DNA from: Lytechinus pictus
Taxonomy: Eukaryota
Reading direction: 5' to 3'
Assembly: GCF_037042905.1 (NCBI RefSeq)
Contig: NC_087257.1
Coordinates: forward strand, 3,968,001-4,032,000
DNA length: 64,000 nucleotides
The notes under the pieces are model-generated. The model ran no database searches. It saw only the letters and a list, made by a program, of their open reading frames with translations, and was not told the DNA's origin. This document shows, piece after piece, positions 1-64,000 of the stretch. The position numbers and the translations under genes were made by a program. Each line of letters opens with the position of its first letter. The first letter of the stretch is position 1.

Positions 1-844
1 CAAAAATAACATTTCCAACGACTAATGTATGCAGCTAAAGCAATAACAAAAAATAATAAAAAAGACGTAACAGCTACGCAAACCGAATGAATGAATGTAT
101 TAATCACATTGTCATAATCGGCAGTTAGGAATAAAAACAAAGTTTTTTTTTCATAAAGCGCCTGATCGTTTTTGTGTTTTGTTGTAAACAAACGGATGTC
201 TTTTTTATGTTATTCTATTTTGTATGTTAGACATGTTATTTTATATGCCAGCGTCTTTTTAATTTTACAATGTGATCCATTATATCATGGATGTTTTGTT
301 ATGCTTGCTATGAATGAAAAAGGATCAATAAAACATGGATTACAAGAAAAATATCAAAATACAATGGTAACGCACCATTACGCGCAGGTTTATTGATCGC
401 AATTGCCTCAATTATATAAGTTTTCTATCATTAAGCCTAATCAACATATCTGAACAAGTAAAAATTATGTTATGTAACTCAATGTGATGATAAACCTTCA
501 TCTGTGTACAATTTATATAGGTCATTTTCATATTTTTGTATCCGTTCCGCCAAGATATTTACTTAACGTCATTAGCAATTTTCTCGTTCAGTATGTCATA
601 TTGACCTCAGAATGTCATTTGTTGCCTTCAAATACGGAAATCGTGTTCGGTGCTCTTGAAGTGTTACGTAATGATAAACTTCGAGATGAAATTAATTTCT
701 TAACATAAACTAAAGACAAAATAACTAAAAAAACATACACAGGTGCTATTCTTACATAAAGTACCTTCTTTCAAATGCGGACTGAACGAGACATTCAGCC
801 AAAAATTATTCGTGTTCTCTGCATATCTAGATTTCATCTTTCTA

Positions 845-1034
845 CACAGCAAAAACTGTGGTGTTAACCGGTGTACATAAAGGACCACACCAGCTATTTT
901 ACACCGGTGTTAAATTGACAGTGTTCGTTTAACACATATAGGTGTTATTACAACACCTTTGGTTGTTACATGTATACTCTTTGGTGTTATGTAAGTTCAA
1001 TCTCTAGGGTGTAATTTTAACAGTTTTTGCAGTG
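845..1034. mobile_element. MITE with CAC...GTG termini (EnSpm/CACTA-like), TA target duplication
   Basis: TIRs CACAGCAAAAACTG / CAGTTTTTGCAGTG flanked by TA. Confidence 0.65.
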
Positions 1035-1164
1035 TATCTTAACATTTCTGATCCTCTTTCTCCCTCCCTCTCCTTCTCACATTCTCTCTCTCTGTCTGTC
1101 TGTCCCCCCCCCCCTCTCTCTCTCTCTATAAAACTTGTCCTTTATCTCATTCAGGTGGATTCAA

Positions 1165-1748
1165 AGGCCAAAGAAGTCCCCCCAGAAAAATGTTGATTTG
1201 AATCAATATAGAAAAATCAGACAAGCATAACGCTGAAAATTTCATCAAAATCGGATAAAATAAGAAAGTTATGACGTTATAAAGTTTCGCTTATATTTTC
1301 ACATAATAGTTATATGCAGAATTCAGTGACATGCAAATGAGAGAGCTGATAATGTCCCTCACTCACAATTTTTTTTATTGTTTAAAGTATACAATATTTC
1401 AATTTTTACAAATTTGACAAAAAAGGACCAACTTGACTGACACCATATTTAATGTTATACAATGGTAATTTCACATGTTCAGGGAAATATGAAACTCTTT
1501 CACATTACCGTGAGGGGAAAATTATAATATTTCATATAATAAAAAAAAAAGAAAGGTGGAAGACGTCATCAGTCTCCTGATTTGCATACAGACTAGGATG
1601 TGCATATATAACTGTTTTGTGAAATTAAGCGAAACTTGCCATATTTTTTTTTGCTTTACATCCGATTTTGATGAAATTTTTAGTGTTATGCTTGTTGTAT
1701 TTTTCTATTTTTGTTTAAATCAACTTTTTGTTGGGGTGGACTTGTCCT
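1165..1748. mobile_element. TTAA-type MITE (Kolobok-like); other copies at ~46152-46735 and ~56504-57098
   Basis: AGG...CCT termini next to TTAA; long imperfect TIRs containing GAAAATTTCATCAAAATCGGAT; three similar copies in the window. Confidence 0.75.
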
Positions 1749-4700
1749 TTAACTTATTATGCAACCCTCGTACAATTACTAGTTGTCGCACTCTGAAGAC
1801 AAAATCACCGACACATTTCTCTCTAGTCAATTTCAAGATCAATAATTCAATTTTTAAATCAAGTAGTTCTCCGCGATATAAATAATTCAATCGGCAATAA
1901 CGTAATCAAATCAATCAATGATCCGTATTTCTCTATCTGTATATGGTCTCATCTGTGTCTTTCTCTCTGCGGTTCCATGACATTTCCTCCTACAATTGCT
2001 CCAATGGAAAATCCGCGCGTGAAGCCAAGCATAAATCCAATCTCGAAGACTAACCCCCCCATTCATTACCCTTATGTTATTCTTAAGCAAAAACTCTATT
2101 TTAATCCTTACTCTAACCCTATACCCTCTGATATAATAAGACCAGAGCAATTGTCGCAGGAGCAAATGTCTTGTCACTCTCTCGGTCACTGCCTCTTCTA
2201 TCTATCTCTCTCTCCCACTCTATCACCCTCTCTTTCAAACTCTCTCTCTCTTGTATCGCAATGCTTCGGCGCTCATGGCACTTTCATGGGGAGGGGGTAA
2301 ACTTTCCAGGCACTGTATATTGATAACAGTGACAGCATCAAAACAAAGATACTGACACATACCTATTCGGTCAATGTCAAGAGCAATTTATTTCTTTTGA
2401 CCACGTAGTTTTTCAAAACCATTACAGTTGTACATCGAGAAAACTATATTTGTACCTTTTCATTCAAAATGATTACTTTATATGTATTACATAAACAATA
2501 CAATTTTTAATTTACTGCGAGCAGATAAAATCGTTGACCTACAGTATGCCTGCTTCATTGTATATATTGCAGTTTCAATTTTATTTTTTGATGTTGAAAT
2601 TTTTTTTCTCATTGATATCAACTGGTTCAAGACTGTAAGATAATAAACATATAGCTTTAAAGGATGGTGGTTAGGTAAAAATATAAGTAAAAGGTTAAAA
2701 AGCATTTATAAAGAAAAAAAGGAAATTTCCTATTTCAATATAAGATGTTAGATAAATCGCTAAAATAATCAAGTTCTATTAATGTGGGCAACGGGGAAGA
2801 CAAATGCTATACCTGCATCAACGATTTAAAAATAAGCAGTTTTGTTTTTTTAACCCATTATTTTCGACGGTGGAAAATGAGTCCTCCCCCCCTCCCGAAA
2901 AAAACATTGATGCACAACATGGTACTTGTATGGCCAGGGGCGGATCCAGGATTTTCCAAGGGGGGGGGGGCACATTTCCCAGAGGAAATTTGACAAGCAA
3001 AACAAAAAGAAAAAAGGTTTTCATCCCAAATGTAAGGTCATTTCGTTCACGAAAAAAATGACAAGCCGCCCCCCAAAAAAGAAAGGTCCTCGCTTTCAAG
3101 GGGGGGGGGGGCACACTTGTGTTATAACGACATATTTACTTAAACAAATTTGATTATGCCTCTCAAGGGGGGGGGGGGGAGGGGGGCACGGGCCGCAAGA
3201 TTCGAAAGTCCTGAGTGAGCGAACCTAGTACGTCAAAATTGTTACCTTAAGTTAAAAAAAATAAAAATCCAACTTTTAGGGTTGATTTCGATATGGTTTT
3301 CAGAAAATAACGTCATATCTTACCCTTTTTCATTTTCTTTTCTCCCATTTCCCTTTTTCCCCTTGGTCATGGGACCTTCTTTTACAGGGGCCATGTATTC
3401 CACGCTCCATCTGTACGTCAGTGACGTACTTTAATTAGTACTGAAAATTGTCTTGTTAATGTCAACTTGATGTTGTTTATTAGTTTTTTCTTATTAGCGA
3501 AAAAAAATGAATCATTGAGAACACTCAGAAAGGATATTCAACCATTTCAAACGGAGCCCATCAGTTATGAATAGCTGGTGTAGAACGTTCTTAATCCATC
3601 CCATCTATCCATTAGGTCTGTCATTATTCATTTATTTCATTTTCATTCATGTATTCATATCATATTCCCAAGTTATTGAGTCCTGGATTCATTCATTCAG
3701 TCCTTCATTAATTGAGTGATTCATTCATTCATTCAGCCATCCATTCATTCATATATTCATTGATCAATTCTTTCTTTCACTCGTTCATCTATTCACCCAT
3801 TTACGGTTTTAATCGATTGATTCACTCCCTCCCTTATTCATCAATCCATCCATCCATCCATTCATTCTAGCGGTATGCAGATGTCATTAGTACCTTTGAA
3901 TAATATCACACAACGACACATTGTTTATCATAATTATATAAATTTACTTTTACTACACTAGTTCATGATCAAAAGGATGTCCCATGAAAGTAATCAGTGC
4001 AAATATGGACGTAGTATGGAGGAAAAATCCACATACAGTATATATTAGTACTTAAAAACAACGTTGCTTCTGGGGATAGTACAAAAGCTTGCCCAAGCAT
4101 CTAATAATATAAAAAAAATTACAATATTTGTATAGTGCTTATCACAAAGAAGGTCTCTAAGCACGATGATTAGGACAATGCATGATGCTGATGACTGACA
4201 TATCAAATACTTCTCAAAAAATGATGTGATCAAAATGGCATAAAAGTATGAATATTTTACCCTAGCTTCAGAACAAGAATAACAAGTTATATATTATGAT
4301 TTAATGAAATCTGAAAGGATTTGAAAGTAAGAGTGATAATTTTCTATTTCCCCCATCTAATTACGCCTTTCAATTACAATAAAATATCTTTAAAAAAAAA
4401 TATCAATGCTTCATCAAAATTGTATGTGGTAAAAGTCAGATATTCAATAATAGTAACAAAGGAAAAAGACTGGGGTGAACATTTCCAAGAGCTCTAGATT
4501 TCTGAAAGATAAGAAACCTTTTTTTCTAACTATTGCATTCACTCACCATGACAGAGAAGAATAAATATATAAAAAGTGTATTTGTTGCATAAAAGTATTT
4601 AAAATTCCTCTGAACAATAAACATAAATCTGAAAATTCAAATATTTTGACATAAAAAGGTACTAAAAAAACTCCTGTATATAACTTGGGATTAGAGTCAG

Positions 4701-4844
4701 AAGCCTAGTCAATGAAAATTATAAGAATAAAATCAGAGATGAATATATTAGCCATGATTATACAACAGTTCGGAATAAAAAAAAAAAAATCATCAGGCCT
4801 TAGATTAATTGAGAAGTTTAGATACCCCCTCGCTTTGTTACAAC

Positions 4845-5105
4845 CGGTGTGATGGCTCAGTTGGTAGAGCATCATCTCACAACCGTGAGGTCGGGGGTTC
4901 AAACCCTGGCCGCGTCAGACCAGAAGACGTTAAAAGACGGGAGTTGCTGCTATCCTGTTTGCCGTTCAATGATTAAAGGAATAGAGCCTCGTCGATCTGG
5001 CACTGCACAGTGGCTGCCGGGCTTACGATCAATTGGGCAAAGCAAATTTTCAGAGTATTTCATTTCATGTCTATTTCGAATAATAAAATATGGATTTTCA
5101 TCATT
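4845..5105 (+). mobile_element. tRNA-derived SINE
   Basis: A box TGGCTCAGTTGG, B box GGTTCAAACCC, then GTCAGACCAGAAGAC...AAAA central domain similar to the SINE at 38898. Confidence 0.75.
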
Positions 5106-5433
5106 TTTAAAAAAAGATATTCTGAAAGTATAAGAGTGAACTCCAATATTGAGAGTTCCATACTAAAATAATGGCAATTAAAGGTGACTGTGGATCTTCA
5201 CAGAATTTCACTTCAATAAATGCACATTCACAGTCTTCTCATGACCATGCGACTGGCAATAAGGGGTCAATCACGCCCCTGGTAATGGCAAAACTTGCGC
5301 TACTCTTGTTGCTGAACCATGGGGTTGTTTCACCAAGAGATAAGTGTGACATATAAAACCATGCTCACACACCAATGCACACATATTTGAAATGTAATCT
5401 CATTGTTGAACATTCAATAGCACATTCACTTGG

Positions 5434-5709
5434 AGTTTGATTTAAGCCTATTTCAGCTCTTTGTGAAACACCCTCCTCTCAGGACAGTTTCACTTGTAGG
5501 AGCGGCTTCGTGCACAGAACTGGAAATTAAAGTTTGATTTATGTCTAACTTAACTTTTTGTGAAACAACCCCCTCGTAGGACAGTTTCACTTGTAGGAGA
5601 TGGCTTTGTTCACAGAACTAAATATTTAAGTTTGATTTAAGTCTATCTTAGCTCTTTGTGAAACAACCTCCTCTCAGGACAGTTTCACTTGTAGGAGCTG
5701 GCTTTGTGC
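5434..5709. repeat. Three ~98-bp tandem units overlapping the DUS3L stop codon
   Basis: Units start at 5434, 5531 and 5629; each contains TTTGTGAAACA.C..CCTC..AGGACAGTTTCACTTGTAGGAG. Confidence 0.9.
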
Positions 5710-8700
5710 TTTGGTAAGAACAGGAAGTCATCAGGTACAGGACCAAGGAACATTTCACTGAAAATAAAGAGAAGAGATCCCCACATAATTTTAAGTAATA
5801 ATAGCAATGCACAATGAAATATACTCCTAAAATTTTGAGGAAAGGCAATCAGGAACCTTTCATTTACTTCAATTGAAAGAATGATATAACACAAACATAA
5901 ATAACAAAATTAATTAAGATCATCAAGCATTTTTTAAAAGGATAACACCTCCTCTGACTTTGAAGTAAAACTCATCAGACCCGCATGGATCCAATGGGGG
6001 CAGTTAGCACGGATGATTGATGTTTTGATATGATCCTGACCCCCCAAAGTGTGGAAGTCTATTAGAGACTTACCCACGGATAGATTCAAGGACAAGCACA
6101 TTCATCACCAAATCATTGGACAATCCTGCCACATCCTTGAAGAGTTAATACCTGATTTTGACCAAGATGGCACAGTTAGGACTGACCATCAAAGTTTTAA
6201 AAACCATCCAAACCAACAGAGTATTGGTCTTCGTTAGCACTAGCCATCAATGTTTCCAGATCATTCTGACCAACAAGACAAGGAGGTCTTTGAACAAGTG
6301 TGACTTCATGATCAAGCTAAACATCAACAAAACATAGGACAATTGCTCTTTAGCCTTTGATGTAGAGCGTTGTCTTACTTGAGGGAAGATTGGATGTTCA
6401 AGGACACCCAAAATCCCATTGTCATATTATAGGCCAATCCTTCATCTGGGGCCTGTTGCAGAAAGAGTTGCGTTCAAACACAATACGGGTGCTTCAATGG
6501 CTGAAAATCAAGTTGCGCAAGATTTTTTGAGTTGCGTTTGATTGCAACTCTTTCTGCAACGGGCCCCAGAGCTTTGAATTTGATCTAATCTCACCTGATC
6601 TTGACCCAGTCGGCGCAGTTAGCACTCGCCATCAGGGTTTCCAGGTCATTCCGACCGACAAAGTAAGGAGGTCTTTCGTTGATCTTCTGAGGTGGTCTTT
6701 CCAAGACTCCCACCGGGATGTATCGGTGGAGGAACGAGAGCCACTCTAACAGGAATCTCCTTGTCTTCCGCACTCCCTGCATCAAGGAAATCACAAATTC
6801 AATCTTAAAGCTTTGTTCGAGTTCTGGTATAGAGATCTAATTTTGACACGAAATGGTTGGAAGCAATCCAAAAGTACTCTGCAATGCCTATTTTGAATAA
6901 CAAAGTTTAATTAAAATAATTTAGGCTTGCTCCCATTTTTTTTCTGTCATTTTTATGTTCATCATTTGCTCATTATTCTACTATCATACATTTACCTGAA
7001 AAATTGTCAGGCAGATTTCATTTATTTTTCTTCACGATTCTGTTGATTTTTGTTCAATTCCGACAGCATTGTATTTTCTATTGTTACCAATACAAAAGTA
7101 TTGTCCTAACAACTTCAACAGAGACAGCGGGATCGACATCCCCGACTTCTGGATGCGAACCATCCGACAGCACAATACCCCCTTACCTGGCAGTGCACGC
7201 CGACCCGTTTTTTGAAAGAACGCATCTTTCTCACTAGATGCACGATTGATTCAGCTAAGACGGAATACGAAACTTTAAAAGCCGATATCAAAGAGACTAT
7301 GCAAGCCCAACATAGTACAGACATTCTGAAGGTTAATGAAAATATCTACGCAGATGTTTTCGCTAAATGCAAGAAAAGGCAACAGGCTAAATTTGAAAAG
7401 TTGATACAACCCAAATCGAAGAAGGTCACCGCCTCATTAGCGAATGAGGATAAATGGGTTGTTAACCTATCCTCGAGACAGATCACCTCCACCGAGGAAC
7501 AATTGCTTAAGAAAGGCCTCGCCTTTGCCGTGTCGCCCCAAAAATTGCCCATTACCGAGATTGTAGCTAAGGTTGAAACCGCGGTCAAGTATATTGATCC
7601 AGTTTCGGCCGATGCCGCACGAAAAGATGTAGATTCCATTCTACAGAGAGCACGTCCTCCGAAACCGAATACCACAAGAGAGATGCGTGATGCTCTTAAG
7701 ACACTCAAGAATGATGATAGCATCACAATCCTCCCTGCGGATAAGGGTAGTGCCACAATCATTTTAGATAGTACCGCCTACGAAGACAAAATGACCGAGC
7801 TTCTGAGCTCTGGTCCGTATAAAATGCTAAAGAAAGACCCCACAGATCGAATGTGTCGCAAACTGACCAGTACGTTACTGGCACTAAAGAAAGACAAAGT
7901 TCTAGATGAGGCTACATACAAAAAGATAAAGCCCACACAGAAACAGCCACCTAGAGTTTACGGGTTGCCCAAAATACACAAACCCGGGATACCTCTCAGA
8001 CCAATAGTATCATGCATAGGTTCATTTGCCTATAACCTATCAAAGTACCTGGCGGACATCCTGTCCCCTCTCACTAACTGCTCAGAACACACGGTTTCCA
8101 ACTCCAGTGAATTCGCTGAATTCACATCAGAGCAGACAGTCAACGAACAGGAATCCATGATCTCTTTTGATGTAGTCTCCCTCTTCACTAACATACCGAT
8201 AGAGGGCGCATGCAGTACGGCCCTGCAACGCATGCAATCCGACCCCACATTATCAGAACGTACCACACTTATGCCCGAACAAATAGCCGAACTCCTGGAG
8301 TTCGTCCTCAGATCCACATATTTTCTGTACAGAGGCTCTTTCTATGAGCAAACAGAAGGAGCAGCAATGGGTAGCCCAGTCTCAGCGGTTGTGGCTAACC
8401 TATATATGGAAGGTTTTGAACAGAACGCTTTGCTCAAGTGTCCTTCCACATGCCACCCTCGGGTGTGGAAGAGATACGTCGATGACACTTTCATAATCGT
8501 AAATAGATCCGAAACAGACAGCCTACTCTCATACATGAATAGCCAGCAACCGTCCATCCAGTTCACTCTGGAGACTGAGCAAGGAGGGAAATTAGCATTC
8601 CTTGACACGCTAGTCCAAAGACACGAGGGCGGGAAACTCTCCACCTCTGTCTACCGCAAGCCCACTCATACAGACCAATACATACCATATGATTCTCATC

Positions 8701-11700
8701 ACGACAAATCGGTCAAGAAGGGTCTTGTTAAGTGCCTGTTCGACAGAGCAGCACGTATCATAACTCACCCACCTGAACTCCCGAAAGAAAGAGCACACAT
8801 ACGTGGCGCCTTGTACAGCAACGGCTACCCACGCCGTTTTATCAAGAACACTTTCAAGAAAAAACAACCACCAAGGGATCAGAAGGTTTTCAAGACTTGC
8901 ACAGTCTTGCCATACATAGATGGCCTTTCACAACAACTTAAACGCCGATTAGAAGGTCACGGTATTCGAACGGTTTTCCGCTCGGACACCACCTTACACA
9001 AACAGCTTGTACACCCCAAAGACCCTATCCCTGATCACAGACGTGATGGCGTAGTATACAACATTCCTTGCCAGGGATGTGACGGGTCTTACATCGGAGA
9101 AACAGCCCGACCGATAGTTGAACGCATTTCTGAACACAAGCGCGATGTTCGGTTACAGCGAACCGACACATCCGCGGTGGCAGAACATGTTTGGGAGAAG
9201 CAACACCACCCAGATTGGGAGGGTGTACATTGCATTGCCAAAGAGAGACATTGGTATACACGCAGGATTAAGGAGGCTATTAATATACGTCTTTGTCCTA
9301 ACAACTTCAACAGAGACAGCGGGATCGACATCCCCGACTTCTGGATGCGAACCATCCGACAGCACAATACCCCCTTACCTGGCAGTGCACGCCGACCCGA
9401 TCGTTCCCGGCCCCGAACGAGGGACCGCTCAGCTAGTCAGCCCCCGCCCACGGGAAACTAGCGAGCCCGCCAATTTTGTCTAATTTGCATATTGCCTACC
9501 CACGGCGTATTTGCATATACCCCCGGCTTATTTGCATATACGGATTACCGGCCGCACCGCATACCGACGCAACGGATCAATGCCCACCTATTGTTCTCGC
9601 GTTCGTGCGTACGGTCCTGGAGATTAGTATAAATAGAGTACGTTATCAGATAATTTTCGTCACTTGATAAAGAGTTGCAGCGGCACTCGAAAGCTCGTGA
9701 ACTTGTAAGCTAGTGAACACTTTTTGCGAGAGTGATCACGAATTTCCTAGAAAGCCAGTGAACACTTTTTGCGAGAGTGATCACGAATTTCCTTGTTGAC
9801 CATAGTAGATTGCGAGACAAATGAATACCCTCTAGCGATTATTTCAAATCTGCAATAATGAACCTATTTAGTACAAAAGTTTATCTTTCAGGGGGTGAGC
9901 AAATCAAAACAGGTGGTTTGGTAATGTTTTTAATCCTTCTGATCATGTTGAAATTAATTTTGTAGTAATTTCTTTTTCTATTCAAGAAGAAATCATGTGT
10001 CTTCTGTACTCCCTCCATCAAGGAAATCACAAACTCAATCTGAAGCGTTTAAAATTTTTATTTGGTGATGTTTTCTCAAACTTCTCTTCATGCTAAATTA
10101 ACTGCTATAGCTGGCCAGCTGTGTTCTGAAGCAGTATTTCTATGATCAGATATTTAGACATATATTTTAACATTAGATTTGTACACACAAGGAAATGACT
10201 GTAATCACTTAGGCCTGATGGAAAATGCACAAAGATAACAAGATGGTACATCAATAAAAGCAACATTCATGAATAATAAACATTCATTTTCATCCCATTA
10301 GATTCTACAAGTTTGGTTAAAGAGATGGTCCGGCCTGAAAGTATTTATAGCTTAATAAAAAGAGTAGAATTCACTGAGCAAAATGCCGAAAATTTCATCA
10401 AAATCGGATAACAAATAACAAAGTTATTGAATTTTAAATTATAGCAATATTTTGTGAAAACAGTCGTCATGAATATTCATTAGGTGGGCTGATGATGTCA
10501 CATCCCCATTTGTTCTTTTGTATTTTATTATATGAAATTAGGTTTATTCAAATTTTTTCCTCCAAGAACAAGAAAAATTGGATTGACAACTGATTTAGTG
10601 CATTAGATATTTATTGAAATAAGGGGAAAAAAAAGAATTTTATGTAATAACATAAGAAAACGGAAAGTGGGGATGTGACCTCATCAGCCCATCTAATGAA
10701 TATTCATAATGACTGTTTTCACAAAATATTGCTAAACTTTAAACTTCAATAACTTTATTATTTGTTATACGATTTTGATGAAATTTTCGGCATTTTGCTC
10801 TTTGAATTCTACTCTATGTATTAAGATATAAATATTTTCAGCCCGGACCATCCCTTTAATACACAATGCCTGGATGGAATCAAACTGACTATTCAGTGAC
10901 TTACCGGAGTGTCTGAACCCCAATGTAAGAGCCCTAGGTTTACATAATCCTGTAGTATGTCAAAGCGCTCACTGGATGAGATATCCCAGTGTCTATAAAA
11001 TGTAGAGAGGAGAGGAAGAATGATAGGTTAAAGGGATATGGGTTTTGAGAAAAATGCCCCAAAATAATGGTGTCTTTCAGATTTGAAGTAGTGATATATG
11101 ATGAATATCAAATTCAAAAGATTCTATGAAATGATGATGTCATAACAATGATGATGATGGTGAATAATAATAATAATAATATGCAACATTTATATAGCGC
11201 TTAATACAAATGTTTCTAAAGCGCTGCATACTATTACCACAGCTTTCGCACAGCTATCCTGATCGGACGCTCCAGCATTCAAGGAATTCCTTCCTACCCA
11301 TGGAATTGATGATGATCTTATCAGGTAACTATTTAACACCTGGGTGGAGAGTAGCAAAAATGCGAATTGACTTTTTTTTCACCGGATGCCGGTGCCTCTG
11401 TGGGATTCGAAAACACATTCCTCAGATCATGCGGCAAATGTCAGAACTACTACACTACAGCACTTTCAAAAGATGACCCATATCAACTTTGAAGGTTGAA
11501 CAGCTTCATAGTATAGTAAACACACAACTTTTAGAAAATCTGAGTTGTACCTCTGTTCTTTGATCTCAGTGAATATCCATGGTTTGATGAGGGCACCTCT
11601 GGCTATCATCTGGCCAGCCGATCCACTCCTCTCACGGAAGAAATTTGCATCTTCGAACGAAAGGATGTCTCCGTTTCCTATGTGGAACAAAGAGTATACT

Positions 11701-14700
11701 AATAATACATATCATAGAGTTTTTCTATAGTCATACATGAAACATGTCTTTGATCTTAGTGAAACTCTTAAAAGAATCTCATCATAAATCATTAAAAAAT
11801 AGACGATACAAAAAAATATAAAGAATGTATGCAAAGGAAGCAACAAAGGTCAAAGAACTATCGAGGCTTCTCCCAGAGCAACATGGTTGCAAATTAGATA
11901 TCAAAATAACAAAACAATCACAAATATGTACATGAACATGGAACCCCTCCCCTAACCCCCGAATGGTTGAGGGAATAAGTAAGATTTACAGACACACGGT
12001 ACCTTTGGAACAGTTCAATTCATAAGATAGTGATGTGGATCCTTGTTAAACAGGGGTGTGAGTGGTCACAAATAAAAAGATCTGAAAAAAGCTGAAGAGT
12101 GTTGAAAAAGTGTGAAATAGAAAGAGCTCCCATACTTTTTGTACAGAGGAAGCCAAAAATAAGCTGAAAATCAAAACAAAAAATCTGAAATCAGCTTAAA
12201 ATCTGAACTCTCACACCCCTGGTTAAACCATTTTCATCCCAAAACCACGACCGGTCAGTAGGCACCAGTCATTCGCACATTTTCCTGTTAGCTGGAAAAT
12301 TTATGTTGTCACCAGTTTTGTCAAAGGTATTTGATTTAATCCTTATCAGTGGTCATTTTCCCGATAATTGGTCAGTAAGCCTCATAAAGTCTCTTTACAA
12401 AAGTGGGTCAGTTTGCGATCCCTCAAATTATCGAGGGATATCCCTCTCAAGTTGTCTTGGAAAGTTTTTTGCTCAGTTCTAAACCGTCGCTTAGTATCAT
12501 TTCTAGAAGAATATAGTCTCAATACAGCCAATCAGATTGCTTTTAGAGCAGGTTATAGAACGTCAGACCACATGTTCGTTCTAAAAACTATTCTTGATAA
12601 ATATATAAGATGTAAAATAAATGATAACTATAATAAATTATATGTATGCTTTGTAGACTTAAGAAAGGCTTTTGACAACGTTTGGAGGGATGGTCTCTGG
12701 TACAAACTACTAGAACATGGAATTGGTGGAAATTTCTTAAGAGTCATCCGTGACATGTATTCAAAATGTAATGTATCGATCAAATTAGACGAAGGTGTTA
12801 CCCCATATTTTCATACTAATATTGGAGTAAAACAGGGTTGCGTAATTAGTCCAACTTTATTTAATTTATTTGTAAATGACATAACTAATATATTTGATAC
12901 ATCAGTAAGCGATCCAGTAACACTTTTTGATAAAGAACTAAATTGTATAATGTATGCTGATGATCTTGTTATTGTGTCGAAATCCCCTAAAGGTATGCAA
13001 CACTGTTTAGATAAATTCACCGCATACTGTAAATCCTGGATGTTAAACATAAATGTATCTAAGACTAAGATTATGGTGTGCTCAAAATCAGGGAGATCGA
13101 ACGAAGGGGTTTCATTTGAAATTAATGGAGAAACACTATGCACTGTTAGGGAAATGAAATATCTTGGTATTGTTTTCGCAAATAATGGATCACTTAAAGT
13201 GGCCGCAAGGGATTTAGCTGATAAAGCGAGAAGAGCATTGTTCAAATTGTACAAATCTTTTGGTTCCTATACTCCTAGCACTAAAACCTTGTTGCATCTT
13301 TTCGATGCAACGATACAACCGATATTACTTTATGGATCTGAAATTTGGGGTACTAATGTTGTAGACATAGAAAAAAATCTACAATTAATGGATGGGAAAA
13401 CAGGGCTTTATTTTAAACACAAATCTGAAAAGGTGCACATTCAATTTTGTAAATATATTCTTGGGGTAAACCGCAAATGCAGTAATTTAGCAGCGACAGC
13501 TGAAATCGGTAGATATCCAAAAGTCATTCAAATTGCCATAAATATACTGAAATATTGGATTCGAATACATAATATGGACGAAGATAGTTTGGTTTACAAA
13601 GCTTTTGTAGAAAATGTAAGTCTATTGAATAACGGAACCAAATGCTGGCTTAAGACAATTCAGGATATTTTTAACATACTAGATATTTGTTGGAAAAATG
13701 ACACCCCCATACTTGATCCAGAAAATATACCAATTTCCCAAAAAGAATTTATTACGATATGCAAAACATCATTGGAAAGAAGATTTGACGAACAATTTGA
13801 ATTGGATTTATTTAACGACAGGGACACTAGGGAAGGAAATAAACTAAGAACTTTTAGGCAATTCAAATTCAATATAAGACAAGAAAATTATTTATATTCA
13901 ATACACAATGTCAATTTGAGAAAAAATATAACCAAGCTCCGACTGAGCGCTCATAATCTACCAATAGAAACAGGAAGGTACAAAAGACCGGAGAAGATAC
14001 CACCTAACCTGAGATTTTGTGAAGATTGTAATTTGAATTTTGTCGGGGATGAGTTTCACATTATAATGAAATGTAACAAATATAAAGATTTGCGTAAAGA
14101 TTTTTTTGAAAAGATAATTACCTTCAATATTAGGTTTACTGAAATGGAGTGCCAGGAAAAATGTATCTACATCATGAAATTGGAAACTGAAGCCTTGATT
14201 AAATTGTTTTGTTCTTTTATCCAAAACATAATTGCTATTAGGGGTGATTTCTAAGTACTACAAATATCAACCGGTAAACACTTTGAAGTAATATATTCGC
14301 AATATTTTTACACAATGAATTTACATGTAATGCCATTCTTCTCATTCTTCCTCTCTTTCCCGCTCTCTCCATTTTCGAACTTCTTCCCTCTTTATTTCCC
14401 TTTCCTCTCTCACTTTCTTTATGTTTTCTTTATCTTTTCTTGGATATCAGTCTCTATATTCATTGTCAAAATATCTATCCGAATGATTCCTATGTTAATT
14501 GTGTATATTTGTATATAATTTACAAGTTGTTTCTTTTTTCTTTTTTTTCTTTTTGACGAAATACTATTTTGTTTTTGTTTATTTGCTTATATTCCTTGCA
14601 TTGTATATTTGTCTTGTATCATTTTGTACTTCTTGTTATGAACAAAATACTGGCAATTGCCAGTGAAGTTCTAATAAATTCAATTCAATTCATGACTGGT

Positions 14701-17700
14701 CATGTGAAAGATTTCAGCCAACCATTTGATAATGGTCTCTATCACGTGACCCGACAGTTTATTCAGTTGCAGGTAAATTTGCCAAGGCGACTCTAATCCA
14801 ATCCTAAAGACTCGTCTGGGTTAGTACATGTGTGTCAGGTGAGAATTTCATGAAGCTGTTTGTAAAGCATGTTTGCTTTGTTGCATGTTTTTTTTTGGCA
14901 TGTTTGTAAAGCGCTTAGAAACTGTATTGTATCAAGTGCTATATAAAAGCTCCATATTATTATCATTATTATTATTGTAAGTTATGAGAGACTTTACGAA
15001 AACTGGTAATCTTTTCTTGGGAGCTAAATCCAAACCAATTAAAATTTGGCATGCATAATTCACCTCAAGAAAGGATCACCAGTAGTTCATAAAGTCGCTT
15101 GGTACAAACAGCTTTATGAAACACCCACCAGGGGGCCGTTTCATTAAGCTGTTCGTATTAAAGTTAAGAGTGACTTTAATACCCCTTTCATAGTGCCCTC
15201 TTCATTTTTCACCGGCGAACTTCGCCGGCGAACTTCTCCGCCTCGCATTCCTCACTTCCCCGGCGAAGAAAAAAATGTACCCTTTCTTCCCCGGCGAAAG
15301 TCAACGGGCGATTGCAGAACAAACGAAAGAAAATTGTAAACATTACTTCTAACCTATTACAAAAAGGTATCAAAAAAATTAATTACAACATATTTTGGAA
15401 GTATTACGATAAAAACAAACGATATCACCTTGTTTTTATATCTTAGCGCATTTTATACATGTAAAAAGTGCTTTTTAATAAATATTGTTAGTAAAAAAAA
15501 AAAAAATGTTCGAGGGTATCTACTTGGCCATAGCATTCAGCTGAGCTTGCAACTATCGCGCGCGGAATCTCGGTGCAGGGGACTTTGGGAGAGAAAAAAA
15601 TTGACCTCTGACGTCATTAAAGAGGAGAAGTTCTCCGGTTTGCTTTCATACTGGCCTTTTCACCGGTGAAACAGTTTCGCCGGCGAAGTTCTCCACCTCT
15701 AGAGGTGGAGAAGTTCACCGGCGAACTTCTCCACCTCTAGAGGTGGAGAAGTTCACCGGCGAACTTCACCGGTGAAGTTCTCCTGTGTACCTTTCATACT
15801 GGACACTTTCCCCTTCGCTGGCGAACTTCGCCGGTGAAGTTCGCCGGTGAAAGGCGCAATATGAAAGGGGTATAAGAAGGCCTGGTGATCCCTCCTTGTT
15901 GTTCATTGGTGATTATTTAGCACGTAAGAAAGGTTCAGCAGTCGTTCTTTAAGTCGCTCTTAACTTACAAGCAGCTTTATGGAAACATCCACCTGGGGCC
16001 CATCTAACAAAGAGTTACGATCGATCAAATCAACCTCAAACGCATGGAAATTCATTGATGTCAATCATACATTCACATTTTTCTTGAAAATTCAGTGTGC
16101 TTCTCTTTGTTTACAAAGGACATTGTACAAATTTCCTGAAGAAAAAATTATGACATTGATGGATTTCCATATACTTGAGGTTGGTCGGATCAATCGTAAC
16201 TCTTTGTAAGATGGGGCCCAGTTTCGAACTCACCAATGAATGGATAGGGGTCCGCAGCCTCCGTACACTGCCTCAGGTAATCCCAGTCGGCAAGCTTAGA
16301 ATAACGCTGCTCTCTCGTACGACCATGAACCTAGAACAGAAAAATAAATCAATATCATGGCCCCGTCTTACAAAGAGTTACGATAGATCCAATCAAACAC
16401 AATTATGGAAAACCAGCAACGTCAACATGCATGTTTGTTCAAAATATTTTCTAGATATGATGTAAAGTCACACCTTTTTTCATTTTATTGAAAAGTCAGT
16501 GTGCTTTTTTTTGCCTACAAAGGACAAATTTCCTGGAGAAAAGATTATGACACTGTTGGATTTCCATGTAGAACAAGTTGTTCGGATCACTCGTAACTCT
16601 TTGTTAGATGAGGCCCAGGGGAACCACTTGCAATCGATAGAAAAAGTCTGAATATCATTGAGAATGACTCCTTTTCTACGTGAAAAATGTGTTTTCTGTG
16701 GCCAAAATACTATGATAAATTGGGGATCCAATGTCTAAACACCAATTAGCATATAAAATTATTGGGGGCAGCGTAGTCTTGTGGTTATTAAGACTCTCAT
16801 CTTTCTAAAAGGACGTGGGTTCGATTCCAAGCCATGGTGTGTTTTCCTTCAGCAAGAAATTCACCCACATTGTGCTGCACTCAACCCAGGTGAGGTACAT
16901 GTAAATGGGTACCGGCAGGAAGTAATTCCTCAAAAAGCTGTGCGCACCGGAATCGGTAGACTAGCTTAGCCGGGGTAATATGGGAGCGCCTTAAGCACCT
17001 AGCAAGGTTGATACATGCGCTATACAAATTCTATATTATTTTTAAAAAAAAACATAATTTTTGCTCTGAGTTTTCTATACATATAACAGTACAACCTGTT
17101 TTCTTGTACATATTCAGTTCCTAGAGATGATCTAAGATGATAGAAAATTTGAAAACATGGCTCTACCCTGAGATTTATTTCTATCATTTTACTTAATATC
17201 ATGTGGTAATAATGAATTAGGTACAGACTATTATGGAGGTTTGTGCTTTTGTTATATTGTTTGATATTACTTTCAAATAATTTACGAAATATCACTTTCA
17301 ACATTCTTTTGATTGTGCACAGCTGTAAAAATTACCAAGGGTTTGCCAGGACAGCTTAGAAATATAATAAGCTATCAAAATACCAGGTTATAATTACCGT
17401 GACGACGGAGGCTCCCCATTCGTAGACGCGAGGTATGATCTTGTGTGCGATTCGACTTTCGTTATGGACGCCAGTTCTCATTTTCACGGTTAAAGGAACA
17501 TCTAAGACCTGTATCGAATACAGTAATAAATAAATACATCATTTATAATGTGCCATTACTCAAATGATGTGCAGAAAGATAAAAAAATATGATAATAAAT
17601 GATAATAATATAAAAATAGTTATAGGATTAAAAGGCTTCCAAAATAAGAAACAAGTGGAGCATCTCTGGCAGTCTTGCCTGCATTACTCGATTCAATATA

Positions 17701-20700
17701 GCAGCAGTGCTGACTTTGACAACGACTATAAAATGATAATTCACAAAAAACACCATTCATATAATGATATACTACTACGTTCATTGACTCTAAATGACAT
17801 TTGGCCTTGATCAAGTGACCTATGAATTGAATTGTGCAAGATGAGCAATGGTACTTGATTACCCCTGTGTCCACATTTCATTAACAGCATCCATAACTTT
17901 CAAAGTTACGATGGTAATTCAACAAATACCCCCAACATGGCCAAAGTTCATTGACCATACTTGATGACATTATGTAGGTGCATGTGTACATGCAGTTATC
18001 TCACAATATTTAGTAAAAGTAATATGACAACAAAAAGAATTTTAGAAACTTTTTTAAATGCTTTAAGCGATTCTGCTGATCAGATTCTTAGATGAGGAGT
18101 GTTCAAGAAAAGTACACAATATTTTAAATACATAAAATAAATAATAACTTATGGATTAGCTAATGTAACCACACAACAACGATTATCAACATTACAAAAA
18201 GAAGTTACAGAAACAGTATGATACAATTTTGCACTTCAGGTTTGAATACAACACACCCAATGCCAAGAAATGCATCATTCTTACCGAACTCATCCCTCTG
18301 ACAATTTCTTGGAACTTGCCCATCCTGTTCATCAAACCAGACCCAGCTCCCTGTTAAATTAAATAATAATAATAAAAGTCATGAATAATGTATCAGATTG
18401 TTTCCCTTTTCTGAATAATGTTCTTGAATTTATTCATATCACACACTCAATATTTTCTTTAAAATTTATCAGACTTTTACAATGCACAAAAATAGCTACA
18501 TGAAATAAATATGCAAAACTTTTGCTGAGGTCAACTGCTTTTCTTTCAATATCACCTTAATTGACTTGAACACGTATTTCCTATCGGGAAACAATTTTAT
18601 AAAGTCAACGACCAATTATTTTAGACGTGTTGCGGCTCAGAGGATAAGTCTCCAGACGTTGAACCACAGGTTTGAAACCCAAAGTAGCACTCACATGCTT
18701 CGGCAAGGCATTTATCTACATTTGCCACTCTCCACCCAGGTGTAGTAAATGGGTACCCGGTAGGAAGAAATTCCTTGAATGCTTGAGCGCCCGATAAGAG
18801 TAGCCGTGCTGAAGCCATGGTAATAGTAAGCAGCGCTGAAAAACATTTGTATTAAGCGCTATAGACATGTAAATGGTGCATATCATTATTATTATTTGGA
18901 ACATACATGTTCAATGTTATTTTGAGAAAACAAAGATATAAAAAAACAATTTTTTTAGTTCTTCTTGTCTTTTTTTGGTCTGAAATTCCCTTTCGAAGAA
19001 TTTTGCATATATCTGACGTGTGAAAAGAAATTTTTCTGACATGTAAACATGTGTAATGTAATACACTCAATCACAATAAATACCATATTTTATTCATTCA
19101 GTTATGATAAATCATATTAATTTATTGTGTCTCTTATGGTATCGGTCATAGGTACACAATATCATAATGTATAAAACAAATCCAACATATGCAAGAACAT
19201 TGCATTGACTACACATTAAAAGCAAAATAAGATGAATTATTGATTTAAGATATTTGGAAAAACTTTAAATATATATTGGAAAACAGTTTGAGAACATACC
19301 TTGTGGTAGACCATATCAATGGGACAGCCAACATTGACATCAATGAAATCAATATCTATTGTATTGTTGAGCAACTCGGCACACTTGGTCATTGTGTCTG
19401 GGAAAGCGCCACAAAGCTGGAATAAGAGATCAACAAAAGGGTACATATTACAGCTACCAGTTATGAATTACAATGGAACATGACTAATTCTTCATAAATG
19501 GAGTTGTGACTCCTGTCCTTTTCAATCTGGAACACATGATTCTGTCCACTGCAATCGGATTCCCATGTTTTTCCTACTTCTCAACTCTTATCATACCTCT
19601 GTCACCAAATGGCACCAAATAATACAAACTTTACTCCCATGGAGCCAAGTGAACGCTGTTAGAGCAGTGATCTTGTAATGAGGTGACCCTGGTCCATTAC
19701 CAAGTTGATGCACTAGCGCCCTTTGGTAAGGCATTTATCTTTATTACCAGGTCCTTTGGAGAGGACCTTCTGCCATTGGTCCTCAAGTTCTGACATACAA
19801 GTTTACATTTAACCACATTTTGTGAAACAGTAAAACCTCAAATAGTGAGTCGGCTGAAATTTCCCAGCACAGATAAGGAAAAATGAAACAATGTTACTTG
19901 GAAAGGACCCATTTACTGACATGCTTGTTTTGCTATTACAGAGTAACTACTCATTTTCATTTCAATATTGGATTCTGTTTGAATAAATTTCATGATTATT
20001 ACAACAAATGGACGTTATCATTTCTTTGGGTTATTATTTTCAATCCTTATCTCAAATGTAGGCCTACATGTAATAAACGAAATCATACAGTCCAAGCATA
20101 CATGCTTATTCTGCAGTATATAGGGAAAAGATAACCACATGAAAATGTAATTCACTCATATGGAATAAACATAGGCATATGAAATGGCAGCATACAAAAG
20201 AGATCAAAGTATATCACTGTCATAAAAATCTTTTATTTATAGGAGCATTTTATTAGCATTTTTCATTTGACAACCTCTCTTAATTCTGTTTGTCTGAGAA
20301 GCACTGTTACTATGGCAACTGTCGGGAAAAAACGTTTGACAAGACCTTTCATGAAACACCCTGATGTGATCACGGGAGAAGATACTTACTTGGACACCAA
20401 AGACATCTTCCGAGGGATGTCGCTTTAGTAGCGCCCATTCAGACGTCTGACCTTGGAGTAGGTTAGTACACATAGCCATTTCACCGCAGGTGATGTCTGC
20501 ACCGAGCTTCTTACATACAGCCCGGAATGGAAGGTTGCCAACCTTTATTGATGATAAGCATAATTAAAATATATGTAAAATGGAATCAAAGTTTGCGGGA
20601 GGCGCGATAGCTCAGTCGTTAGAGCGGGGGTTTCGGATTCTGGTGACCCGGAATCGATTCCCACTTGCTGCGCTGGTGCACTTTGGTAAGGCATTAATCT

Positions 20701-23700
20701 TCGTTACCAGGTCCCTCGGAGATGACCTTAAGCAGTCGGCCCTCTGGTTGCTTGCTTACAGGCATTCATGCTTTAGCAATCAGGTTAAAAAATCACCACC
20801 ACCAATTCTTGTTCAGGTACATACAAGTAAGCATCTTTATTTTAGAATTTTCAGAATTTAATGAATTTCAAAGAATACATGTACCTCTATGTAATTTTGA
20901 AATTCACTTTCCCTTGTATTCAACCACTCTAAGTAGTAAACATTATTTGTAGGTTTAATCGGTATTTGTTCGGTTGCATTTAGTATGACCGAGTATCAAG
21001 GCTGCAATATATGGATGTGCAAAAAATCAGTATATTTAGGCAAGCACTCTTTTTAATTTCATAACTTTCAAAGAAGATCTTATCGAGCAATTTGGGAAAA
21101 CATATATCTTGGTTTGATGTTAGATAAAGAAAGTATGTTTTGTTCAACAAAATCTGAGTAGACAGTGTAGTGTAGATTAATACATTGAATGCAATGCTGG
21201 ACAAAACTCAGGCTGGGAGTGGGATCTATGGAAAATGCGTATTATGGGCAATTTCATAAAATTATCAATTATATTTTGTACCTTTCAACCCTTTCTTTTA
21301 CCCTGCGTTACATCATTATGTAGTCTTTGCTCCAGTTTTGAGTTTTCCTCGCTTGTTGCATAAGAACTTGACATGTGAGTATATTCCTTCGGTTTCTCCA
21401 TTTTTACTTCACTAAAGTTTCAAGCTATAATTTGAGAGCATTACACTTTTTTTTAAATGAAGTGTGAAGCGAAGACAAACCATTTCAGGAAAGTCCCAAT
21501 TATAGGGGATTGGAAGTTTTATGGTATTGCCCTCATATTGAAATCTTGAATCAAATCATCTATAACAGGTTAAGCATTGCAATCTTTAAAGCGATAGGGC
21601 ACAATTGAATAGAAGCCAAACATAATCAAACGAAGAACAGAAGCTTCGAGGAACAAAATGCATAATGCTATTTTTTCCCATCTTGTTTATTCTTGCTATG
21701 AATGCAGTTGGACTTACTGTTGTCAAGGGCGCAAGAAGGAGTTTATCCTTAACATCTAGCTTCCTCTTCTCCTCCGGTCTAAGCCTGATGACATCAGCAT
21801 CCGTTACGGTCCCTGCTGCATGGCTGCCGACATCTTCACTGGTTGGCACTGCCGGAGAAGGGCTCTGAGTCCCGTTGCCACCTTGAATTGCATCCCCACC
21901 AACCTTGGTTGATCCTTCGAGAGTCCCATTCTCACCAGTGCTTGCAGAACTTGTGGCATTGCTTGCGATATTGTCCTTTCCAGCAGGTCCTGCGTGCTTT
22001 TTAAACCCCTTCTTCTTACCTCCCAAAGTTCTCAAGTACTGATCGGATTTGCTGAAACCAAAGTTCCTCTTCCTCAACTTACTCTGCAAGTCTTTGCTCA
22101 TAATATTCCTGACGTCAAACTTACCACCCGTTTCCTTGACCTTCTCGTCATTGACAACGCTCTTTAGGTTATCGTCTATGTGGGCACCTCCAAAGCGGCA
22201 CAGGAGACCGTACGGACAGGTACCGAATCTATCGAAACCGATACATCTCGGACCAATGTCAGGTGCCTTATTCTCCATTAGCTTTTGGATCTCATGACTG
22301 AATTTGCAATTTTCCCCAAACCTGCAGGTTTTGCCGCCCAAGAAATCGAGACAAGGACGCTCTGCATGCGGCAGAAACTGGTGGTCCCTGGGTCGTTTCT
22401 TGTTCATACCCTTGATCTTTTTCTGCTTTTTGCCTCCAGGTTGAGGGTCTTCAGGTTCTTTGCGCTTCTCCTTGGTTGCTTCGGGGGCATCCTTGCGAAC
22501 TTGTTTACTCGTGATTCCTTCTGCAACACGTGCAAAATCAATGTATCTAGACAGAGATTAGAGAATGAAATCTATGGTAGTTTAAATAGAGGTGGGTACA
22601 CCATATGTTATGAAGTATAGTATCTGCATGTTGTTGTGTTAATGGTCACAAAAATGGAAGTGAATGGTATCAAATAAATCACATTCTCACATAACAGTAT
22701 GAAAAAAAAATCAATTTATGTGAAATGACTGCACAATAGGGGCAGCCCAGGGTATATTAGTAGGGATGGGGGGGGGGGGGGTGTGATGCCCTAGACATTA
22801 CCTCATCTTTTTTTCCCAATTTGATAATGGGGGATTATAGAGTAATTATATGCAAATGATTGTAACAGAAGTAATACAAATTCAACTATATTATTTTTTT
22901 CACATTCCTTTCACCAGGGCAGTTTCTGACTGTTCAAACTCTTGACATAGGCCAGCATCTTTTGATTACCCCCCCCCCCCCCCCTCCAGGAATCAAATAA
23001 CTGAAATTCTTTACTTTGCTTTCACCAGTGCAGTTCCAGGCTGAGCTCTGACGTGGGCCAGCATCTCTTCCTGAGAAGGTCCTTGGACCTGGTCCTCGGC
23101 CGGGCCCTCAGTATTGTCTATGCCTTTAGTCTCTGAATCCACAGCTGGAATTCCAGCTTCTGCTTGGGCATCAGCCATGCTGGTTCTATATGTTATTATA
23201 AAGAAAGCAAAAGAACAGAGGAAAGTGATACTAATATAGCATTTTAAGTCCATTGGGATTAGGATGGAGATTGGCAGGTGAGGGGTAAATCAAATAGACA
23301 TTATTACGAAATTAGGATCCGGTTCCAATTTTCTACCAGACAGTTTTTGATGAATGCTGATGGCTTGACAGAAACATCAGTCTATTATAGTCAGGATATA
23401 CTCTGCTGAGACTTTGTGTGGCTTTGTGGCATCCCCTTGATCCCCTCCCTCCATAGACCATTTGAAGTAACCCATATGCAACCAGTGGTGGTAATAGTAG
23501 ACATCATACAATGGCACAAGAATGTGATTGGCTGGCGCATTTGTATGTTCTGTCTTAGCTGCATTAGAAACATGATGATGAAGCGAAACCTGTCTGTTTG
23601 GAAATCAAAAAATTTGTATTTTAAATCTCATATGTCGAGAAAATGATGAGATGATTACATCTGTACAAAATTACTTTTCATTCAAACGCTTTGTTTTCCG

Positions 23701-25635
23701 CATCAAGATTGTGATTTAAGCAGCAATCAAAGAGGGTGAAGCAACATTTCCCAATAGTTGCTGTAGTTATGCATCGCATGAACCACCACAATTACAAGTC
23801 TAGATGAAACTTCCGTTTGTCATGACATGTCCTGTGTTTAACTTTAACTGAGAAAAATGCAAAAATTGTTTAAAAGCTCCTCCAAAACAGAGGATTTTTC
23901 TGTCCAGTTTATGCCCAATAGGTGCCTATATCTTCAAATTACTCATTTGAGGATTATTTTGGTCAATGTATTTTTAATGACAAATTGAGAGCTTTCTAAT
24001 AAATTAAATTTTGTTGTCCTCGTCCTAGACTAGTTATGCAGTGGTATTGACTGTGCTAGACCAAAAGCTTCGGTCTCTTTATATTTGTTGTTCCGCTGAA
24101 CTCCATTGGCTCCACTCACCAATTACAGAGACCAAAGTTCTAGCTCGATCTGTACAGGGGACTCAATGGCCATATGTTTATGTATTAAGTTCGGATAAAA
24201 CAGGGAAGTGAAGTTGCGCGACAGCCGAAGAAAGTCACTGTTTTTTCCCCTTTTAAGTTTATTTTTCCCCGTTTTGGTGCATTTCAGGCCAAAAAGGAAT
24301 AGATCTAATAATCTTTATTATGGTAGTTCTTTTTATATATTTTTATGAAATAAACACAAAAATCAATGAGCCCCGTCAGGGGGATTTTGCATAGTTAACC
24401 CCCTAATGGTGGCTGCACGATAGCGAGCCGTCTGTGTACGAAATTTGAAAAAATTAAAATTGTTAAAAAAACTCTTCGAAACAGACAGCTGCCAGCTGTC
24501 TACTTCACTCAGTCGATCCTCCTCGGTTGGTTCCTGATATGGGACGTTGAGTAAAGTCAAGAAGAAGATCTGTACACAGTAGAGGCGCACGGCCAATATG
24601 GAAGACTCTCTCCAATAGGGGAGACAATCTCCCACATTGGAGACTTGCTTTGCAAAAGGACAAAAGAAACACCAACAAAAGCATGATTTTTTCCACCAAA
24701 AATTTTGTCTCACTGAGGTCAGAAGCCCATTTGTTTTGTGTGTGATTGACAACAAAAATCCTTGTCAAAACAAAAGTAGACGGTGAAAAGGGGTAATTTT
24801 ACATGAGGAATCTGCTTATCACATTTTTATTTGCCGCCAAGTTAATCCTTTTGCAGCAAATGTAAACAAAGGAAATTGGACTCCAAAACTGGAGACTGTC
24901 TCTGAAATTGGATACCCAAATTCTTTACAAAAGTCTCTGATATTAGAGATAATCTCCCACATTGGAGACAGTCTCCAATATTGGCCTTGCGCCTCTACTG
25001 GTACAGCCAGGGACTCAATGGCCATATGTTTATTAAGTTTGGATGAACCAGGGAAGTGGGAGTTGTGAGACAGCCAAAGAAAGTCACTGTTTTTTTTTTT
25101 TTTTTTTTTTTTTTTTTTCCCCGTTTTGGTGCATTTCAGGCCAAAACGGAATACTAGGGCCGGGCCTAATCTTTTTACTTTATTTTGGTCCAGTTCTTGT
25201 TATATATTTTAAAGAAATACAGACACGACAGACAAAAATCAATGAGCCCCGTTAGGGAGATTTTGCATTTTTAACATCCTAATGCTGGCTGCCGCACGAT
25301 CGCAAGCCGTCTGTGTACGAATAGAAATATAAAACAAATTAAAAATTTAACTCCTCGGACCTCGAAACACTCACGACTGCCACTGCCAGCTGTCTATCAC
25401 TCCTAGTACCAATGAGGTCCAAACATTAGCATGTATGGACCTCATAGGCGACAATGCGTTAAAAACAGGTTAGAACTTCTAACCGTACTGTTTCCTGCAC
25501 CCAAGTATGATATTACTCCCAAAATATGAGTTTTGTCCTCGTTTGTTTATCATTTATTAAAAGATTGCCCATTAAATATATTCCTATTCCTAATTTGAAT
25601 TTAATAAAATAAAGGGAAACTTACATTTGAGTCAT
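5685..25635 (-). CDS. DUS3L: tRNA-dihydrouridine(47) synthase 3-like, 12 coding exons, ~674 aa
   Basis: Exons in transcript order, all GT-AG and phase-consistent, total 2025 nt: 25635-25625, 23185-23015, 22546-21718, 20542-20390, 19416-19300, 18350-18285, 17508-17398, 16330-16234, 11677-11551, 10992-10905, 6776-6595, 5757-5685. Two CCCH zinc fingers ([20 protein letters not shown]; [22 protein letters not shown]), LAPLTTVGNLPFR, catalytic [34 protein letters not shown], and C-terminus [11 protein letters not shown]. The 11-nt first exon is less certain; an alternative ATG lies at 23178. Confidence 0.95.
7212..9461 (+). CDS. Penelope-like element reverse transcriptase - GIY-YIG endonuclease, probably N-terminally truncated
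   Basis: Motifs [56 protein letters not shown]; C-terminal GIY-YIG domain [19 protein letters not shown]...RISEH...SAVAEH...KEAINI...NRDSG. No internal stops over 749 codons. The listed start is a TTG at a junction. Confidence 0.93.
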   Translation: MKERIFLTRCTIDSAKTEYETLKADIKETMQAQHSTDILKVNENIYADVFAKCKKRQQAKFEKLIQPKSKKVTASLANEDKWVVNLSSRQITSTEEQLLKKGLAFAVSPQKLPITEIVAKVETAVKYIDPVSADAARKDVDSILQRARPPKPNTTREMRDALKTLKNDDSITILPADKGSATIILDSTAYEDKMTELLSSGPYKMLKKDPTDRMCRKLTSTLLALKKDKVLDEATYKKIKPTQKQPPRVYGLPKIHKPGIPLRPIVSCIGSFAYNLSKYLADILSPLTNCSEHTVSNSSEFAEFTSEQTVNEQESMISFDVVSLFTNIPIEGACSTALQRMQSDPTLSERTTLMPEQIAELLEFVLRSTYFLYRGSFYEQTEGAAMGSPVSAVVANLYMEGFEQNALLKCPSTCHPRVWKRYVDDTFIIVNRSETDSLLSYMNSQQPSIQFTLETEQGGKLAFLDTLVQRHEGGKLSTSVYRKPTHTDQYIPYDSHHDKSVKKGLVKCLFDRAARIITHPPELPKERAHIRGALYSNGYPRRFIKNTFKKKQPPRDQKVFKTCTVLPYIDGLSQQLKRRLEGHGIRTVFRSDTTLHKQLVHPKDPIPDHRRDGVVYNIPCQGCDGSYIGETARPIVERISEHKRDVRLQRTDTSAVAEHVWEKQHHPDWEGVHCIAKERHWYTRRIKEAINIRLCPNNFNRDSGIDIPDFWMRTIRQHNTPLPGSARRPDRSRPRTRDRSASQPPPTGN
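9483..9636 (+). promoter_or_regulatory. Putative PLE promoter: three octamer motifs plus a TATA box
   Basis: ATTTGCAT at 9483-9490, 9509-9516 and 9530-9537; TATAAATAG at 9628-9636, about 25 nt upstream of the hammerhead. Confidence 0.55.
9660..9700 (+). ncRNA. Minimal type I hammerhead ribozyme motif (variant core) in the PLE pseudo-LTR
   Basis: TCAC (stem I) - TTGATAA A (core) - GAG(T)TGC agcg GCACTC (stem II) - GAAA - GC - TC - GTGA (stem I'). Core U3/A8 is a compensatory replacement of the C3-G8 pair. Predicted cleavage after C9696. Confidence 0.72.
10321..10855. mobile_element. TTAA-type MITE (Kolobok-like), long TIRs
   Basis: TTAA-AGAGATGGTCCGG...CCGGACCATCCCT-TTAA; the two arms are near mirror images over ~190 bp. 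Confidence 0.8.
12288..14691 (+). mobile_element. 5'-truncated non-LTR retrotransposon (RTE-X-like), frameshifted, in DUS3L intron 8
   Basis: RT motifs [46 protein letters not shown]; C-terminal [15 protein letters not shown]...CEDC...DEFHIIMKC; 3' end AATAAA + (ATTCA)n at 14673-14691. The true upstream frame ([27 protein letters not shown]...[16 protein letters not shown]) joins the listed ORF across a 1-nt frameshift in the T6 run at ~12465-12470. Clade assignment is from motif recall only. Confidence 0.88.
12368..14254 (+). pseudogene. LINE reverse transcriptase remnant (no endonuclease domain; first ~33 aa of the listed ORF are out of frame)
   Basis: RT and C-terminal CCHC-like region open; 5'-truncated and frameshifted as described for the element. 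Confidence 0.85.
14840..16615. mobile_element. Cluster of CWG-target MITEs (~14840-15128, 15132-15992, 15996-16218, 16359-16615) around DUS3L exon 8
   Basis: Palindromic elements joined at CAG/CTG trinucleotides. Similar CWG-flanked elements occur at 6449-6566 and 55655-55830. Confidence 0.7.
15180..15872. mobile_element. PIF/Harbinger-type MITE rich in internal palindromes, nested in another MITE
   Basis: TIR TACCCCTTTCATA / TATGAAAGGGGTA; TAA TSD (15177-79 / 15873-75). The uninterrupted host element is present at ~55655-55830. Confidence 0.85.
16765..17040 (+). mobile_element. tRNA-derived SINE with L2-type tail (related copies at ~18624-18897 +, ~11165-11460 -, ~57110-57395 -)
   Basis: B box GGTTCGATTCC; shared core ACCCAGGTG...AAATGGGTACC; tail AGCGC...GCGCTATA...(ATT)n. 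Confidence 0.72.
20597..20803 (+). mobile_element. tRNA-derived SINE (degenerate copy at ~19640-19800)
   Basis: A box TAGCTCAGTCG, B-box-like AATCGATTCCC; core CTTTGGTAAGGCATT...TTACCAGGTCC shared with 19721-19790. Confidence 0.65.
24147..25397. repeat. ~350-390-bp diverged direct duplication in DUS3L intron 1 (24147-24503 vs ~25001-25397)
   Basis: Colinear shared blocks GGGACTCAATGGCCATATGTTTAT, GAAAGTCACTGTTTT, AAAATCAATGAGCCCCGT, GCCGTCTGTGTACGAA and CTGCCAGCTGTCTA. Confidence 0.85.
24577..25000. mobile_element. MITE with CAGTAGAGGCGCA TIRs and a 5-bp TSD (hAT5-like)
   Basis: TIR CAGTAGAGGCGCA / TGCGCCTCTACTG; GTACA at 24572-24576 and 25001-25005; subterminal GGAGAC/GTCTCC repeats. Confidence 0.75.
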
Positions 25636-26110
25636 TTTTCGATCTTTTTTTGGCAGTCAGTCCGGTCACCGTCGAGTGCGATCAAAGCGGTATGAAGCTG
25701 ATTTTCAGATCACGTGATACGTGTGGTCATCACCTGATCAATCGACTATCCTTTTTTAAAGACCGCAACAATTATAAATTTTTTTATAAAATATATATAG
25801 AATAAATTATTGCATAATATTATGTATATTTCTACAATTAAAAAATATTTTGTGATATAAATTTAATATTTGACGTAAAAATCGCTATTGAACAAAATAT
25901 TTATTAAAAAATAAAAAATCAAACAAAATAAAAAAGCCTTGGACACAGTGCAAAAAACCTAACGATTTGGCCGCGTTGTTAACAACTATCGTAAGGGGCG
26001 CTTTATTTATAAATAAAAAAGAATATGCAGCTGTCTATGGCGACGTGGTTTGTCGCGAGATTTGAGACAAATCCCTGGGAATTCTTGAGAAAATACATCA
26101 AAAGAACCGG
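25636..26110. promoter_or_regulatory. Probable bidirectional promoter between DUS3L (-) and the coiled-coil gene (+)
   Basis: Divergent first-exon splice donors at 25624 (-, GTAAGT) and 26110 (+, GTGAGT); TCACGTGA E-box at 25710-25717; ATGGCG at 26037; TGTCGCGAGA at 26051-26060. Confidence 0.5.
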
Positions 26111-27054
26111 TGAGTACCGATTAAACATTATTAAAGTTGTAAATAGATTATACATACCTTGTAGATTCAGTTTTTAAGGTGATATTAGTGCTTAGTTCTA
26201 AGCTAGGGAGGCCCAAACGCGCGTGAGCGGACTCCCACTTTATTAACACGGGTAAGTATTGCGGTGTCGCCTAGGGCTAGAGTGCTGTCTATGTATGACT
26301 GTGATGGCTTGTAAAATAAATAAGTTTGACATGTCGAATGGCGGCACAGAAATCCAAGGTGTGTTACTCTACAGCCTGAGCTGAGTAAGGCTCAGGATCG
26401 TTTTCCACTTGTTCACCATGTTCACTGCAGTGCAACCACCCTGCGCCTGCCGTGAACTTCGAGTCGCACACCGAATGCTTGCAACCATCACAATATGAAG
26501 CATGTGGGACTACATTTAGAAGTCTGTTGTTCTCTCTCTCAAAATATACACATAATTTTAGTCATTTTCATGAAGAGAACAGTCAGTAATTCCGCACATA
26601 ATCATGGACAACATATTTAACCATTAAATTGGACAATTAATGTTCGACTAAAGTTGATTACATTCTACAAAACCGAAGGAATATACTCACGTGTCAATTA
26701 TTTATTTCGGAATGACGTAACGTAGGGTAAAAGAAAGAAAAGAAAAAGAAAAGAAGATTGGAAGAAAGGGGGGGGGGGGGAGGAGGGGGGTAGAAAGAGG
26801 AGGGGCAGGGGGGTCAACAGGAGCAGGAGGAGGAGAGGGTGATGAAGAAGAAGAAAGATGTTAATTCCAATTAATAAATGGAATATCTGGAAAGTTTATA
26901 GGCCCCGTTTCATAATTAAAAGTTAACTTTTCCGCATTAATTTCATGATCAAAATCAACACATAACTCGACCATGAATATAATATGACATTGTGAAATAC
27001 AATACAATGTGACAAAATTACTAGATCGGATATAACAGACTCAATGCATAATAT

Positions 27055-27711
27055 GAAGAGTTTGGTTGCAAAAGGGGTTAGGTTCACTTTGGACCATTCC
27101 GAGAAAAATCATGTTTTTTATTCTCACTTAAAATGCATATTCTTATGAGAAACGTCCTACCCTATCATGTGAACAGAAATCTACCCGTCTTCTTTTTTTT
27201 CTCTCTATATTTTTTTCAAAAATTATCTTTGTGGACCTAACTCCTTTTGCAAGCAAACTGAAATGAATCCAATCTATTTGAAAAAAGTGATTCTTCTTTG
27301 CCACTTTAATTTAGTCACGTCAGTTTTAATGTGAATTTCAAATTTTCTTTGGTAACATCAGAGCAAATAAAAGTCCATAGGTTTTGAGACAGAAAACAAT
27401 AAAACTTATGAAAAGTGGATCTAATTAACCCCTTTTTACAAATGAGCTCTTCAGAAGAGATTGGTTGCATGTGAACATAACATTGGGTATAACAGTAATC
27501 TAATATCTGTCTTCGCATTTTTTTAAATGTTCTTTTCCACAAGTATTTAACCCCTTTTGCAACCAAACTGAAATGGACCTAACCCCTTTTGAAAAAAATT
27601 GATTTTTCTTTGGTATCATCCTCTAGAGCTACTAAAAGTCTGTACATTGAGACAAAAAATAACCAGATTTGATAAAAAATGGATCTAACCCCTTTTGCAA
27701 CTGAGCTCTTC
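27055..27711. mobile_element. MITE with 4-bp ATAT TSD (Sola-like)
   Basis: GAAGAG..TTGCAAAAGGGGTTAG / CTAACCCCTTTTGCAA..CTCTTC; repeated TAACCCCTTTT motifs; ATAT on both sides. Confidence 0.7.
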
Positions 27712-29590
27712 ATATGTGATATTTTAAGTACAAGGTATATAAATCAAGTAAAACTAATAATGCAGAGGTTAAAGCAGACTGAGATGCTTGAATCGTAGTC
27801 AGCCAGAAAAGGGTCGGCTGCATGAAAACCAATAAAATTATTTCGGTCTAAAAAACACAAATTCAGTGAGTGAAGAAATGATTAAAAAGTTATTCCATTA
27901 TGGTAACTTAATTTGCCATGCCGTGGTAACTTGCATGGAATCCAAATTGATTCTAATTACCTGTTGATCAGCGTTACCATGGTAGTTACCATTTGATGGC
28001 AAAGTTACCATAATGGTAACTTTTATGCAATTGGCCCCGACCCTTTTTATTCATTGAAACCAAAATATCCTACAGGCAAATGGTCAATGTCACCCAGGAC
28101 TGGTGATTAAAAAAATGAAGCAGAGGACTAGGTTACCGCAAAAGTTATCGGGCCGTTGCAATGTGAATTTCACAGAGAGATATCTCTCAAATTCATTTTC
28201 TTTGACACCTATAGATAAAGGAAAATGAGAGAGGAATATTAAAGGTTGGTTGCTAATTTCATTACTTCATAAAACGACCTCCTCTTTGACTTGTTTTTTG
28301 CCTTATATGCCTATGTACGTTAGCATCAAACATATATGGAAAGCGACTTACATAATGGCCGGCCGAAAGGAATGGCTAAATGGTGACCGAAAATTATATT
28401 CTACCTCTGCTTTTAGGACAGGCTCCCCAGACCGTTAACACGCCTTGTTTATTTTAAGTGTAGAAATAGTTGAAATACAAAATTTCGTTATCATTACGTC
28501 CTCTTTTTCATAGGGTAGTTTAATCATGGTCTAAGGTATGTTTGGATAAATTCAGAAACAACCCGCCAACTCTTTCATATCTGTTTTCATTTTTTTTTAA
28601 CATCACCTTAGTACTATACTGTGAGCTGTATTGCCATCAAGAAAGTTTTAACAAAATAAAGGGGGAACGGGGGGGGGGGTGAGAGAAAGAGACAAAATGG
28701 TATCTATGCATGAGGCCAGCGCACTTTGTGCTTCATGCGCGTGTGCAGCTTTAAGAACCTAACTGAATTGTTGCGTCACAAACGTAACGAAGCACTCGTG
28801 CATGTCGCCATGCGCCTAATTCAAGCAAAATAATGTTTACAATATTCACGATGGTATTAATATAGGGAACGCAACGCCTTTCATTTCAAGTCATACTACT
28901 GAAAACCTGCCAAAATAAGAAAAATGATGTTGGAAATTCTTCTAGCATTTCGATAGCCCTTGTTGAACATGTTGAATAACCACCGGCCGTAATAAAAATA
29001 AGGGTAAGTTGATATTCACTTGTTATATTTTGATGCACAAACACTAATATCTGATGTAAATAAATGGGTGATTTGCTTTCATATCTAAGTTATTGTATGT
29101 ATTGCTTCCTATATTTGAACTAGCTCATTTTACACTGATTAAAAGCAAATAAGAATATATAGTGCGATTATTATTTTTTTTATAGGACTAATTGCCTTTT
29201 TATTCTTTCACGGTTTAAAAATGTGATACTCATAAACATGGCATTAAGCACATGAGCCGCGGAACCGGGGATGGGGGTTGGGGTGCCCCCCCCCCCAATT
29301 ATTTTCGGTAGGCTATCCACGTATATTATAAATAAACGTCAATATACAAATTTTGATTTTCATGTTCAGCACCCGCCCCTCTTTCAAATTTGTACCGATC
29401 TTATAGCATATAACATATTAACACGCCTTGTTTCGTACGTACTGCATGGGACCTAATATGGATATAGGCCTATAATTTTTAGCGTTTCATATCGCATTTT
29501 TATTTCTAAATTATATTTCTAAATTGCAGTTGGATTCATTCAAGTAACTTGCAATAGGGAAATCGGCAATATAATACAAAAATTGACACA

Positions 29591-32500
29591 ATGGACCAAT
29601 CAAATGCAAGAGCAACGGTTTCACATGCCAACGGGTCACTCGAAAAGCAAGACGAAAACTTCGAGCTACTTCGCAACAGCGACAAACTTTCAGCCAATCA
29701 GAGCGCAGCTGAGGAGCGGCGCTTGTTGAGAGGAGGAAGAAAGTGCAATTCCCTCGATAGGGCCGCAGCGGCGTGTGCGAAGCAGCACGGAGTTTGGTGC
29801 CGGGTGAAGGCCTTCTCCCTGACGAGGTCCTCTGGGCGGGGCAGAGAGACGGAGTTAGAGGACCAGGTAGGTAGGCCTACGAGGAGGAAATACATTACTC
29901 GGTATTGTCACTTGTTCACCTTTTATTACGGGCGTACCCACCCCCACATTTTTCACGACCAAGGAAACAAAAGAGAAAATGAAATACAAGGAAAGGGATA
30001 AGGGTGAAATATGATAGTATTTTTTGAATATTTTGTCAAAATCTATCACAAACTTGGATTTTTGTAATAAAAATGTCAAAAATTTTGCTCGCTCGCAACG
30101 CGATAGGCCATATCGAGCCCCCTCATTTTTTTGGCTCATTACATGATGACGTAACATCGATTACCTTTTCGGAAAATGGTTGTAACCTATGCCATGGTAT
30201 TGTGCTGATCAAAAACCGCATAAATCTTAGACTTCAACCCAGCATGCATTGATCAACGTTTTGAGCAATGATCTCTAGTTTTAGACTATAATTTTTCTCT
30301 AAAAACATAATAATGCATGATTTTTTTTTATATCTCTCCAAGAGACGTTATTAACGAAACAGTTAACACTGTCTTAGGTCCCGCATCCAAGCACCAAATA
30401 AATGGCGTAAATGATCGCAAAAATTCAATAACAAAAACAACAACAACGGGTACAAGTAACTGAAATAATGGCCCAAGATAATGAAATTATTATCGTAGAT
30501 GTAGAGTAAAGCGCAGTCACTCGAGTTTCACCATGATCACATATCAATTTTCTCTAGAATGGCGAGGACATAGTAGAAAATTCAAGATTATCAAGACTAC
30601 AACGATTTCGGAAGGGGAATAAGGAACGAGATGTGTGAGTACTGTATATGTTACCATGGTTACTAATCGTTAATATTGATTGCCAATTTAATCGTTACAA
30701 TGAGTTGCCATCCTCTGGTGGCTGGGTTAAAATCATAACCAGTCGCTGATTATCTAGCGACAAAACGTTTTACTAGCTATAAAGCCGTCATATTTCGGGG
30801 GGGGGGGGGGTAATGAAAGTTGTCAGCTCCGACAGTTTCAGTAAATCCTTGGTTTTGATTGGTTAATAATAACTCGTATTTGATTGTAAATGTTTATAAA
30901 TGTCAGAGAATCATAAATTGTCATTGCTAACAATTTTCGTGAAATGGTGCCATTTCTATGATAATGTAATGGTAAAAAATTGGACTTCATGGCCATCATA
31001 ATTATCATTGTAGTCAGATGCCAATAAATGATAACGGATACAAGCAAAGTATCATTCAAACATAAAAATAAATATTATTCATTTAGGAAAACGAAAATTA
31101 TTTCATAAAAGTCAATCCATTGGGGATGTGTAATTCTATTATCATTCTAAATATATATTTATTTTGATTCTTTCTGCATGAAAAGTAGGCTTATCCACAA
31201 AACTAAATATTATAAGTCTGAAATGAAATGATTCTATTTGAACATTTCTTGCATAAGGGATATCGGGCCCCTTGTATATCGACACCGCATGGATTTCTTT
31301 TCCCATGTCTTATAGGAAAGAAATGCTCTTCATGAAAGCTGAGGAGGAGTTTAGGAAAGAAACCTCTGAGTTGGAGAATCAAATCGATCTTCTGAACGTG
31401 ATCAATCAGCAACTAACGGAATATGCGAGAAAACAAGAAACAAATGCTGAAGATCTCCAAAGAAAACTACGTAAGTACAAGTACACCCTATCTCACCTTA
31501 TCTCAGCATAGACCAACACGCAGTCTCAGATCAGCAGATCAAGCATTGCTGACAGAATCTCTCAGCCACACAACTTGGGGTGACAGAGCCTTTATACATC
31601 TCTGGACCAAAGCTGTGGAATAGCCTTCCCCAATTTATCAGGAGAGCAGAGACCCAATCAACTTTTGAGTCTTACCTGAATACTTTTCTGTTCCCCACTC
31701 CAACATTATTGCAAGAATAACTCAATTGTAGCATTACTAGGACAGTACTTGAACTGAATGATGATCCTAAGCACTGTTTGAAGACATTGAAATTTGTGAG
31801 ATATTTCCTATTTTTGAGCAAGCGCCATGAGCGCCCAGCTGAGGCGGATACCGGCGCTATACAAGAACCCATCATCATCATCATCATCATCACCCTATAA
31901 AGATAGTGGACGAAATATTTATCCAGTATCGTTTAAAAAAGGCGCATTCAAGTTTGTTGCATGAAAAGAAAACATGTTTCGAAGTCGAGGGAACATGGCA
32001 ACTTTTTACACATAATTTTTTTCGTCATATACTCAACACATTATAGGCCCTATGCTCTATTCCAAATCTGAGCAAACCTTTCTTTTCTTATAGGGGCCTT
32101 CTATTTTAATTGAAATGATATCACATGATTTGCACGAGTAAATCGCTGCACCCCCGTTCATTATCCTCAAAATCTTTAATAGAAGTTTTATAAATCGTAT
32201 ACAAACACGACCAGTAGCGGACCCTGGATTACTCAGGGGGGGGGGGGTCCATAAAGGTTTTTTTTCTTCTTAAAAATGGCTTGACAAACAAAAAATAGGA
32301 TTAAAGATAACCATACCTGATGCGACTTTCTCCCGTAGTAATGTTGTGTGACAAGCCCCACCCCCCAAAAAAAAAGAAGAAGAAGAAAAGGGAACTAAAC
32401 GAAGGAGAAGGGGGTCATGATTTACAGGCCTATCACGTAGACCCCCCAGTCTTACCCCGCCCACTCTTTTCAAAGAAATTAAGCGCCCCTGGATACATCC

Positions 32501-35500
32501 CCCTTGCCCTTCAACCATGCACCTCCTATAAATATGTTTTCTTCTTAATATATTATAGACATTGCCGAGAGAAGTCTGATTTCCAGCCAACGAGAGTCCG
32601 CCAAATTGAAGGGAATCTTGGAATTAGCAAAACTCCAAGGAAACGCCCAGCAACAGGTGCTTGATGTAAAACAAGATGACGTCATTAAACTGGCCGTCAA
32701 ACAAGCCGAGCTCTACGACCAGATCCGAAAGTTGAAACTGACAATCGAAACATTAAGAAACAAGGTAAAATCCTAAATTAAAGAGAAGAAAGTAAACATT
32801 ATATCTACATTATATTCATTAACAGCACCAAAATCGTGATCATTAATAATAAACGAAAGCACCTTTCAGCTTTGATATTGTGGAAGAAAAAGAGGACCTT
32901 CAACAGGTCTACATGAAAAAAGACATTTATTATCTGGAGATTTGTGCATTTTGATTGTCAAATAGCGGCGCTCCGTATTCTAGAATGAAAATAAGCTGTT
33001 CAAACAATCTCTGTCAATACATGTTTAAGATCAGAAAAAAAACACACTAAACACTAAAGAGTCCGTTATTGTATTTCCTATATAGGGCTAGGTTAATGCA
33101 TGGACCTATAGTTCCATGGTTAATGCATTACTCACTATTATTCCAAAGATCGGCTAGATGAAATTTGTATATTGATGATAACGTTTGATATGAAATAAGT
33201 AATTATCTATACGGCTTATTTGCGAATCATAACAAAATGCAAAATCTCAATGATTTAACATGTTTAATAACCCAGCTTGAAAAATATGAAGCTGAACGAG
33301 GCGGTAGAGACCATCATCCCGGGGACGAAGGCGCAGAGCATCCCTCAAACATGCCTCTACCGACATCAGCATCCCGAACAACCAATCGAAGACAGAATCA
33401 AGCCGACGTTCGCCGGTCGGTGGATAGAAGTGATGGAAACAGTGAGAGAGGGCCAGTAAGTTTCCATACTTAATTGTAACATCTTTATGTCTAATAAACA
33501 TCTTACGTGGCATACCCAAACCTGTGCAGAACATATTGCGAGAGAGTCAATACTATTAACACAAACATGTGACTAAGTCTGTTCTGTATATAAATTTAAG
33601 GCCCGCCTCACTAAGCAGAGAAAATACATTTCAACCTTTTTACCTTTTTAACAAATGTGAATTTTCTCATTCCCCAAAATCGACCCCCTTCTATATTAAA
33701 ATTTAAAAATAGTAGTCATGAGCGTCTTGGGGGATCGTTTTGTGAATGATTTATCAAGACAATTACCGCCCTTTCACAAAGTAAAAATACCGTAATTTTA
33801 ATGATGAATCCAGTGAAAAATAAGGCTAATGACATGAATGACGAATTTTAAGCACGTGTGAAACCAAACTAGAATCACGAACGCTAATCACAATCACGAA
33901 TTCAAATTCTACTCCGGAGGTGAATTCCAGTTAAGTTTCACTCAAATTACGGTACGAATGTTCAATTACGAATTGCAATCATCATTCAGGTCATCATTAC
34001 AATGATGATTCAAGATTCACGTGTGAAAAGGCCCTTAATCATACAGAAAACAGACAATTCCATTTTTTTTCTTTGTTAGGAAGATGTATTGGACCATCAA
34101 GATATCACCATCAGAGAATCAATGGAAGAAAACAGACTAATCCCCCGGAGGACTTACAAATTGCTGCTCGCCAGGAGGACCATCGCCCGAGCTAATTTTC
34201 GAATCAAATACCATCGTGCGATTAATAACTCACTCAAAGTGAGAGTAAAACAGAAGGACAATAGGTAAAGCAACATACTGTGATGATTTATTGTGACATT
34301 TACTTGTACTTTCCTCACGTTAACAAAGAGATTGTATATACCTTACGGTATATGTTAGAAAAACCTGTCCTTCGCATTCACTGCATCGGCGATTAGCACT
34401 TTGTGAATAACAAAAAGCATGCTTACAGAAAAGGCAAGTAAAGCAATATTTATTTGCGAATTACACTCGTCATCGGATCAAAGTTACTTAATTGACAGAA
34501 AGAAAGATGGAGCTCCCATTATTTTTTAATTTCATAATAATAATATTAATAATAGTAATAATAATAGATTAGCAATAATATTCATACTTGCCTATATAGC
34601 GGGGAACACTAAATTTATCAGTTTTTGAATAGTAAACTTAAATAATAGGCATCGTAGGAATGTATTTTGCTACAATCTAGACGGATAAGATACATATAAA
34701 TATGTTTCACTTATACCATAATTATTCAGGAAACTCCGACGTATATATCGGGCTCAAAGTCAGAATTTTGCAAAAATACGATAGCCTATTGGCCCATAAA
34801 CTTGGTTAATAATTCTTTGCAGAATTCGAGATCTCCTTGTCGATAAGGACCGCATCCTTAAAGTTCTGGAACGAGTGAGGCAGCTGGCCCAGGCCAAGAT
34901 GGAAGTCATCTACAAGAACCTCCTGTCCCTCCCTGATGACATAGCCACGATGACATCACCTTTGAATGCTAGAGAGACGGTGAGGGCTTACCTGAAAGAG
35001 GTGGATAGCTCGGCATCGTCGGAGGAAGCCGAGAGGATTATTCTAAGGTTGAAGGAGTTTGGCCGGTTCCTTGGCAGCGACGAGTCCTTCGATGAATTTA
35101 TTAAGGTATACGGTGACTCTAGCAATGATTGTCTGAATGGGGGTAAATGTTGGTCTAATTACCAGAATCCTGAACTGGAATTTATATTTATCATGTTTGG
35201 AAAAAAAAAATTATTGCATACTCCTACCATAACGAGACGACATTATTTATCACATTTTCACCTGGTCTTTGTCAGAAAGGACAAATAAAAGTTAACCGAC
35301 GTCATTATAATTGCTGCTGGATAGATATCGAAATCAAAAGAATAATATTGTAATAGGGATAATGGAAATATAACGACTCATTTGAAACGAATTTGTAGTC
35401 TCAGCTTCACGCAAGGCTATTAAACAAGTTATCAAAACTTCTTTTCAGAACCGGGGGAAGCAGCTTGTTGAGGTACCTATACCGACCAAAGAGATTGCAA

Positions 35501-38500
35501 AACAAAGTTCCGAGGAGCAGTTGCAACAACCTGACAACGTCACACGTCGTCGAACACCGAGGCGACAGAAAATGAACAAGGCCTGTCTGGATGCTAGACG
35601 TCGAGCAACAGGTGCGAGGAAGACGAGCTACAGGAAGGATCAATTCCAGGTGAAAGATTGTAGGAACCTGGGAAGAGGCGGGAAGCACTGCAGATCTTGT
35701 TGCCATGATGCCAAGATGCAGACGATGACCTCTCTAGCTCTGCAAGCAGTGGCTGGTTGGGACGAGGGCATGCCATCTGCTTCAGCAACGAATGATGGTT
35801 CAAAAGAAATCCCGGTGTCGGGATTCAACCAAGGAAGAGTGATAGAGATGGTTGATGGTTCCTGTCAAGTTCTACCGGAAGATATCGACACCAAATCCGA
35901 AATAGATGACGTCATTGGTGCCCATGTATCAAACCAGCATCCCGATCTTTCATCGGGACAAAGCCAGAATGAAAATTCAGAAGATCCAACACAACATATT
36001 ATTCCAGAAAAAGGGGAGGACTTAGATAGACAGGACGAACTCCTCGAGGAAACATTCCAAGGAGAAGGGAACACTCAATCTGGACAGAGTGCGACTGTTG
36101 AAAAAAATGCCTCTGGAGTGTCTGCATCTGTTGTCAGTCTAGACGAAGAATTGTGCTCCGAAGATAATCTTGAAAAGCAAAAGGAACTAATGAAAAGGGT
36201 ATCCGATCTACTGGTAGACAAATGGTGCTTGGAAGGCCAAGTTAAGGTAAAAGTCAACCCATTTTACAGTCACATATAGCAAACCTCAGTCATTTTTGTT
36301 AAAGACATATTCTATTCTACGATTCAGCTTTGATGCATCAAATTTAATTTCAATTCATAAAAAAATTGCATCAACATTATATGCGAGTACATTGCATTAC
36401 GAGTTGTTTAAATCGGAGGCTTGGGGATTGCCGAAGGTCCTGCTTTTGGTAGGCTCCTTTAAAATGAAATTATCTTTTCTTATACTTTTCATTCACAGAA
36501 ACCAAGACTTCAACCCCTCTTCATTTTAATGCAGTGTTACCAGGTGCTATATCTGATTTTGTTTTCATATTCGAATAACCAAGAATGTCTTACAGCAACG
36601 AAGTATAATCTAGATCAGTATGGCTTTAATCTTTGGTTTCCATCAGACGGAGAAGTGTACAGAGTCACGTTCATATCCCTCCAACAACACTAACATAGAT
36701 GTAATTAAAGATTAAATATAAAGTGCATCAGGCATTTTTATGCAAAGGGGCTTGTGCGTTATGAGAAACAATTGGAATATAGTTATATAAAACATTAACA
36801 CACCACGTTTCATACTGCCAGGCCCTAGAAGACAACGAGCGGGACCTGACTGAAGCCAAGAGCGAGATGTCCATACAGCTGAATGCTGCCCATCGTCAGC
36901 TAGCTAGATCCTGCAGTGATACAGGGCGCCCTCACCCCAGTCACAACGTTTTGGCTCTACAAGACAGGCTAGGCTGGATGCAGAAGCGACTGAAGGAGAT
37001 GGAGGATGACAGAGATAATGATGGGAAAGCGAAATCTTTATTAAAGGTTAAAATCATTATTCTTTCTCCGTATTGCAAGTTGTTATCTTTATCATTCTAA
37101 ATCGTTTAACCAAAGCTTTCAATAAGATGGATTGTCGGAAATTTCCAAAAGCCAAAGGTGATAACCGTCCCTCATCTTTCGGGTTCAAATCACGTTACTT
37201 ATTTCAGATAAACTTGAATACACAGTTCTAAGCTATCAGGTTCTTGACGGATTGATAGATGGCATTCTTAACCCTAAACTGACCGAGGGGGGGGGGGGGG
37301 TTGAATCAACCCCCCCTCAACATTTTCTGCGATCATTTCGCCGCGCGAATTTTTTTTACCGCGCCACTAATACCGTGTTTACACTTAATCGGCATTTGAA
37401 TCGGCTCGCGGTTCTGAACCGCGAGCTGTAACAACGTGTAAACGCAATCCAAATGCCGATTCTGCATCGGCATTTGGTTCAGAACCAATTGCCGATTAAG
37501 TGTAAGCACGGTATAACAGAGTTTATACTTTCAAGTCTCGCGCATCTTTTCAGACCAAATTTGCGACGCCCGGGTACGCGGTTCCGAAATTACGCAACAT
37601 TTTCTAAGTGCATGTCAGACCAAAAATTGTTCCAAAACGTGATTTTGTGTACAAAGTCAATGCAAATTGAGTTTTCTCATCTTATACATAAAGATATGAT
37701 TATTTTTGCTTTTAACGGCTGAAATCAATTGATTTTAGCATAATTAAGCTTCAAAAAGATTGTGCAATAAATCTGGTGAAAAAAACAAAGAAAAACAAAA
37801 GGTTGAAAAACAATGAAATACATAAGAAATTCATAAAACAATAAAATACATAAGAAATTGATTTCCAAACCGAAGTTTTTTTTCGATTGCGATTGTTAAG
37901 AATGCTACCAAAAATATTGTTACCAAAAATTAGCATTCTAGGAGCTTTATTTAGTGAATTAGAGCAAAAAGTATGATTTATTCATAAATTAGCATAATTA
38001 TTTCATATAAAATAAAATCTCATTATTTTTGAAAATTTCACCATACAGCCTTGTAGATTACATCGCACACTACCAGCGTGCAAATTTTTGCGGCGCTCGC
38101 GCGATCGGCGGCCGAGATCTCGGGGGGGGGGGGGGGGAATCAACCCCCCCCCCCCCCGACCACAGAACAGCCAAAAAAGCCCGGCCTAGTTAGGGTTAAA
38201 ATTGGATTTACTTGCAGTTGCATTAATCATGAATTATCACCATCAAAGTTTTGTAGAACACTGTGCGATCAAACGCACCTCTAACAACCAAACATGACCA
38301 GTAAACATATCATGATTAGAGGTGTGCATTGCATTAACAGAATCGCATTTAATATCTTCGTTTATCTTTTTTTCCACTCAAACACTAACATACTTCCGTT
38401 GTGATATAGATTAGTAGACCATATTATAATGTTTTACAACTATGGTAACTCTTCCATTAATCTTTATAATTCTGACTGTGAGTGACTGCAGTGTCGTGTT

Positions 38501-38784
38501 ACCATGGTAAAATGACAGAATAACCATAGTTGTAACTTTTTAATGAAACAAGTCCCATATCGTTATAAAAAGAATATATTATTCCATTGTCTTCAATGTA
38601 GTCTGAGCTCGAAGACAGTAAGAAGAAGGTAGCTGACCTAGAGGCGGTGAAGAAGAGATTGGAAGGCGAGGTTGAAGGATGGATGGAGACTGTGATGGAG
38701 GTGAGAAAAGGCCGAATCAATCTACTCAACCATATGGATAACATCGCACACAAGGTAGGCATATCTTCACTCAAACTCAAACTC

Positions 38785-38819
<35 letters not shown>

Positions 38820-41758
38820 GGGGGGGGGGGGGTCATAAGACTTCTCCACGATACAATTATAGCAATTTCCTAGATGAATGTAACAGTTTTGTAACACCGG
38901 GCATGTTGGCTCGGTGGTAGAGCGTCCGCCTCATGGACGGGAGGTCGTGGGTTCGATCCCCGGCCAAGTCATACCAAAGACTTATAAAAATGGGACCTTC
39001 TGCCTTCTTGCTTGGTGCTCAGCATTTAGATTTGAGAAGGGTAATAATAACATATTATGTTATGCAGGGCCCGCTGGAAGAGCAGTCTTATGATTGAAGT
39101 GGCTACCCTGGGTAAATAAACCGTTATTATTATTATTATTATTACAATAACTATATTTACATTTAATAAAGCTATATGATTGAAGCTATATGATTGAAGT
39201 GGCTACCCTGGGTAAATAAACCGTTATTATTATTATTATTATTATTAGAATAACTATATTTACATTTGATAAAGCTATATAGCCATGTGAACCTTATTTC
39301 ATGCTTGGTAAAACATATTTATTGATATCCATGAAGGTGTATAAGTCAGTGTAGAAGGCCATAGAGGATATTCAAGTCCATCGGCCGATGACGGGGAACG
39401 GTCGACTATTCTGCTTGCGCATACTCACTGTCAGGGACTTCAGACTCCATATTCAGACAACTTTCCTCGAGTGAAGGGCTTGCATTTTCGCTAAAAAAAT
39501 ATCTAAAAAAGAGGTAGAGAATGAAAGAGGTCTGGGCCTTTGTTTCTAAAGGCACTTATCAAAAAGTAAAAGGAACACAGCCCCCCCCCCCCCACAACAA
39601 CAAAAAAACAATACCATGAGAAAGAAGCAGAAGATGAGATTGCCGAGAGTCGAAATTAAGAAAAAAATGTAAAATTGCCTTAACTCGATTACGCAGATTC
39701 CACAGTTCTATGGAATTAAAAAAAAATGAAATAGCGCATGATTATATGTATAATCCTTAACAACACGATATTTCTATATATTTTAATAATAACACCATCA
39801 CGTTTTCATTCTTCACTCGTAATTACAGGTCGGGAGGCTAAACACAAGCGAACAATTTTTCAAATGCAATGAAGGAGATCCCGCCAGAAAATCAATGGTA
39901 ATTTTGTTTATAACCAGCCCTTGCCTGATAATCTTTGAATTAATCAATATTTAGGCTACGTTAACATGGTTAAAGCTTAAACAGAACATTAAGTCATTCT
40001 TTGCCGAGAATTAGCTTTCGTTTTCCCCTTTCATGTTGTCGTGATTATAACATATTCCTTTATTAATGCCATGTACAACTAGTAACCCGAAATTAGACCC
40101 TATTTTAGCCAATCTGGAATGAAATTATTGGAAATGGTTTTTCAATTGATTTGAGTAGGTATGGGTGTCAACATTAACCAACAAACCCAGACTTTAGTGA
40201 TCTATGATGTTATTACGAATTGCTCATATTTCGTCATGTATAATTATTGATTATATAGTAATTGCAATTTTCATCACCATGCATGCGTCACTTCGAAGTT
40301 TAAGAAATATTTTCTTGTTCTTACTAATATTTTTGTTTCTGCTTAAAATTGTCCGGAAATGTATTTGAGAATTCGGCAACCCATGTTTGGAACCTAGTCG
40401 GAGCGCAAATGTCATCATTACCATGTGCATGGAGAGGACCTTAATTCGTTGGTCCTTTGGTACTGGTCTATGATTCTTTATTACCAGTCAGGTAAAAAAT
40501 CTTCCCCACTGTAAAACATTTTTAAATACTTCATTTTCAGGATGATGAGGGTAATCATCGCCATGTGGGAGTAACGTGTGGGTGTTCGAGCCACGATGTG
40601 ATGAGGGTGAAGGAACTCGAGGCTGACATCGAGACTCTAGCAGAACAACGGAAACTACAGGACGCCCAGATTGAACAACTCTCTGAGCTGGTAAGTATTT
40701 GATGCAGTAGGTGACCAGATCAGTGATGGTAGTGGTGGGGGTGGTGGTAATGATGATGGTGACGATGATGAGGATGTGGAGATGACGGTGATGATGATGA
40801 TGGTGGTGATGACAGTAATCACATGGCGAACAGATGAAAGAAAAGAGAGAAAAGGAAAAGTTTTAAGGGGGAAATTATGATGTCAAAACCTACCACAATT
40901 TTGGATTTTCGTAATGAAAATGTAATTTTTTTTCCTTGCTCGCATCTTTTTATTTATTTTTCGCGGTATGCCATATCGAGCCCCCTCAAAATTTTTGGCT
41001 CATTATGTCACTGACGGTAATAATGATGATGGGGCTGGTGGTGGTGATGGCGGTTGCTGTTTGTGATGACGATGATGATGATGATGGTAATTATTATGAT
41101 GATGGTGATGGTGGTAATGATAATGACCGATGGTGATGATTTTGATATACTAAATAACGATAATGGCGTTGTTGATGATTACGAATTATGGTCATGATCA
41201 TGATAATAATTTTGATACTTATGACGATAATGATGATGATAATAGTGATACACAATAATAAAATCTTTATAATGCATGCCGGTATTAGTATTGTTATTGT
41301 AATAGGTGCTATTTTGCTAGTTTGATTAAAAACATGATTATTTCAAACATACATATAACATTCAATTCATTCAAATGAAAAAAAAACATCATTGATAAAA
41401 GACATGATAAATAACAAACGTTGTCTTTCTATAAATCTCTTATTTTCTAAAATATAAAGCCTGATTTAAAAACATAAACATCAGCGAAACGTTGCATCAT
41501 TGTATGATTAAGATTTATACAATTTGTTTTTCTTTACCTACAATGGACTCTTGCCACGTGGTATTTAGTACCGCACTATACATTTATAGAAAAGACTCTC
41601 TTATTTTGCTTAATCTTTCCAACCTTGTTCCATTTTACTCTCCATAGCTTCAAAGATCAAACGACGAAAAGCACGAATTGATGAACCATCTCACAGAAGT
41701 ACAACAAGAAAAGCGAAATCTCCAATCCGATTTTGATTCCATTCTTGCTTGCGAATAA
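29591..41758 (+). CDS. Uncharacterised coiled-coil protein, 13 coding exons, ~955 aa
   Basis: Phase-consistent GT-AG exons: 29591-29866, 30558-30634, 31316-31470, 32559-32764, 33276-33455, 34080-34264, 34823-35105, 35449-36246, 36822-37046, 38602-38754, 39829-39897, 40541-40690, 41648-41758 (TAA). Total 2868 nt with no internal stop. E/K/L/Q-rich heptad-like segments such as ELENQIDLLNVINQQLTEY and VKELEADIETLAEQRKLQDAQIEQLSELLQ. No family recognised. Confidence 0.8.
31492..31891 (+). mobile_element. L2-clade LINE 3' fragment
   Basis: Decayed ORF2 C-terminus (PTRSLRSADQALL...WGDRAF...KLWNSLP); L2-type tail AAGCGC...GCGCTATACAAG(CAT)n; 8-bp TSD CACCCTAT at 31484-31491 / 31892-31899. Confidence 0.8.
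33767..34034. mobile_element. Harbinger-like MITE (inverted, shorter copy at ~48247-48432)
   Basis: TIR CGCCCTTTCACA / TGTGAAAAGGCCC; internal sequence shared in reverse complement with 48247-48432. Confidence 0.6.
37272..38195. mobile_element. piggyBac-like MITE (TTAA, CCCT...AGGG) containing a nested Harbinger-type MITE at 37371-37513
   Basis: TTAA-CCCTAA...TTAGGG-TTAA. Inner TIR TACCGTGTTTACACTTAATCGGCA / TGCCGATTAAGTGTAAGCACGGTA with TAA TSD. Confidence 0.8.
38898..39143 (+). mobile_element. tRNA-derived SINE (Meta-domain-like core), with its 3' end tandemly re-duplicated at ~39189-39280
   Basis: A box TGGCTCGGTGG, B box GGTTCGATCCC, core GTCATACCAAAGACTTATAAAAATGG...GCTTGGTGCTCAGCAT, AATAAA and (TTA)n tail. 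Confidence 0.8.
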
Positions 41759-43714
41759 TTCATATACTAAAGAAAAATGGACTGCAAAAACCGAAGCCTT
41801 TTTATTATGTAAATGAATGGTATGAAATTGGACTTCCAAAGCTGAAGTATTTTTTAGCATAAATCATTCCAAAATTTACCATGGTGATATTTTTGTTCTC
41901 CTCCTGAGTAAACATGTCGAATAAACAAATTCTACATGAATTTTTATAACGCCGTAAAGTACACTTTACAAGTTAGATTCATATGTATCGAGACTTGAAT
42001 TACATATACTGTATCTAACGAAGATTTTTTCAGCTTGTTTAATAAGGCTTCCCCATCGTAATAAATAAAACTTTATGGGAATTATGGAACTTGTAAGCTG
42101 CGTTTGGAAGAGGAAACAGATGACTGTATTATTCATGTCTTTCACATGATAAGGTATTTCGCCTAATTCAATAATTTTGTCATGTGTGTATGTTATATGC
42201 AAGGCATATGGGCATTATGGCGAAAGGGTGGTTTTAATTCAAAGCAGTATCAGATAGATTGGCAATAAAATCAAATGTTATGAATACCATGGAAAAATAT
42301 TTATTCTGCTGCACAAAAAATACTTTGAGAGTATTCCTTCCTGTCTCCAGATTTATTCAGATGTACTTATCGAAGTCAAAATATTTGTTTATCATTTGCT
42401 AAATTATGTAGAGAGACTTTCATTTACATCTATATAGGCCCAACATTCGTCTTTCGAATATCTCAAGAAATAGGCTATTACATAACTTGGACAGCAGACG
42501 CTGATGGCTGTATTGGTTTCTTTAAAAATGAAATGACAAATAAACGTGATAAAAGTGAAATCTATAAAACAGTGGGACATTATTATGTTATTGTTTTCAA
42601 TGTTTGTATGCGCGTGCGTGGGTGTGTGTGTCTGTGTGTGTAGGGGGGGGGGGGGGGTGGTCAGCGAAAAGGCCAGGCGATCGCCATGGTTGAGACAATT
42701 AAGCCAACTGTGAAAAAATTGAAAATAAAATAACTTTCGGAGTTCGGTGATGAACACAGATTATCAAGTGAAAAGCTTGGTTTTATCGATTTACTCAGTT
42801 TAAAAACCTATAAACTGGGTAGATAAAGCTATAAACACAATTTTTTATTCATATACTTGATTTTTGATAATCTACGGTTCTACGGTCGATCAATTGTTTT
42901 TTTTTATCAGCTTGATAGTGTCACTCGAAAAGCTGATAAAAAAGCGTAAGTTGTATATCAATATGTTTATCCAGCGAAAAAACTACAAGGCTGAATAAAC
43001 TTAGGCCGTGTTTATGCTTCCACTTTTCAGGCCAGAATCAGCGTTTTCATACGTGATTAGTCCAAAACACGGCAGCGTCCATGCTATATTATCAACTATA
43101 AGCTTTTTCGAAATAACTTTTACCCTGCATGTCAATTGGGGGAAAAAGATAGTCTAACACGCCAAAAACTTCTATAGCTTGAAAAATGAGAGTACGGATA
43201 AAGGCACCAAAGTTTGCTTATTTATGTGTCATTTGGCTTACCATACATGGAAGAAATTAAGAATCACGTGGCGATATTTACTTGCATTGAGGAAACGCCT
43301 TCTTTTGCAATGTTCATATGCGCGGGATGCGCGTTTCCGTTTTACACCCTGGCGAAGGCATTTTCCGCAAAAATAGCCACGAAGCGACTAGTGAAGAGTC
43401 TACACACGTCGCTGGTTGCAGCGCGGGTATACCGTTGCGACACAGGCGAGTTCCACACCACTGCATGCAATCTGCACACAGTTTACTGATCAGAGCATAG
43501 AGTTCCTCGGCACTTCATGTACAGAGAGCAGTCATATGAGTGAAATCCGAACATGCTTTTGCAGTTACGATTTTTTATGAAAAGTTATGAAAAGTTTTTT
43601 TTCTAAATATAAATTATTAACTATATAAATGAATAGAATGACAGACAAAATAAAAATAAACAGATACATATAATAGAAAGAAAATTGAAGTTTGATGGAT
43701 TGATATACTTAGAT

Positions 43715-43755
43715 GCCGAAAGATAGATATAGAAGACTGATAAATAGATAGAGAC

Positions 43756-43792
<37 letters not shown>

Positions 43793-44130
43793 AGTAGAGG
43801 GGGAGAGAGAGAAAGACAGAGATATGTATAGATAGATAGATGGGGGGAGAGAACTCAGAGATGGAGAGATGTTATAGATAGATAGATATATGGACGGATA
43901 AAGAGAAATAGAGAGAGAGAGAAAAGACAGACAGATGGATAGATAGAGGGGGAGAGATAGAACATCTGAGAGATAGATAGATGTTAGATAGATAGATAAA
44001 GAATGAGAGAGACAGAGTAGATAGACAAATTAACAGATAGATATATCATGTAGTTCCATATATTGATTTATAACATAGATAGTAGTGGATAGACAGATTT
44101 TTTTATGATAGATATAAGGATAGATATAGT
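43715..44130. repeat. (GATA)n/(GA)n compound microsatellite
   Basis: Visible tandem GATA and GA units. Confidence 0.9.
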
Positions 44131-44659
44131 ATGAAAAAAAGTACTTATGTGTTTTATTTTTCAATATTTTAGCTATTATTCGTTTTCATTCATATAAACG
44201 ATCATGTGCGATAAAGTAAAAAAAAATCATGAAGCCAACGTATGTAGTTCAGCGGAACAACCAAAATACAGAGACTGAAGCTTTTGGTCTATAAGCTCAG
44301 CTGCATTTGCACGTATGTTCTGGGGATATCTTCGGTGCTGACTTTTAATTTGGATCGCGCGCCCAGCTGATTATGTAAACAAACGTAGACGTAGACTCTT
44401 CACTAGTCGCTTTGTGGCTATTTTTCCGGAAAATGCCTTCGCCAGGGTGTAAAACGGAAACGCGCCTCCGGGATCAATGTGCGAATTCCACATCACGTGT
44501 AAAAGGATTTCACCGCTTCATTTTTGTGTTCATTCACACACGTACGGCATGCATTAAAAGCCAATTGTCATTTTTCAAATAAAAAAACCGTCGAAATTCA
44601 CCTCCAAATGCCGACAAAACAACCCATGAGTTGACAGTCAGTTTATTCATATTGAATTA

Positions 44660-44999
44660 ATACAATTTTTTTTAAGTTTTAGTTTTAGTTTTATTTTTAG
44701 TTTTTTGGTTTATATTTTGATTAATTGTACATATAAAATTTATTTCTCGCTTGTCATATTTTGAGGAGCCCACCTTATACAAGCTTTGCTTTTTAGTGGG
44801 ATCCTCCATTTTCACAAATTGTAAATCACAAATCCTTTACATAATATTATTTTGTATGTAACTTTCTTATAACATGTCTTTTTCAAGTTGATTTTATGAC
44901 CTTGATATATTTTTTATGATGTCGACTTGTTATGATTGTATTTATTTGATTTATATTTTGTTGAAAATGAAATAAATGAAATGAAATGAAAATGAAATG
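44660..44999 (+). mobile_element. Crack/L2-group LINE 3' UTR fragment
   Basis: Stem-loop GGAGCCCAC...ACAAGCTTTGCT...GTGGGATCC (44765-44803) resembling the 3' hairpin of the 49-53 kb LINE; AATAAA(TGAAA)n tail. The 5' boundary is approximate. Confidence 0.6.
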
Positions 45000-45209
45000 T
45001 AGCTACATAATTATACGTATGGTCGTGATTCTACTTTGACCTTAACTGAGTTAGTCTTTTACGCTATCGCAGACCTATAAATCAAGATAAGAAATATAGC
45101 TAATCATGCAATTCGATCTGGTTGACACTATGGACATATAGGTCCATGTTGACACTAACCATAGAGCTAATAGCTCTATGCACTAACCGAGAGTTCCAAA
45201 GTCTGAGAC

Positions 45210-48200
45210 ATGGTTTCGGCGATCAAAATGGCGCTCTCGATAATACAGACGTCCAGTATCATACTACTGTTCGTATGTATTCTTCTTAAAGGCTGCAAAT
45301 CACAGATCCAATGCGCACAGACGGGAAGGTGCACATGTACATTTAACGATCAACAGAAAACCAAAGTTAATTTTGGTGTGATTGGATTAAGGAATGGAAA
45401 ACCAAAGTAAGTATAATAATCTATATAGAATTACTGTGTATATGCCTTTGTAAAGAGAGTAGACCATTTACTTTTATTTTGTAAACAAATTAAACTTAAA
45501 ATTTTGTGGATCTGCCCTCACTTGCCACTTTATGACATGCAAAGAAGTTAGTTTTTGATCCACCTCCATTTTATGGCCATATTTGAATGGTTTAGAACAA
45601 AACGCCGCAACAACAAATACAATTCAAAAGCGATAGAATAATAAATGGAGTAATAACTAGGAAAAAGACGAATTGGTTACATGGCGGCGACAATTATTGC
45701 TCCGATGGAAAACCTTAAGCCAAACACATAATCTAACCTCCAAAACTAAATATTGAACTCTAATACTTATCTTAACATTACTCTGAACCAGTGGCGTACC
45801 TAGGATTTTCCACGGGGGGGGGGGGCAAATTCGTCCGCCAAAAAATTTGACAAGCAAAAAAAAAAAAAAGGTCTTCAACCACAAATAATGGACCTCGTAC
45901 CAGAAAAAAAAATTTGACAAGCAAAAAAAAAAAGGGGGGGGGGGCAGGGATATGTCCCTTGCATGGGTTGTGGCTCGTCAGGGGGGGGGGGGCAGTCTAC
46001 CCCTCGTAGGTACGCTAGTGCTCTGAACCATAAACTCTATTACAATCCAAACTCTAACCCTAGCCTATCCACTCCGAGATATTAAGACCGGAGCAAATGC
46101 CGTGACACCGAAGAATTAAGAGACATGAAAAAGATATTTCTTTATTGTTAAATGTCAAGTCCACCCCAGAAAAATGTTTATTTGAATAAATAGAGAAAAA
46201 TCAATCTAGCAGAACACTGGAAATTACATAAAAATCGGATGTAAAATAAGAAAGTCATGGCATTTTAAAGTTTCGCTTATTTTTTTCACAAAACAGTGAT
46301 ATGCACAACTCAGTGACATGCAAATGAGAGAGTCGATGATGTCACTCACTCACTATTTATTTTGTTTTTTATTGTTTGAATTATACAAAAAATTTTTTTT
46401 TTACAGATTTGACAATGAGGTTCAACTTGACTGAACCAAACAGTATTAAACAATCCTAATTCCACATGTTCAGGAGGAATTAATCGTCGTTTCACTTGAC
46501 AATGAGGAGAAAATTAGAATATTTCATATTTCATTTAATAATATACAAAAGAAATAGTGAGGGGATGACGTCATCAGTCTCCTCATTTGCATACTGACCA
46601 GGATGTGCATATAACTGTTTTATGAAATTAAGCGAAACTTTAAAATGTCATAACTTTCTTATTTTACATCCGATTTTGATGAAATTTTCAGTGTTATGTT
46701 TGTTGGAGTTTTTTCTTTTTATTCAAATCAACTTTGAAAAAAGGGAAATTTTAAGGTTTTTAAAGAAATCATGAAGAGCATACATATCTCACCAATCCAC
46801 TTACGCGAACGTATGTACAGATTTGACATGTTTGATATTCAGACCTTAAAAGGGGGCAATCACTTTAGGTAATCATGAAAAAGAAGCAAATTATGCCACT
46901 ATACATTAATGGAACTATAGGCCTATTTGGTGTACATTGACTTGAAAACGGGATGTTTTAGTACAAAATGAATTAAAAAGACAATGCGAGCACCAGGAAT
47001 GATGAACACATATAGGCCCTTAAGCAAATTATGTTTCATAATAATAATGATAATGTGACTTATACAGCGCCAAATCCACTCTGTAGAGTGCTCAAGGCGC
47101 ATAAAGAGCTAAGAGTTAAATAAAAAAGTTTTTAGAAGATTTTTTTAAAGTTTCGACAGAGGTACATTTTTTTATGTCTTCAGGAAGGCTATTCCACAAA
47201 GTGGGGCATGCAAAAGCAAATGATCTCCCCCCCCCCCAAAGTTTTTGAAACTTTTGGAATAATAATGAAGCCAGAAGTGGATGAGCGCAAGGACCTGCTT
47301 CATAAAGTTATGAAAAAAATATTTCTTATGTAATAAAATATAATGTAGTATTACGCCTCTGTCTCCGACCATGCATACCTGCCCTGTTTAAACAAAACTG
47401 AAATAAGTAAAGGAACATGAAGGGCATTTATTATATTTTACCTCTGATTTATAGGTTTGACTTCGACTCCTATGGACAGAAAGGAGCGTTCAACTATGCT
47501 TTCAACCCATGTTATCCTTTCTCGGCGGGGACTTGCAAAGATGTCGTCGTAAGTACGCCCCCTACTGGCAAAATAAAAAAATCTTGTCATTCAAATATTT
47601 TACATATGTAGTGTGCACTGAAAATTCTTAGGTTTTATCGCAGTCACACACAAAAAGCCATCTCGAAACCAACCGACCGAAACATGAATATTCCAGTTAT
47701 TTGATTTTAAGAATGCAACCTTTTATGTATAGCCACTGTCAGTTGAGGATATGTTGGGGTGGGATGGGCTGTCTTAAAAACGAAATGATAAATAAAAGCG
47801 TTTACATTCTTAGCGGGGGATGGCTTGCCGCGCAAAAAATGGGGATCTTTGAAGACAACGTGGACCCATTTTAGAGCCCCTCCTATTAGAATAACTGGAC
47901 CCCCACTGCCCAGTATTCCATCACAATACTTATGTAGTATGTCGTATTTTTCATTATAGTCGTGTCAAAATGAGGCGGAGGGACCTAAACACTGGGACCT
48001 CGGAAACCCCGACCCGGTGAGCTGGGAAACGCTTCCTCAAGGGACTATTCGAGTTACCTACACTGCTACCCAGGAAGAAGATGAAAGGTAATCAAGTGAT
48101 TGGCTGAAAACTATCACGTGATGATCAGTCATATATCTTTAATAACAACAGGGAAATTTGATATTGGCCAGTACTAATGACTAGTTCTATTAACCATGTT

Positions 48201-51200
48201 AACCGGTCATTGTTCTGAAACGCTGGAAAGTACACAGTGTCACAATGGGCCTTTTCACACGTGAATCTTGAATTATCATTGTAATGATGATTGCTATTGT
48301 AATCTTGACTGTGATAGTGTTCGTGATTCTATTCATGTTCTAGTTTGGTTTCACACGCGCTAAATATTCGTCATTAGCCTTATTTTTCACTGGAATCATT
48401 CACATTACGATTTTTTACCGTGTGAAAGGGCGGAATGTGATTGCAGCGTGTTCATAAGGTCGACAACAATCATGTATGTGATTCACACTTTTGAAATACT
48501 CCCAAATACTCAAATTAACAGTGTAAAGGGGATTTCACATTGCGTTCCACACTGTTGGACATACTGTTCTTTCCAGCAGGGATGGTTTATAACCAAGGAT
48601 TCATTTTCGGCATTATTTAGCATTACAAAATTACACGCACTTGATACCATTGAGACAGTGCAAATACCCTCGGCTACACCTCAGGCGTTTTAGAACTGTC
48701 CTGAATGTAACTCGTGCGTGCAAATACCCTGCATGATGCGGTCTTCTATTATGTTATTATCTACTACCAATAAAAGTGGAGGGAAAACGGCTAATGAATT
48801 GCCAATTTGATATTTTACCATGGAGCTTTTAAACACAGATTTTACATTGCCTAATTAGTGATCCCATTTTTAGAACAAACATACATTTCTTATTCCTTGT
48901 GCAATTTCATTAAAACTTTCATCATTCGGTTTTCCTGATTTTTTTTCTCCTCTATCACACACCATTTTAAGACCAAGGGTACGTTGGAATCTCATATTCG
49001 CATAGTCCTCGGTTTGAACACTCGGACCTTAGATATGTCCGCAGTCCTCATTGCGACTACACGTAAACACACTGGGAACACGCAATAGTTTTAAAAGTGA
49101 ATTAAAGAATCTATCTTCTATTCATTTCGCTCATTTTAGAACAAGTGTGGTTAGTTACGTATGCGATCAAACTGCTATCAATGAACCTACATTTGCAGTA
49201 ATTTCAGAAGCACCAACAAGGACTTACGTAAGTTTCATTTGGATTTTATATTGACAATATTTGAAAATAGAGCTTGTTAAGAACTGGAATGAAAGTCGAG
49301 AAAAAATCAAGAATTTTGTTTCAGAAACACACATTATTGATTGATTGATTGATTGACAACGAATTTATTCATTCCAAAATTTCAACAAAGTTACAAAGTA
49401 AAGCAAAATATAATATAACATTTTGAAATGAAATAGGAACCTTCTGGAAAGCAAAGCTTGTTATTGAAGGTTTCCTTTAATAAATAAGACTTAATGCAAA
49501 AAACAATATATATATATAATATACTAATCATATCGTTCTTGTTGAAGTTCAAAATAGATACAATAAACAAGTCATCATATCTTTCTTGTAAAAATTATAT
49601 GTAAAAATTATATGTAAATCCTTGTTAAATGTATTTTATTTTTTTTTTTACATATTCTCCCAAGTAAAAAATAAACAAGGCTGGATTATCTTACAAGATA
49701 TGAAGAAAAAGTGAAAAGGACACACAAGACAAAACGTTACGAAAACAGGACGTGACAGAACGGTACAAGATCAAGACATGACAAAAAGTTATACCAAAAC
49801 AAGACAGACGAAGTATTACAAGAACAGACAAATTGAAAAAAAAGACAACGACAACAACAAAACAAAGGACAAAAACGAGTAAAAGAAAGAAAGAAGAAGG
49901 AAAGAAAAAAAACCCAAAAAAAAACAGGTAGAGCGAAAGAAAGGAGACGGGAAAAGAAGCGAAATAAAGGCAGGGTGGGGGAGGGGGGGATCCAGAAGAA
50001 CAGAAGATCCACAAGATATCCTAAGTAGGATGAATGATGTGAGTGTTATAGTTATTGGTTAGATTTTTTTTAAGTGCTCTATTGAAGCTATGAATAGTTG
50101 GCTTATTTCGTAAAGTTTGCGGAAGTGAATTCCAAAGTTTGATACCAGAAGATATAAACAGTTTGTTTGTTAATAATGTCCTCGTTCTAGGTAAATGGAA
50201 AAGTCCAGCAGATCTTGTAGGGTAGTGATGTACATTGATATTTCGTATGAACATAGAATAAAATACGTCTGGTAGTTCATCTTTACTAAGGTTGAACATA
50301 AAAGATCCAAGATTATAATGGTAAAGATCATGTATCTTAAGAATTCCATGAGTTTTAAAAAGAACATTCGTATGTGCCCGATAATGAGAATGGCAAATAA
50401 CGCGCAAAGCTTTTTTCTGAAGTAGTAAAAGTCTATTCAAATGAAAATCAGCACAACTCCCCCATGCAATAATACAAAAGTTCAAATGCGGGAGTATCAG
50501 TGTAGAGTATAAGTTTAATAATATACGAGTCGGAAAATAGAATTTAACTTTATTTATAATTCCAATATTCCGTGAAATTATTTTGCATGTGTTATCTATA
50601 TGTTCTTTCCATGACAGTCTGTCGTCGATAGTTACTCCTAGAAATTTCGTACTTAATACTCTTTGAATATTAATATTATCAAAAATAATGTTACCTGGGA
50701 GTTCATCAATGATATTGCTGAAGAGCATGTAATTTGTTTTAGTGAGATTAAGCGATAATTTGTTGGCTTTGATCCACTCTGAGACTAGTTTTAATTCATT
50801 ATTAAGTGTGTCAAGTAAATGTTTGGGGTCCTTATGAGAAAAAAATATATTTGAGTCGTCGGCAAAAAGAATGAATGATAAAGTACTTGATGATTTATAA
50901 AAATCATTAATGTAGACCAAAAAAAGAAGCGGACCCAAGATTGAGCCTTGAGGGACTCCACATGAGATAGATTTGGGAGGGGAATCTACATTTGCTATGG
51001 AAACATATTGCTGCCTACTGCTGAGGTAGTTCCTGAACCACTCCAAGGCTATCCCTCTGATTCCATAATAATTAAGCTTGTATAAAAGGATATCATGGTT
51101 GATTGTGTCGAAAGCCTTGGAGAAGTCCAGGAACACCCCAACAGTATGCTCATACTTGTCAATTCCATTGGCAATCTTATTAATCGTTGACAACAGGGCA

Positions 51201-54200
51201 TGAGTAGTACTATGTTTTTCGCGAAAACCAAACTGCAGGGGATAAAACAATTTATGTATATTAAGAAACTTTGTCGTGCGTACAAAAATTACTTTTTCCA
51301 AAACCTTCGAAAGGCATGTCAATAATGATATGGGGCGATAATTTCCCAACACGGTGTTGTCGCCTTTTTTAAAAATAGGGATTACTCGGGCTTGCTTTAA
51401 TGAAGAAGGTACAACTCCTTTAGAAAGAGACAAATTAAAGATATAAGTCAAAGGTTTAATAATGTGTATCAGGTTTCTTTTCAGGAGAATGTTACTTATA
51501 TCGTCACATCCTGAACTCATTTTATTCTTTAGTCCAGAAATTATATCAGCTAGTTCTTTTACGTCTGTTGGTGTGAAATATATCGAATTTGGATTAGGGA
51601 CATTAAGATAAGATGTGAAGTGTTTAGAAGAGGCAGGGATTGTGCTGGCAAGATTTTGGCCTACGGATGCAAAATAGTCATTAAAAACATTTGCCAAGGC
51701 AAGGGGATCCTCTACCAATTCACCATCAACATTTATTTTCGTGGGCGTAGACATTCTGAAGTTACCTTGTATAACGTTTTTTATAACTTTCCATGTATTT
51801 TTAACGTCGTTTCTATAGAGGTCAAATTGATTATGAAAATAATTCTTTTTACATTTTCTCAGTATACCTGTCAGAATATTTTTGTAGTCAGTGTACTTTT
51901 TTCTATTACTGTCGCAAGGCTTTGAAATAGTTTTTAAGTAAAGGTTATTCTTTCTGTTTATTGAGCGCAAAATGCTAGGTGTAATCCATGGGGACCTTGG
52001 AACCTTTTTGTAATTAGAGCGTTTGAATCGCACTACGGGAAAAGAGCTATTCATTAATGGATTCAATTTATTCATAAAAGCGTCAAATGCATCCTCGGCA
52101 TTTTGAATACTGTAAATTCCTGACCAGTCAACATTTCCTAACTCTTCATTGAACAGATTCATATTATTTTCAGAAAAATCACGTCGAGTATTATGATCAA
52201 CTTTGTGTTCAGTGGCGTTGGTATCTAGTTTAAAATGCGAAAATATGGGAAAATGGTCCGACAAATCAGAAAGAATTATTCCCGTAGAGAGAGTACTTCT
52301 GGTATTTGTAAATATATTGTCGATGAGAGTAGCCGATGTACCTGTGATTCGAGTTGGCTTGGTTATCAAAGGAAGGAAACCTGCTGTCATTATTACATCC
52401 GAAAAAGTTTGAACAAAAGTATCAGTATCGTATTTTAGTAAGTCAATATTGAAATCGCCGAGTAAAAAACACGTTTTATTGACCATCTCATGGAGTGCCA
52501 ATAACCCATGGAATGTATTTAAAAAGTCATCGTGGGAGGAGTTAGGCGGCCTGTAAATCGTTCCAACCAGAATATTTTTGTCGTTGGGCATAAGAATTTC
52601 AACAAAAAGTGTTTCAATAGCATCATTCATTAAAGTAAGATCAGGCCTTAACCTGTAATCGAATTGTTGGGATACAAAAAGAGCAACGCCTCCACCTGAT
52701 TTCCCTATTCTATTATTTGTGACCAAATTATAACCTGGCAGCGTATAAAAGGATAGTTGAGTAGAGTGGGAAAACCACGTTTCTGACAAACCTATCACAG
52801 AACAAAAGAGCTTAGAATTCAATAAAAGGGAACGAAGTGATTCAAAATTTTTGTTGGCACTGCGAATGTTGCAATGTAGCATTAGAAAGTTACTGTTGTC
52901 AAGTTGTTTCGACGCTATCTGTTTATCAGTAAAATAGAGCGAGGGGGTATGTTGATACGTATTATCATTAGGATCAGAAAGAGAATCAAGATTAGCTTGT
53001 GCATTGAGAGTTTGAGCTACGGAGTCATGAAAAACAGAATTTTTACATTCATCATGTTCATCAAACTTCGAATTAAAGGCAGCCTGGAAAGTATCGTGTA
53101 ATTCATCATTATCTATATCAGAAAATGGGAAATTTGTGTTTACAGCCATCACAAAGGATGTCTAGGGGATCTCCAGAGATAGGGAGGAGTATATGCAGAT
53201 CAGCTAAACGAAATAACACAAGACATGATATTACGAGAATGACAGATACGAATACAGACAAATAACGACAAACACAAAAACAAAAAGAAAACAAATATAC
53301 AGTAGCACTTAAATCCTAGGAACCTTCAAATTATAAAAAGAGGGAGAATATTCAGAGCTGACTATATAACAGGAACAAAATAAGCAAAGTATTTTAGGCA
53401 ATATTACAGACATTAACCCTTCGAGGGAAGACGTAAAATGTGTCTATATTTTCCATGTATATACATTTCCATGAGGTGGAAGAAGAAGAACCAACAAGCA
53501 CCAGCAATAATGAGACAATTGAAAGGTTATTGGAGGAACATGCAAGCCCTTTAAATCGCAAAGCATAGCAAATGAACTAATACTAGACATTACGATAAGA
53601 TACTTCGATATAAAAAGATTGGGACAGCAATCAAAATTAATAAAACGAAAGAATGATAAACATCTGATACAGTATTGTGTTGGATATGTATCAATAAGTC
53701 CAATATGTAAAAAATGTTCATTTATACCATTTGTGTAAGAGTCTCCCAAAAGTAAGACAATAGGAGGAATTAATTTGATACATTAGCATGAAAAAAGAAA
53801 ATTCTGCATAAGAAGTTCTTTGCATTATTCTTTGCATTCTTTGCATTATCGAACAGTGTATTACTTTTCTAATTAATAATATTCTAATTAATAATATTTC
53901 TAATTAATAATATTCATTTCGTCGATAAACGAGATCTTGCCCGAGTTTTTTCCCAGGATAATGTATTTATTCGTATTTCTTTCTGTACATACATGTTTGT
54001 TACAAAGGTGTTTTTTTTCTTACATTCAGGTATGAAATCTACAGTATAATCATAAAGCATCATAACAGTAAAAGATAAATGAAATAAACACAGAAAATTA
54101 TGGAAGTATTTAAAAAAAAGGACAAGGAGAACCCCTGAACAAGCAGGGCTTGTAAGGCTAGGCTCCCCTTAGATGTATGTACCGGTATTCAATATTGATT

Positions 54201-57200
54201 TTGTGTGAAAAACAAGTTCCGGAACAATGCAAATAAAATTAGTGGGATAAATTTTAATGTAACTCTGCATAATTTTTTTAATGAAATGTTTTCTGTATTC
54301 GTTGTGTCATGTGGACAAGGTATGTTCCACGCGAGGCACCGACAGTACTGTAAATGTTCACCGGTCCTGGTTAATTTTCAGTAGGGAGTTTTCGCAACAG
54401 CTTTACAGACGCTTTCTGGAACATAGAGAATCTATTGTCAAATGCCCTTCATGACAAAGCAGTCTTTTTCGAGGGTCGGTAAATCGAAACAATTATTTCG
54501 TTCTTGACTCTGTACAAACGACATGTTTGCGATTTTTCGTCACATCTGAAACGTTGCAAGAAACTGCTTTTCCGATCCACAAAGACGTCATTGTGATTAT
54601 ACTTGCATTTTCTATGCATTTGCTGCGTTTCAGGATTCATTCCGCGTCGCCGCTAAGTGAAGCCTCCACCTTTGTATATTAGACAGGATTTTTACAATGG
54701 ACGTCATTATTTTGAATGTTCTTATTTATAGATTACTTATTGTGAATTGTTTTGTAATATACTTTGAATTAGACAGGATCGATAAAGCATAAATTACCCC
54801 CCCCCCCACAAAAAAAGATAGGGAAATAAGGTGAAAACCCCCGTCAGTTATGCATATCTAAATTCTCCGCAGAATATGGAGGTAAGAACATGCGCTGCCT
54901 GCAGCCCTGCCGTTCAAGGATGCCCTACAGAAGTTCCATCCGCGCCATCAAGTGGGCTAACAGGAGGAGGGATTGTTTGTATCATGTAAGTAGAAGAAAC
55001 CGGATGTTCGATTTGAGATGATAAAGATGATGAAAGGAGAAGGATGATGATAATAATGATGGTGGTGGTGGTGGTGATGATGGTAATAATGACGATATGA
55101 TGATGACGACGAGGATTAGGATGATGATGATGAGAATGATGAAGGTGATTAGGATAGTGATGATGAAGATGTTGGCGATGATGATGATGATAAGGATGGT
55201 GGTAGTGATGATGATGGTGATAATGACGAATACGACGATTATGATGATGGTAGTGGCTTTGGCGCCAATGATGATTATGGTGGTGGTGGTGGTGGTGGTG
55301 GTGGTGGTAGTGGTGGCGGTGATGATGATGATGATGATGATGAAGACAGTGATGACGCTGGTTACATCATTGATCTCCATGATGATGATGGATACATTGG
55401 TTATGGTGTTTATGATGATTTTGATAGTGGAGTTGTGAAGGTCGCGGTGCATAATGATGGTGGTGATGGTTGTTAAGGTGGTGGTAATCATCTATGCTTG
55501 TAAATAAATACGTAACGATGACGATTGACGACGATGATGATGATGATCACTCCATAGAAAATGGTGGTGGTGGTGGTGGTGATTATGATGATGTAAGTGA
55601 TTTCCATAACGATGTTGATGATCGTACACACCACTCCATGCCTAAAACTCAGACCTGGTGGGTGTTCATAAAGCTGTTCATAAGTTAAGAGCGACTTTAA
55701 GAACGACTGGTGATCCTTTCTTGTGGTAAATGGTATATTCATTGGCGATGGTTAAGCGCGTAAGAAAGGTTCACCAGTCGTTCTTAAAGTCGCTCTTTAA
55801 TTACGAACAACTTTATGAAACGACCCCAGGTCCTATTCTCTTGTTTTCTCTCTCTTCATAATCCATTTTCCTTCTTCTTTCACCCTTTCCTTCTTTTTTT
55901 TCTTCACTTTTTGTATAATATTAGAGGTGGTCGCCCTTCCTGCCCCCGTAGAGCCACCCCTGCCTTAAGATTTTTTTTTTGCTTTTGTTTCCACAGATTT
56001 ACAGTTCTTGTAGTGGTGTATATCGCTGGTGGAATCCTATTCCAGGTGTTCGCAAAGGGAGCATCGGGGAAAGAGATTATCCCTAACGTCAATTTTTGGT
56101 CGGACTTTCCTGGCCTTGTTAAGGTACGAACATTTTTTGGAGAATTTTTTTTTTTCAAATGAATGTTATTCTACTTCCGATGATTACTCAGTTTTTAGGT
56201 AAATAAAGGGGGAGGGGCAGTACATTTGGGTCAATTACTACAATGTGTAGTTTACCTAAATGTGACATAATATTATGCGATTACTCCGTTTAATGATATT
56301 TTTTTAACACGTGCACACTCTGGTATCAATATTGTATAGGTCATGTATTCATTCATTTGATCTTGATTTGATGTAAGATGATGAAAAGAACCATGAAGAT
56401 AAAATGCCTTGCTCAAGGGTTGTGCCGGGAATCGGACCTCCATGGTGTAATCGGGCGATTTAGACCAATCGGCCACGGTACCTTGCCGTAATAGTTCAAG
56501 TCAAGGTCAAGTCCACCCCAGAAAAATGTTTATTTGAATAAAATAGAGAAAAAACAAACACAACACTGAAAATTTCATCAAAATCGGATACGTTTTGACG
56601 TTTTAAAGCTTAGCTTATTTTTCAGGAAACAGTTATAAGCACTATTCAGTGATATGCAAACGAGAGAGTCGACGATGTCCCCCACTCACTATTTCATTTG
56701 TTTTTGTATTGTTTGAATAAAACAATATTTCATTTTTTTTTACAGATTTGGCAATAATGACCAACTTGACTGAACCACATAATGTTAAGATAATGGTAAT
56801 CCACATGTTCAGGGAGGAATAATTTTTTTTTTCACATGACAATGATGAAGAAATTGAAGTATTTCATATTTCATATAATGACATACAAAAGAAATAGTGA
56901 GTGGGTGACGTCATCGGTCCCCTCATTTACATACTAATCAGGATGTGCATATTATAACTGTTTTGGGAAATTAAGCAAATCTTTAAAATGTCATAATTTT
57001 CATATTTTACATCCGATTTGATGACATTTTCAGTGTTATGCTTATTAGATTTTTCTCTTTGTATTCAAGCCAACTTTCTGTTGGGATGGACTTGTCCTTT
57101 AATATCATAATAATTCATTATCATTATTATCATAACGATAGTACTAATAAGCAAGAACTACATGTATTAATGACTCTGGAATAGGCATTATTTTAGCGCC

Positions 57201-57515
57201 ATCTATCGAGATGTATAATATCTTCCGAATAGCACTATTATTTCTTTTACACATGCTTTGGCTCGATCTGCCTTCCAGCGCTAAGGGCATTCAAGGACCT
57301 AGTATTCATGCCGGGTACCCGTTTAGCCCACATGGGTCGAATGCAGCGCCATGTTGGTAAATTCCTTGCTGAGGGTAAACACGCCCTGGCTAGAATTCAT
57401 TGAACTTGATTTATTTCTCAATATTATTAATACATCTTTTTTCGTTTGTTTTCTACAGGATGGGTTTCTCTTCATGATATCTCCGTGTAGACGAGGAGGA
57501 TATTCTGATATGTAG
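45210..57515 (+). CDS. Single-MRH-domain type I membrane protein (cation-dependent mannose-6-phosphate receptor-like / Atg27-like), 7 exons, ~267 aa
   Basis: Exons 45210-45406, 47455-47548, 47960-48087, 49140-49227, 54873-54985, 55997-56123, 57459-57515 (804 nt, phases consistent). Signal peptide; MRH motifs YAFNPC, SCQ, RTSVVSYVCD, E...Y; TM segment GGGIVCIIFTVLVVVYIAGGILF; juxtamembrane GKEIIPNVNFWSDFPGLVKDGFLF typical of the M6PR/Atg27 family; C-terminal RGGYSDM (YxxPhi). Confidence 0.88.
45789..46020. mobile_element. hAT-type MITE with poly-G tracts (related elements at ~2935-3195 and ~32211-32500)
   Basis: CAGTGGCGTACCTA...TAGGTACGCTAGTG with perfect 8-bp TSD CTCTGAAC. Confidence 0.8.
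49337..53779 (-). mobile_element. CR1/L2-group LINE (Crack-like), in intron 4 of the M6PR-like gene, antisense to host
   Basis: Intact ORF2; 3' stem-loop at 49436-49475; AATAAA plus (CAAT)n tail at 49337-49370; candidate TSD ACATTA at 49331-49336 / 53780-53785. No ORF1 seen, so probably 5'-truncated. The 5' boundary is tentative. Confidence 0.88.
50021..53152 (-). CDS. LINE ORF2: AP endonuclease + reverse transcriptase, 1043 aa, uninterrupted
   Basis: APE motifs HCNIRS, GLSETW, GGGVAL, IYRPP, LGDFN, TLIDNIF, SDHFPI; RT motifs NYRPISLL, QFGFR, FLDFSKAFD, GVPQGSILGPLLF, FADD, KFLGV; C-terminal GIKLWNSLP. Confidence 0.96.
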   Translation of the reverse strand: MMAVNTNFPFSDIDNDELHDTFQAAFNSKFDEHDECKNSVFHDSVAQTLNAQANLDSLSDPNDNTYQHTPSLYFTDKQIASKQLDNSNFLMLHCNIRSANKNFESLRSLLLNSKLFCSVIGLSETWFSHSTQLSFYTLPGYNLVTNNRIGKSGGGVALFVSQQFDYRLRPDLTLMNDAIETLFVEILMPNDKNILVGTIYRPPNSSHDDFLNTFHGLLALHEMVNKTCFLLGDFNIDLLKYDTDTFVQTFSDVIMTAGFLPLITKPTRITGTSATLIDNIFTNTRSTLSTGIILSDLSDHFPIFSHFKLDTNATEHKVDHNTRRDFSENNMNLFNEELGNVDWSGIYSIQNAEDAFDAFMNKLNPLMNSSFPVVRFKRSNYKKVPRSPWITPSILRSINRKNNLYLKTISKPCDSNRKKYTDYKNILTGILRKCKKNYFHNQFDLYRNDVKNTWKVIKNVIQGNFRMSTPTKINVDGELVEDPLALANVFNDYFASVGQNLASTIPASSKHFTSYLNVPNPNSIYFTPTDVKELADIISGLKNKMSSGCDDISNILLKRNLIHIIKPLTYIFNLSLSKGVVPSSLKQARVIPIFKKGDNTVLGNYRPISLLTCLSKVLEKVIFVRTTKFLNIHKLFYPLQFGFREKHSTTHALLSTINKIANGIDKYEHTVGVFLDFSKAFDTINHDILLYKLNYYGIRGIALEWFRNYLSSRQQYVSIANVDSPPKSISCGVPQGSILGPLLFLVYINDFYKSSSTLSFILFADDSNIFFSHKDPKHLLDTLNNELKLVSEWIKANKLSLNLTKTNYMLFSNIIDELPGNIIFDNINIQRVLSTKFLGVTIDDRLSWKEHIDNTCKIISRNIGIINKVKFYFPTRILLNLYSTLILPHLNFCIIAWGSCADFHLNRLLLLQKKALRVICHSHYRAHTNVLFKTHGILKIHDLYHYNLGSFMFNLSKDELPDVFYSMFIRNINVHHYPTRSAGLFHLPRTRTLLTNKLFISSGIKLWNSLPQTLRNKPTIHSFNRALKKNLTNNYNTHIIHPT
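55015..55622. repeat. (GAT)n/(GGT)n degenerate trinucleotide tract (similar tracts at ~40720-41250 and ~60330-60510)
   Basis: Visible repeats; source of the spurious poly-M/I/D ORFs in the track. Confidence 0.9.
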
Positions 57516-58000
57516 AAAATAATAGTAGACCTTACACAAGGCTTGGCTCTGGTAAGATAAAAAAAATAACAAACTACTATTTTTTAATGAAAATAATGTG
57601 AAAATTGTGATTTAAGTAATGATAGAAGTAGTGATGATATAACAACATCAACAATAATGAGAATAATAATAGTAATATTGACGATGACGATGGAGAAGGA
57701 TAACGATGATGATGATAAAAAAGATGATGATGATAGGGATTAAAAATTTATTTATATATTTATTCATTTATTTGTTTTTCTACTCCCACATTATAAAAAA
57801 GAACAAGGAGAAGAGCAGTTAGCAAAGCGCACAACATGACAAAATGACATTTGACTTTATATAAATATATAAATAGGCATGGCGGCTTGTCATTGTTCAA
57901 GACCCACCTACACCCGACAAAGAAAATTATAATTGGTATAGTGTCGAAAATCTGTCTATCTGACAGTCAATCGGATCTGGGTCGCCCTAGCCACTAACCC

Positions 58001-58072
58001 GTCTCTGTGGTCTAGTGGTTAAGGCACCGGCGTTCAAAGCTGGGGGCCCGGATTTGATTCCCGGCAGATACA
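58001..58072 (+). pseudogene. tRNA-like cloverleaf with UCA anticodon and short variable loop (probably repeat-associated)
   Basis: Acceptor GTCTCTG/CAGATAC (1 mismatch); A box TGGTCTAGTGG; anticodon arm CCGGC-GTTCAAA-GCTGG; T arm CCGGA-TTTGATT-CCCGG (decayed); followed by T6. Confidence 0.55.
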
Positions 58073-59466
58073 TTTTTTCGGCATTACCAATTTTTCCAAA
58101 GGGCAGATAGCTCTGGGAAACCTTGATTTAAGCTACGCCTACCATTTTCTTCATCCATTTCTTTCAAAATATATATACATGTATATATATATATATCTAT
58201 ATATTTATATATATATTTATATAAGTGTATTCTCCTTGTTCTTTTTATATAAAAAAAAAACATTTTAAAAAGCAACATTGTCGATAGAATATCAGAAATA
58301 AAAAAGGAGGTAAACAAGAATAATTATTGAGGTAAAGTTATGACAACAGAGTTGAAATAAACCAAAATGATGGAAAATGGGCATGCACGAAAAAAGTGTT
58401 GAAACGCAAATTATCCAAAAGATTTTTATAATTTAATGAACACATGTGAGGTGAATATGGAAACCTGACAGGAATTAATTCTTATGACATACTTTTGCTT
58501 TCCCTTTCTTTTTCTTTTCACAAAATAGGTTGTGCATATCGAGGAATTTATTGTTCATCGACAGATCGATTACGAAGTTTAATAACGACCGTGGCATAGA
58601 AAGTTCTGTTAAAAAAAATTATTTGAGGATTGTAATAATAAATTACAAAAAGCCAACGGAAAAAATAATATGGATTGAGAGAGAGAGAGAGAGAGGTAGA
58701 GATTTGGGGTGGGGTGGGGGAATGGAGCGAGGAGGAGGGGGTGAACCTGTTGATCAAACGATATAAATATAGCTTGGATAGATAGATAGGTGGATAGATA
58801 AGCAGGTAGGTTGATAGATAGACAGATAAATAAGTGGATTGATATATTCTTATAGCCACACTTAAACATGGAAAAGGTTTCCTTATTTATTTTCAAATGT
58901 AAATCGAATTTGGAGTGACACCTTTTTTAAACTTAAATATGTTGGTATATTAAATAAACACTTTAGTATAATATCGTCGGGGACGTGCGAGTAAATTTTT
59001 AACAAATTGGAAAAAAAGGTTAAAATATACACTCCGGCGATTTTTGGAATTCTCAACTTTCAAAACTGCAGCATGATACAACATACGAGTCAAAATATTT
59101 AAAATTTCACACCCCCCCCCCAAAAAAAAAGCAGTATACGTAAGATTATTATACAAGTTTGATTTTGCTGTGTTTGTTGGAGAAAAGGAATATGCCTAAA
59201 GAGTTTGTCAAAAATACAATGCCTACAAATTTTGCAAACCCCACTTTGTAATTCATTACTCTCAAAGCTTTAGTATACGTATCAAACTAGCCATGACTTC
59301 TGAATACACTTCAAATCAACATACTTATGTTAGATTAGATTTATGTCTAATTTTGTTTTGTTTATGTTACTAGTTTATTTTCTATCCGTTTTCTATTTCA
59401 ATTATTATTCATGTGTACAATTCATTTACTTGAAGCGCTATGAGCGCCGAAAGGTGGGCCTGTGTA

Positions 59467-59603
59467 NNNNNNNNNNNNNNNNNNNNNNNNNNNNNNNNNN
59501 NNNNNNNNNNNNNNNNNNNNNNNNNNNNNNNNNNNNNNNNNNNNNNNNNNNNNNNNNNNNNNNNNNNNNNNNNNNNNNNNNNNNNNNNNNNNNNNNNNNN
59601 NNN
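59467..59603. other. Assembly gap
   Basis: Run of N. Confidence 0.99.
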
Positions 59604-62600
59604 TATTATTGTTACATTTACAAATACAAATAATAATTTTCAGCTTGAAATGCTTGGTCACTCACTATAAAGAAAAAATAGCGACTATAGAAGACTGGTC
59701 ATTTTGGTGCAACTGACACGTCTCATCATAATATATATTTGCTAAACATGCTAAATAGTGGTCATTATCAAATGAGAATAGAATGAGTCACCAATGACCG
59801 TCTCATAATTATTTTTTTCTATATAATTATATAACTTCATTGCTTCTATACAGGGGCTGCGGATATATGTTTTGAGAGGGGGGGGGGGCTGACCATAAAG
59901 AAAATCACAATCAGATGGTTATTTTTTTTACATTTTTGTTTTTGTGTACGTTCATTGATAAAACTGGGTGGGGGGGGGGGGTCCTCCCGGTTCCGCGACC
60001 CCTCCTGTATTAGCTGGAAAATATGACTGCTATCGAATTTGTATATTTCTACCTTTAATATTCTCGTTTACATACTTGTATACAAATTTGTGCAATCGGG
60101 CAATGCAGCCAAAAAAATTGCTTTCAGTAATAAGCTTTTATGTTAGAAGTGATTTGCTAGCAGTATGTGCTATGACTTCCTGTTTTATACACACCAATGT
60201 ACTGAAATGTAAGATAGATATAATTATTGTCAATGAGTGAGTGTTTTCTTTTTTTAAATATATGTGTTTACTATATGTCTTGAATGATACGTCTTACGTC
60301 ATTGAAAAGCGGTATATGGAACAAACCATGAATGATGGTGACGATGATGATGATGACGATGATGATGGTGATACAAAGACGACGATGATTGTGATGCTGA
60401 TCGATGGTGCTGCTGTTGCTGATGACGATAATGATGATGGCGATATGATGACGATGATGATGATGATGACGATAATGACCATGATGATAATGATGAAGAT
60501 GATGACGTGATAGAAATTCTGCGTCTGTTCGTTGGTTTTTCGCTTTTTATTCAAATAAACTTGTGGCTGAAGCGGACTTTGGCCTTTGGATTAAAAAATA
60601 GGTTTAGAGGAAGAGGATGTTTTGTGAATCATTCTTGTGAGGGTGTGTGTGTTGAGGTGGGTATGCCGACATGTGGGTGTTCCTGAAGAGTTACATTAAT
60701 TTCAAAAGGATCGTCGGGGTCGATCATGTGTACAGCTAGTGACCAAAACTAAAAAAAAATATATATAAACGGCACTCACATTCACACACACACCCACCCA
60801 CTCACCCTCGCACACCTTTTCTCACACACACAAAATTAATTCTTTAGAAATCTCAAAGTAATGAAAATTGGTAATGATGATAACATGAAAGTCAGACAAA
60901 ACATTGCTATTTGAATAGCAGGATGTGAGACCACCTAGGGAATGATCCACATAATTATACCAACATACACATGACACGTGTATCTTGATTCAGAAAAAAG
61001 GGCCATGGCTATCGAAAATGATATGATCCAGGTTTGATTGCAAGACCTAATAAGATGGGACACCCCGCCCCACCCATCCTCGACGTTATTCTACAATCAC
61101 AGAGGGACGGTTGGGGCTGAGTGCCTTGGACATATACTACGTATTCAAAATAACACAAACATGTTGATGGGTCTTCGGTTTTAGTCCTTTCGGTGGGACA
61201 TGGGCATAAGAGTGTTAACTTATGCCTGGCAGTCTATGCATTGCTTCGAGGTTAATTCAGTGTGACCTTTCCAATAAACATGATTGGATTTGAGGGTTAA
61301 TAGCGTTTTGGAACTTTACCAAGCGCGGATAGAGGGGGTTCCAGAAGCCGGTACGGGAACATCCCATGATGCCTTCATTGTGCACATTAAAAAAAAAAAA
61401 ATATTAATTTTCATTTACTTTTTTCACTTTTCAAGATTTTTGGGAGACGAAATGACAATTTTTTTGTCTGACAAATTCGCAACCCGTAAAAGTTTAAATC
61501 TGGATCCGTGTCCGATTTACAGAACTCTTACACCACCACCACCAACAACAACAACAACAACAAGGCTAACATGTATAGCATTTGGAGAGGAAGTACAACC
61601 GTGCAGAGGATATCAGAGATCACTCAATTTCCTTTATATCAGAACGCAAGACGTCTTCATGGAAAAAAAAAATTAGTTTCCCGGTGTCTAAACTGTCTTT
61701 ATATCAAACACCCGACGCATGAACATGCCAAATGGAGCAAATTCCTGTTTTGATGAAGGAAATTGAATCCGATAAATTTGGAGACCCTGGAGCGTACCAG
61801 TATCTTTCTTCGCGTAAATGTTTATGACTGTACATACATTACATGGTCAAGGGGAAGATTCAACTTTATCGTTCACTATTGCCAACGTTTGTTTGTTTGC
61901 TTTGTATTTCAAAACAATATTTACATTGACAAGAAATAGTGTTCCAATTGCTGATAATAATAGGCACGTACCATAAACCAAATGTGTTGGAAGGCCAAAG
62001 TCCCTTCAATAACATCGAATGAAAGTCATTTGTTGACGCAAAACATGGATCGAAATCAAGCATTCATAATCATATAAGCAAAAACAAAATATAATAAAAA
62101 AATAACAATCACGTCGCATATTTATCAAATTTAATAACTGATGCAGGTAAAGAAAGAAATTGTAAACAGAAAATTATTTGTCAAAGCATTGACGGCCCTC
62201 CACCAAAAAACCAAGCCAGGCATAACTTTTGTTACACTGTTTAAACAGAAATAACAAAAATACATTATGAAGTTGATACATTCCAATTTTTTTTTTCATC
62301 GGCCAGTGTGAACACACTTTCTGCTCATGACCTTCACCTTACGCGTCACCAATATCGGGAAGTGTTCCTCACCACTCTCTCTGTCTGACGGAGATGATCG
62401 CGTCCTGGTGCCCGTTTCATAAAAAACATGGGCAATTGTGTTAACTTTGACATGATAACATCTACCATGGTAACAGGGCTAAGCAGCCAATCAAAACCAA
62501 TGTTTACATGGTAGTGGCCCGAATTGTGAAGTTATGATAGCTGCAAACGTCGATGAAACGAGCTTCTAGTTGTCACTCCTGAAATCATGGAAATAGTTGG

Positions 62601-63042
62601 CCTGTTACCAAGGAAGTGCAGACATTTGGACTTATCATGTTATCATATTTCATTTATAAGAATCGTGGATTGTTTTACAATGATTGAAGAGAATGAATCA
62701 CCATTGGTTTAACGAGAAAGGAAGAGGTTAAGCGAGACTACCAGCTGGCATATCGTGAGGGCATTAATTTTGTCAACCAGTTCAATAAACTTCTGACTTC
62801 TATTTCCATTTGTCAGAAAGAATACATACATGCGATCAACACGGACTGAGGCAAAGCTGCATTTTACGAAAACACATTTTATCGGATTATTGTAGAAAAT
62901 GGCCAGAGGTTCTTGAGCAATAACTTTGCAGACTTATTCTATTATATGTCAGCCTCTTTTGGATTGGATCTAGATTTGATTATATTTCAGTTTAGTTGAA
63001 TATCATAAGCAGAATCCCATCCTGCTGTCGAAAACATTTGTC

Positions 63043-64000
63043 ATGATGAGAGTCTACGTGGAAATAAAGTTCTTATCGATGCTGTTCAATATGTTGCTAT
63101 GCTTGTGTGAAGCACTCGTGAACTCAACGGTATTCACTCCATACGTTATCGACTGTCCAATTGTACCTCTACCGGAAGGGAATTCATTTTGCCAGTGTGA
63201 CCCTCCAAACATCACAGTTACATCTGCCGACTTGCTTCCAGAATTCGATTACGTCAGTTGCAAACTGACACAGGATTTGATCAGCGAAACAAATCCAAAC
63301 GCATTCTGTTTTCCACGATCCAGGAAGGTATACGTTGACTGCTCCTGGAACAACTCTCTCAGTTATCACGACCTCTTAAAGAGTGTGGAAAAGGAAAGTG
63401 GCGACATTGCGGAGGAAGTTCAAGCCGTTGGCGATATCAATTGTTTTGCACCATTTGCCCTGACGGCAGACACATATGAACATTTACCGGGTCTGCAGAA
63501 ATTAAACTTCTTTTTCGAGGATGTAACGATCAGGCCTTATGCCTTTTCTCCAATCACGAACCTTGAGGTACTTTCACTGATTCATCTTGATTTGAAGTCA
63601 CTTCACCCGGAAGTGTTTAGAGGTTTGACACATCTTCGGCAACTAAGTCTCTGGGACAATAACCTTAGAGAACTCCCTGATGGGATCTTTAATGACCTTC
63701 AGGACTTGCAGGATCTGTCCCTCATGAGCAATAACATTGTGCACATTTCTCGTAACCTGCTGAGACCCCTTGAATTTTTAAACAGGTTGTTTCTGAATAA
63801 CAACAACATTTCCTCAATACACCCCGATGCGTTTAGGCCTTTAAGGTCTCTTGAAGAAGTTGATCTGTCGTTTAACAATCTGGATGGAGAGTTGCGACTA
63901 AGCTTCCTTTCGACTAGGAAGCTTTCCCTTTCACACAATTCACTGACTAAATTTTCAGAGGATACTATTGTAGGTGGCCGGGGACACACTGTCTCATTAG
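63043..64000 (+). CDS. Leucine-rich-repeat receptor ectodomain (Toll-like receptor-like), partial, runs off the window
   Basis: Open frame from ATG 63043 (in-frame TAG upstream) to the window end; absent from the ORF track because it has no stop. Hydrophobic N-terminus (FLSMLFNMLLCLCEALV), Cys-rich cap (CPIVPLPEGNSFCQCDPP...VSC), then typical LRRs: LRQLSLWDNNLRELPDGIFNDL, LQDLSLMSNNI, LNRLFLNNNNISSIHPDAFRPL, LEEVDLSFNNL. TM and TIR domains are not visible. Confidence 0.85.
   Translation, partial: MMRVYVEIKFLSMLFNMLLCLCEALVNSTVFTPYVIDCPIVPLPEGNSFCQCDPPNITVTSADLLPEFDYVSCKLTQDLISETNPNAFCFPRSRKVYVDCSWNNSLSYHDLLKSVEKESGDIAEEVQAVGDINCFAPFALTADTYEHLPGLQKLNFFFEDVTIRPYAFSPITNLEVLSLIHLDLKSLHPEVFRGLTHLRQLSLWDNNLRELPDGIFNDLQDLQDLSLMSNNIVHISRNLLRPLEFLNRLFLNNNNISSIHPDAFRPLRSLEEVDLSFNNLDGELRLSFLSTRKLSLSHNSLTKFSEDTIVGGRGHTVSL

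What the first reader, a model, noticed from the sequence alone, without database searches (positions are those of the whole stretch)
9660..9700. Variant minimal hammerhead ribozyme in the Penelope-like element pseudo-LTR
Seen: UCAC-UUGAUAA-A-[GAG(U)UGC-AGCG-GCACUC]-GAAA-GC-UC-GUGA, which is complete type I hammerhead topology with stem I closed by UCAC/GUGA. The canonical CUGAnGA is replaced by UUGAUAA, a double change that preserves the 3-8 tertiary pair (U3-A8). There is one extra A before stem II. Stem III is reduced to the palindrome AGCU, which cannot close as a monomer hairpin. Established: PLE pseudo-LTRs carry minimal hammerheads thought to cleave as dimers through palindromic stem III. 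Inference: this is a self-cleaving module (cut after C9696) that canonical-core searches would miss. This insertion has only one copy because the 5' pLTR is truncated, so it would need a partner RNA in trans.
Basis: partly seen in the sequence, partly recalled or inferred. Interest (0 to 1): 0.8.

Follow-up and report, generated by a model that had tools for sequence, protein, structure and literature searches.

The report
Penelope retrotransposon hammerhead with swapped core pair
This 41-base motif is the small hammerhead ribozyme module of a young sea-urchin Penelope-like retrotransposon, with one core base pair changed from C-G to U-A; it is real and conserved, but this variant has been published for such elements and cutting in the animal is not shown.

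Summary
It lies about 200 nt after the stop codon of a 5'-truncated Penelope-like element (PLE) ORF with RT and GIY-YIG domains, 7212-9461.

A strict min-hammerhead descriptor finds only this site in the window, against about 0.005 expected by chance.

Eight canonical-core relatives from other PLE lineages (53-73% protein identity) have the same module at the same place. Shared parts are a TATA box, stem I, the CUGAnGA core, an extra A, a bulged helix II, GAAA, a 2-nt palindrome, U-C17 and stem I.
- 9 of 15 pairs show compensatory changes.
- The 3-8 pair is C-G in eight sequences and U-A in the two Lytechinus sequences.

The U3-A8 family has at least 525 copies in this genome. No copy combines this helix II with a C3-G8 core.

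The novelty claim fails. Cervera and De la Peña (2014) already describe PLE min-hammerheads with U3-A8, the extra nucleotide, bulged helix II and palindromic helix III.

Rfam also misses the canonical relatives, so the minimal architecture explains the miss, not the core change.

RNA-seq shows no molecule ends at 9696/9697. All genomic copies run through the site. Cleavage in vivo is therefore unproven.

Verdict: a new member of a known kind. An earlier follow-up in this scan reached a similar verdict on another PLE of this genome.

The parts
9660..9700 (+). Complete minimal type I hammerhead module (U3-A8 core variant) of the PLE pLTR
   Evidence: Sequence. It is the only descriptor hit in the window, with 0.005 expected by chance. 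It is homologous to canonical modules in relatives, with covariation.
9660..9663 (+). Stem I, 5' strand (UCAC), pairs with 9697-9700
   Evidence: Stem I covaries among relatives: AU/GC 5:5 at the second pair.
9664..9670 (+). Core positions 3-9, UUGAUAA. U3 is 9664 and A8 is 9669, replacing C3 and G8.
   Evidence: The 3-8 pair is CG in 8 and UA in 2 of 10 related sequences, and never unpaired.
9671..9671 (+). Unpaired A between A9 and G10.1
   Evidence: Invariant in all 10 related lineages and in the other PLE families of this genome. A published trait of PLE min-hammerheads.
9672..9688 (+). Helix II: 4 bp, bulged U9676, 2 bp, loop AGCG. Opens with G10.1-C11.1.
   Evidence: Three of its pairs show compensatory changes among relatives, and the bulge position is conserved.
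9689..9691 (+). Core G12 A13 A14
   Evidence: Invariant in all relatives.
9692..9695 (+). A15.1 G15.2 C16.2 U16.1, the palindrome AGCU. It can form helix III only with a second copy.
   Evidence: The 15.2-16.2 pair is CG in 8 and GC in 2 sequences, so the palindrome is kept.
9696..9696 (+). C17, the predicted cleavage site (cut between 9696 and 9697)
   Evidence: Position follows from the hammerhead numbering. C is invariant in relatives. No RNA ends were seen here.
9697..9700 (+). Stem I, 3' strand (GUGA)
9628..9635 (+). TATA box (TATAAATA), 36 nt upstream of U3. It predicts a transcription start at about 9656-9661, at the 5' edge of the hammerhead.
   Evidence: A TATA-like box lies 28-36 nt upstream of position 3 in all 10 related lineages. 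RNA-seq depth rises from about 9640. The start site itself is inferred.
9483..9537 (+). Three ATTTGCAT octamers (9483-9490, 9509-9516, 9530-9537), the likely enhancer part of the pLTR promoter
   Evidence: Sequence and repeat family D6. Function is inferred.
9702..9791 (+). Two tandem 45-nt repeats in the 5' UTR, between the hammerhead and the GAGACAA box
   Evidence: D5. Reads that skip or add 45 nt show copy-number variation. The 73% and more distant relatives lack the repeats.
9814..9820 (+). Conserved GAGACAA box, 20-55 nt upstream of the insertion 3' ends
   Evidence: Present in 9 of 10 related lineages (GTGACAT in the tenth) at a comparable place. A role as RT recognition or initiation region is inferred by analogy with PMC11167929.
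9858..9860 (+). ATG that opens the element's ORF in full-length units. It lies inside the 3' tail of the insertion.
   Evidence: A tandem locus (L076 plus L075) shows the ORF starting at this ATG.
9841..9873 (+). The 32-nt tail between the two alternative insertion 3' ends. The short class ends at 9841 and the long class at 9873. The window copy is the long class.
   Evidence: Comparison of about 60 copy ends. Loose ends of reads lie at 9841/9842 and 9873.
7212..9461 (+). 5'-truncated PLE ORF (749 codons open) with RT and C-terminal GIY-YIG endonuclease
   Evidence: Its homologues are PLE proteins of sea urchins, corals and others.
7101..7207 (+). Exact duplicate of 9293-9399 joined to internal ORF sequence. 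This is the 5' edge of the insertion, probably a template switch. It contains no hammerhead.

Best explanation
The motif is the hammerhead module of a very young, high-copy Penelope-like element family of a Lytechinus sea urchin.

Shown here:
- It descends from the canonical minimal type I hammerhead that related PLE lineages carry at the same place.
- In the Lytechinus lineage the tertiary C3-G8 pair was replaced by U3-A8. All other core nucleotides, the unpaired A, the bulged helix II and a palindromic helix III were kept.

Inferred:
- A monomer cannot form helix III. Any cleavage after C9696 therefore needs a second copy, from the other pLTR of a tandem transcript or from another RNA.
- The two copies would form a domain-swapped double hammerhead: a shared AGCU:AGCU helix III with stems I formed in trans.
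- Cleavage is probably also helped by the element's own protein.
- It is likely slow and partial. Every inserted copy was reverse-transcribed from RNA that was intact across the site.
- In this single-hammerhead insertion the module is inert unless a partner RNA is present.
For: - Exact motif, and the only descriptor hit in the window, with 0.005 expected by chance.
- It lies in the PLE tail after the RT and GIY-YIG ORF.
- Other PLE families of the same genome carry stemI-CUGAnGA-A-helixII-GAAA-GC-UH-stemI.
- Eight relatives at 53-73% protein identity carry a canonical module of identical layout, 0-200 nt after their ORFs.
- On the 10-sequence alignment 91.3% of cells pair and 9 of 15 pairs have changes on both sides. 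None of 500 shuffles reaches this, and slid controls fall to 15-50% paired.
- The 3-8 pair is CG in 8 and UA in 2 sequences, with no mismatched state.
- The family has 525 copies within 3 mismatches. Among copies with this helix II, 0 are C3-G8, 1 is C3-A8 and 7 are U3-G8.
- The L. variegatus 93% family has the same U3-A8 core.
- Natural U3-A8 PLE hammerheads, and dimer cleavage of min-hammerheads, are published (PMC4209133).
- The Anolis PLE hammerhead needs the 3-8 pair and cleaves only with protein present (PMC11167929).
Against: - Three raw-read RNA-seq runs show no place where many molecules begin or end, and no step in depth at 9696/9697.
- All genomic copies extend 145 or 177 nt beyond the cleavage site, so productive templates were uncleaved.
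- The S. purpuratus 73% relative has A at core position 4 (CAGAUGA) in both arms of the one locus read. The core may therefore drift in this clade.
- The computed double-hammerhead energy (-17.1 kcal/mol) is no better than two monomers.
- Published PLE min-hammerheads cleave poorly in vitro.
- Hammerhead-free PLE clades proliferate well (PMC8557442).
- U3-A8 activity in this context was not measured.
Confidence: 0.6

Rival explanations
1. It is a true hammerhead descendant that no longer cleaves. On this view the fold (stems I and II plus core) is kept for another role at the 5' end of the element's RNA and near its 3' end. Possible roles are binding of the RT/EN protein, marking the template, or 5' UTR structure. 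Alternatively it is simply carried along by a successful family.
For: - No RNA ends at the predicted site.
- Templates of all copies were uncleaved.
- The S. purpuratus relative has a U4A core change.
- Catalytic mutants of the hammerhead did not affect insertion by the Anolis PLE in vitro, and no reads ended at its site (PMC11167929).
- Naiad and Chlamys PLEs thrive without hammerheads (PMC8557442).
Against: - Two substitutions that exactly restore a Watson-Crick 3-8 pair are not expected under loss of catalytic constraint.
- Every other catalytic nucleotide (U4, G5, A6, A9, G12, A13, A14, C17) is intact in at least 525 copies and in the sister species.
- The palindrome at 15.2-16.2 was kept while changing from CG to GC. 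That only matters for dimer helix III.
Confidence: 0.33
2. It is a DNA-level core-promoter or initiator-region element. On this view the conserved block just downstream of the TATA box acts on transcription initiation, and the RNA fold is incidental.
For: TATA-to-motif spacing is conserved in all 10 lineages. The predicted start site falls at the 5' edge of the motif. RNA depth rises there.
Against: Conservation is of base pairing, not of sequence. 9 of 15 pairs have compensatory double changes, and stems I and II differ in sequence between lineages. The invariant letters are exactly the hammerhead catalytic nucleotides.
Confidence: 0.04
3. It is a chance resemblance to a hammerhead in AT-rich repeat DNA.
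Against: 0.005 expected hits per window under the same relaxed descriptor. The reversed-pattern control gave 0 against 525 genomic copies. The module sits at the homologous position and covaries across relatives from at least five source organisms or samples.
Confidence: 0.01

Closest known systems
Minimal hammerheads (min-HHR) of metazoan Penelope-like elements, including the U3-A8 variant found from Schistosoma mansoni Cercyon PLEs (Cervera and De la Peña 2014, PMC4209133)
   Same: - Type I topology.
- Short stem I (4 bp) and long helix II (6 bp).
- Unpaired nucleotide between A9 and 10.1, and a G10.1-C11.1 pair.
- No real helix III, only a palindromic 15.2-16.2.
- Location in the pLTR.
- Frequent single or inverted-pair copies.
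- U3-A8 in place of C3-G8.
   Different: - The host is a sea urchin. I found no paper on echinoderm PLE hammerheads in the searchable library.
- Here the U3-A8 state is fixed in one nearly invariant, very young family of at least 525 copies.
- Its canonical-core sister lineages are available, so the switch can be placed on a lineage.
Drosophila virilis Penelope hammerhead variant (same paper)
   Same: [quoted passage not shown]
   Different: The D. virilis motif keeps C3-G8, has a 2-bp helix I and abuts an intron end. Here helix I is 4 bp, and no spliced reads were seen in 9700-9860.
Poseidon PLE of Anolis carolinensis (PAc) hammerhead (PMC11167929)
   Same: A pLTR hammerhead near the ORF start. 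Two adjacent internal RT initiation sites give a tail signature. No RNA-seq ends at the cleavage site.
   Different: - In PAc the ORF starts inside the hammerhead. Here the ATG is 162 nt downstream of C17.
- PAc has C3-G8.
- Protein-assisted cleavage was shown for PAc and is only inferred here.
Dimer-dependent hammerheads of newt satellite 2 and avocado sunblotch viroid (Forster et al. 1988, cited in PMC4209133 and PMC6765202), and the roughly 150,000 small PLE-associated variants of Lünse, Weinberg and Breaker 2017 (cited in PMC6765202; the paper itself is not held)
   Same: An unstable or absent helix III, replaced by an intermolecular helix in a double hammerhead.
   Different: Those have a canonical core, as far as I can tell from the citing texts. 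I could not read the Lünse paper to check whether it lists U3-A8 cases.

Membership tests
Hammerhead ribozyme (type I) | Three-way junction with stems I and II flanking the two core strands, and the open ends at stem I | tested here: met
   Stems I (4 bp) and II (6 bp plus bulge) are the minimum-energy fold of the 41-mer. Both are supported by compensatory changes in relatives.
Hammerhead ribozyme (type I) | Conserved core nucleotides C3 U4 G5 A6 N7 G8 A9, G12 A13 A14, and H17 | tested here: inconclusive
   U4, G5, A6, A9, G12, A13, A14 and C17 are present. C3 and G8 are replaced by U and A, so the letter consensus is not met but the 3-8 Watson-Crick pair is. Relatives show only CG or UA. Natural U3-A8 cases are published.
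Hammerhead ribozyme (type I) | Helix III closing the junction | tested here: not met
   Only AGCU with no loop lies between A14 and C17, so no monomer helix III is possible. This is the defining departure of the min-HHR subclass, where helix III forms between two copies.
Hammerhead ribozyme (type I) | Site-specific self-cleavage 3' of position 17 | tested here: inconclusive
   RNA-seq of 3 runs lists no place where molecules begin or end, and no step in depth at 9696/9697. Ordinary libraries and multi-copy mapping cannot exclude partial cleavage. No biochemical test is possible with these tools.
PLE minimal hammerhead (min-HHR, Cervera and De la Peña 2014) | Located in the pLTR of a Penelope-like element (RT plus GIY-YIG ORF) | tested here: met
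   The ORF at 7212-9461 has RVT_1 and GIY-YIG. The motif lies 199 nt after its stop. In a tandem locus it recurs once per 3,265-bp unit.
PLE minimal hammerhead (min-HHR, Cervera and De la Peña 2014) | One nucleotide between A9 and 10.1 | tested here: met
   A9671. It is invariant in 10 related lineages and in other PLE families of the genome.
PLE minimal hammerhead (min-HHR, Cervera and De la Peña 2014) | G10.1-C11.1 closing pair of an enlarged helix II | tested here: met
   G9672-C9688. The pair is GC in 10 of 10 sequences.
PLE minimal hammerhead (min-HHR, Cervera and De la Peña 2014) | Palindromic 15.2-16.2 (and loop 3 if present), allowing a dimer helix III | tested here: met
   GC here and CG in 8 relatives. 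The sequence is always palindromic within A-NN-U.
PLE minimal hammerhead (min-HHR, Cervera and De la Peña 2014) | Families of copies with covariation and compensatory changes | tested here: met
   9 of 15 pairs have double changes and 0 of 500 shuffles reach the observed scores. Within the young family itself there is almost no variation. The two variants seen are a loop change (9681 C>U) and G-C to G-U (9686 C>U).
Rfam Hammerhead_1 (RF00163) and other Rfam hammerhead models | Score at or above the family's gathering threshold | tested here: not met
   No hammerhead hit even at E up to 10. Canonical-core relatives also give none. The best genome-wide RF00163 hits score 25.7 bits, below the 34-bit cut-off. 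The models do not cover helix-III-less forms.

The most novel reading that the evidence does not exclude
The conserved TATA box, hammerhead and GAGACAA box layout puts the ribozyme at the first roughly 40 nt of the element's own capped transcript. The same module recurs about 150-180 nt before the RT initiation sites at the 3' end. The two copies on one unit-plus RNA could pair through AGCU:AGCU, so that one reaction both removes the cap and detaches the tail. This would be a built-in switch between mRNA or template and a dead or circular RNA. On this reading the U3-A8 swap in Lytechinus weakens that switch, which is why this family reached at least 525 copies while canonical-core sisters of the 4-nt-loop helix II type that searched have about 20.
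Probability: 0.1. Interest if true: 0.65.

Novelty: new member of a known kind. Interest (0 to 1): 0.3.

Why it matters
This is a clean natural experiment on the hammerhead's 3-8 tertiary pair. Canonical C-G sisters and a U-A derivative exist in closely related elements, and the derivative family is very young and abundant. That makes it a convenient system for three questions:
- whether PLE hammerheads need to cleave at all;
- whether the 3-8 pair tunes the rate;
- where PLE transcripts start relative to the ribozyme.

For annotation it is a reminder that the standard covariance models tested here (Rfam release 15) miss min-hammerheads as a class. As a discovery it adds little, because the variant, its extra nucleotide, its bulge and its dimer logic have been in the literature since 2014.

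Tried and rejected
- Rfam at gathering threshold and at E up to 10 found nothing relevant at the site. The minus-strand Afu_199 hit (E 0.97) is noise.
- RF00163 over the whole genome gave only two sub-threshold hits.
- A within-family covariation test was abandoned. The copies are 99-100% identical and mostly dead on arrival, so their mutations say little about selection.
- My first estimate of the element's 3' end (about 9840) was wrong for the window copy. An indel at 9846 broke the ungapped extension. One search shows two real end classes, at 9841 and 9873.
- A search for other U3-A8 families with a different helix II gave only 7 hits. About 3 look like decayed copies of one other family, so U3-A8 is not widespread outside this family here.
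The unit structure comes from two overlapping loci already held.
- Three look-ups failed. P0020 had no contig on record. P0055 was not sent because the service was busy. Przybilski and Hammann 2007 and Lünse et al. 2017 are not held. Statements on mutational tolerance of the 3-8 pair therefore rest on PMC11167929, PMC3884650 and my own recollection.
The only joints are 45-nt repeat-number variants and inverted-copy junctions.
- Dimer thermodynamics are uninformative. The double hammerhead is about isoenergetic with two monomers.
Full report
**What is there.** In hammerhead numbering:
- stem I is 9660-9663 with 9697-9700;
- core positions 3-9 are 9664-9670;
- an unpaired A is 9671;
- helix II is 9672-9688, 6 bp with U9676 bulged, opening with G10.1-C11.1;
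- G12-A14 are 9689-9691;
- A15.1-G15.2-C16.2-U16.1 are 9692-9695;
- C17 is 9696.

RNAfold of the 41-mer gives stems I and II as its minimum-energy fold.

I wrote an explicit min-hammerhead descriptor that accepts either a C3-G8 or a U3-A8 core. It hits only this site in both strands of the 64 kb window. It hits 0.005 times per window in 200 composition-matched random sequences.

[quoted passage not shown] Its homologues are Penelope-like element (PLE) proteins of sea urchins, corals and other marine animals.

The best named hit is 98% identical and labelled Lytechinus pictus. It lies on a contig of 57,468,504 bases, the length of contig C5 of this assembly. The genome is therefore very probably L. 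pictus.

The insertion runs from about 7101 to 9873.
- Its 5' edge is a 107-nt exact duplicate of 9293-9399, fused to internal ORF sequence.

A tandem locus elsewhere (L076 plus L075) shows the unit structure. The unit is 3,265 bp with one hammerhead per unit. The ORF's ATG corresponds to window 9858-9860, 162 nt downstream of C17.

Upstream of the motif lie three ATTTGCAT octamers (9483-9537) and a TATA box (9628-9635). The TATA box predicts a start at about 9656-9661, the 5' edge of stem I.

**Abundance and uniformity.** The 41-mer occurs 525 times in the genome within three mismatches, against 0 for the reversed-pattern control. At least 100 of these copies are exact. Flanking pLTR sequence is 99-100% identical among 40 scored copies.

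Among copies with this helix II, none has C3-G8, one has C3-A8 and seven have U3-G8. The U-A state is therefore the family's own state, not decay of individual copies.

**Homology and covariation.** Other PLE families in the same genome carry stemI-CUGAnGA-A-helixII-GAAA-GC-U-H-stemI downstream of their GIY-YIG domains. The extra A and the GC palindrome are house features of PLE hammerheads here.

I then fetched DNA for protein relatives.
- **L. variegatus family, 93% protein identity:** the identical U3-A8 module, with one loop change.
- **S. purpuratus family, 73%:** CAGAUGA, that is C3-G8 but A at position 4.
- **Metagenomic 73% relative, Diadema antillarum (54%), a second L. variegatus family (62%), and four marine metagenome or assembly contigs (53-60%):** all have canonical CUGAnGA.

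All share the unpaired A, a helix II of 4 bp plus one bulged base plus GC(A), GAAA, a 2-nt palindrome, U-C17 and a 2-5 bp stem I.

On the 10-sequence alignment A1 the hammerhead pairing scheme performs as follows:
- 91.3% of cells are paired.
- 9 of 15 pairs have changes on both sides.
- None of 500 shuffles reaches the observed percentage paired, the pairs or cells changed on both sides, or the covariation score (the count of further pair types was reached by 89).
- Controls with the 3' partner slid by 1-3 columns fall to 15-50% paired.
- The 3-8 pair is CG eight times and UA twice, never mismatched.
- The 15.2-16.2 pair is CG eight times and GC twice, always palindromic.

The two UA sequences are the two Lytechinus sequences, so this is one evolutionary event.

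**How it would work.** Between A14 and C17 there are only four bases, AGCU, so a monomer cannot close helix III.

Two copies can pair AGCU with AGCU. For the junction geometry to hold, stems I must then also form in trans. This gives a domain-swapped double hammerhead in which each RNA supplies the enzyme strand for the other's C17. That is the published model for min-hammerheads (PMC4209133, PMC6765202).

The computed energy of that dimer (-17.1 kcal/mol) is about equal to two monomers. This fits the weak in vitro activity reported for this class. It also fits the protein-assisted cleavage reported for the Anolis PLE, where C3G and G8C singles kill activity and the double mutant partly restores it (PMC11167929).

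That the U-A pair supports catalysis here is inference. It rests on the published natural U3-A8 variants and on the known role of the 3-8 pair.

**Evidence on cleavage in vivo.** Three raw-read RNA-seq runs were laid on 9400-9999. They carry the same coded species label as part of the DNA holders.
- Depth per strand column is 0-21 upstream of 9640.
- It rises steadily from about 27 at 9640-9659 to about 115-180 at 9800-9819.
- No position qualifies as a place where many molecules begin or end.
- There is no step at 9696/9697.

The libraries look unstranded, and reads come from hundreds of copies. Many of those copies sit inside other transcripts. This therefore only says that cleaved ends are a minority.

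Independently, about 60 copy ends fall into two classes, ending at 9841 or at 9873 (loose ends). Every inserted copy was therefore reverse-transcribed from RNA that was continuous across the cleavage site. Cleavage at the 3'-proximal hammerhead cannot be part of making a productive template.

Hammerhead-free PLE clades proliferate well (PMC8557442). The module's contribution to transposition remains an open question in the field.

**Comparison with what is known.** Cervera and De la Peña 2014 describe metazoan PLE min-hammerheads with these features:
- a 4-5 bp helix I and a 7-8 bp helix II;
- an unpaired nucleotide 5' of helix II;
- a conserved G10.1-C11.1 pair;
- a palindromic 15.2-16.2;
- a mid-helix-II bulge in Drosophila virilis;
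- explicitly, a U3-A8 covariation found from Schistosoma Cercyon elements, with about 1,300 hits.

The claim that canonical-core searches would miss this motif is true in a trivial sense. The cause is wrongly assigned, though. Rfam finds no hammerhead at this site. It also finds none in three relatives with perfect CUGAnGA cores, because its models expect a helix III.

I found no paper on echinoderm PLE hammerheads in the library. This is best filed as a new member of a known kind. An earlier follow-up in this scan reached the same kind of verdict for another PLE family of this genome.

**What is mildly new here.**
- The C-G to U-A switch can be placed on one lineage, with canonical sisters in hand.
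- The U-A family is by far the most abundant of its structural clade in this genome: 525 copies against about 23 for canonical-core members with the same helix II design.
- The order TATA box (28-36 nt upstream of position 3), hammerhead, GAGACAA box is conserved: the TATA box in all ten lineages, the GAGACAA box in nine, with GTGACAT in the tenth. This places the ribozyme at the very 5' end of the element's own transcript.

These points suggest, but do not show, that the hammerhead acts on the capped 5' end as well as near the 3' tail.

**Verdict.** The interpretation as a PLE minimal hammerhead is supported by homology and covariation. The novelty is not supported, and catalytic activity is unproven. 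Interest is low to moderate.

Noticed in passing
window 9841 and 9873; loci L002-L030, L063-L078: Insertions of this family end at one of two sites 32 nt apart (...CTAGCGATTA| or ...AACCTATTTAGTA(T)|). In head-to-head inverted pairs one arm has the long end and the other the short end. This matches the 30-40 bp PLE tail and the two adjacent RT initiation sites described for the Anolis PLE.
   Followed up: partly
window 9814-9820; L079-L088 downstream of each hammerhead: A GAGACAA box (usually YGYGAGACAAAYGAA) lies 26-117 nt after C17 in 9 of 10 related PLE lineages, just upstream of the insertion 3' ends. It is a candidate RT recognition or initiation signal.
   Followed up: partly
L080:7715-7721 and its inverted twin at L080:5731-5773 (S. 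purpuratus relative): The 73% relative has CAGAUGA, with A at the normally invariant U4, in both arms of an inverted pair. The rest of the module is intact. Only one locus was read, so it is unclear whether this is the family state.
   Followed up: no
window 9702-9791: Two tandem 45-nt repeats lie between the hammerhead and the GAGACAA box. They are absent from the 73% and more distant relatives. RNA reads that skip or add exactly 45 nt indicate copies with one or three repeats.
   Followed up: partly
window 9649 and 9659 (reads): Many RNA reads match from 9650 or 9660 onward but carry a different sequence upstream. One is a roughly 70% similar promoter-region variant. The other is an unrelated sequence with near-perfect agreement between reads. 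Other subfamilies or a specific expressed locus therefore share the pLTR from the start of the hammerhead onward.
   Followed up: no
L076 plus L075 (G000:C10:10017630-10024287), merged positions 3236-3628: One unit of the tandem array carries about 393 extra bases inside the ORF relative to the window copy and ends its reading frame there. I did not determine whether it is an insertion or something else.
   Followed up: no
window 12368-14254 (+): A second, unrelated reverse-transcriptase ORF (628 codons, RVT_1 E 1e-34) lies 2.5 kb downstream of the PLE. It probably belongs to another class of retroelement.
   Followed up: no
window 38900-38971 and 58001-58072 (+): Two tRNA-like sequences pass the Rfam gathering score (30.5 and 46.8 bits). 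The weaker one may be a tRNA-derived repeat.
   Followed up: no
window 6762-6808 and 9998-10044: A 47-nt direct repeat (89% identical) flanks the PLE insertion at some distance. It is too long and too diverged for a target-site duplication, and probably reflects copies of another repeat.
   Followed up: no

Follow-up and report, generated by a model that had tools for sequence, protein, structure and literature searches.

A palindromic target-site motif is a feature of the P, 1360 and Galileo transposons, and Beall and Rio reportedly described, in 1997, donor-site footprints of the Drosophila P element and alternative end joining.

P transposase has an atypical and characteristic mode of cleavage, a staggered cut of 17 nt (PMC7776569; PMC10983969). 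Excision of the Drosophila P element leaves a 17-nt non-complementary 3' tail on each chromosomal end, and the ends are rejoined by polymerase-theta-dependent end joining (PMC2895639; Chan, Yu and McVey 2010). At junctions recovered after excision of Drosophila P{wa}, a copy of the TSD is followed by a stub of at most 17 nt, an insert, a second stub of at most 17 nt and the other copy of the TSD (PMC2895639). Three further systems bear on the DNA described below: Galileo, a member of the P superfamily in Drosophila, has 7-bp TSDs and a palindromic consensus target, GTANTAC (PMC4168063); BuT5, a MITE of about 1 kb from the Drosophila repleta group, is mobilised by a divergent P element (PMC3698922); and zebrafish Pdre2 (Pdre2/THAP9) has 13-bp TIRs and 8-bp TSDs (PMC10983969).

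The stretch analysed here, referred to as the window, comprises 64,000 nucleotides of the sea urchin Lytechinus pictus (C13:3968001-4032000 of an 812-Mb assembly), and reversed patterns served as controls. The initial annotation had described two stacked palindromes of 20-21 bp with exact 7-bp duplications upstream of the ATG at 45210, a description that is correct to the base. We conclude that both palindromes, called scar 1 and scar 2 below, are very probably donor-site excision scars of non-autonomous P-superfamily-like DNA transposons. An excision-scar event is clear, but it is of a kind already known; no report of P-type scars in echinoderms was found in the literature searched.

Anatomy of the two stacked palindromes

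Table 1. Coordinates of the palindromes, their flanking repeats and neighbouring features, counted from the first letter of the window
Feature	Positions	Strand	Basis
High-copy interspersed repeat, 3' end, with (AAATG)n tail	44850-44999	+	Genome copies; ends ~120 nt upstream of the scars
Candidate canonical TATA-like box, TATAAAT	45076-45082	+	Sequence; 46 nt upstream of the first insertion site
Scar 1, left TSD copy, TTGACAC, 7 bp	45122-45128	.	Sequence; direct repeat GTTGACACTA, spacing 27 bp
Scar 1, imperfect 20-bp palindrome TATGGACATATAGGTCCATG	45129-45148	.	Sequence and genome-wide family
Scar 1, right TSD copy, TTGACAC	45149-45155	.	Sequence
Scar 2, left TSD copy, CACTAAC, 7 bp	45153-45159	.	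Sequence; direct repeat CACTAACC, spacing 28 bp
Scar 2, 21-bp palindrome CATAGAGCTAATAGCTCTATG	45160-45180	.	Sequence and genome-wide family
Scar 2, right TSD copy, CACTAAC	45181-45187	.	Sequence
Exon 1, signal peptide, of the cation-dependent mannose-6-phosphate-receptor-like gene	45210-45408	+	RNA-like contig
Third scar of the same kind: GTTAATG, CATGGACCTATAGTTCCATG, GTTAATG	33092-33125	.	Pattern scan

Scar 1 divides into the halves TATGGACATA and TAGGTCCATG, whose arms match at 8 of 10 pairs, and consists of two fused 10-nt TIR stubs of a P-like element of the CATGGACC type. Two substitutions separate it from the family junction, CATGGACCTA followed by TAGGTCCATG; it is the common 10+10 junction, with a shared AT, altered by two later substitutions. 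Its right TSD overlaps the left TSD of scar 2 by 3 nt, the last three of the one serving as the first three of the other. In scar 2 the 10-bp arms are perfect and a single base lies between them; its minus strand is made of CATAGAGCTATTA, 13 nt of a family-B TIR (described below), and TAGCTCTATG, 10 nt of the other TIR, the two stubs overlapping by the microhomology TA. Its right TSD ends at 45187, and the ATG at 45210 lies 22 nt past that point. A repeat search recovered the inverted arms of 10 bp as well as both pairs of direct repeats, which are spaced 27 and 28 bp apart. The assignment of the palindromes to two different P-like families, also proposed in the initial annotation, is borne out by CATGGACC-type ends in scar 1 and CATAGAG-type ends in scar 2.

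The pattern formed by seven nucleotides, YATRG...CYATR and the same seven nucleotides occurs at three sites in the window (33092, 45122 and 45153) and at none in 200 Markov-shuffled windows, while a generic search for palindromes enclosed by 7-bp repeats returned six sites in the window against 0.15 expected. The shuffled-window test, together with the genome-wide counts against reversed controls given below, excludes a chance origin of the palindromes. The site at 33092 lies 119 nt upstream of the ATG at 33237 of a 78-aa ORF, a possible gene. Elsewhere in the window (15680-15790), a perfect 18-bp palindrome, TCCACCTCTAGAGGTGGA, is present twice, each copy flanked by GAAGTTC, inside a tandem unit of ~45 bp; the arrangement resembles a palindromic unit repeated in tandem rather than a scar of the CATG type.

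A mechanism that would account for both palindromes follows the described behaviour of P elements. One element would have inserted at TTGACAC and another at the overlapping CACTAAC, each duplicating 7 bp. Later excision by a transposase would have proceeded through a P-type staggered cut, flush on the 3' strand and ~17 nt inside the TIR on the 5' strand, so that each chromosomal end would keep a 3' tail representing the first ~17 nt of the TIR. End joining at 2-nt microhomologies (AT in scar 1, TA in scar 2) would then trim the tails to 10+10 and 13+10 nt, respectively. The expected products are palindromes of 20 and 21 bp between duplicated 7-mers, adding 55 bp to what would be the core promoter and 5' UTR of the gene downstream.

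The gene, its promoter and a related species

The gene downstream of the scars is, judged by its sequence, a cation-dependent mannose-6-phosphate-receptor-like (M6PR-like) gene: a Pfam search of exon 1 alone gave nothing useful, and the later exon region at 55815-56159 matches PF02157 and PF09451. Across 45167-45408, a spliced, RNA-like contig of L. pictus is identical to the genome (0 mismatches); the match breaks off at 45408, and the splice donor GT of exon 1 is at 45409. This exit point coincides exactly with the donor, so exon 1 is real, and transcription covers no less than the right-hand two thirds of scar 2. The initial annotation had placed an addition of ~55 bp at a promoter/5' UTR position, which is correct, the RNA-like contig beginning within scar 2. 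Raw RNA reads gave zero coverage over exon 1.

The fused stubs of scar 1 create a TATA-like centre (45137-45140) that lies 30 nt upstream of the 5' end of the contig, itself inside scar 2. There is some small chance that the two scars rebuilt the core promoter of the M6PR-like gene, with transcription starting on scar DNA that has no counterpart in the sister species; we regard this proposal as doubtful.

The segment 45000-45450 is unique in the genome, and no paralogous empty site was found, the promoter being single-copy in the genome. Immediately upstream, the repeat at 44850-44999 has 196 candidate copies, of which the 40 that were scored are 93-99% identical and cover only query positions 1 to ~150. 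Other mobile DNA is present in the window as well. An intact ORF of 1043 aa on the minus strand (50021-53152) encodes endonuclease (PF03372) and reverse-transcriptase (PF00078) domains and represents a young non-LTR retrotransposon in an intron of the M6PR-like gene; further reverse-transcriptase ORFs (PF00078) lie at 12368-14254 (+, 628 aa) and 7212-9461 (+, 749 aa). A run of N at 59467-59603 marks a gap or mask.

In a second organism, represented by DNA contigs from two studies, exon 1 and the intron align at about 4% difference. The same contigs also align to 45078-45131 and 45016-45042 and skip 45132-45205. The left break of this alignment falls at most 1 nt from the predicted edge of the empty site, while the right break lies 20 nt beyond the prediction. 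An empty state in a relative had been anticipated in the initial annotation: no alignable counterpart of either palindrome is present, while the clean empty site TTGACACTAAC is not seen in the second organism. At the level of sequence alignment, the skip would fit absence of both scars from that organism, though no clean empty site is present.

Scar families and their parent elements

Both palindromes belong to families dispersed through the genome, the excess over shuffled and reversed sequence that the initial annotation had looked for being large. The 21-mer of scar 2, allowing at most two mismatches, occurs at 144 sites (reversed control, 1 and 0 on the forward and reverse strands), and the consensus 20-mer CATGGACCTATAGGTCCATG, under the same threshold, at 274 sites against 1 for the reversed control. 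The more general pattern CATGGASCT-N0-30-AGSTCCATG is found at 2171 sites, against 1. The scar families thus counted comprise hundreds to thousands of copies each. Nearly every copy at the loci fetched is flanked by its own 7-bp direct repeat; exact 7-bp TSDs surround the consensus 20-mer copies in L030-L044. Of 64 roughly independent scars at the loci fetched, the 7-bp TSD is exact in 47 and carries a single mismatch in six more, and no other length fits.

Several scars share or interrupt one another's targets. Two scars are present at L013:1466-1528, with GTCAGAC present three times as the shared 7-mer, and two at L001:1544-1614, where CTAGTAC is likewise present three times. A family-B scar lies inside a 22-bp CATGGACC-type scar at L014:1494-1543 (target CATGGAC), and another is nested in a scar at L015. 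Re-use of targets by stacked or nested scars seems common.

Longer scars reveal more of the terminal sequence at their centres; one such stretch, the 17-mer CATGGACCTATTACGAA, led to the long elements with such termini whose existence the initial annotation had predicted. Genome-wide it has 618 matches, against 0 for the control, and many of these form +/- pairs 842 bp apart. The parent, family A, is a non-coding element of ~842 bp with a perfect 31-bp TIR starting CATGGACCTATTACGAA and with 7-bp TSDs. Family B, about 1.0-1.3 kb in length, has the ends CATAGAGCTATTACAGAAGGAG, starts with CATAGAGCTATTACAG at both ends and is likewise flanked by 7-bp TSDs; CATAGAG stands in both arms of the 21-mer of scar 2. 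Its ends number 42, all eight +/- pairs (8/8) have perfect 7-bp TSDs, and its copies measure 409-1289 bp, apart from one of 3715 bp. This long copy (C3:50645764-50649478) has a perfect 7-bp TSD, ATAATAC, and no match to the P-transposase domain PF21787; it may represent a nested insertion in a copy, or may carry another gene. Scars of family A are on the order of as numerous as its intact copies, or outnumber them.

Two pairs of the 17-mer were considered as autonomous copies and rejected: the pair spanning 3409 bp (L075) is two separate scars, and the one spanning 1711 bp (L076) belongs to a family-A element that carries a nested insertion, neither containing a long ORF. By analogy with BuT5, which is also non-coding and about 1 kb long, families A and B likely depend on a P-type transposase acting in trans. 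In contrast with BuT5, for which the autonomous partner is known, families A and B are known from non-autonomous copies.

The scars resemble the Drosophila P footprints in their order of parts (TSD, stub of at most 17 nt, microhomology or templated filler, stub of at most 17 nt, TSD), in TIRs that start with CATG and in the 31-bp length of the family-A TIR. The sea-urchin TSD is 7 bp, whereas that of Drosophila P is 8 bp. The Drosophila footprints came from laboratory excisions, whereas the sea-urchin scars are natural and number in the thousands; here we infer the enzyme, a P/THAP9-type transposase, and the repair pathway, as well as the order of the two insertion/excision events. Galileo and 1360 are likened to the sea-urchin elements by TSD and target only, sharing 7-bp TSDs and a palindromic target, which at the sea-urchin sites is GTnnnAC. 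The very long, foldback-like TIRs of Galileo differ from the 22-31 bp of the sea-urchin elements. Pdre2/THAP9 offers another P-like transposon system in a deuterostome, in which the active transposase is a feature of the zebrafish; its 13-bp TIRs and 8-bp TSDs differ from the 22-31-bp TIRs and 7-bp TSDs found here.

Cut signature, enzyme and alternative origins

Single matches of the family-A 17-mer either run on through all 31 bp of the TIR or end at nt 17, or at nt 18 in cases of an ambiguous next base, as in all of the sampled cases (12/12). The limits of 17 and 18 nt are inseparable, since both are compatible with the commonest 27-bp junction and a scar of 36 bp reads as 18+18. By analogy, this 17(/18)-nt stub limit matches, and may reflect, the staggered cleavage at 17 nt known from the Drosophila P transposase. 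When 46 reconstructed target sites are symmetrised, their profile reads GTnnnAC, with T2 and A6 at 79% and G1 and C7 at 52%; the three targets in the window, TTGACAC, CACTAAC and GTTAATG, fit it in part. Together with the parent elements and the 7-bp TSDs, the stub limit and this Galileo-like target uphold the earlier reading of the palindromes as P-type excision footprints, left by two independent insertion/excision events.

The genome contains 41 matches to PF21787, the RNase-H N-terminal domain of P transposase, in open frames of up to 959 aa. Intact P-type frames are located at C4:26170661 and C21:9248440 (959 aa each), C12:261850 (817 aa), C2:3327208 and C6:10246707. Comparison of coordinates placed none of these matches near family-A or family-B ends among the ends listed, and no P-like transposase is encoded by the ORFs of the 64-kb window. 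The link of these TIRs to a P-type enzyme is drawn from four indirect features, namely the 7-bp TSDs, the GTnnnAC target, the 31-bp TIR starting with CATG and the 17(/18)-nt limit, which suit the P superfamily but none of the other superfamilies described so far. The scars could instead derive from another, possibly undescribed, superfamily that combines 7-bp TSDs with a long staggered cut and is not of the P/THAP9 type, as would suit both the missing linkage of a transposase gene to the TIRs and the 3.7-kb family-B copy at C3:50645764-50649478 that fails to match PF21787. This origin is improbable given the four features and the presence of P-type transposase frames in the genome.

A different question is whether the P-type ends were joined directly. 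Products of Drosophila P excision mostly reflect incomplete repair synthesis followed by end joining (PMC2895639), and internally deleted copies do occur here, such as the 409-bp copy of family B. The palindromes might accordingly be read as extreme internal deletions left when gap repair, by synthesis-dependent strand annealing with a sister copy as template, was interrupted. Interrupted repair, however, predicts stubs of any length. Genome-wide, 199 family-A scars keep 17 nt or more, and 196 of them stop at nt 17/18; the remaining three reach nt 19 and are read best as carrying filler, and none has stubs of 20-30 nt. We therefore consider interrupted repair a poor account of the scars, with little chance of being correct, and favour direct joining of tails cut to a fixed length.

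The composition of the junctions fits direct joining as well, and also bears on the suggestion, made as an alternative in the initial annotation, that palindromes of 20-27 bp are ultra-minimal mobile elements transposing as units. Identical junction types do occur at many loci, each with its own TSD, and the 27-bp form (17+10) makes up most of the first 100 listed, as such units might. Yet within a family the junctions vary widely, in length (18 to 38 bp) and in filler, with both microhomology and templated filler present. In the commonest products (27, 28 and 25 bp), one tail is intact to its 3' end and meets the interior of the other at a microhomology of 1-2 nt, and some other junctions have short templated repeats; the recurrent forms are those expected from terminal microhomology. 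Two 17-nt staggered cuts would moreover cross within an element of 20-27 bp, which is shorter than the two cuts combined. Drosophila P requires internal transposase-binding sites beyond its 31-bp TIR (PMC7776569), and the short palindromes lack subterminal sequence. The suggestion is therefore unsupported, and transposition of the palindromes as units is very improbable.

Finally, a local tandem duplication, or a conserved pair of palindromic protein-binding sites unrelated to transposition, might be imagined from the position in the core promoter and from a reading of the region as three units that start with CACTA and end with CATG, but it can be dismissed with near certainty, as these palindromes recur at hundreds of unrelated loci, where the 7-bp duplication is different each time, match the ends of mobile elements and have no alignable counterpart in the related species.

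Excision scars of P-type elements, the reading that we prefer, carry several implications for the sea urchin. Their number points to P-type cut-and-paste elements that have been very active in the sea-urchin genome. The scars also record the cut geometry of the enzyme, and the 17(/18)-nt limit implies that the staggered cut of the Drosophila P type is conserved in an echinoderm. Remnants of 20-35 bp are missed by repeat annotators, yet they add palindromic DNA to promoters, and in this model organism of developmental biology such scars supply regulatory and coding change that goes unnoticed.
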